DNA of 34,025 bases from Methanosarcinales archaeon (GTDB lineage Archaea > Halobacteriota > Syntropharchaeia > Alkanophagales > Methanospirareceae). The notes beneath the pieces were generated by a model. It saw only the letters and a list, made by a program, of their open reading frames with translations, searched no databases and was not told where the DNA came from. The DNA lies in the NCBI GenBank assembly GCA_025464275.1, contig JAODGR010000080.1, forward strand, positions 1 to 34,025, given 5' to 3'. Below are positions 1 through 34,025 of the stretch, piece after piece; positions within the stretch are counted from its first letter, which is position 1; each line of letters starts with the position of its first letter. The position numbers were made by a program, and so were the translations under genes.

Positions 1-54
1 ATGCTCCAGTGGCGGTATCTCGAGATTAAAATTGAGATTCATATCGTATTCAGC

Positions 55-684
55 TTAAGGTTTACGTGCTTGTGGTAGATCATGCCTCTCTATCCAAGGA
101 TACTTTGCCTCTCCAAACCTATTCGTTATTTCCATACGAATTTTCTCTCTGCAGTGCTTCCTTAAATAGTCAATGGCTTTACGTAATGACCCATCATCGG
201 TAACGAGGTATTTACTACATTCTAAAATTGAATTTGCGTAAATCATCAAGTTATATGGCTCCACTGATGGTTTTGAGCCCTCATAAAGAACCTCTGCCAG
301 TTCAAATACATCATTCTGGTCTACATTTGAGAACTCAATACCGAGACTTTTGCTACTCTGAACAAAAACCTCAATGATGTCTTTTATTTTTGTTCTTTCC
401 TGGTATTCAAGCTCATAAGTAGCTTCTCTACCAAAAATTTCATCAAATGGTGCCCGCTCTTCTCTCTTTTTATCATAATAAAACCACCTGTGATAAAGAA
501 AATACAATTCCAAAATGCTGATTTTGCTTATAACTAATTTGTGCCCGTTATTCAGAATTTGCTGTAAAAAGGTATAATATTTTTCCAATTTACTTACATC
601 TCCTCCCTCTTCTTTCACTCTAAGGTATTCTGAAGTTTTAACCAATATATTTGTGTCAAGAAAATAGATCTCTATCAGTGACAT
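55..684 (-). CDS. PIN-domain nuclease (enlarged, 209 aa); last visible gene of the AT-rich operon
   Basis: ATG at 684-682, TAA at 57-55. N-terminal IYFLDTNILV matches the canonical first PIN strand with its acidic residue. C-terminal YLVTDDGSL supplies the distal PIN aspartates. It is about 70-80 aa longer than VapC-type PINs. It starts 7 nt after the stop of the ATPase gene. Motif-based only. Confidence 0.65.
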   Translation of the reverse strand: MSLIEIYFLDTNILVKTSEYLRVKEEGGDVSKLEKYYTFLQQILNNGHKLVISKISILELYFLYHRWFYYDKKREERAPFDEIFGREATYELEYQERTKIKDIIEVFVQSSKSLGIEFSNVDQNDVFELAEVLYEGSKPSVEPYNLMIYANSILECSKYLVTDDGSLRKAIDYLRKHCREKIRMEITNRFGEAKYPWIERHDLPQARKP

Positions 685-691
685 ATCTATC

Positions 692-1942
692 CTATCTTTT
701 CCTTTCCTTAAATTCGGCTATCCACATGTCAGCAATTTCTTTTATAAGGATTTCGTTTATCAATATCTGTCTACTCACTGCAATTTCAATAGCCTCGTGA
801 CAAAAATTCAAAAGGTTTCTTGGGTTTGTCTTTACAATATCGGGTAGTAATTCCCATAAATTATCAGGAAACGGAAACAAAGTCTCTTTCTCTTCACGAG
901 CATCGTTAAGGTAAGCCAGAACAAGTTTCTTCGCACCATCCGGATCAAGGGGTTGAATTCGAATTGGTCTCAGAAGTCGTGATGCCAGGGGCTCACAATA
1001 CTCTTCTGTTAATTCCCAAGCGGGTGGTACCATAGCAATAATTATACCCAGAGGCATGGCACTTACCAGGTCAAAAAGACGTCTTAAGGTGTATTCGTAA
1101 TCTGTTGCCTCTTTCACAGTGAACCGTTTCGACGCTGGGATTTCCTCAAATTCATCGAGAAGAATCAAGATACAGCTATAATTGTCCACTCTTTTGATAA
1201 GAGAGAAAATTGCTGAAAGGAACTCATAATCGCCTATTTCCTTTTGCCTTTTCGGAGCTATATCCTCCCAATCAAAATAACTCTTATAATGACTCTCCAT
1301 GAGAATACGAGACAGTTTACGTGCACCATTAGCATTTACTCCAATAGATTTCTCAATAATTTCACTGAAAATACTCAATATAGCGTCTATATTAGCCCTC
1401 AATTTCTTAGCGTAGTCAAAGAAAGTTCTGTGATCACTTAGAATATGTTCTTGCACCGATGTCCCAAACCAGGGGTATCTCCCCTTTTCTGAGGGAAAAA
1501 TCTTGTAATACCAATCTAAATCATTTTTTTTCACCCTGCTTAGTAGCTCTTCCCGTATCACATTCCATAATTTCCTCACTATATTCCCTAAACCTATTGC
1601 TCTGATTACACTACCTGTAAAGTCATGAAAACCATATCCAGGGGATTGGATATAAAAACTGGCGACCTTAGGAAACTCCTTCTTTACAAAGTAATGAACC
1701 ATTTTAAGATAAAAAGTCTTTCCAGACCCATATTCTCCAATAAGCGCGCGACCTACTTTTTTATCTCCGTGAAGTAACGCATTAAGAAAATTTTCAAGCT
1801 CTTCTTTCAACCTCTTATCCGGGAAGGTTATGACCCTTGGGGGCTCCAGTAAAGCACCATCTGAAGGAAAAGGGTTTCTGGAAAGCCCCAGGGGTTTATA
1901 CCTCTCTTCGGGTTCCATCTCTTTAATCTCTAATCTCTCCAT
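692..1942 (-). CDS. AAA+ P-loop ATPase of the ORC/Cdc6-ExeA-like kind
   Basis: Walker A GEYGSGKT (nt 1738-1715). Walker B ILILLDEFEE. ExeA-like N-terminal lead-in (LGLSRNPFP). Sensor-2-like NPRNLLNFC near the C-terminus. ATG 1942-1940, TAG 694-692. Overlaps the upstream gene by 13 nt. Confidence 0.75.
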   Translation of the reverse strand: MERLEIKEMEPEERYKPLGLSRNPFPSDGALLEPPRVITFPDKRLKEELENFLNALLHGDKKVGRALIGEYGSGKTFYLKMVHYFVKKEFPKVASFYIQSPGYGFHDFTGSVIRAIGLGNIVRKLWNVIREELLSRVKKNDLDWYYKIFPSEKGRYPWFGTSVQEHILSDHRTFFDYAKKLRANIDAILSIFSEIIEKSIGVNANGARKLSRILMESHYKSYFDWEDIAPKRQKEIGDYEFLSAIFSLIKRVDNYSCILILLDEFEEIPASKRFTVKEATDYEYTLRRLFDLVSAMPLGIIIAMVPPAWELTEEYCEPLASRLLRPIRIQPLDPDGAKKLVLAYLNDAREEKETLFPFPDNLWELLPDIVKTNPRNLLNFCHEAIEIAVSRQILINEILIKEIADMWIAEFKERKR

Positions 1943-2952
1943 TGTTTCGTCTCCCAGAGTTTGTTATGAACAATTATATGAGTCATCCATATATTATTCA
2001 ATTTTATAAAGTTCTTTAAAACTTTTTCATCGGTCTTCTTTGATAGGCTTCTAAAGGTCAAAGTACCCTTTGAGGAACTACTGAATTTGATATACTCCGG
2101 TAATCTTCGCCATGCCTCCAGAAAAAAATGATTTTGGATTTCTTTTACAGAGACCCTTAACAAAGGTGCTAATTCAAATATCGTCAGGTCAATGGGGAAG
2201 AATGTCCACTTTGAGTGCGGAGAAGGTCTATATAGTTGCAGGAATTTATCCAAAAGATCTTCAAATCGTAGTGGTGATGATAGCGGATTGAGTGGATAAA
2301 CAATGTGCCTTTTTTCATCAATATATATCTCCTCAATCAGAGAACATTCTCTCCCCCATAGTTGCAGTCCCCATTCTATAGCCATACGTTCTATCGGGGT
2401 TTTAAGAATAATTTGGTCACCTGTTTTCTCATTAACATATCTTTTTGTCCACATTTTCCTTCTTTTCTTCTTCAATTCCATCTCCACCATTACAGGAAGA
2501 ATAGATACCACTTCTCCATATTTTATAAAATCGTCCCATGAGAAAGCTTTTTTACCCATAAATATCCAGAAGAAAGCTTCTCTACAATCAGGGTTGTCAA
2601 TGAGTATTTTTTGAAAAATAAGCTTTTCTTCAATGTTCAAAGGAGCAAGGTAACGATTTAATTCGATAAGCTTATGAACTTCCGTTTTATCCATGTTTGA
2701 TACATACTTTCTATTCGTATTTTGTTTAATTAGCTGCAATTTAAGAGCGGTTCGTATACAATGATAAATAGGCGTTTTAGCAAGCGGAGCTCCTTCTTTT
2801 TTCACAAAAATCCCCTCTTCAATACCTCTATTAGCGATTTCGGTATAACGAAGACCATTATATTTTTCAATTAGCAACAGAATATCCCTTATTTTTGAGA
2901 GAGGGACTTCTTTTCTCATCCAGTAAATTCCATCTCTTATCGCTTTTTCCAT
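1930..2952 (-). CDS. Hypothetical 340-aa protein, possible N-terminal winged-helix segment, function unknown
   Basis: Long ORF with an ATG start (2952-2950). It overlaps both neighbours (16 nt with the methyltransferase stop, 13 nt with the ATPase start) and shares their AT-rich codon usage. I recognise no catalytic motif. LRYTEIANRGIEEGIF looks HTH-like, but that is a weak inference. Confidence 0.6.
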   Translation of the reverse strand: MEKAIRDGIYWMRKEVPLSKIRDILLLIEKYNGLRYTEIANRGIEEGIFVKKEGAPLAKTPIYHCIRTALKLQLIKQNTNRKYVSNMDKTEVHKLIELNRYLAPLNIEEKLIFQKILIDNPDCREAFFWIFMGKKAFSWDDFIKYGEVVSILPVMVEMELKKKRRKMWTKRYVNEKTGDQIILKTPIERMAIEWGLQLWGRECSLIEEIYIDEKRHIVYPLNPLSSPLRFEDLLDKFLQLYRPSPHSKWTFFPIDLTIFELAPLLRVSVKEIQNHFFLEAWRRLPEYIKFSSSSKGTLTFRSLSKKTDEKVLKNFIKLNNIWMTHIIVHNKLWETKQWRD

Positions 2953-4193
2953 ATCACTATGCTCTCCTTTGCTGATATCTTTCCAAATTTACTCATCTGC
3001 TGGGGACTATTTCCTCTTAACCTTGCCACAAGTGTTTCCTGATGTGTTAATCCGAGTGAATCGGCTATCTCTATTAAAATATCGCTAACAGGAACCAAAG
3101 AACCCCCATACCTCACATCTCCTATCACAAAAGCAGCAAAACACCCGGGCTTTAATACCCTCACTACCTCCTTAAGCACCAGATACATATCCTCAAAATA
3201 GCCCCTTATCATAGGGATAACATGCTTATTAGGCAAAGTTTCTTCTTCCAATTTTTCTATGATCTCTTTTAATTTAAAAGGTTCTTCATAACCTTCTGCA
3301 GCAAAAACTTCTTTTGCTTCTACATGGGAACGTAAGGTTTTATATCTCAATCTTTTTATATCTCTCTCTGATCTTAGAAAACCAATGGCTAATTCTAAGA
3401 TATACACTCTCGTATAATCGTGCCTGTTAAGATAGGGAGGTGAAGTAATAACAGCATCAAAGGATTCTCCTGGAAAATGAATTTCCCGTGCATCTCCTAT
3501 TTGAGCCCTGGATTTAGTATTATTCTGCGGGTTGCTGTGTTCGATATCGCTGAGCATTTCATTAATTTTGCTGAACAAGATTTCTTTAAAGTCGGGTATC
3601 TTTTTGTCAGTGACTATCCGTAAAAAGCCACCGTCTTTCCTGGCAAAAGCAACTTTTTCCGTAATAGAAAGAAGAGCGGTGAGGAAGAAATATTTTAATT
3701 CTTTATCTCCCATCTCCTGGACCCAATTTTTAACCACGAAAATATCAGATAGCACATCGGGGTCAAAGAACTTATGGAGCATCTTGATTTCAGGGATTAA
3801 AGGATTAGTTTTGTCAGGATTGCTCAGGAGCTTATCAAGTTCTTCAATTTTATACTTGATTTTATCTATATTATAGTTTTGTAATTTGGCATTAGAGATA
3901 AATACGGAAAGGGGTAGAATGTCTATCCCGATAGCAGATATTCCCCTCTCCTTTGCAGCCAATAGAGTAGTCCCACTGCCACAAAAAGGGTCTAATATGA
4001 CGCTTTCACAGCCAAGATTAAAATTGTCTATTAAATACCATACTAAATCCCTTGAGAAACTATGGTTAAAATGATACCATCTATAAATAGGAAGTGTTCT
4101 ATTTTGGTATGGTGTTACCAGAAAATGGAACTTATTTTTTTCCTCTATCATTCTAACACATCCTCCAGTTCCTTGCTCTAACTCAAGCTTCAT
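2937..4193 (-). CDS. DNA methyltransferase, amino-methylating type (N6-adenine or N4-cytosine)
   Basis: AdoMet motif I ILDPFCGSGTT (DPFCGSGTT = nt 3992-3966, codon 68 onward). Catalytic motif IV SPPY (nt 3443-3432, codon 251 onward). ATG 4193-4191, TAA 2939-2937. First gene of the operon. Confidence 0.8.
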   Translation of the reverse strand: MKLELEQGTGGCVRMIEEKNKFHFLVTPYQNRTLPIYRWYHFNHSFSRDLVWYLIDNFNLGCESVILDPFCGSGTTLLAAKERGISAIGIDILPLSVFISNAKLQNYNIDKIKYKIEELDKLLSNPDKTNPLIPEIKMLHKFFDPDVLSDIFVVKNWVQEMGDKELKYFFLTALLSITEKVAFARKDGGFLRIVTDKKIPDFKEILFSKINEMLSDIEHSNPQNNTKSRAQIGDAREIHFPGESFDAVITSPPYLNRHDYTRVYILELAIGFLRSERDIKRLRYKTLRSHVEAKEVFAAEGYEEPFKLKEIIEKLEEETLPNKHVIPMIRGYFEDMYLVLKEVVRVLKPGCFAAFVIGDVRYGGSLVPVSDILIEIADSLGLTHQETLVARLRGNSPQQMSKFGKISAKESIVIWKKR

Positions 4194-4338
4194 TCCGCTT
4201 CTCTACCGTTCAACATCTCCGCGGTATAAACAGTCAGGTTTTAAGGTATATTTTAATAGCTCCTTAGCCATAAAAAAATTATCTTCATATATTCATATGG
4301 TACATGTATGATATAACACAATAGCATAAGCGAGGCAT
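4194..4338. promoter_or_regulatory. Divergent AT-rich promoter spacer and compositional boundary between the island and the core genome
   Basis: Lies between the methyltransferase start (4193, minus) and the aminotransferase start (4339, plus). TATA-like tracts: ggtataaac 4223-4231 (reverse complement TTTATACC, about 30-38 nt upstream of the minus-strand ATG), ggtatattttaatag 4245-4259, and tgatataac 4309-4317 upstream of the plus-strand ATG. Positions are guesses without transcript data. Confidence 0.3.
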
Positions 4339-5493
4339 ATGAAGTGCAGAATAGCAGATAGGGTGAACCAGATAAGGGGTTCGGGAATAAGGGAATTCTT
4401 TGATATCGCGCAGCAGATGGAGGATGTAATCTCCCTGGGTGTTGGTGAGCCTGACTTTGTAACCCCGTGGAGCATAAGAGAGGCTTGTATATTCGCTCTG
4501 GAGAAGGGTTACACATCCTATACCTCCAACTGGGGGCTGATGGAGCTCAGGCAGGCACTATCTGACTATACATACCGTGAGACGGGCGTGTATTACAACC
4601 CTGAGGATGAGATACTCATCACGACCGGAGTGAGTGAAGCTCTCGACCTCGCACTTCGTGCGATTCTCAATCCAGGTGATGAGGTAATCCTGCATGAGCC
4701 CTCTTATGTGAGTTACAAACCCTGTACGATATTCACAGGTGCCACTCCGGTCTGTATAGATACGAGTATGGAAGAGGGTTTCAAACTCCGTGCGGATAAG
4801 ATGAAGCCCACGGAGAGGACGAAAGCGGTGGTCCTGAACTATCCAAACAACCCTACGGGCGCGATAATGGGGAGGAGCGACCTGGAAGAGATAGCGGATG
4901 TGGTGACCGAGCACGATTTGATTGTTATCTCAGATGAGATTTACAGTAAGCTAACATATGAAGGCAGACATACCTGCTTCTCCTCACTGAACGGTATGAA
5001 GGAGCGTACAATACTGCTGAATGGCTTCTCAAAGGCGTATGCCATGACTGGCTGGCGAATTGGATATGCCATGGGACCCAGTGACCTTATAGGTGCGATG
5101 ATGAAGATACACCAGTATATAATGCTCTGTGCACCGATTACCGCACAGATGGCAGCCTTAGAAGCGCTCAGGAGCAGTAATGAGGTGGAGAAGATGGTCG
5201 CGGAGTACAACAGACGGAGGAGATTGATGATACAGGGTATGAAAGCGATAGGATTGGAATGCTTCGAGCCAGGAGGTGCGTTCTACGCCTTCCCTTCCAT
5301 CACTCCTACCGGACTGACTTCGGAGGAGTTTGCACGCCGGTTGCTGATGGATGAGAAGGTGGTAGTGATACCTGGGAGCGTATTCGGAGCGAGTGGCGAG
5401 GGTTTCATAAGGTGCGCTTATGCAGTCTCAGAATATGAGCTTAAAGACGCGCTGGAACGCATGGGGGAGTTCATATCGGGACTGACTAAATAG
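4339..5493 (+). CDS. Class I/II PLP-dependent aminotransferase (aspartate aminotransferase-like)
   Basis: NYPNNPTG motif. PLP-lysine motif SKAYAMTGWRIGY. Full-length 384 aa with an ATG start. Confidence 0.85.
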   Translation: MKCRIADRVNQIRGSGIREFFDIAQQMEDVISLGVGEPDFVTPWSIREACIFALEKGYTSYTSNWGLMELRQALSDYTYRETGVYYNPEDEILITTGVSEALDLALRAILNPGDEVILHEPSYVSYKPCTIFTGATPVCIDTSMEEGFKLRADKMKPTERTKAVVLNYPNNPTGAIMGRSDLEEIADVVTEHDLIVISDEIYSKLTYEGRHTCFSSLNGMKERTILLNGFSKAYAMTGWRIGYAMGPSDLIGAMMKIHQYIMLCAPITAQMAALEALRSSNEVEKMVAEYNRRRRLMIQGMKAIGLECFEPGGAFYAFPSITPTGLTSEEFARRLLMDEKVVVIPGSVFGASGEGFIRCAYAVSEYELKDALERMGEFISGLTK

Positions 5494-5520
5494 CCGGTAC
5501 GGTAAGGGTAGGTACACATT

Positions 5521-5537
5521 GGTTTATTTTATATGTG
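5521..5537 (+). promoter_or_regulatory. Possible BRE/TATA element for tRNA-Gln
   Basis: ggtttattttatatgtg lies about 45-60 nt upstream of the mature tRNA 5' end, which would imply a ~20-nt leader. Weak. Confidence 0.25.
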
Positions 5538-5579
5538 CATCAAATAAAGAGTTAGAGATAAAGATAAAGAAGAAGAGCG

Positions 5580-5652
5580 AGTCCCGTGGTGTAGTGGTCA
5601 AGCATACAGGCCTTTGGAGCCTGTGACAGGGGTTCGAATCCTCTCGGGACTA
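5580..5652 (+). tRNA. tRNA-Gln (anticodon UUG), 73 nt, no encoded CCA, no intron
   Basis: Hand-folded cloverleaf. Acceptor AGTCCCG/CGGGACT. D stem GTGT/GCAT with two G-U pairs. Anticodon stem CAGGC/GCCTG, loop CTTTGGA (anticodon TTG). 4-nt variable region. T stem AGGGG/CCTCT, T loop TTCGAAT. Discriminator A. The AGUCCCG start is typical of archaeal tRNA-Gln. Confidence 0.9.
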
Positions 5653-6105
5653 CTGCTCCATCGTCCCACCTCCGGCTTCTCCACCCTTCCTCAGCCTCTT
5701 CACCATCTTCACCGCCGCTTCTACCGCCCTCTTCGCATAATCAACCCGTTCCTGCGCCTCCAGTCTGGTCATTCCCGGTCCTGATACACCCAGTGTCACG
5801 GGCTTATCGTACTCCAGTGAGAGGTCCATGATCTTCCGTGTGAGCTGTGCAGCGATCATCTCGTCGTGCTCCGTTGCACCCTCTATCACACAGCCCAGTG
5901 TGACCACTGCGTCCACATCCCCACCTCTCAGTAATTCCTTCACTGCAAGTGGCATATCAAACGTTCCAGGTGTATAAAACGTACGAATGACCCTGGCACC
6001 CAGGAACTCTGCGTGTTCACGTGCCAGTATCTCCATTTGATACGTGATATCCCTGTGGAACTCAGATACCACAAAACCCAGTTTTATCTCCTCCTCTTCT
6101 AACAT
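5650..6105 (-). CDS. ribH: 6,7-dimethyl-8-ribityllumazine synthase (archaeal type)
   Basis: The sequence runs LGFVVSEFHRDITY...HAEFLGA...PGTFDMPLAVKELL...DAVVTLGCVIEGATEHDE...YDKPVTLGVSGPGMTRLEAQERVDYAKRAVEAAVKMVKRL. It closely matches my memory of methanogen RibH. Its stop codon overlaps the last 3 nt of tRNA-Gln on the other strand. Confidence 0.85.
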   Translation of the reverse strand: MLEEEEIKLGFVVSEFHRDITYQMEILAREHAEFLGARVIRTFYTPGTFDMPLAVKELLRGGDVDAVVTLGCVIEGATEHDEMIAAQLTRKIMDLSLEYDKPVTLGVSGPGMTRLEAQERVDYAKRAVEAAVKMVKRLRKGGEAGGGTMEQ

Positions 6106-6200
6106 CCCTATCTCCTCCCCTGAGTTGACCGATATTGAAGATAAGATAAGATGATAGCTCTTCCTATTTTATTATTGCTTATTTATCCCTATCACATCAG

Positions 6201-6248
6201 TGGCTCTGGCTCCGACTCTGACTCTGGCTCTGCCTCTGCCTCTACTCC
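6201..6248. repeat. Eight imperfect tandem hexamers (consensus TGRCTC)
   Basis: tggctc tggctc cgactc tgactc tggctc tgcctc tgcctc tactcc. The tract spans the stop codon (6242-6244) of the surface-protein gene and runs into the spacer upstream of ribH. Confidence 0.8.
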
Positions 6249-7825
6249 CATTCCTTCCTCTCCCCTGGTCCAATAGCAGCTGGCAGTTTATTCCTATTCC
6301 GCTCTCTCAGCCTCCTGAGCCAGATGTACAGCCCGAAGGATACTATCCCGAGCAGGATAATAATCAATAATCTACGTGCGAGCCAGAGGATGTATTCAAT
6401 ATTGAACCTGATTGATGGACCAGAGGCATTATTCCGCTTCTCCAGTGCGGTGGTGCTGTTGATATCGCCGGTGGATGCGGATGTGGATGTGGATGCGGGC
6501 AGTGGTGTCGGTATTGCTGTGCTGCCTGTTGTAGATGTGGGTGTGGATGTGGGTGTGGATGTGGATGGAGGTATGGATGGTGATGCAGGCGCGGGTGTGG
6601 GTGTAGCCGTAGCTGTAGCTGTGGCTTGCGTTCCCGTAGCCGGGACTATCTTGACGTACTCCCGGGAGGGTAACCATCGCGTCCTCGCCTCCTCAGGTGT
6701 CAGTACGAGATACATCTTATCATCCTCTCCTTCAACTCTGATCTCGCGTGCGCATCCAACGATTCGCCCCGCTCTGCCCACTATTATAATCCTGTCATCG
6801 GGTCTGAGATTGAACCCGAACCGGTCATCTACCAGCATCATATCATCATGCTCAATCTCATAGTGCCAGGGGCTCTCAACCACTACCACCCCATACCTTG
6901 TGGATAGTGCCCCTGAGCCAGCAGATGAGTTCATGGATTTCAGCCTGATGGTGTAGTTTGATAGCCCGTAGCCATGTTTTATCTCCTCCACCTTCGCTTC
7001 CAGGGTTATTGTATCGTTCGCATAGCTGTTGTCCCGGATGAACTCCTCATAGCTCAGGGCATATCTGCTCGGCGGTATCGGCACAGCGCCCAGACCGCGG
7101 CATTCCACACCGTCTGGAATACCATCTCCATCGGTATCCTCAGCCAGTGGGTCTGTTACAGCTCCATAAGAGCCAAATACCTCTTCTGAATCTGAGAGTC
7201 CATCATTGTCGGTATCACGCTCGGTGGGGTCGGTTTTATAGATATACACCTCGGCACCATCACTCAGACCATCATAATCGGAATCTGCGCGGGTAGGGTT
7301 CGTACCTCTGGATATCTCCTCACCGTCATCCAACCCGTCATAGTCCGTATCCGGGTTCGTGGGGTCCAGCCGGTAGTGGTACTTCCCCATCAATTTGAGT
7401 ATCTCCTCTGTATCGGTTATCTCTCGCATCTCGGTGGTATTCTCTATGTGGATGTACATACAGAGCTCCTCAAGGTCATTCAGCCCATCTCCATCGGTAT
7501 CCTCAGCCAGTGGGTCTGTATGGAATCCAAACATCCCGGTTGATTCCGCATAGTTCGATACACCATCATCGTCGGTATCATCATCCCAGGGGTCACTCTC
7601 TCTTTTATACTCCTGATAATTCGTCAATCCATTGTGGTTCACATCCACATTCGCATCCATAGCATTGTTGGGATTCAAGCCATGCTCCACCTCCCAGCCG
7701 TCTGGAATGCCATCGCAGTCCGTATCCCTGGATAGTGGATGCTGAGCAGCTGCAGCGGCAAGCGAAGCTAACAGAGCAATGCCGAGCAATGCTGAGAGCA
7801 GAATTTTAAACTTCAACTCCTGCAT
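6242..7825 (-). CDS. Secreted, membrane-anchored protein with thrombospondin type 3-like Ca-binding repeats, a Thr/Pro/Ser stalk and a C-terminal TM helix
   Basis: Signal peptide MQELKFKILLSALLGIALLASLAAAAA. At least 7 DxDxDGxxD units (DTDCDGIPD, DDTDDDGVSN, DTDGDGLND, DTDYDGLDD, DSDYDGLSD, DTDNDGLSD, DTDGDGIPD). ATATATATPTPAPASPSIPPSTSTPTSTPTSTT linker. Hydrophobic LLIIILLGIVSFGLYIWL followed by a basic tail. Confidence 0.8.
   Translation of the reverse strand: MQELKFKILLSALLGIALLASLAAAAAQHPLSRDTDCDGIPDGWEVEHGLNPNNAMDANVDVNHNGLTNYQEYKRESDPWDDDTDDDGVSNYAESTGMFGFHTDPLAEDTDGDGLNDLEELCMYIHIENTTEMREITDTEEILKLMGKYHYRLDPTNPDTDYDGLDDGEEISRGTNPTRADSDYDGLSDGAEVYIYKTDPTERDTDNDGLSDSEEVFGSYGAVTDPLAEDTDGDGIPDGVECRGLGAVPIPPSRYALSYEEFIRDNSYANDTITLEAKVEEIKHGYGLSNYTIRLKSMNSSAGSGALSTRYGVVVVESPWHYEIEHDDMMLVDDRFGFNLRPDDRIIIVGRAGRIVGCAREIRVEGEDDKMYLVLTPEEARTRWLPSREYVKIVPATGTQATATATATPTPAPASPSIPPSTSTPTSTPTSTTGSTAIPTPLPASTSTSASTGDINSTTALEKRNNASGPSIRFNIEYILWLARRLLIIILLGIVSFGLYIWLRRLRERNRNKLPAAIGPGERKEWE
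6471..6630. repeat. In-frame low-complexity hexamer array (gtggat / gtgggt / gtagct units) encoding the Thr/Pro/Ser/Ala stalk
   Basis: Visible DNA periodicity of 6 nt inside CDS 6242..7825. It also creates spurious repeat-peptide ORFs in other frames. Confidence 0.75.
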
Positions 7826-7914
7826 TTCAGGTGGGATGGAAAGAAAATGATACAGATAGTCATAAATTAGTTGCTCCTGATGAAATCCTTGTTGAATATA
7901 CAGGAATAATTTTT

Positions 7915-8322
7915 TTACCTTATGTAGAAGAATAAACTCTCATCTTCCTCTTCGTCTCCCTCTCCCTCTGCTCCTACGGTCGAGCCTGAGCCTTTTACCA
8001 TGGTTGCCACTACCTGAAGGAAATTCCGCTCCACCAGTCTTACCGCTTCTGCACTCAGGTTATCCGCTTTCTTTATCAGCTCACCTCTATGATTGTACAC
8101 CCTTATCGTACCCTCTTCCGGACTCGTCATCACCCTGTATATCCTACCGCTTGGCATTAGCCATGCCCAGATATTGACATTAACTTTAACATCCTCATCG
8201 TCTTCTTCTCCGCCGCTCGTGTTCCTCATATTCCTCATGTTCCCCATGTTCCTCATACTCCTGTTGGTCTTGAACCACCTAACCTGCTGTGGACGCACAT
8301 ATCCACCATATATTATTGACAC
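7915..8322 (-). CDS. Small hypothetical protein with an acidic C-terminal tail; start codon uncertain
   Basis: The ORF is open from 8322, but that start overlaps the upstream gene by 44 nt. In-frame ATGs lie at 8256, 8247, 8238 and 8229 (inside a 9-nt repeat) and at 8157 (MPSGRIYRV...). I recognise no family. Confidence 0.5.
   Translation of the reverse strand: MSIIYGGYVRPQQVRWFKTNRSMRNMGNMRNMRNTSGGEEDDEDVKVNVNIWAWLMPSGRIYRVMTSPEEGTIRVYNHRGELIKKADNLSAEAVRLVERNFLQVVATMVKGSGSTVGAEGEGDEEEDESLFFYIR
8221..8265. repeat. Four to five tandem 9-mers (RTTCCYCAT), each carrying an in-frame minus-strand ATG
   Basis: gttcctcat attcctcat gttccccat gttcctcat actcctgtt. On the minus strand this reads ATGAGGAAC-type units, giving MRNMGNMRNMRN. 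Confidence 0.8.
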
Positions 8323-8641
8323 AGATGATAGCAGACCAGATGGTGAGAGCGAGTAATGAAAGAGAAGCAGCTTTTCCCACTGCTCGCCTGGAATGCTCCC
8401 CCCTGGCGAGATAGTAAAGCGCGAGATATAGAGAGAGGAGAATAATCGGGATAAATACCTTCACATGGGGTAAAAGAGGGTGATAATAGAAGGGATTCAA
8501 CTCCTGGATGTTGCTCGATGCGGCAAGTGCAATCCTTGTGGTGAGCATGTCGGCGAGATTGAGGAAGAAATAGGGGATACTGTAAATTACCATTCTGGCA
8601 GGATAATCGCTCTGTTCATAATGCTCTCCTCCACTATTCAT
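8279..8641 (-). CDS. Small integral membrane protein (3-4 predicted TM helices), unknown function
   Basis: ATG 8641-8639. Hydrophobic segments IYSIPYFFLNLADMLTT, VKVFIPIILLSLYLALYYL and SLSLLALTIWSAIICV. It may belong to a DUF-type family of small archaeal/bacterial membrane proteins, but this is unverified. Confidence 0.6.
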   Translation of the reverse strand: MNSGGEHYEQSDYPARMVIYSIPYFFLNLADMLTTRIALAASSNIQELNPFYYHPLLPHVKVFIPIILLSLYLALYYLARGEHSRRAVGKAASLSLLALTIWSAIICVNNIWWICASTAG

Positions 8642-8662
8642 CCTGTGAGATACATTGGTTTT

Positions 8663-8675
8663 GGTATATAAAACC
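8663..8675 (-). promoter_or_regulatory. TATA box candidate for the membrane-protein gene (near-leaderless transcript)
   Basis: The minus strand reads GGTTTTATATACC, centred about 27 nt upstream of ATG 8641. The same GTTTTATATACC string recurs upstream of ftsZ. Confidence 0.4.
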
Positions 8676-8832
8676 TTTTTGGTTTTTTTATGCCTGAATC
8701 GCCTCTATTTGTGTTCTAATTGTCTAAAACAATTCAGTACGAGGTTATTCAACCCCTGAGGAGGGGATATATAAAAATGTTGCGGAACTGGTAAACAAAA
8801 TTTACAATATCAATAATGTATGTGGATGATAC

Positions 8833-10200
8833 TTACAGTTTGTATTCCCGACCCTCCTCCGGGGCGGTCACCTCCATATCTAAATCGCTCAGGAATCGTT
8901 TATACAGTTCAGGCTTATCGGTATGTACCAGGAATACCCTCCGTGGTCTTATCCGCTCGATGGTGTGCTTCAACTGGTATGGCAATGCATGCCCGGAGAC
9001 ATGGATGTGGTACTGTGGAACGCCAAATCGCTCGAGCCAGTTCAATAGCTTGGTGTAATCTATCTCCATCTCCTCGTTGAATGGCTCACTCTGGGAGAGT
9101 ATGTAGGTACTCCCCGGAGCCGGCTTTATCGCTATCAGTTCATTCATATCATAAAAGCTCGTTATCAATATCAGCTCCTCCTGCTGGTGCTCCACATCCT
9201 CTGCTGTTATCACATTGCTGTTAACCGATAGTAGCTCATCCTCCCAGGGCGAATATCGGCGCTTGTCCCTCCTGAATATCAGCACATCGGGATCATCGAG
9301 CGAGAAGATGGAGAGATGCGGGTCAGATTCGAGTGTGTGTAGCAGATATGCCTGTTTCATGGATATTGCAAGTCTGCGCCCGGTTGCCTTCGCTGCTTTA
9401 TAGAACGACCTCAAGCGGTCTATATCATTTATGGCGAACCCAGCCATCGATAACCCCCTGGTGTGCCCGATCACCTCTATAATCTTCGTCTCCACCTCCT
9501 TCTCACTTGATACCTTTGCATTCACGATGTTCGTACCTTCTATGATCAGTGCCTCCGGCTCTGACTCCATAGCGGCGGTGATGAACTCATCCGTCATCTC
9601 CTGCCTGGGACCATGCATTCTGAAATCGCCGGTATAAACTACGTTACCCGCTGTAGTCTCCAGTATAAGTCCGTAAGCACCGGGTACCGAATGGTCTACA
9701 TGTATCGGCTTAACAGGGATGGGGCACGGAGGTGGAGATCCGGTTCGGAAGGTGATGAACCTTTTGAATACGGTCATACCAGAGGATCTGGTGTACTTAG
9801 CAATCTGATAGCCAGAAATAACACTGGAACCGCTCAGTTCCCTTGCAAGTATTATCCCCTCCGTCGCTTCGCCACAGATGATGGGTATATCGTCCCGCAC
9901 ATACCTGATATACCCGTAATGGTCGAGGTGTGGATGAGAGAGCAGGATGGCATCAATCGGTGCGGGAGCTTCTACCTCCTCCTCCACCTCCGTTTTGTAT
10001 AGCCCCTTCAAAGGCGGCAGAATGCCAAGAGCCAGGAGGTGGTTCTCATTTCGTGGCTGTAAATACGGCGGTTCATAATATCTCCGCTCCTTCTCGAAGT
10101 TCATTCCAAAGTCGAGGAATATCCTGGTGGTGCCATCCTCGAGCAGGACCTTGTTACCCCCTATCTCACCGACACCGCCGTAAAAAGTGAGTCCTGTCAC
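8833..10200 (-). CDS. rnj: Archaeal RNase J-like beta-CASP metallo-beta-lactamase ribonuclease
   Basis: N-terminus FYGGVGEIGGNKVLLED. HxHxDH motif SHPHLDHYG. About 450 aa, as in archaeal RNase J. GTG start 10200-10198 forms a GTGA overlap with the upstream stop. Confidence 0.75.
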   Translation of the reverse strand: MTGLTFYGGVGEIGGNKVLLEDGTTRIFLDFGMNFEKERRYYEPPYLQPRNENHLLALGILPPLKGLYKTEVEEEVEAPAPIDAILLSHPHLDHYGYIRYVRDDIPIICGEATEGIILARELSGSSVISGYQIAKYTRSSGMTVFKRFITFRTGSPPPCPIPVKPIHVDHSVPGAYGLILETTAGNVVYTGDFRMHGPRQEMTDEFITAAMESEPEALIIEGTNIVNAKVSSEKEVETKIIEVIGHTRGLSMAGFAINDIDRLRSFYKAAKATGRRLAISMKQAYLLHTLESDPHLSIFSLDDPDVLIFRRDKRRYSPWEDELLSVNSNVITAEDVEHQQEELILITSFYDMNELIAIKPAPGSTYILSQSEPFNEEMEIDYTKLLNWLERFGVPQYHIHVSGHALPYQLKHTIERIRPRRVFLVHTDKPELYKRFLSDLDMEVTAPEEGREYKL

Positions 10201-10709
10201 CTCTCAACCATCCCCCTCGCTCTCCGTGATTTGATATACGCAATCAGTCCACCACTTGCCAGCAGTTGCTGCATGAATTCTGGCAGAGGTTTGAACCTGT
10301 ATTCCACTCCTCTCTTTAGGTCTGTTATCACTCCTGTATCAAAACTTATCTTCAGCTCATCCCCATCCTCTATCCGCTCGTAGAAGTCACTCTCCACCTC
10401 TATCACCGGCAGACCGATGTTTATGGCGTTTCTGAAGAATATCCGTGCGAAGCTCTTTGCAATTACAGCGCGTATACCGGCGCCGAGTAATGCCCGTGGT
10501 GCATGCTCACGCGAGCTACCACACCCGAAATTGGCACCTGCTACGATTATATCGCCTTCTTGCACCTCCTCACTGAATTCCGGACGCACCTTTGCGAAGG
10601 CATGTTTAGCTAACTCCTTCGCATCACCTGTGGTAAGATATTCCGCCGGTATTATCTGATCGGTATCTATATCATTACCGAATTTCCATACCCTCATACC
10701 TTCATACAA
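10197..10709 (-). CDS. Aconitase-family small subunit (3-isopropylmalate / homoaconitate dehydratase, LeuD/HacB-like)
   Basis: VWKFGNDIDTDQIIPAEYL and GANFGCGSSREHA signatures. The substrate-loop sequence YLTTGD does not let me choose LeuD or HacB. The longest ORF starts at TTG 10709; ATG 10697 (MRVWKF) is more likely. Confidence 0.8.
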   Translation of the reverse strand: MYEGMRVWKFGNDIDTDQIIPAEYLTTGDAKELAKHAFAKVRPEFSEEVQEGDIIVAGANFGCGSSREHAPRALLGAGIRAVIAKSFARIFFRNAINIGLPVIEVESDFYERIEDGDELKISFDTGVITDLKRGVEYRFKPLPEFMQQLLASGGLIAYIKSRRARGMVER

Positions 10710-10764
10710 GTGCTATTTCTTATTCTTATTAATTAAAATTAAAGGTTAAGTTAAGAAAGAACGG

Positions 10765-11388
10765 GTGAGCACGGGGGCACGGGTAAGAACAAGGGTGAAG
10801 AAGATGGTAGAAGGAGAATTCTCGGTAAGTGAATACCTGTATTCGCTCAGATTGTATATCCTCTTTGTATTCGCTTTTTTCATATGTTCCGCACTCATCG
10901 GGTACCTTGGCTTTCTTAACGGGCTATTCAATACAGCTATGAGCTGGATAGAACAGCTGAGCGAGAATGTGAAGGATTTCAGCGATTCTTACCCCATCGG
11001 TGTCACATTCCTCCTGTTCTTCTTCGTGATATTACTCAATAACGCCTTCACATGCTTCATTGATATCCTGCTTGGACCTTTAGCAGGTATATTCCCGCTG
11101 TTCTCTGATTTCGTCAATGGAGGGCTTGTGGGCTGGTTTGCACAGAAGGAAGGATTGATCATCCTCATAGGGATCATTCCGCACGGGATATTCGAGATAC
11201 CGGCGTTCCTGATATCAGCAGCAATTGGAGTGAGACTGGGGCGTGAAGTATTCAGAAGAAGGGGGGAGAGGGATGTGAGAGGTGAATTGGGGAAGGGTCT
11301 AAAGGTGTTCCTCATCCTTGTATTACCGCTTCTCGTGATTGCTGCCGTTATTGAATCGCTTTTAATCACGATATCGCTACAGATCTGA
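10765..11388 (+). CDS. SpoIIM-family (DUF95) integral membrane protein
   Basis: The IIPHGIFEIPAFLISAAIG signature is typical of the stage II sporulation protein M family. Multiple TM helices. ATG 10804 (MVEGEF...) is probably the true start, not GTG 10765. Confidence 0.7.
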   Translation: MSTGARVRTRVKKMVEGEFSVSEYLYSLRLYILFVFAFFICSALIGYLGFLNGLFNTAMSWIEQLSENVKDFSDSYPIGVTFLLFFFVILLNNAFTCFIDILLGPLAGIFPLFSDFVNGGLVGWFAQKEGLIILIGIIPHGIFEIPAFLISAAIGVRLGREVFRRRGERDVRGELGKGLKVFLILVLPLLVIAAVIESLLITISLQI

Positions 11389-11395
11389 GGCAGAG

Positions 11396-12082
11396 ATGAG
11401 AGTTCAGGAAGGTGTGTACTGGTACAGGGAGAAGGGACCGTTTGATGCGAATACATACGTGATAGAGGATGAGCTCACACTCATGATAGACCCCGGGTTG
11501 CGGGATTATCTCAAACTGCGACTTGAGGAGATGGAGAGGGACAATATGAGCATGGAGAGAGTGGATATTGTGATGATTACCCATCTTCATCCAGACCATT
11601 ACGATGCAGTAGCGGTTCTGAAGGAGAACTACGACCTCAGGGTGGCATTGCACACATCGCAACTGGCATATCTGGAGCCCATGATAGAGGAAGCAGCGAG
11701 GTTCTTCGGTATGCCTGCCCGCTCCAGACTCGCGTTCTGTGCGGATATGGAGATAAAGGATGTGCTGAGATTAGGGGACCGGCATGAATTGCAGGTCATC
11801 CACACACCCGGGCATTCACCGGATAGTATATGCCTGTATTCACCCGGTGGGAAGTTCCTGGTCTCGGGCGACCTGGTGTTTGAGCATGGTGTGGGTAGGA
11901 CGGACCTGCCTTTCGGTAACGAAGAAGAGCTTATAAGATCCATCCACCGGATATCGCTACTGGAGACCGAGCTGCTACTCACAGGTCATGGTAGCATCAT
12001 AAAAGGGCGGGCTGGTATAGCGAGTAATTATGAATTCATAAGAAGCTTCTATGGCTATGGCGATAACCTCCGCCAGACATAA
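11396..12082 (+). CDS. MBL-fold metallo-hydrolase (glyoxalase II-like)
   Basis: THLHPDHYD (HxHxDH) and HTPGHSPDS motifs. 8 nt after the SpoIIM-like gene. Confidence 0.8.
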   Translation: MRVQEGVYWYREKGPFDANTYVIEDELTLMIDPGLRDYLKLRLEEMERDNMSMERVDIVMITHLHPDHYDAVAVLKENYDLRVALHTSQLAYLEPMIEEAARFFGMPARSRLAFCADMEIKDVLRLGDRHELQVIHTPGHSPDSICLYSPGGKFLVSGDLVFEHGVGRTDLPFGNEEELIRSIHRISLLETELLLTGHGSIIKGRAGIASNYEFIRSFYGYGDNLRQT

Positions 12083-12690
12083 AAGAACCGCTGTATAGCG
12101 GTGAAATTACACAGAACAGCGAATATAAGGATGCTCCAGCCAAGGAAGGAGTAGCCGAGGATGCGGTAATGATGCGGGTACAGCCATGTGAGGATGGTTG
12201 CACCGATTATAAGCAATAGTCTGTCTGCTCTGCCCATAATGCCACCGTATATCCGCCCAAGACCCACTGCCTGCGCCTGCGTGCCCATGTATGAGGTGAG
12301 GAGTATCCCAATGATCGCCAGCAAACCCGTCTCCCAGTTCACATAGCCACCAAAGATGATACCACAGATGATGAACATGTCCGCATAACGGTCAATCACG
12401 TGGTCGAGGAAATCACCCCTTTTACTCGCAATGCCCGCCTCACGTGCCAGAACACCGTCAATGGCATCCAGAACTGCATTTATAGCTACAAAGATACCGG
12501 CAACTAACAGGAGTGGATGGTCACCTCTGAGTCCAGCAATGAAGAAGAATAATCCGGCGATAGCAGCAGAGAGCAGAGCAAGGAGTGATAGCATATCCGG
12601 AGAGATGCCTGTTGCAGCGATGAGTTTCGCTATCTTCCTCGATAACCCACAGTTATTCACAACAGGACGGAGTAAGGAATCGATGGTCAT
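12055..12690 (-). CDS. CDP-alcohol phosphatidyltransferase (archaeal lipid head-group synthase; possibly archaetidylinositol-phosphate synthase)
   Basis: Complete D-G-x2-A-R-x8-G-x3-D-x3-D motif in DAIDGVLAREAGIASKRGDFLDHVIDRYAD. Polytopic membrane protein. The substrate assignment is an inference. Confidence 0.8.
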   Translation of the reverse strand: MTIDSLLRPVVNNCGLSRKIAKLIAATGISPDMLSLLALLSAAIAGLFFFIAGLRGDHPLLLVAGIFVAINAVLDAIDGVLAREAGIASKRGDFLDHVIDRYADMFIICGIIFGGYVNWETGLLAIIGILLTSYMGTQAQAVGLGRIYGGIMGRADRLLLIIGATILTWLYPHHYRILGYSFLGWSILIFAVLCNFTAIQRFFYVWRRLSP

Positions 12691-12720
12691 TTCACCGTTG
12701 TAATATGATATACAAACATT

Positions 12721-12740
12721 TCAAAAGGCTTAAAAAAGCC
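12721..12740 (-). terminator. Hairpin plus T-run downstream of atpI
   Basis: The minus strand reads GGCTT-TTTT-AAGCC followed by TTTTGA. It sits 14 nt after the atpI stop and upstream of a TATA-like TTTGTATAT for the next gene. Confidence 0.35.
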
Positions 12741-12753
12741 AACTCCCAGTAGA

Positions 12754-14925
12754 CTAACTCTGCCCGCGGAGCTTGAATGGTGAAAATTCGTGCCCGCCAC
12801 CCTCGTAGAATTTCGTGAACCATTCATAGAAATGCAGCCTGATGGTATGTATACCTGCCATTATCGACTCGAGGAGTATCACCAGTACCGTTCCGAATAG
12901 GAATACCACCGCTGCCATCACCGTCCCCAGTACCGGGATCTGTATCTTCAGGCACATGAAGGTAAAGATGAGGAAGACCTCAATCAGAGCAGCATGACAG
13001 AGTGCAAGCGCGAGAATCCTGCCATAAGAGACGGTATTTGCGAGAAACCTGAAGAAATTCTCCAGCAATGCATCTATAATACCACCGATGAGTATGATCA
13101 GATAATCCATAGCCCCCCTCTCAGCTTCACCACCTTCATGCCTCAACTCCTCCACCACCTTCAGTATGAAGAGTGAGACGATGGGCAAGAGCACGAAGAT
13201 GGTTGCGTTTCTCATCAGCACCGCCGTATTACCCTCCTCCAGCTCCTTGAAATAGAACCCGAAGAGTACCAGCAAGAAGTAAAGGGCACCACCCAAACAC
13301 CATATCTTCATCAGTCCGGCTATCGCTTCCTCTATCTTCTTGGCTCGAACCTGTGTTGTCACATTCAGTATCAGTCCAAGCCCCATGTGCATCGTGCCTA
13401 TCAGAAGGGTGATGACAAAGAAGAGCCTGGGCTGCTCAATGGGCTCAATTGGTGGATGCTTAATGATAATAAGCCATTCTGGGACGTGCATCCCCACAGA
13501 ATCATGAATGAGCTCCTTCGCATACGAACTGAACCCGAAGAATTCACCGAACAGTGCACCCGTAACGAGTGAACAGAATCCGCATAACAGTATAATCACA
13601 CCCATATCACGCATCTCCTCCCCCAACCCCCTGAGACGGGTCAATGCAAGACCCAGGAGCATCAGTATGAAGCCATGCCCTATATCAGGGAACATGAGCC
13701 CGAAGACGATGGGGAAGATGATCGCGGTGATGAGTGTGGGGTCGATATCGCGGTAGAGGGGATGTCCATACAGCTTGATGACCGATTCAAACGACTTTAT
13801 CCATCTCGGATTTCGTAACAGTGAGGGCACTCGCACATCCTCGCGCTCGGGCTTCCTCGCTTCCACTATGGATAACCCGCCCGTCTCAGCCCTCACTCCT
13901 GCGATTACCTCCTCCACCTTCTCCTCGGGCGTCCAGCCCTCAATCACGCGTGCACGTTCACTCTGCCCGAAGAGCGCTTTTACCCTCGCCTTGTTCTCCT
14001 CCATCTGGACAATCTCGCGCATTGCCACCAGCTCATCGAATCTCGATTCCCTCAGCCCCTCCATCTCGCGTTCTTTATCCTCTATATTCTGCCGCAGGGT
14101 TCTTAGCTTCGCGTTGGCACCCTCTATTGCCTCTATGGTACTCTTACAGGGGATATCAATATCTGCCGGATGCCAGTAATCGAAGTTCAGCCGTGTGAGC
14201 ACTTTCTCCACTTCATTACTCTCGCGTTTCATGGCGATGACAATGGTAAATACGGTTTCTTCTGCATGCCTCCCCGTGATGACAAAGTGCCGTTCACCGA
14301 CTGCACTCTCAAGAGCATCCTCCAGCTCTCCTAAATTCGCAATCGGCAGTCTACCAGCGAAGACGGATATGAAATATTTATCTCCCACGAAATCAGGTTC
14401 CAGCCCTAAATCCTTGAATTCCTTTAATACCCCCAGTAATTCCTCTGTATCCCTGTACTTCTCCCTCAGCTCCGTAATCTCATCTGATAACCGGAGCACC
14501 TTCTTCTCCAGCTCACCGAACTCCGCCTCTATCTCACCCAGGCTCCTATCACCCCACTCGCTTTGCTCCACGCTCTCCATTGCCCCTCGCTCATGAGTAT
14601 GAGTACCGCTCGCACCACCGAACAGCCTCTCCTTCAAGCTCTTACGCCTATCTCGACGCTCTGACTCACGCTCTGAGTGTGACTGTGAGTGTGAGTGTAA
14701 CTGTAAGAGAGAGAGGAGGGAATCCATCCGCGTCAGGAGTTCGGATGTCTTCATCAATATCGGGTCCGCTTTTGATGGCTCTATAAGCCCCTCCCAGTCA
14801 TCCATAAACTCCTTTATGTCTGTGAGATGAACGGAGCCAAGCGCATCAATCCGCTTGATCACCCTGTCTAAATCTTCATCCAGAGTGATTATACGCAGCT
14901 CCCGCATCTCCACCGGTCTCAACAT
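12754..14925 (-). CDS. atpI: A-type (V-type) ATP synthase subunit I, stand-alone copy
   Basis: 723 aa. The N-terminal cytoplasmic domain starts MLRPVEMRELRIITL. The C-terminal polytopic domain carries the conserved Arg in VSYGRILALAL and the tail RLHFYEWFTKFYEGGGHEFSPF. No other ATPase subunit gene is adjacent. Confidence 0.85.
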   Translation of the reverse strand: MLRPVEMRELRIITLDEDLDRVIKRIDALGSVHLTDIKEFMDDWEGLIEPSKADPILMKTSELLTRMDSLLSLLQLHSHSQSHSERESERRDRRKSLKERLFGGASGTHTHERGAMESVEQSEWGDRSLGEIEAEFGELEKKVLRLSDEITELREKYRDTEELLGVLKEFKDLGLEPDFVGDKYFISVFAGRLPIANLGELEDALESAVGERHFVITGRHAEETVFTIVIAMKRESNEVEKVLTRLNFDYWHPADIDIPCKSTIEAIEGANAKLRTLRQNIEDKEREMEGLRESRFDELVAMREIVQMEENKARVKALFGQSERARVIEGWTPEEKVEEVIAGVRAETGGLSIVEARKPEREDVRVPSLLRNPRWIKSFESVIKLYGHPLYRDIDPTLITAIIFPIVFGLMFPDIGHGFILMLLGLALTRLRGLGEEMRDMGVIILLCGFCSLVTGALFGEFFGFSSYAKELIHDSVGMHVPEWLIIIKHPPIEPIEQPRLFFVITLLIGTMHMGLGLILNVTTQVRAKKIEEAIAGLMKIWCLGGALYFLLVLFGFYFKELEEGNTAVLMRNATIFVLLPIVSLFILKVVEELRHEGGEAERGAMDYLIILIGGIIDALLENFFRFLANTVSYGRILALALCHAALIEVFLIFTFMCLKIQIPVLGTVMAAVVFLFGTVLVILLESIMAGIHTIRLHFYEWFTKFYEGGGHEFSPFKLRGQS
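14657..14716. repeat. In-frame (GTGAGT/GTGACT/GAGAGA)-type microsatellite inside atpI
   Basis: cgctctgactcacgctctgagtgtgactgtgagtgtgagtgtaactgtaagagagagagg encodes LHSHSQSHSERESERR in the N-terminal domain. Confidence 0.75.
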
Positions 14926-14936
14926 CTCTCCACTCC

Positions 14937-14978
14937 GACTTTAGCTTTTAACTTTAACCTTAACCTTAACTTTATACT
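14937..14978. repeat. Seven tandem hexamers (consensus TAACYT)
   Basis: cgactt agcttt taactt taacct taacct taactt tatact, immediately upstream of the atpI start codon (14925) on the opposite strand. Confidence 0.75.
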
Positions 14979-15008
14979 GGTTCTTTCGACTCTTTTTAAA
15001 AACTTTCG

Positions 15009-15049
15009 CTTTTCTCTCCTCTCCTCTCTCTCCTCTCCTCTCTCCTCTC
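15009..15049. repeat. 41-nt uninterrupted polypyrimidine (C/T only) tract
   Basis: ct tttctctcct ctcctctctc tcctctcctc tctcctctc contains no purine on the plus strand. It is a mirror-like CT repeat in the divergent atpI / frhB-like spacer. Confidence 0.85.
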
Positions 15050-15202
15050 ACACTCATTCCCCCTAAAGCTGCGCACCTGGCAGTGGCGTCGAGCATCAAA
15101 TCAAATCAAACCAAACTTCATATTTAGAACTGGATGATATTTGATGATTGATCTTGATAGATTAAGTATGGGAGAGGAATAGAACAGGAGGACCCATAGG
15201 AG

Positions 15203-16264
15203 ATGGAGATAGGAGAGAAGAGGGATTTTGGAGACCTGGTGCGAGAAGTGATAGATAAGGGCAAGTGTGCACTCTGTGGTGGCTGTGTAGCTACCTGTCG
15301 CCTGCTTGACCATGGATACCTCAGTATGGACCTCGAGGATGAGCGCCCGGTGATAAAGGAGGGGCAGCAGTGTCCACCCGATTGCGGGTACTGCTATTAT
15401 CAGTGCCCGCGGGTGCAGAAGCCCGAGCTGAAGCAGGGACTGGAGGAGATGTATGAAGTTGTTACGAGAGATGATGAGATAAAAGCGGTCTGTCAGGATG
15501 GAGGAGCGGTTACCTCGATACTCGCTTACGCACTTGATGAGAGTATTGTGGAAGGCTGTATAGGGGTTGTGCTGAGCGACAAGGACTGGAAGCCTGAGGT
15601 ACGGGTGGTAATGGACAGGGCAAGCCTGCTGAAGACTGCAGGGAGCAAGTATACACCCGCAGCAACACTCACCGGTGTTGCCGATGCTATCCTGGACTAT
15701 GACCTCTGGAGTATCGCACTGGTGGGTACGCCGTGTCAGATGTCATCATACGCACGGATGCTTGAGGTTGGACGCGATACGCATAATGCACACAACTTCT
15801 CATCCCATGTCAGACTGCGAATAGGGCTCTTCTGCATGGGCTCTTACAATTATGAGAAGTTGATAAACGAATTCCTCACTGCCAGACATGGCATAAATAT
15901 AGAGGAGGTAACCCGGATGCAGATAAGTGAGAACGTCCTGCATGTGTACTCAGGAGCGGAGGAGCTCTTAAGTACTGGAATCTCTGAGATAGACGCTTAC
16001 AAGCGTGATGGATGCAGGGTATGTGAAGATTTCTCCGCCATGTTCTCAGATATAAGTGTGGGAAATAGCGGCACACCGGAGGGCAAGTCTTCCGTCATCG
16101 TTCGTACCGATTTCGGGAAGGAGGTCTTCGAGGGTGCTCTGGAACGTGGATACATAGAAGCGAAACCGATGGACACCTCCGGGATCGAGCAGATACACAA
16201 ATTGATGAAAGCGAAGAAGGAATCGGGAATCGCGGAGAAGGAGCGGAGGAAGAGGAAGTCGTGA
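15203..16264 (+). CDS. FrhB-family protein (coenzyme F420 hydrogenase/dehydrogenase beta-subunit-like) with an N-terminal 2x[4Fe-4S] ferredoxin module
   Basis: CALCGGCVATC and CGYCYYQCP cluster motifs. FrhB-family signatures QDGGAVTSIL, GSKYTP, LVGTPCQ and CRVCEDFSAMFSDISVGN. SD-like aggagg at 15187-15192. Confidence 0.8.
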   Translation: MEIGEKRDFGDLVREVIDKGKCALCGGCVATCRLLDHGYLSMDLEDERPVIKEGQQCPPDCGYCYYQCPRVQKPELKQGLEEMYEVVTRDDEIKAVCQDGGAVTSILAYALDESIVEGCIGVVLSDKDWKPEVRVVMDRASLLKTAGSKYTPAATLTGVADAILDYDLWSIALVGTPCQMSSYARMLEVGRDTHNAHNFSSHVRLRIGLFCMGSYNYEKLINEFLTARHGINIEEVTRMQISENVLHVYSGAEELLSTGISEIDAYKRDGCRVCEDFSAMFSDISVGNSGTPEGKSSVIVRTDFGKEVFEGALERGYIEAKPMDTSGIEQIHKLMKAKKESGIAEKERRKRKS

Positions 16265-16268
16265 TAGA

Positions 16269-17645
16269 TTGAGCAGGATGGACCCACGTGTGAGGAAACT
16301 GTACGAAGCGCTCTTCGCACTCGAAGACCTGCGTGAAATCTTCAGAACGGCAGTGCCCGGGTGCGCGGACGAGGATGAGATTGCAGCTGGAGTAGCACGT
16401 GTTGAAGCGATTCTGAATGATTTAAAGGAGCAGAGGAGTAGTTCTCTCAGATACATCACCGACCGGATCGAGCTGAGGACGCGGGAGGAGGAGTACATAA
16501 ATATCAATCCCATACAGCCCGGGGGGCGACTGACGCCGGAAGCGCGTAAAGCGCTCATCGCTTATGGCGATGGGTATTCCATCTGCGACTGGTGTCGCGA
16601 CCTCAGACTGGATAAGATAAGGAGACCGCCGGTGGATGAATTCCATGCAGAACTTGCGGAATTCGTGGGTATGGATGAAGTGCGGGTGGTGCCGGGTGCG
16701 AGGAGAGGCTTTCAGGCTGTCACCTCATCAATACTCGAGAAGGGAGATATTGTGCTCCTCTCAGAATTAGGGCATTATACGGAGTACCTGGCTGTTGAGC
16801 TCGCTGGGGGTGTGGTCAGGGAGGTACCCGCAGGTGAGGCACATATCATCACGGGCGACGCCGTTGCAGAGACCATAGAGGAGGTACAGGCGACAACGGG
16901 TAAGAAGCCAAAACTGCTCATCATTGAGCATTTCGATTACAGTTACGGGAACGAGCACGATGTGCGCGGTATAGGCAGGGTGGCGAGGGAGTACGGAATC
17001 CCGTTCCTCTACAATGGCGCTTATTCTGTGGGCATGGTGCCGGTGAATGGTAAGGAGATAGGAGCTGATTTCGTCGTTGGCTCCGGACATAAGGGTATGG
17101 CGGCAGTTGCTCCTTCTGGACTGCTCGCAACGACCGATGAATGGGCTCCTTGTGTCTTCCGGAGCTCTCATATCTCGGGCAACATCTCAGCCAGGCAATT
17201 TGAGACCAAGGAGCCTGAAATGCTCGGCTGTACACTCATGGGTGCTACTTTACTCTCCATGATGGCTTCTTTCCCACGTATTAAGGAGCGTGTGAAGCAC
17301 TGGGATGAGGAGGTGAAGAAATCGAACTACTTCATTCGCGAGTTCCTCCGTATCGAGGGTAACGCCGTGGCAAGTGAATATCCTCGTAAACACACCCTCT
17401 CCAGGGTTGACACCCGCAACAGCTTCGATAAGGTTGCGCGTACACACAAGCGCCGTGGATTCTTCCTCAGTGATGAGCTGAAGAGGAGGGGTATAATAGG
17501 TGAATTCGCTGGCTCTACACGGGTATGGAAGTTGAACACCTACGGCTTGAGCTGGGAGAGGATACGGTATCTCGCAGATGCGTTCTTAGACATCGCAGAG
17601 AAGTATAACTTGCGGGTCGATCCATGCAGTGCTGGAGCTGGATGA
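16269..17645 (+). CDS. pscS: O-phosphoseryl-tRNA:Cys-tRNA synthase (SepCysS) with a ~65-aa N-terminal extension
   Basis: The sequence runs YININPIQPGGRLTPEARKALIAYGDGYSICDWC...GARRGF...GSGHKGMAA (PLP lysine)...LGCTLMGATLLSMMASFP...WKLNTYGLS. It matches my memory of the Archaeoglobus and methanogen SepCysS sequences. TTG 16269 is the longest start; ATG 16278 is more likely. Confidence 0.85.
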   Translation: MSRMDPRVRKLYEALFALEDLREIFRTAVPGCADEDEIAAGVARVEAILNDLKEQRSSSLRYITDRIELRTREEEYININPIQPGGRLTPEARKALIAYGDGYSICDWCRDLRLDKIRRPPVDEFHAELAEFVGMDEVRVVPGARRGFQAVTSSILEKGDIVLLSELGHYTEYLAVELAGGVVREVPAGEAHIITGDAVAETIEEVQATTGKKPKLLIIEHFDYSYGNEHDVRGIGRVAREYGIPFLYNGAYSVGMVPVNGKEIGADFVVGSGHKGMAAVAPSGLLATTDEWAPCVFRSSHISGNISARQFETKEPEMLGCTLMGATLLSMMASFPRIKERVKHWDEEVKKSNYFIREFLRIEGNAVASEYPRKHTLSRVDTRNSFDKVARTHKRRGFFLSDELKRRGIIGEFAGSTRVWKLNTYGLSWERIRYLADAFLDIAEKYNLRVDPCSAGAG

Positions 17646-17653
17646 AGATGAAT

Positions 17654-17680
17654 GAATAGCGCGCGCATTCTTCTCTTATT
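17654..17680. terminator. GC-rich near-palindrome plus T-rich tract between convergent pscS and the PHP gene
   Basis: gaatagcgcgcgcattc (17654-17670) can fold as GAAT/ATTC flanking a GCGCGC core. It is followed by ttctcttatt. Confidence 0.35.
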
Positions 17681-17681
17681 G

Positions 17682-18341
17682 CTATCTCAGCCTTCTCCAT
17701 GTCTTCACTATCTTGCTCAAGCACTGATTCACAGGATTGCTCAATCTGCCACCGTATCCAATCTCGTTCTTCAGTATCGCCCGCTTCAGGTCTTCATCAC
17801 TTGATGAGTTCGCGTATATGAACGCATTCCCTATCTCCCACCTGAAATGTGCATCACTACCTCCTGTAACTGCCAGCTTATGTCTCATGGCGAATTCCAG
17901 TGCCCTGTCATTGTAGGTCTGGAAGAGGCATCGCGAATTGAATCCCTCCACGCAATCAAAGAACTTCGCATCACCATCCTCAGGGTGGAAGGCGGAGCGC
18001 CGTACTCTATCGAACGGATGCGGCACAACGACGATGCCACCCTGCTCTCTTATCTCCTCGACGACCATCTCAACTTCTATCCTCTCCGCGCCACTCATCA
18101 CCTCCTCATTGAGGAAGAGCCCTATTATCTCACCACGGGTGGTCATTATCTCAGAGCCCACAATCACCTTGAAATCCTCCGTCTCGTACCTCTTCGCTTC
18201 TAATCCACCCTTTATCGTGTTATGGTCTGTTACTGCGATACCAGCAAGTCCCTTCTTCATCCCCTGCTTCACCATCGCCCCGGGCTCGACTATCCCATCA
18301 ATCGAATATTTCGAGTGTGTGTGCAGGTCATACCTCATCAT
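17682..18341 (-). CDS. PHP-domain metal-dependent phosphoesterase
   Basis: YDLHTHSKYSIDG, AVTDHN, HP and GGSDAH motifs of the PHP (polymerase/histidinol phosphatase) fold. Confidence 0.8.
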   Translation of the reverse strand: MMRYDLHTHSKYSIDGIVEPGAMVKQGMKKGLAGIAVTDHNTIKGGLEAKRYETEDFKVIVGSEIMTTRGEIIGLFLNEEVMSGAERIEVEMVVEEIREQGGIVVVPHPFDRVRRSAFHPEDGDAKFFDCVEGFNSRCLFQTYNDRALEFAMRHKLAVTGGSDAHFRWEIGNAFIYANSSSDEDLKRAILKNEIGYGGRLSNPVNQCLSKIVKTWRRLR

Positions 18342-18462
18342 ACCTCATCTGAACCGATATCATATCCACAGTATCCGCAGGAATGGATAAATATCTATAT
18401 ATTCATCCTTTATCTCTATCTGTCTATCTGTCTAAGTAACAAGTAAGAGTAAGAAGGAAGGA

Positions 18463-20205
18463 GTGGAAATGGGGGAGACAGCGAAGAAGTTAAGCGGTGC
18501 GGAGATAGTGGTGGAGGAACTGAAGAATGAGCGTGTGGAAGTGGCTTTTGGTATACCGGGCGGTGCTCTGCTGGATCTGTACGAGGTGCTCTACCAGGAA
18601 GAGGAGATAAAGCACATCTTAATGCGGCACGAGCAATGTGCGGCGCATGCCGCTGATGGCTATGCACGTGCATCCGGGCGCACGGGTGTCTGTATCGCCA
18701 CTTCCGGTCCCGGTGCCACGAACCTCGTTACCGGACTGGCAACTGCGAATATAGACTCTTCACCCGTCGTCGCATTGACCGGGCAGGTACCCACTTCTGC
18801 CATAGGCACGAACGCATTTCAGGAGTCGAGCACCTTCACCATCACCATGCCCATCACCAAGCATAACTTCCTGGTTACGCGGACGGAAGATTTACCACAG
18901 GTCATTCACAATGCGTTTTACATCGCCAATACGGGTAGGAAAGGGGTTGTCCTGATTGACCTGCCGAAGGATGTGCAGGGTAACAGGGTGGAGGTGGAGT
19001 TGCATCCCAGGACCACCTCTCCTGGCTACAGACCGAATATAAAGCCGAACCAGGTACAGACGAAGAGGGCTGCTGAGGTACTCCTGAATGCGGAACGCCC
19101 GCTCATTCTCGCCGGTGGTGGTGTTATAAGCGCCGGTGCCACCCAGCCCCTGCGTGAGTTAGCCGAATTGCTCGGCGCCGGTGTCGTCACCACACTGATG
19201 GGCAAGGGAGCAATACCAGAGGGGCATCCCCTATCTCTGGGTATGGCAGGTATGCACGGGCATGTCTATGCGAACAGAGCGCTGAATGAATGTGATGCCC
19301 TCCTCGCACTTGGCACACGGTTCAGTGATAGATTGACCGGGTGGCAACTGGACCAGTTCGCACCGGATGCCACGGTGATACATGTGGACGTGGATGCTGC
19401 CGAGATAAACAAGAATTTACCGGTTGATATCCCGATAGTGGGTGATGTAAAGCTCGCACTCCATGATATCCTGAAGTGGCTTGATAAAGCCATCAAGGTG
19501 GATAAGGAGGGCAAGCGGGAGAGTCCGTGGCTACGGCGAATAAAAGAGATGCACTCAGCCTGTGAGGAGTGCATAAAGGATGTATGGAGGGCAGGGTCAT
19601 CAATATCAGATGTTGTAATAAAAGAACTGAGCAATATCCTGGATGGGAATGCCATCGTCACGACCGAGGTGGGGCAGTGCCAGATGTTCGCCGCACACTA
19701 TTACATCACGAAGGAGCCCCGTACATTCATATCCTCCGGTGGACTGGGTACAATGGGTTTCGGGTTCCCGGCAGCGATAGGTGCCAAGGTTGCGGCGCCG
19801 GATAGGCAGGTGGTGGATATCGCGGGTGATGGCAGCTTCCTGATGACCTGCCAGGACCTGGCAACCTGTGTCGAGAATGACATCCCGGTCGTGGTCTGTA
19901 TCTTCGATAACCGGTATCTGGGTATGGTAAGGCAATGGCAGGAGCTCTTCTTTGATAAGCGATACTCACATACGAACCTGGGCGTGACACCCGATTTCGT
20001 CAAGCTGGGCGAGGCTTTTGGATGCTATGCTGAGCGTGTGGAGAAGCCGGAAGAGTTGAAATCGGCATTGAAGAACGCATTTGAGTCGGGCAAGCCCGCA
20101 GTGCTGGACATCATTGTGGGGCGTGAGGATAAAGTACTGCCCATGATCCCACCCGGTGGTGGTATCACCGGTATGATAGGAACGGAGAGATGCAAACGCA
20201 TATAA
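18463..20205 (+). CDS. ilvB: Acetolactate synthase large (catalytic) subunit
   Basis: ThDP enzyme. The sequence runs GAEIVVEELKNERVEVAFGIPGGA...HEQCAAHAADGYARASG...TSGPGATN, with the ThDP motif GDGSFLMTCQDL...FDNRYLGMV. ATG 18469, preceded by ggagtg, is the likely start (GTG 18463 is the longest). Confidence 0.9.
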   Translation: MEMGETAKKLSGAEIVVEELKNERVEVAFGIPGGALLDLYEVLYQEEEIKHILMRHEQCAAHAADGYARASGRTGVCIATSGPGATNLVTGLATANIDSSPVVALTGQVPTSAIGTNAFQESSTFTITMPITKHNFLVTRTEDLPQVIHNAFYIANTGRKGVVLIDLPKDVQGNRVEVELHPRTTSPGYRPNIKPNQVQTKRAAEVLLNAERPLILAGGGVISAGATQPLRELAELLGAGVVTTLMGKGAIPEGHPLSLGMAGMHGHVYANRALNECDALLALGTRFSDRLTGWQLDQFAPDATVIHVDVDAAEINKNLPVDIPIVGDVKLALHDILKWLDKAIKVDKEGKRESPWLRRIKEMHSACEECIKDVWRAGSSISDVVIKELSNILDGNAIVTTEVGQCQMFAAHYYITKEPRTFISSGGLGTMGFGFPAAIGAKVAAPDRQVVDIAGDGSFLMTCQDLATCVENDIPVVVCIFDNRYLGMVRQWQELFFDKRYSHTNLGVTPDFVKLGEAFGCYAERVEKPEELKSALKNAFESGKPAVLDIIVGREDKVLPMIPPGGGITGMIGTERCKRI

Positions 20206-20669
20206 TATCGCTATTGGTGGAGGATAATCCAGGAGTGCTGACACGGCTATCGGGGATGTTCACCATGCGAGGCATAAATATCTCCTCACTCACTGTATCA
20301 CCGTGTGAGAAGAGTGGTTTATCGAGGATGACGGTGACCATAAAGGGCTCGGAGGCGGAATTAGAGAAGGTGAGGAAACAGCTGAGCAACCTGATAGAAG
20401 TGATAAAGGTGGTGGATTTGAAGGATAACGAAGCGGTCATCCGCGACCTCTGCCTCGTGAAGGTACATACGAGGGATGCAGAGGCACGTACAGAGGTGAT
20501 GCAGCTGAGTGAATCCTACGGCGCCAGGATAGTCGATGCCTCACTCGAGTCGGTAATACTGGAACTCGCAGATGAGCCTGAGAGGATAGAACGATTTGTG
20601 GAATTAATGAAGCACTTCGGGATAAAACAGCTATTCAGAACCGGTATTACCGCAATTAAACGCGACTAA
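20190..20669 (+). CDS. ilvN: Acetolactate synthase small (regulatory, ACT-domain) subunit
   Basis: [34 protein letters not shown] signature. 16-nt overlap with ilvB. Confidence 0.9.
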
Positions 20670-21079
20670 GTACCAAAACCGAGTATGCGAATGGCGAGCA
20701 GAGCTGCGTTCTCTCCATTATCTATACCCACCACAGCCACGGGTACGCCGGCAGGCATCTGCACCATGGATAATAGCGCATCAATCCCGAGTAGCTTACC
20801 ACTCACCGGCACCCCGATGACCGGCTTATCGGTCTTTGCCGCTATTATTCCCGGTAATGCAGCAGATAGTCCCGCAATTGCAATCACCACCCGGACCGAA
20901 TCATCCCTCACCTTCTCTCTCAGGTATCTGTCCAGCACTTCAGGCTCACGATGTGCCGAGATCACTCGCAGCTCGTATGGTATCTTATGCTCTTCCAGTA
21001 CCTTCACCGCCTTCTCCGCTACTGCCCTGTCACTCTCTGAGCCCATTATGATAGCCACGGTGCCTGTGCCCTCAGCCAT
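20666..21079 (-). CDS. purE: PurE-family AIR carboxylase / N5-CAIR mutase
   Basis: [33 protein letters not shown] and [19 protein letters not shown] signatures. I cannot assign the class from sequence by eye. Confidence 0.85.
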
Positions 21080-21080
21080 C

Positions 21081-21116
21081 CCCTCATCTCACTCCTTCAT
21101 CCCTTCATCCCTTCAT
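21081..21116. repeat. Tandem 8-9-mers (cccttcat) bridging the stop of the HTH gene and the start of purE
   Basis: ccctcat ctca ctccttcat cccttcat cccttcat. The minus strand reads ATGAAGGG repeats, each containing both ATG and an overlapping TGA. Confidence 0.75.
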
Positions 21117-22088
21117 CTTCTCTTCTATCACACAAGTGAACTCCTCGGGGTCTCTTATCCTCTTCAACTCCTCCTTCTCCATCAGTACGGTGTGGTCTAC
21201 CTGGACCTGCTTGACATTACCGTTGACCACGAAGACCGAATGAGTCTTCGTCACCGTGGATAGACTGCTGAGAATCCTCGCCCTCTTTATCAGTTGACGT
21301 GTGTATTTACTTATCCCAGTGAGAATACGCACACTCTTGCTTCCTTCTCTCGAACTCGTCTGCAGGAGTGAAACGGCATTGAAAGGTGCATGCGCGGTTG
21401 TGAAGATCTCAAAGCCTATCTCCTCCATCTTACCCAGTATGTACCGCTCAAGGCTCGAAGTTGCATCCTCTATCCCGGGTTCTGTCATCTCGGGAGATAA
21501 AGATTCCTCCAGCTCCTCTGCCTGTGTTATGAACTCCAGCGGCTCTATCAATGAGGTACCCAGAATCTCCTCCAGCTTCAATGCTATCTCGATGGTGGTG
21601 CTCACTCTCCCCTCCTCGTACTTGCTCACACTCCGCCTGGAAACGCCCAGTGAGGAGGCGATATCACCGAGTGAGAGGCTCTTCTTCTCACGCGCTATCC
21701 GTATCAGCTCCCCATTCAGGTTCACGTATAAGCCACCGGTTGCTGAATATACATAGGGGTGCATTCCGGTGATGAAGTAATTGTAGAGTGTATTCGTGTT
21801 TATGGCTGGTATCCCGTATCTGTGATAGATGACATCGTCTTCCATGAACGAACTGCCCCTTCTCACACCCACAACGATGGGTGAGGCGAGTAATGAGAAT
21901 GCAGCACGCTTCAGACTCCTCGCTATCTCCTCGTCCAGCCCGTCTATATTGTACAGCGCCTTCACCAGCAGGATTAAGTCCCCACTCCGGGCTGCAAGGT
22001 CAAAGCTCCTTGCACTGCATCTCCGGGATACGATGAAACCCGCCTCCTTCAGTATCTCGGTTATCCGCGTCAGTAATTCGTTCTTCAT
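21105..22088 (-). CDS. Conserved archaeal putative HTH-type (cro/C1) transcriptional regulator, ~320-aa family of unknown function
   Basis: Central HTH REKKSLSLGDIASSLGVSRRSVSKYEEG. The length and the N/C-flanking domains fit the euryarchaeal family annotated as putative HTH-type transcriptional regulatory protein (from memory). Confidence 0.7.
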   Translation of the reverse strand: MKNELLTRITEILKEAGFIVSRRCSARSFDLAARSGDLILLVKALYNIDGLDEEIARSLKRAAFSLLASPIVVGVRRGSSFMEDDVIYHRYGIPAINTNTLYNYFITGMHPYVYSATGGLYVNLNGELIRIAREKKSLSLGDIASSLGVSRRSVSKYEEGRVSTTIEIALKLEEILGTSLIEPLEFITQAEELEESLSPEMTEPGIEDATSSLERYILGKMEEIGFEIFTTAHAPFNAVSLLQTSSREGSKSVRILTGISKYTRQLIKRARILSSLSTVTKTHSVFVVNGNVKQVQVDHTVLMEKEELKRIRDPEEFTCVIEEKMKG

Positions 22089-22097
22089 CTCTCCTGC

Positions 22098-22922
22098 TCA
22101 TCCCATCTCTCTACTCCGTCTCGTCGCTTCTATCACCGCATCCATCATCGCTGCTCTCACCGCTCGCGACTCCATCGTATGCAAGCCCCTTATCGTGGTG
22201 CCACCCGGTGACGCGGTCATCGCCTTTATAGTGGCGGGGCTCTCACCTGCGAGAATCAGTCGTGCCGCACCAAGTGCGGTCTTTGCTGCGATGGTGAGTG
22301 CGGAATCTCGTGGCAAACCTTCATACACGCCCGCATCTGCCATGGCATCTATCACCTCGGCGAAGAATGCTATGCCACTGCCACTGAGTCCTGTTATCAC
22401 ATCCATCTCCTTCTCGTCCACGTGGTAAACCGAGCCAATAGCACTCATAATCTCAGCTGCGAGCTCTTCATCCTCTGATACTGCGTTACTGCCGCTGCAT
22501 AGTGCCGAGACGGATTCACCCACCCTCGCCCCTATATTTGGCATGGCTCTTATCACCCTCACTCTCCGCCCTGAGCCTGAGTCGGCGAGGTATCGCTCCA
22601 ACTCGCCCGTAGACACGCCCGCAGCCACGGATATCAGTAGCTTGTCCTCCATGAACGGCGCTATCGCTCCCAGAACCCCGCTCACATCCCTGGGTTTAAC
22701 TGCCAGAATCAGTATCTCCGACTTCTTCGCCAGCTCCTCGTTGCTGCTGCATATCTCCACCCTCGGATTCGCCGCAAATGCACTGAGACTCTCACGTCTC
22801 ACGTCTGCTATCAAAAACTGAGCGTCTTCGATCTCGCTCAGTAGACCACGGAGAATGGAAGAGCCTATATTGCCAATGCCTATGATTCCTATCCTCTTAC
22901 CCTCTATCTTCGCCCTGCTCAT
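22098..22922 (-). CDS. proC: Pyrroline-5-carboxylate reductase
   Basis: Rossmann IGIIGIGNIGSSIL, RAMPN, GSGIAF and PGGTT signatures. Confidence 0.85.
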   Translation of the reverse strand: MSRAKIEGKRIGIIGIGNIGSSILRGLLSEIEDAQFLIADVRRESLSAFAANPRVEICSSNEELAKKSEILILAVKPRDVSGVLGAIAPFMEDKLLISVAAGVSTGELERYLADSGSGRRVRVIRAMPNIGARVGESVSALCSGSNAVSEDEELAAEIMSAIGSVYHVDEKEMDVITGLSGSGIAFFAEVIDAMADAGVYEGLPRDSALTIAAKTALGAARLILAGESPATIKAMTASPGGTTIRGLHTMESRAVRAAMMDAVIEATRRSREMG

Positions 22923-23143
22923 TCCTTCATGGGGTTTATAAGCACCACGTTGTTACCTCGTACCACAACAGAGCCGAGCAGTCGCTTCCTCTCACCATCC
23001 TGGAGCTCGTTCACTGCACTCAGGTATAAATTCAGGTAGTCATCCACGCTTCTCAGAACCCCCTCCAGCACACTCTTCTCACCCTTCATCTCTACATGTA
23101 CCTTCTTCCCTATCATACCCTGAACCCTTTTACTGGGGAACAT
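22919..23143 (-). CDS. Archaeal Sm-like (LSm/SmAP) protein
   Basis: 74 aa. Sm1 (GKKVHVEMKGEKSVLEGVLRSVDDYLNLYL) and Sm2 (VVVRGNNVVLI) motifs. ATGA overlap with proC. Confidence 0.85.
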   Translation of the reverse strand: MFPSKRVQGMIGKKVHVEMKGEKSVLEGVLRSVDDYLNLYLSAVNELQDGERKRLLGSVVVRGNNVVLINPMKE

Positions 23144-23241
23144 GCTCCACCTCTACCATTTCTAAATTTCTATTTCCCTTATTTAAAAGAAAAGGGGAAG
23201 GGAAAGGGAGGGAAGGAGAGGACCGGGAGATGAGATCATGA

Positions 23242-24573
23242 ATGATGCGTCATGAGCTGGTGGTGGAGGGGAGGGTGGTGAATCCATGGGCGGTACATGA
23301 TACTGCCCAGATAGGGATAGACGGAGGGTTAATAACCGAGATAAAGAAGCAGGGTTTACAGGGCGAGAGGATGATAGAATTACCGGTTAAATGCCTGATT
23401 TTCCCCGGCTTCATCGACCTCCATGCGCATCTCAGGGAGGACAGCAGCGGTGGGTGGAACTATAAAGAGGACTTCAGGTCTGGCTCCGCAGCCGCACTCC
23501 ATGGCGGCGTTACCACCCTGGTGGATATGCCAAATACACCACTGCCAGGGGTGAATGCGGAACGATTGAGGTTGAAGAAGGAGCTTGCTCGCTCGAAATC
23601 CGAGCTTGATATCTTCTTCTACGGCGCTATTACCGGTACCAACATTGAGCATGTGGCTGATATGAGTAAAGAGGCGATAGGTTACAAGCTCTTCCTTGCT
23701 GACGGGCTATCATTGCATGAGTCGGAGCTACCGGAGGCATTCAGAGCAATTGAAGCTACCTCAAGACCCGCTGTGGTGCATTGTGAGGACCAGGAGCTGA
23801 TAGAAGAGCGTAGAGCCGAGTTGGAAGTGGTGGGGCTGAAGGCAGCGGGGGATGAGGACCTCCATTCCTGGCTCCGACCTCCACAGGCTGAACTGGCTGC
23901 GGTAAAAAAGGTTCTGAACTCCTATGGCATGAGCGATAGGCACAGGCTCAGGATTGACATCGCCCATATCTCGGTTTATGACTCACTGGTGCTGATAAGG
24001 TGCGCGGGTGGAAGTGCAGCTGGGGTTCACTGTGAGGTGACACCACACCATCTCTTCTTCAACAGGGAAGACCTGAGCGAGAGGAAGGGTTTTTTAAAGA
24101 CGAACCCGCCATTAAGAGGTGAAACAGACAGGTGTCAATTGCTGGATGCATTTAAAAGGGGCGAGATAGACTTCCTTGTGAGTGACCATGCCCCGCACAC
24201 GGTGGAGGAGAAGGCACTCGACCTCCCTGATGCCCCCGCCGGCGTTCCCAATCTCGATACCTTCGGCAACTTCGTTGCATGGCTCATATTCTCCCGCGGG
24301 GTCAATCCAGCACTTGTATCGAGGGTATGCGCGTATAATCCCGCGAAGTTCCTCGGGCTACGGGATAGGGGGAGCATAGAGGTGGGTAAGCGAGCGAACC
24401 TGACAATATTAGAGCATAGAAGTGTGAAGGTCTCCTCTGAGCAGTTGAAGACGAAATGTGGCTGGTCACCCTTTGAAGGCTTTGAATTCCCCGGTACAGT
24501 CAGGTATACGGTCGTCAATGGAGAGCCATTCTCCTTCACGGGCGGCGTCACAGCAACTTCAGATGCCCCGTGA
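23242..24573 (+). CDS. pyrC: Dihydroorotase (cyclic amidohydrolase family)
   Basis: [10 protein letters not shown] (HxH), GYKLFLA (carboxylated Lys), VHCED and VSDHAPH motifs. A related amidohydrolase such as allantoinase cannot be excluded by eye. Confidence 0.75.
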
Positions 24574-24916
24574 CTCTGTCCACCGCTTCGGCACTTGCGG
24601 GTCCTATCCCGAGCGCGGTCACCGTTCCCGGGGGGACTTCGGTCAGCCCGGCATCTTCCACAACAGCGCATGGCAATCCGAGCATCTCCGCCTTTTCTCT
24701 CAGTTCTTTCAGTTCCTCAAGGCTGTTCACCTTCAGTACCACCTTCTTCTGACCCTGCCCCTTCCATCTCTCCCTGTCACGTCTCGAGGCGAGTTCGTAG
24801 CCCAGTATGGAGGCATGAGCAGCCTGTACAGCTATTTTACCCTTCGTGAGCTTTAAATCCGCCCTGATGACTATGCACTGCTTATACTCCTTCGCCGGTT
24901 CCGATTCTGATTCCAT
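24548..24916 (-). CDS. pth2: Peptidyl-tRNA hydrolase, archaeal Pth2 type
   Basis: The sequence runs [25 protein letters not shown]...[13 protein letters not shown]...[23 protein letters not shown]. 26-nt convergent overlap with pyrC. Confidence 0.9.
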
Positions 24917-25042
24917 ATGGTCTGGATATGGACGTTATATTTATCTTACCCTTATCCGGGGTTTATTTTTTTATGGGTGAGGGGGATGGCGAGGGGGAGT
25001 GGAGTAGAAACAAAACATATTTATATTATTTCATGATGTATA

Positions 25043-25057
25043 GAAAGTTTTATATAC
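25043..25057 (+). promoter_or_regulatory. BRE/TATA candidate for ftsZ
   Basis: gaaagttttatatac is centred about 39 nt upstream of ATG 25091. That leaves a short leader containing the SD-like ggtgaag. Confidence 0.45.
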
Positions 25058-25090
25058 CCACCCCTTCCTTAGAATTTCTGGTGAAGAAGA

Positions 25091-26206
25091 ATGAAAGGGG
25101 ATATAGTAGAATATATGCCCATGCGTGAGGCAGAGACAGGGGATGACGAATTGTTCGGCGTGCCGAAGCTCGCCATCGTGGGCGTCGGTGGTGCAGGGAA
25201 CAATTCAATGAACAGATTGGAGCTGCTTGGTGGTCTGGAAGGTGTGGATAGGATAGCCATAAATACAGACAAGCTGCATCTGGACACGATAAAGTGCGAG
25301 AAGAAGCTCCTGATCGGGAAGTCCCTCACACACGGACTGGGAGCTGGTGGCTCGCCGGAGGTGGGGAGGAAAGCAGCAGAGATGGACAAGGAGAAGCTGA
25401 GAGAGCTGGTAACCGGCAAGAACTTCGTGTTCCTGACCGCAGGAATGGGTGGAGGGACAGGCACGGGTGCTTCACCCGTAGTTGCTGAGATAGCGAGGGA
25501 GGAGGGAGCAATTGTGGTTGCTATGGTCTCTTTCCCGTTCGCTGCGGAGCGGAGGAGGAGGATGAGAGCAGCAGAGGGGATAGAAGAGCTGAGGAAGTCA
25601 ACGGATACCGTTATCGTGCTGGAGAACGACAAGTTGCTGGAGCATGCGGGTGATAAGCCGGTGAACGAGGCATTTAAGGTGATGGACATGCTCATCGCCA
25701 CCACGATCCAGGGGATTACAGAGACGATAACGAAACCCTCGCTCGTTAACCTCGACTTCGCCGACCTGACCGCGGTGATGGCTGAGGGTGGTGTTGCAGT
25801 GATGCTCGTAGGCGAGACTACGAAATCAGATAACAAGCCAGAGGCAGTCGTTGCTGATGCACTCAGTCACCCGCTGCTGGAAGCGGACTACCAGGGTGCG
25901 AAAGGTGCTCTTATCCATATAACCGGTGGTGAGGACCTGCAGCTGAAAGAGACGAACGATATCGTGGAGCTGCTCACATACGACCTGAATCCAGATGCGA
26001 ATGTGATATGGGGTGCGCGCATAAATGAGGATTTCGATGGTAGAGTGAGAGTAACAGCGATATTGACCGGAGTGGAGCCGAAATGGGTGTTTGGCGGGAA
26101 GTACAGCCAGAAGGATGTGAATACCAGCGCTTCGGCGCGGGGCAGGACCAGGAACGGGAACGGGAACAGGATCGAGAGCCTTATACCCATCATCGGGAGT
26201 AACTGA
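25091..26206 (+). CDS. ftsZ: Cell division GTPase FtsZ
   Basis: GVGGAGNN and GMGGGTGTGASPVVA tubulin signature. A C-terminal low-complexity tail (GRTRNGNGNR) is built on hexamer repeats at 26153-26188. Confidence 0.95.
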   Translation: MKGDIVEYMPMREAETGDDELFGVPKLAIVGVGGAGNNSMNRLELLGGLEGVDRIAINTDKLHLDTIKCEKKLLIGKSLTHGLGAGGSPEVGRKAAEMDKEKLRELVTGKNFVFLTAGMGGGTGTGASPVVAEIAREEGAIVVAMVSFPFAAERRRRMRAAEGIEELRKSTDTVIVLENDKLLEHAGDKPVNEAFKVMDMLIATTIQGITETITKPSLVNLDFADLTAVMAEGGVAVMLVGETTKSDNKPEAVVADALSHPLLEADYQGAKGALIHITGGEDLQLKETNDIVELLTYDLNPDANVIWGARINEDFDGRVRVTAILTGVEPKWVFGGKYSQKDVNTSASARGRTRNGNGNRIESLIPIIGSN

Positions 26207-26308
26207 GGGGACCACCACTTTATTTCCCCCTCACCCCTCCCGCTCCGCTCCACTCCACTCTTTCTCTTCCTCTTTTTTTTATTTATGCTCCAGGAGCTTA
26301 TTCATTAA

Positions 26309-26594
26309 TAGGAGGAGAGAGGAAGGGCAGCTGCCGGTCTTCGCTTCGAAGGCTGAGGAAAGTCCCCCCACCATAAAAACACGAATGCCGAGAGGGCATA
26401 AGGCGAGAGTCTTGGCTCTGGTATAGAAACGATACCGCGCCATACCTACATGCGATGATTCCGTGAGGATGAGGTCGTATGGTGGCGGATGGAACGACCA
26501 ACCTCGTGGGTGCAAGCCCGTATCCCGTTAAGGGATGGGCGCATAGATAAATGCTGCGGAAACAGAAGGGGGCTTACTCTCCTCACTCCTCCTA
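26309..26594 (+). ncRNA. rnpB: RNase P RNA (archaeal)
   Basis: Universal CR-I GAGGAAAGTCC (26355-26365). CR-V ACAGAAGGGGGCTTA (26562-26576). P1 pairing between gaggagag (26312-26319) and ctctcctc (26577-26584). The region has no credible coding potential. TATA-like ttttatttat lies at 26276-26285. The ends are approximate to within about 5 nt. Confidence 0.85.
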
Positions 26595-26642
26595 AAAAAT
26601 CACCTCCTTCACGCTACACAGCAGACAACAGACAACAGAGAT

Positions 26643-29573
26643 ATGGTATACAATCAGGGAGTTTTTTCCCTATTCTCCATCCCCATTCAGCGAGCCCTTG
26701 CAGATAAGGGCTTTCTTACACCCACGGAGGCGCAGGTAAAGGCTATACCGCCGATAATGGCGGGTAGAAATGTATTATTGATAGCACCCACCGCGAGCGG
26801 GAAGACGGAAGCCGCGTTTTTACCCGTTGCTGATGCGTTGATTCGCGCTCGAGATGGAGCACAGGCACCCCTGCCCGGGATAAAAGCGCTCTACATAACA
26901 CCGCTGAAAGCATTGAACAGGGATATGCTCTTGCGACTCCAGTGGTGGTGTAAACGGGTTGACCTGCGACTCGGTGTGCGCCATGGCGATACCGCACCGA
27001 GGGAGAGGGAAGCACAGGCGATGGTACCGCCCGATATACTGATTACCACACCGGAGACCTTACAGGCGCTACTGCCAGGGCGGATAATGCGTAAGCATCT
27101 CGCTTCGGTCAGGTGGGTGATTGTGGATGAGGTGCACGAGCTGGCATGCGATAAGCGTGGCTCGCAGCTGGCACTGGCGCTGGAACGGCTCCGGTATATA
27201 AAGGGTGGGGATTTCCAGCTCATCGGCTTATCTGCCACCATAGGCTCTCCGGAGCGAGTGGCGAAGTTCCTCGTCGGCTCTGAGCGCGATTGTGAGGTGG
27301 TCAATGTCCCGGTATCGCGGTCTATGCAGATTGAGGTCTATTACCCGGTAGCCAGGGGAGAGGATTACGAGCTCGCAAAGGAGCTATATACATATCCCGA
27401 AGTCGCGGCTCGATTACGGGTGATGAGGGAGCTGATAGAGGAGCATAAATCCACACTGGTATTCACCAATACCCGCTCCCTGGCTGAAATACTGGGTAGC
27501 AGGTTCCGTGTCTGGGACCTTAACTTCCCGGTTGGACTCCATCATGGCTCATTATCCAGATTTTCACGTGTCAATGCCGAGCGAGGGATAAAAGAGGGTA
27601 AACTACACGGTATCATCTGCACGAGCTCCCTGGAGCTGGGGATAGACGTTGGGCGGCTGGATTTCGTCATCCAGTACAACTCGCCACGACAGGTGACGAG
27701 GCTATTGCAGCGTGTGGGGAGGAGCGGGCACAGGATTGGGGGTACTGCATCGGGAGCGATAATAGTTCAGGATTCTGATGATGCACTTGAGGCACTGGTG
27801 ATTGCGCGCAGGGCATTTGCGGAAGAGCTGGAACCTGCGGAGATACCGGAGAAACCCCTTGATGTACTGGCGCATCAAATAGCCGGTCTGCTCATGATAA
27901 AGCGGAGATGGAGTTTTGAAGAGGCTCTGAGCCTGATAAGGAGAGCGTACCCGTACAGGGAGCTGGAGGAGCACGAGCTGGTATCGGTATTGCAGTACAT
28001 GCATTCCAGGATACCCAGGCTCGTATGGTTCTCTGCAGCGGATAGGGTATTCCTGCGCCCACAGCGGATACAGCCACTCTACACCTATTATTTCGAGCAT
28101 CTCTCCATGATCCCGGAGGAGAAGCACTTCCTCGTCATCGAGGAATGCAGTGGCAACCCGGTAGGGCTCCTGGATGAGGCTTTCGTCGCTGAATACGGCG
28201 AGCCGGGGAAGAAGTTCATCGAGGGTGGGCGCGTATGGAAGATACTCCATCTCTATGGCGATAGAATATACGTGAAGGAGGAAGAAGACCCAGCAGGCTC
28301 GATACCGAGCTGGGTGGGTGAGGAGATTCCGGTGCCTTATGCCGTGGCGAACGAAGTGGGTGAGATAAGAGCCGCGGTAGCGGAGCAGCTCGGGCGAGGC
28401 AGGAGTATCGAGGCGATTGCAGAAGAGCTCAGGAGTGAAAAGGGGTATCCATGCAGTAAGGAAGTGGCTATCCGGGCGCTGGAGGAGGTGTACAGGCAGG
28501 TGGAGGGCGGCTATCCGGTGCCAACCGGGAGGCAACTCACGATTGAGCGATGTAAGGATTACATAATTGTACAGTGTGCCTTCGGTCTGCGAGTGAACAG
28601 GACACTGGGCATGTTAATCGCTACCCTCATCTCTGACAGGACAGGTACGCCCGTGGGGGTGCAGCATGACCCCTACCGGATATCGCTGAGGACAGAGTTA
28701 GAGTTAGAACCCGAGGATGTCGCGGCTATAATTCACGAATTGAGCACCTGCGCCTGCGCATGCACAGCCGGAGGTACAGGTATAGAAGAGCTGGCACTCC
28801 GTGCATTACGGAGGAGCAGGCTATTTAAAAGGCGGTTCATTCACGTGGCAAGGCGGTTTGGTGCTATTGCAAGAGATGCGTCACTGACCGACCTCGACCT
28901 TGAGAGCCTGATAGCGGGCTTTGAAGGCTCTGCGGTATTCGAGGAGGCAATCAGGGAATCGCGGGATAAAGATGTTGATATAGAGCAGACAGCGGAGGTG
29001 TTAATCCGGTTGGGTGCCGGTGAGCTGGGGATAGCGCGGCTCTGTTCCAGCAAGGAGAAGCGCGAGTGTAGCCCCATAGCGAGCATGATGGAGGTGGTGA
29101 AACGGGGCTACGAACTGATTCCACCGCAGAGGATGCACCAGGCGATCACGAGATACGTGATGGCGAGGTTACTGAATGAGGAACTGACATTTGTATGCAC
29201 ATCATGTTTCCGGTTTGTGAGAGTGAAGCGTGTAATTGATGCGAGTAAGGAGTTCGAGTTGAACTTGAAGCTAAAATGCCCGGAATGTGGCTCAACACGT
29301 ATAGGAGCAGTGAAAGCAGAAGAGGAAGAAGTGAGGAAGGAGACGAGCCGAAAAGGGGGCAGTATAATCACAGAGGCGAATCAATCGGCGGATTTAATCG
29401 CCCGTTATGGCAGAGCTGCTCTGCTCGCTCTCGCAGGTAGAGGACTCGGGGTAGGCGATGCGGGGGAGATACTGAAAGAAGGGAGCGAGGTGAACGAGCG
29501 GCTTGTAGAGCTTATAATGATGAGAGAGAAGGAGATACTGAAACAGAAGTTTTACAGAAGGAGAAGGGGCTGA
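26643..29573 (+). CDS. lhr: Lhr-type large superfamily-2 DEAD/DEAH-box helicase with a C-terminal Zn-ribbon
   Basis: Motif I APTASGKT, II DEVHE, III SAT (LSATIGS), VI QRVGRSGHR. Long Lhr-like C-terminal extension. CTSC...CPECG zinc ribbon near residue 880-900. Confidence 0.8.
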   Translation: MVYNQGVFSLFSIPIQRALADKGFLTPTEAQVKAIPPIMAGRNVLLIAPTASGKTEAAFLPVADALIRARDGAQAPLPGIKALYITPLKALNRDMLLRLQWWCKRVDLRLGVRHGDTAPREREAQAMVPPDILITTPETLQALLPGRIMRKHLASVRWVIVDEVHELACDKRGSQLALALERLRYIKGGDFQLIGLSATIGSPERVAKFLVGSERDCEVVNVPVSRSMQIEVYYPVARGEDYELAKELYTYPEVAARLRVMRELIEEHKSTLVFTNTRSLAEILGSRFRVWDLNFPVGLHHGSLSRFSRVNAERGIKEGKLHGIICTSSLELGIDVGRLDFVIQYNSPRQVTRLLQRVGRSGHRIGGTASGAIIVQDSDDALEALVIARRAFAEELEPAEIPEKPLDVLAHQIAGLLMIKRRWSFEEALSLIRRAYPYRELEEHELVSVLQYMHSRIPRLVWFSAADRVFLRPQRIQPLYTYYFEHLSMIPEEKHFLVIEECSGNPVGLLDEAFVAEYGEPGKKFIEGGRVWKILHLYGDRIYVKEEEDPAGSIPSWVGEEIPVPYAVANEVGEIRAAVAEQLGRGRSIEAIAEELRSEKGYPCSKEVAIRALEEVYRQVEGGYPVPTGRQLTIERCKDYIIVQCAFGLRVNRTLGMLIATLISDRTGTPVGVQHDPYRISLRTELELEPEDVAAIIHELSTCACACTAGGTGIEELALRALRRSRLFKRRFIHVARRFGAIARDASLTDLDLESLIAGFEGSAVFEEAIRESRDKDVDIEQTAEVLIRLGAGELGIARLCSSKEKRECSPIASMMEVVKRGYELIPPQRMHQAITRYVMARLLNEELTFVCTSCFRFVRVKRVIDASKEFELNLKLKCPECGSTRIGAVKAEEEEVRKETSRKGGSIITEANQSADLIARYGRAALLALAGRGLGVGDAGEILKEGSEVNERLVELIMMREKEILKQKFYRRRRG

Positions 29574-29607
29574 ATATTCCTTCTCTTTCATCCAGCCACA
29601 CGGTCAC

Positions 29608-31257
29608 TCACTCAGAGGTGGAGCAGAAATACCCTATCGCAGGTATGAAATCCTTCTTACGTGACATTGTACCCGGGAGGAGGCATTCATCATCCTCCAC
29701 TTCCACCTCGAATGCCCGCTCGATTATCTGCTTGTCTCCCTTAACAAGTACCTTCTCACCCTTCTTCAATGGATTGGTGATGAGAAAAGCGAGCAGGTCA
29801 TATCGTTTAGCTTTACGCAGCCGCTCCATCTCCTGCTTTAACGCATCCTTCTTCGTTTCTATCTCGTGCTCGTCCAGCACCATTATCTGACCTACGCCCA
29901 CGCGCTTATCACCGAGCTGATACTCTTTGAAGTCGTGGAGCAGGATATCTCGTGCACTCATCCCTTTTATATCTGTACTCGCACTCAGGAGTTCTTTACC
30001 ATACCCTTCTATGGAGAGCTCGAGCATCGCAGCGAGCTGTTCTGCAATCTCCCTATCATGCTCCGTGGTGGTGCTCAGTGCCAGGATTAATGTATCAGAG
30101 AGGATACCAGAGAGGAGCAGACCCGCGATATCACGCGGGATATCTATTTGATGGAGGAACATGAAATCTGCAATGATTGTGCATGTACTCCCCACCGGCT
30201 CATTGTGCACCTTGATGGGCATCATTGTGGATATATCACCAACGCGATGATGGTCTATGATCTCCAGTATCTCCGCTTCCTGTACCCCTTCTACCGCCTG
30301 TGTCAGCTCATTGTGGTCAACCAGAATGACCTTCTTCCTTATCGGCTGCAGTAAATCCGTGCGTGTAACTATGCTTATCAATCGCCGGGCACCATCCACG
30401 AGCAGCACGCACCGGTATTTCGAGTTCATTATCTTACGTTTCAGCTCTGCGATGGGCGTATAAAGCCCTGCTACCGGCACGTCTCGCTCCATTATCGCGT
30501 GGAGTGGTATGGATAAATCGAGTAATTTCGCGGTGGTGAAGGTGTCATGAGGCGAGGAGATGATGAGAGTCCCCTTCTTCGATGCCAGTTCGATGACTTC
30601 CTGGCTGACAGTGCTGTTGCCGGTGATTATGAGTGCGGAACACCCGGAGTTGATGAGGTCTATCTGTACATCCGTCCGGTCACCGAGGATGACCACATCA
30701 CCTGGTCGGACTTTATTCAAAATGGTGACCTTCTGCATAGCGGCGATGAAGATCCTGCCGGTTAATTGCTCGATACCCGCTGGATTGATGATCACCTTCC
30801 CATCCAGCGCATCTACCAGGGTGTTCAGGTTAATGGATGTACGAGAGAGGTAACTGAGACCCATGGTCTCGATATAGTGCTCGGCGATGTCCTTCAAACC
30901 AACAATCCCCAGCAGCTTCCTGCTCGCATCCACCACAGGTACCGTGCGGATGTTCTTCTGCTTCATCAGGGAAGCGACATACCGGAGCGAATCGTGCGGG
31001 AATGCCACGATGGGCTTCTTCAGTTCCATATCGCTCGCCACGGGTGCAAGGCTCTCTATCTCTATCGGGCATTCGATACCGAATCGTTCGAGCACGAATT
31101 GCGTCTCGCTATTCAAACTGCCCGCTCTCGCCGGGATATACCGATAATGCTTATCCATGATATTCTTGAAGTATGCATACGCAATAGCAGCGCATATGGA
31201 ATCGCAATCCGGGTTTTTGTGTCCAATAACAATGACTTCCTGTTGCATCCGTCTCAA
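29608..31257 (-). CDS. CBS-domain family II (DHH/DHHA2) inorganic pyrophosphatase with a DRTGG insert
   Basis: IGHKNPDCDSICAAIAYA, IIDHHRVGD, a CBS pair region and ILGDRTDVQ (DRTGG-like). The longest ORF starts at TTG 31257; ATG 31248 (MQQEVIVIGH) is more likely. Confidence 0.8.
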   Translation of the reverse strand: MRRMQQEVIVIGHKNPDCDSICAAIAYAYFKNIMDKHYRYIPARAGSLNSETQFVLERFGIECPIEIESLAPVASDMELKKPIVAFPHDSLRYVASLMKQKNIRTVPVVDASRKLLGIVGLKDIAEHYIETMGLSYLSRTSINLNTLVDALDGKVIINPAGIEQLTGRIFIAAMQKVTILNKVRPGDVVILGDRTDVQIDLINSGCSALIITGNSTVSQEVIELASKKGTLIISSPHDTFTTAKLLDLSIPLHAIMERDVPVAGLYTPIAELKRKIMNSKYRCVLLVDGARRLISIVTRTDLLQPIRKKVILVDHNELTQAVEGVQEAEILEIIDHHRVGDISTMMPIKVHNEPVGSTCTIIADFMFLHQIDIPRDIAGLLLSGILSDTLILALSTTTEHDREIAEQLAAMLELSIEGYGKELLSASTDIKGMSARDILLHDFKEYQLGDKRVGVGQIMVLDEHEIETKKDALKQEMERLRKAKRYDLLAFLITNPLKKGEKVLVKGDKQIIERAFEVEVEDDECLLPGTMSRKKDFIPAIGYFCSTSE

Positions 31258-31320
31258 TCCTCTTTAATTCCTCTTCTCTATTTCTTTATTCTATCCTATT
31301 CTATTATCCTATCCCACCCT

Positions 31321-32613
31321 TTATTTTACTATTTTAGTGGCAACCAGATAAGTACTACTCGCATCCACCACCCGGGCATTGCAGAAGTAACCAGGAGGTA
31401 ACTCCTCACCCATTATTATCGTCTTATATGAGGGGTCGCGTGCAATCATACCGCCCTTACTGCCGCGTTCAGTGACCAAGACGGGTAATTCACGCCCTAT
31501 CAGGTCGGTATTCGTGGCAAGTGCTATCTGATGATAAACGGCAGAGAGCACTCGCGACCTCTGCTTCTTCTCTCGCTCGAGCATGTCCTTATGCTTCGCT
31601 GCCTCTGTCCCTGGTCGCGGTGAGAATCGTGTAATATTCACCTTCTCCGGCTTTGTCTCCTCCAGCAGGTGCAGAGATGCGCGGAAATCGTCCTCATCCT
31701 CTGTGGGGTACCCGACGATAAAATCGGTACAGATGGTGCAGTAGTGGAATCGCCTCCTTATACTCCTCACTATCTCCAGGAAGTCATCAACTGTGTAATT
31801 CCGCCGCATCTCCCTGAGCACACTGTCAGAGCCAGACTGGACCGGCACATGGAAGAATTTGAATACCTTATCGGAGTCGAAGGCATCGAGGAGTTCATCT
31901 ATGATATGCATGAGTGTGCATGGATTCATCATACCTATCCGGAGTCTGAAATCGCCTTCCACCTCCGTCAGCAGCTCTAATAACTCAGGCAGTTTCACAT
32001 CACGGTCGAATCCGTATGCGGCGCAATCCTGAGCGGTGATTCTTATCTCTTTCAGCCCGCTCGCCACTGCGGTCTCCAAGGCTCTCCGTATCTTACGGGG
32101 TTCGTGACTCCTCAGTCGTCCCCTCGCTCTCTTTACAATGCAATAGGTACATTCACCAAGACAGCCCATTGCTATGGGGATTATGCCCACCACAGAGGAG
32201 TACAAACTTGCAAACTCAAAGTCGAAATCCATGATTGGATATAGCTCATCCGGGGTTATCACGGGTGTATCATCGCCCAGAACGCGCTTAACCAGCTCTG
32301 GCTGTGCCGCTGGCATACAGCCTGCGACGATTATCTTCTTGCTCTGATTCTTCAGTGCCACCAGATGTTTCACCACGTTCAGTTCCGTACGCTTCGTCAC
32401 GGTGCATGTATTCACGATTACATAATCGGCTTCTTCAGTATCGCGCACCAGCCGGTACCCCTCCCTCTTCAGTAGTGCACGTAGCTTCTCCGTATCCCCG
32501 GCATTGGCGGTACAGCCGAAGGTTTCTATGCACACTTTCGCACCCGTGAGGGGTATAAAAGTGCCCAGGACCCTCTCCAATTTTGACATATCCCTTAGGA
32601 TACGTTCTGGCAT
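31321..32613 (-). CDS. MiaB-like radical SAM methylthiotransferase, archaeal/eukaryotic MtaB (CDKAL1-like) type
   Basis: N-terminal UPF0004 cysteines (ETFGCTANAGD, NTCTV). Radical SAM CLGECTYC. C-terminal TRAM-like domain. Confidence 0.8.
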   Translation of the reverse strand: MPERILRDMSKLERVLGTFIPLTGAKVCIETFGCTANAGDTEKLRALLKREGYRLVRDTEEADYVIVNTCTVTKRTELNVVKHLVALKNQSKKIIVAGCMPAAQPELVKRVLGDDTPVITPDELYPIMDFDFEFASLYSSVVGIIPIAMGCLGECTYCIVKRARGRLRSHEPRKIRRALETAVASGLKEIRITAQDCAAYGFDRDVKLPELLELLTEVEGDFRLRIGMMNPCTLMHIIDELLDAFDSDKVFKFFHVPVQSGSDSVLREMRRNYTVDDFLEIVRSIRRRFHYCTICTDFIVGYPTEDEDDFRASLHLLEETKPEKVNITRFSPRPGTEAAKHKDMLEREKKQRSRVLSAVYHQIALATNTDLIGRELPVLVTERGSKGGMIARDPSYKTIIMGEELPPGYFCNARVVDASSTYLVATKIVK

Positions 32614-32652
32614 GCCTGGATGATAGTAAGATATAATATAAGGTATAAGGTA

Positions 32653-33849
32653 TTACTGTAACAGGCACGTTGTCCTTGTCTTGCAGCCGCCGCAAACGGG
32701 TCGGTAGGGGCAGGTATGACAGGCGTAGTCCGGGCTGAATGAGCCACACTGGTGTAAATGTTCCCATATCATGTCTGCGGGTTCGTTACAGATATTACCC
32801 ATGGAGATGGGTATAAAGGGGCAAGCCCAGACGTCACCGTTCGGCTTAATGTACATCATACCTCTGCCAGCGAGGCAGCCACCGAATAGCTGCCCCAGAA
32901 GCGCTATTATCGACCTGCTACGAATTCCACGAGATTGAAGCATATAAGCCCAGTATTCAGGGGCGGCGACGGGTATTAAAATCCCGCTTATTTCACGCTG
33001 TTTACGTAACAGGAGCTTCAAGAGCCATCTTAACTCGCCCCTGTCCAGTTCCTGATCGCAGAGCTCTTTGCCCCTGCCCGCAGGCACGAAGCGATAGATG
33101 AAGTAAGAATATACGCCGATTCTGTCGCCATAGTCTATTATGGGCTCAATCTCGTTGATATTCGCCCTCGCGGCGACGATGTTCAGATGAAGGTATAGAT
33201 TCTCCGCCGTGCAATTGTTTATCCCCCCGATTACAGCCTCATAAGCGCCTCTTACTCCCCTTATACGGTCGTGTATCTCGGGATTCATCGCATCCAGCCC
33301 TATTACAACGCCGGTATCGTACCGTTTAAGCTCTCTCGCTACCGCTCTCGTGATTAATGTGCCATTTGTAGCAATGAATACCGTAAGACCTCGCTCTTTC
33401 GCATGTTCTATCAATTCAAACAGGTCTTCACGCAATAAAGGCTCGCCACCTGAGAATACAAATGTTCTGATGTGCATATCCGCTATGCGGTCTATCAGTT
33501 CCTTCCCTTCGCTGGTTGTGAGTTCTTTATACCTCTGTTCGCCGCCGAATGCATGGCAGTGGATGCATCTCAAATTACATCTGCCTGTCACTTCCCACAC
33601 AACATGGGGATTGATCCCGAAGCAGCATATCTGGCTCAGACCGGCGGATGCATGTAGAAGGTTTCTGCACTGTACGAGCCAGTGTAGAAAGGGTCGCGTG
33701 TGCCAGCGGGCGATAAACGCATATACGATTATCATAGCCGCCTGTTTCAACACCAGATACGGGGGGTTGTAGATTGAGAATGACCATGCCCTTGCCCTTT
33801 CCCTTGCTCTTGCTCTTGCCTGTTTATGGGTTTTCTCTTCCGTTTTCAT
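32653..33849 (-). CDS. Radical SAM enzyme with a C-terminal SPASM-like Cys-rich domain; start uncertain
   Basis: CNLRCIHC (CX3CX2C), GGEPLL, and the C-terminal stretch GDVWACPF...CHTCPYRPVCGGC. The N-terminal 38 codons include an ARARARERARA microsatellite and may be a leader. ATG at 33735 (MIIVYAF...) is an alternative start. Confidence 0.75.
   Translation of the reverse strand: MKTEEKTHKQARARARERARAWSFSIYNPPYLVLKQAAMIIVYAFIARWHTRPFLHWLVQCRNLLHASAGLSQICCFGINPHVVWEVTGRCNLRCIHCHAFGGEQRYKELTTSEGKELIDRIADMHIRTFVFSGGEPLLREDLFELIEHAKERGLTVFIATNGTLITRAVARELKRYDTGVVIGLDAMNPEIHDRIRGVRGAYEAVIGGINNCTAENLYLHLNIVAARANINEIEPIIDYGDRIGVYSYFIYRFVPAGRGKELCDQELDRGELRWLLKLLLRKQREISGILIPVAAPEYWAYMLQSRGIRSRSIIALLGQLFGGCLAGRGMMYIKPNGDVWACPFIPISMGNICNEPADMIWEHLHQCGSFSPDYACHTCPYRPVCGGCKTRTTCLLQ
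33785..33826. repeat. Seven tandem hexamers (consensus CTTGCC)
   Basis: catgcc cttgcc ctttcc cttgct cttgct cttgcc tgttta, lying at the annotated 5' end of the radical SAM ORF. Confidence 0.75.
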
Positions 33850-34025
33850 GGGTTCACGTATGCTTACTGCTCACAATAGAAATAATGGAGCTATAAGAAT
33901 AAGAAGAGGTGCTTTCACTGGATGCATGACTGCTCCCTAAGGTGGGCATAAATCGCAATTATAATATGACAATGACAAAGTCCATATTTCCTAATAGATG
34001 AAACGGGTAAGCGAGGGGGGACAAT

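Follow-up and report, generated by a model that had tools for sequence, protein, structure and literature searches.

A four-gene cassette with methyltransferase, AAA+ ATPase and PIN nuclease genes as a candidate methylation-based defence system of archaea and bacteria

The beginning of the window, by which we mean the whole 34,025-nucleotide stretch of Methanosarcinales DNA analysed here, is occupied by four open reading frames, all on the minus strand. According to the ORF list these lie at 55-684 (PIN nuclease), 692-1942 (AAA+ ATPase), 1930-2952 (a protein here called X) and 2937-4193 (methylase, as an open frame), and the spacing given in a preliminary description of this DNA, with overlaps of 16 and 13 nt and a 7-nt gap, matches these coordinates exactly. 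The motifs listed there (DPFCGSGTT, SPPY, GEYGSGKT, LLDEFEE, NPRNLLNF, FLDTNIL and LVTDD) were likewise all found in the translations. The genes had been described as an AT-rich island, and a computed GC profile agrees with this: a compositional step is present, with values of 0.336-0.392 in 500-nt windows over positions 1-4500 and of 0.43-0.57 in the rest of the window. The cassette itself has a GC content of 36.9%, against 51.3% for the other 29.5 kb. The switch had been placed inside 4194-4338; a 150-nt profile bears out the step and locates it at about 4300-4400, which is the right edge of that interval.

The limits of the block can be read from its closest relatives. DNA similarity of 85% to two ANME-1 contigs (L018 and L021) is confined to window positions 52-4173 and the flanks are unrelated, leaving 51 nt of the window past the conserved block, so that the far side of the island falls outside the window. 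The conserved edge at the 5' side of the mobile block (4152..4173, minus strand) was defined by the start of the similarity to these two loci, upstream of which their sequence and that of the window are unrelated. It is followed by an AT-rich spacer (4174..4338, no strand assigned), delimited by reading of the sequence and by the GC step, which separates the cassette from an aminotransferase gene that starts at 4339 and is transcribed divergently from it. This spacer is the junction with host sequence and is likely to be the promoter region, with TTTATA-like boxes on the minus strand near 4227 and 4250; a scan for sigma-70 promoters and terminators was uninformative for an archaeon. A tRNA-Gln gene (5580-5653) was considered as the integration site and was rejected, being away from the island edge. 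The cassette of the window stands alone and adjoins housekeeping genes.

The gene furthest upstream encodes a DNA methyltransferase of the N6_N4 family (2937..4151, minus strand), assigned from Pfam, PADLOC and start-site evidence. Its start is most likely Met15 of the open frame, the ATG at 4151, because both the publicly available gene call and the orthologues from ANME-1 have the resulting length of 404 aa. Conservation with these orthologues starts about 20 nt upstream of this ATG, and a Shine-Dalgarno-like GGAGG is placed inside the conserved stretch at 4166-4162, 10 nt before the start codon. The protein matches Pfam N6_N4_Mtase (PF01555; 2e-14; 54.5 bits, cut-off 26.7) and, over its full length (residues 15-417), the PADLOC MTase_II model PDLC03224 (3e-81). 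Motif I (DPFCGSGTT, residue 68) comes first, followed by a variable central region and then by motif IV (SPPY, residue 251), the latter kept in 37 of 37 cassette methylases. Some members of the family are annotated at source as M.MjaII or as cytosine-N4-specific methylases; together with the SPPY motif these names suggest that the product is probably N4-methylcytosine. An RNA-modifying function, raised as a possible objection in the preliminary description, was ruled out, with scores of 36.9 for TIGR01177 (cut-off 316.6), 22.9 for Trm14 (280) and 19.8 for RlmD (183.6). We describe the methylase as the predicted self-marking enzyme. A relative with 44% identity was found in a locus (L099) that has no X, ATPase or PIN gene; its 345-aa neighbour was tested as a possible X and is a different protein.

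Protein X (340 aa; 1930..2952, minus strand), defined by its ORF, predicted structure and gene adjacency, had no match in Pfam, NCBIfam or PADLOC, and neither had any of 55 family members. Its homologues form only 16 clusters in an index of 5.8 billion proteins, a profile search giving 164 representatives, and a genome-collection scan with a narrower alignment found one genome. The final AlphaFold model, built from 55 sequences, has a pLDDT of 95.1 and a pTM of 0.91; an earlier one from 15 close homologues (pLDDT 70) gave uninformative Foldseek matches. In the final model an N-terminal winged helix is followed by a second helical unit, which has a long variable beta-hairpin, and by an alpha/beta domain at the C-terminus. 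Foldseek searches of the model against the PDB and a viral library returned nothing at E<0.01, the N-terminus matching winged-helix regulators only, and a sequence search against the PDB gave nothing significant; weak alignments were seen with FokI (TM 0.29) and Nt.BspD6I. The only conserved polar residues are R13, Y63, H64, N120, D122, C123, D/E207, E208, H325 and H329, and the surface segments 81-100, 141-180 and 221-240 are hypervariable. A comparison of the window with L018 for a joint specificity switch of X and the methylase central region gave no clear signal in the methylase and, in X, variable patches only. X is predicted to be a DNA reader or a partner of the ATPase.

The third gene (692..1942, minus strand) encodes an AAA+ ATPase of 416 aa which motifs and weak profile matches suggest to be ORC/Cdc6-ExeA-BrxD-like. 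Invariant features are an N-terminal NPF motif, the Walker A sequence GxYGxGK(T/S) (G69, G72, G74, K75), the Walker B sequence DEF(E/D) (D263-E264-F265), R322 and R375. The match to Pfam BrxC_BrxD is weak (25.9 bits) and covers residues 47-88 only, that is 42 residues, and those to AAA_22 and NACHT are also weak. Against BrxD itself the PADLOC model gave 17.8 bits, locally, and the equivalog 18.8, with a cut-off of 350. A profile search of the PDB found weak similarity to DnaI, DnaC, ORC4 and Cdc6 in the P-loop region only (E 0.001-0.04), a sequence search of the same database nothing significant. No match was obtained among IMG/VR viral contigs or a phage protein collection, and plasmids gave distant matches only. 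Among these, haloarchaeal plasmids carry distant ATPase homologues in operons with a tRNA-guanine-transglycosylase-like protein, a putative DNA-modifying enzyme; a 297-aa protein from the haloarchaea was examined as an X homologue and set aside at an hhalign probability of just 21-27%. The ATPase is predicted to act as a switch or loader.

The last gene of the cassette (55..684, minus strand) encodes a PIN-domain nuclease of 209 aa, identified by Pfam PIN (PF01850; 26.1 bits, cut-off 23.6) and by its conserved acidic residues. The Pfam model is matched individually by 18 of 40 family members. In 66 cassette homologues D10 and D164 are present in 100% and E59 in 98%, and position 145 is D in 91%. 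In the clade of the window the catalytic position equivalent to 145 is occupied by N, an observation that speaks against the reading we prefer below; the same clade also has D163. E59 and position 145 are separated by an insert of about 85 residues, and most relatives are longer (250-290 aa). Weak Csx21 matches were obtained in PADLOC-DB v2. VapBC toxin-antitoxin loci have a PIN toxin of about 130 aa after a small antitoxin gene, a pattern rejected here, the PIN protein having 209 aa with an insert and being preceded by the gene of a 416-aa ATPase. PIN is the predicted effector. It had been called the only nuclease of the set: the PIN assignment holds, whereas "only" goes too far as long as the C-terminal domain of X is uncharacterised. 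Most PIN domains are RNases, which makes restriction of DNA by this protein uncertain.

That the four genes belong together is shown by their recurrence. The comparison set consisted of 64 ATPase lineages, clustered at 90% identity and most of them found by ATPase search. X directly precedes the ATPase in 51 of 52 testable lineages and a PIN-family gene directly follows it in 52 of 56, while the cassette methylase family is present in the locus in 48 of 51. The order X-ATPase-PIN is invariant and the methylase is found on either side, giving methylase-X-ATPase-PIN in 25 lineages (with 4 further truncated cases) and X-ATPase-PIN-methylase in 14; in one protein (P0100) X and the ATPase are fused. 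In three lineages (L038, L048, L058) X-ATPase-PIN is flanked by housekeeping or transposase genes and the fetched locus contains no methylase. Divergence runs in parallel in the four proteins, with identities of 85/76/88/82% between the window and L018 and of 49/58/60/59% between the window and L003. Co-occurrence in other genomes, on which the preliminary description had made its proposal depend, is thus observed as a block that recurs in variable contexts and in sequences just 25-30% identical. The hosts include ANME-1, a Helarchaeota (Asgard) archaeon, Bacillota, Cloacimonadota and a deltaproteobacterium, and the GC content of the cassette is below that of its flanks in 27 of 29 loci. The four genes are a conserved, co-inherited unit with X-ATPase-PIN as its invariant core.

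The cassette is found mainly among restriction, BREX and abortive-infection genes. Recurrence next to known defence genes had been proposed as a check, and type IIG, type III, BREX and HerA-like genes are indeed frequent immediate neighbours: the 87 immediate neighbours at 48 loci include 7 type IIG, 5 type III Mod, 7 ResIII, 6 HerA-like, 2 BrxL, 2 Schlafen-like and 2 PLD genes. In the closest relatives (L018, L021) the cassette has a type IIG/PglX-like gene of 1241 aa on one side and brxL on the other; in six loci (L014, L041, L060, L063, L073, L093) it lies between type III mod and res, and in three (L012, L016, L033) it stands beside PLD-SNF2 and Eco57I-like pairs. Moreover it adjoins BREX PglZ and BrxL in L002, AbiEi in L001, and resolvase/TnpB or transposase genes in L006, L014 and L058. 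Given this frequent embedding the cassette could depend on other restriction systems.

The combination had seemed to correspond to no named system, and our searches support this. PADLOC-DB v2 recognises the methylase only, as a generic type II MTase, and not X; NCBIfam and Pfam contain no named system for the cassette, and no published description was found in the literature searched. The cassette is not described in a paper on BREX diversity (PMC12839542). Neither the PDC-S70 PIN candidate nor the DefensePredictor paper nor the ANME-1 hotspot paper offered a match. With MADS, which has the mad1-mad8 set, the similarity is limited to a local match of the methylase to mad2 (4e-14, residues 48-124), the other three proteins having none. 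Septu, PARIS and Gabija, which the preliminary description had named as comparators, are poor ones because their ATPases are of the ABC type; these systems join such an ATPase (OLD or Rad50-like) to an HNH or TOPRIM nuclease. The cassette has an AAA+-like ATPase and a PIN nuclease, and no PADLOC match to PtuA/B, AriA/B or GajA/B was found.

MANTIS and BREX are closer. The closest analogue is MANTIS (Gao_RL/Hma, the type-2 DUF499-centred, BREX-related system), in which an AAA+ ATPase of the ORC/Cdc6 clade works with a small partner to load a methylase of the alpha group and to license a nuclease (bioRxiv 10.64898/2026.09.23.753747). MANTIS/DUF499 systems are composed of a DUF499 ATPase, a DUF1156-type N6-adenine methylase and a helicase-nuclease, with DUF3780 in addition in type 2 (PMC12839542; bioRxiv 10.64898/2026.09.23.753747). 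Like MANTIS, the cassette has four genes, is predicted to be methylation-based and occurs in bacteria and archaea; both have an AAA+ ATPase, which in the cassette may be of the ORC/Cdc6 type as it is in MANTIS, a nuclease as known or predicted effector, a small partner of unknown fold, and a methylase with a central target-recognition region and motif I before motif IV. In contrast to MANTIS, the ATPase of the cassette has 416 aa and no DUF499 tail, its only BREX-type Pfam match being local; the methylase is a 404-aa N6_N4 enzyme with SPPY instead of DPPY and is not DUF1156-type; there is no DUF3780-type (MtsB) partner and no PLD-helicase; and the effector is PIN. Pfam found none of the MANTIS families (DUF499, DUF1156, DUF3780) in the four cassette proteins or in 55 X homologues, and the window ORFs include no helicase gene in the cassette.

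BREX (types 1-6) is defined by a PglZ phosphatase/nuclease, a large PglX-type methylase and a BrxC ATPase in one locus. It shares with the cassette self-marking by a methylase, predicted for the cassette, and an AAA+ ATPase, in the cassette one that may be related to ORC/Cdc6; the only family-level matches of the cassette ATPase are to BrxC_BrxD and BrxD models, and BREX genes often adjoin the cassette. Nevertheless the cassette lacks PglZ, a PglX-type methylase, BrxA, BrxB and BrxL; profile searches found neither PglZ nor PglX among its four proteins, BREX genes being only neighbours in other loci. With classical type II restriction-modification (M.MjaII-like N4/N6 methylases) it has the methylase family in common, but X, an AAA+ ATPase and PIN take the place of a simple endonuclease and no restriction endonuclease is recognisable. 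Finally, the guard nucleases PrrC/EcoprrI and RloC resemble it in combining an NTPase with an RNase-type nuclease inside another restriction operon, which in the cassette takes the form of insertion between type III mod and res in several lineages. PrrC, however, joins an ABC-type NTPase and HEPN in one protein and has neither a methylase of its own nor a DNA-binding partner, and PADLOC revealed no sequence relation between it and the cassette.

Because no named system matches, the cassette is in our view a good candidate for an immune system that is new, compact and self-marking. On balance we think it probable that window 52-4173 was acquired horizontally as one operon of four genes and encodes a compact, self-contained defence of an undescribed family that is based on methylation, the defensive function and the mechanism being suggested by gene content and neighbourhood. 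The active sites are intact, namely methylase motifs I and IV, the Walker A/B motifs and conserved arginines of the ATPase and the PIN acidic residues. MANTIS offers a precedent for the mechanism, and the haloarchaeal plasmid operons, where distant relatives of the ATPase accompany a different putative DNA-modifying enzyme, give an independent hint in its favour. The methylase would mark host DNA at a short motif, probably by N4-methylcytosine. X, with a recognition helix carrying a conserved Y-H-x-R, would bind DNA and partner the ORC/Cdc6-like ATPase, which may be an ATP-driven switch that assembles on DNA without the mark; loading of the methylase may be a further role of the ATPase, as it is of MtsA with MtsB in MANTIS and of BrxC in BREX. 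The switch would then license PIN to cut either the invading DNA or, in an abortive infection, cellular and viral RNA. The X-ATPase-PIN core may not read methylation at all, since methylase-less lineages exist and a strict restriction complex without its methylase should be lethal; alternatively these loci may be decayed or have their methylase encoded elsewhere. More tentatively, the cassette is possibly the first example of an undescribed, miniature BREX/MANTIS-like family in which the X reader and the small ORC/Cdc6-type switch couple m4C self-marking to PIN, and whose ATPase lineage also partners other DNA-modifying enzymes, such as those of the tRNA-guanine-transglycosylase-like, possibly 7-deazaguanine, clusters of haloarchaeal plasmids.

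We also considered that the cassette is a guard or back-up module for neighbouring restriction or BREX systems, like PrrC-EcoprrI or PARIS-BREX, where X and the ATPase would monitor the neighbour or sense phage anti-restriction proteins and then release the PIN RNase, aborting infection, the methylase being a secondary addition. The type III mod/res, type IIG/PglX-like-brxL and PLD-SNF2/Eco57I-like embedding (L014, L018, L012 and others) fits this proposal, as do the methylase-less trios and the hypervariable segments of X, which are expected of a sensor under arms-race selection, and a role as back-up effectors has been described for PIN endoRNases at BREX loci (PMC12839542). We nevertheless find it unlikely: the cassette of the window is alone among housekeeping genes, the partner systems differ between lineages, so that there is no single client system, and the methylase, needless for a pure guard, is translationally coupled and kept in 48 of 51 lineages.

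It appears rather improbable that the cassette is an elaborated type II restriction-modification system with X as the sequence-specific endonuclease of the methylase and the ATPase and PIN as regulators or a second effector. In the commonest order the X gene does follow and overlap that of the methylase, whose family also occurs without the other three genes (L099), and for many restriction endonucleases no relatives can be detected by sequence; in X a C-terminal beta-hairpin and helix carries the conserved H325 and H329, and FokI and Nt.BspD6I give weak alignments with the model. On the other hand Pfam, the PDB sequence search and Foldseek detected no nuclease fold or motif in X, loci without a methylase exist, and X is tied by invariant adjacency and a fusion to the ATPase and not to the methylase, which in 14 lineages lies at the opposite end. 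A role of the cassette as an addiction or epigenetic module in a mobile element, with PIN as a restrained toxin and the methylase and ATPase serving maintenance or gene regulation, is very improbable despite the foreign composition, the patchy distribution, the resolvase/TnpB or transposase neighbours in some loci (L006, L014, L058) and the frequency of PIN toxins among toxin-antitoxin systems, given that the block has no integrase, replication or transfer genes and its conserved unit is exactly four genes, that IMG/VR and the phage collection gave no match and plasmids only distant ATPase matches, that a PIN protein of 209-290 aa with a long insert after a 416-aa ATPase is unlike VapBC pairs, and that defence genes predominate among the neighbours.

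Beyond CRISPR and classical restriction, little of archaeal immunity has been charted (PMC12988326), and as a self-contained methylation-based defence the cassette would add a system common to ANME-1, Asgard archaea and several bacterial phyla. The BREX field has yet to explain how an AAA+ ATPase links methylation of DNA to restriction, and with four proteins totalling less than 1,400 residues, where MANTIS or BREX have more than 3,000, the cassette is small enough to be a tractable minimal model of this coupling. For X a fold is predicted with confidence that, past the winged helix, has no match among solved structures or in the viral library, and X belongs to no Pfam family. The presence of a PIN effector on a methylation system raises the question of whether a self-marking system may cut RNA, in abortive infection, rather than DNA. 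If the wider BREX/MANTIS-like reading is true, the ATPase lineage would be a general ATP-dependent loader or checker of epigenetic self-marks in archaea and bacteria.

The AT-rich island and compositional step claimed in the preliminary description are both present in the computed profile. In 500-nt windows GC is 0.336-0.392 over positions 1-4500 and 0.43-0.57 over the other 29.5 kb, and the four-gene block itself has 36.9% GC against 51.3% for the remainder of the window. In a 150-nt profile the step falls at about 4300-4400, and a divergent aminotransferase gene starts at 4339. The block consists of four minus-strand ORFs encoding a PIN protein (55-684, 209 aa), an AAA+ ATPase (692-1942, 416 aa), a 340-aa protein here called X (1930-2952) and a methylase (2937-4193, 418 aa as an ORF); the ORF list is identical to the arrangement first described, with overlaps of 16 nt and 13 nt and a gap of 7 nt, and all the motifs then quoted were found in the translations. 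The methylase gene is most likely 2937-4151, which corrects the ORF start, since the product is 404 aa long both in the public annotation and in the orthologues from ANME-1, and DNA conservation with these orthologues starts some 20 nt ahead of the internal ATG (4151), taking in a GGAGG placed 10 nt upstream of it. Because the contig ends 51 nt past the conserved cassette (window 1-54), the far boundary of the island lies outside view. In the closest relatives the next gene past the PIN end is brxL.

The remainder of the window encodes ordinary archaeal functions, including an F420-dependent dehydrogenase beta subunit, an A/V-type ATPase subunit I, a thiamine-pyrophosphate enzyme, an Lhr-type helicase, radical-SAM enzymes and a tRNA-Gln (5580-5653). 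A 527-aa protein (6242-7825, minus strand) carries numerous acidic repeats of the DxDxDG type (thrombospondin type 3-like), a linker rich in Thr, Pro and Ser, and a hydrophobic anchor at its C-terminus; it probably binds calcium at the cell surface.

The co-occurrence of the four genes, on which the original proposal depended, was found to be a recurring one. Searching with X gave 16 close clusters, with the order methylase-X-ATPase-PIN in every contig long enough; searching with the ATPase gave a second tier at 25-30% identity in which the four-gene layout is unchanged, and an ATPase-seeded scan of metagenome contigs added 80 further loci. ORFs were called in all loci, local iterative profile searches were seeded by the four window proteins, and clustering of the ATPases at 90% identity gave 64 lineages. 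X lies immediately 5' of the ATPase in 51 of the 52 testable lineages and a PIN-family gene immediately 3' of it in 52 of 56 (a 53rd has a weak PIN_12 match), while the cassette methylase family is present in the locus in 48/51. The X-ATPase-PIN order is constant in all lineages, whereas 25 have the methylase upstream (plus four truncated cases), 14 have it downstream and three encode it on the opposite strand. Moreover, one 712-aa ORF of the representative library (P0100) is a continuous fusion, X-family in its N-terminal half and ATPase-family in its C-terminal half, and shows the motifs LGLKFNPFP, GSYGSGKS and LIDEFED. These data demonstrate a conserved X-ATPase-PIN trio, with X coupled to the ATPase and a DNA methylase joined to the whole. 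Sequence divergence runs in parallel among all four proteins. As the 85% DNA identity to the nearest ANME-1 contigs (L018 and L021) is confined to 52-4173, with unrelated flanks, the mobile unit is exactly the four genes.

The catalytic motifs of the three enzymes are intact. The methylase scores above the Pfam N6_N4_Mtase cut-off and matches the PADLOC type II MTase model over its full length (3e-81), and RNA-methylase models, which would have placed it in the other family considered at the outset, fall far below their cut-offs. Motif I (DPFCGSGTT, residue 68) lies before motif IV (SPPY, residue 251), and conservation within the protein is lowest between these two motifs, the pattern expected of a target-recognition region. 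SPPY is found in 37/37 cassette methylases; N4-cytosine enzymes typically have SPP(Y/F), and certain family members are called cytosine-N4-specific or M.MjaII by their sources. The predicted mark is m4C. In the ATPase, Walker A, Walker B and two arginines are invariant or conserved and an NPF motif is found at the N-terminus; its family-level matches are only local or weak (BrxC_BrxD, AAA_22 and NACHT, and in the PDB DnaI, DnaC, ORC4 and Cdc6). The PIN protein is above the Pfam PIN cut-off and its residues D10, E59 and D164 are conserved among 66 homologues. At the remaining acidic position 91% of the homologues have D, and the clade of the window has N.

Protein X, like 55 members of its family, has no match in Pfam, NCBIfam or PADLOC. 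Its AlphaFold model (55 homologues) is very confident (pLDDT 95.1, pTM 0.91) and shows a winged helix at the N-terminus, a second helical unit bearing a long beta-hairpin, and an alpha/beta domain at the C-terminus. Foldseek returned no match at E < 0.01 for the model in the PDB or the viral library; in both the N-terminus matched only winged-helix regulators, and the recognition regions of FokI and Nt.BspD6I aligned weakly. The predicted fold of this protein family has no solved match. Polar residues conserved throughout the family are R13, Y63-H64-x-R, N120, D122, C123, D/E207-E208, H325 and H329, of which Y63-H64-x-R lies in the predicted recognition helix. Of the four proteins X is also the most diverged from the ANME-1 orthologues, with 76% identity where the others have 82-88%, and the changes are concentrated in the long beta-hairpin (residues 141-180, nt about 2413-2532) and two other patches (81-100 and 221-240).

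The close clade has a single match among 185,579 species genomes, Candidatus Methanophagaceae (ANME-1) isolate G60ANME1; other hosts are a Helarchaeota (Asgard) MAG, Syntrophomonadaceae, Candidatus Cloacimonas and a deltaproteobacterium. Host GC spans 34% to 69%, and the cassette lies below its flanks in 27 of 29 loci, by a mean of 6.2 points. The ATPase gave no match in IMG/VR or the phage collection. The cassette is usually found in defence islands, the immediate neighbours at 48 dereplicated loci including 7 type IIG, 5 type III Mod, 7 ResIII, 2 BrxL, 2 Schlafen-like, 2 PLD and 6 HerA-like proteins. It follows PglZ and BrxL in L002, is flanked by AbiEi and an MmeI-like enzyme in L001, and in L018/L021 stands between a 1241-aa Eco57I/MmeI-like gene and brxL. 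In one clade (L063:679-9378; also L014, L041, L060, L073 and L093) it lies between a type III mod (618-687 aa) and res (helicase-endonuclease, about 700-860 aa), and looks to split a type III restriction operon. The window cassette adjoins housekeeping genes, which implies that partner defence systems are not needed in cis.

Other genes were observed around the cassette. A gene pair (about 360-390 aa and about 560-600 aa) recurs between PIN and methylase (L025:6624-9446, L026, L028) or just upstream of the cassette (L051, L062, L090); neither protein of L025 matched Pfam, and the six HerA/mad8-like neighbours reported by PADLOC are, judged by size, probably the larger protein of this pair. In L009 (514-4834) a second BrxC_BrxD-like ATPase (389 aa) lies just upstream of the cassette copy, after a 416-aa protein that matches DUF234 weakly and before a HEPN protein, and adjoins a type I specificity subunit; this may be a related sensor-ATPase-RNase module. 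A resolvase and a TnpB-like (Cas12f1-like_TNB) gene are directly downstream of a Syntrophomonadaceae-type cassette (L006:4425-6297), and TnpB fragments occur near it in Cloacimonas-type contigs (L014:12697-13011, L015:9686-10159). Such elements are possible vehicles for its spread.

PADLOC-DB v2 recognises just a generic type II methylase among the four proteins, in agreement with the initial failure to assign them to a named system. The cassette lacks the components that define BREX, MANTIS/DUF499, MADS and Septu/PARIS/Gabija, full-text literature searching found no description of it, and the BREX-diversity survey, archaeal-immunity survey, DefensePredictor paper and ANME-1 hotspot paper do not mention it. 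By gene content it stands outside every family tested, though a name that is very recent or confined to databases may exist. In the BREX-related system MANTIS, the ORC/Cdc6-clade AAA+ ATPase MtsA and its small partner MtsB load the alpha-group methylase MtsC, are required for methylation, and also license the nuclease MtsD (bioRxiv 10.64898/2026.09.23.753747), an arrangement that the cassette layout parallels. By analogy we infer that it would work like the BREX/MANTIS class: the methylase would mark self DNA, X would read DNA with the ATPase as its ATP-dependent switch, and PIN would be the effector, cutting DNA or else RNA, the target of most PIN domains.

Three trio lineages have no cassette-type methylase in the fetched locus (L038:3578-6589, L048:1521-4465, L058:5962-8903) and are flanked by enolase, adenine deaminase, histidine kinase or DDE transposase genes. 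Their retention of the trio favours a sensor-effector role (guard or abortive infection), if they are not instead products of decay. A PrrC-like back-up role is supported by the repeated embedding of the cassette within other restriction systems. The methylase-less lineages are a poor fit to a strict restriction complex. X could itself be an unrecognised endonuclease. An addiction module is less likely because the block travels without mobility genes.

Distant homologues of the ATPase (22-23% identity over 90% of the query, E about 1e-11), annotated as 'BREX system ATP-binding domain', occur on nine haloarchaeal plasmids such as pHsi139 of Haloarcula sinaiiensis ATCC 33800 (NZ_CP073372.1). Each is part of a conserved overlapping trio with a 344-aa tRNA-guanine-transglycosylase-like protein and a hypothetical protein of about 297 aa (L101:4065-7134, L102:4045-8228, L103-L107); comparison of the latter with X did not demonstrate homology. 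The trio adjoins a TGT-like protein of roughly 900-970 aa, with QueD-like, queuosine-precursor-transporter and EVE genes beside it on various plasmids and, in Salinigranum, an HNH endonuclease after the ATPase. This hints independently at a link between the ATPase lineage and DNA modification. Comparative genomics supports the cassette as the undescribed methylation-associated defence candidate it was first proposed to be. In the haloarchaeal trio, whose hosts are in culture, the same logic may operate in a 7-deazaguanine version.
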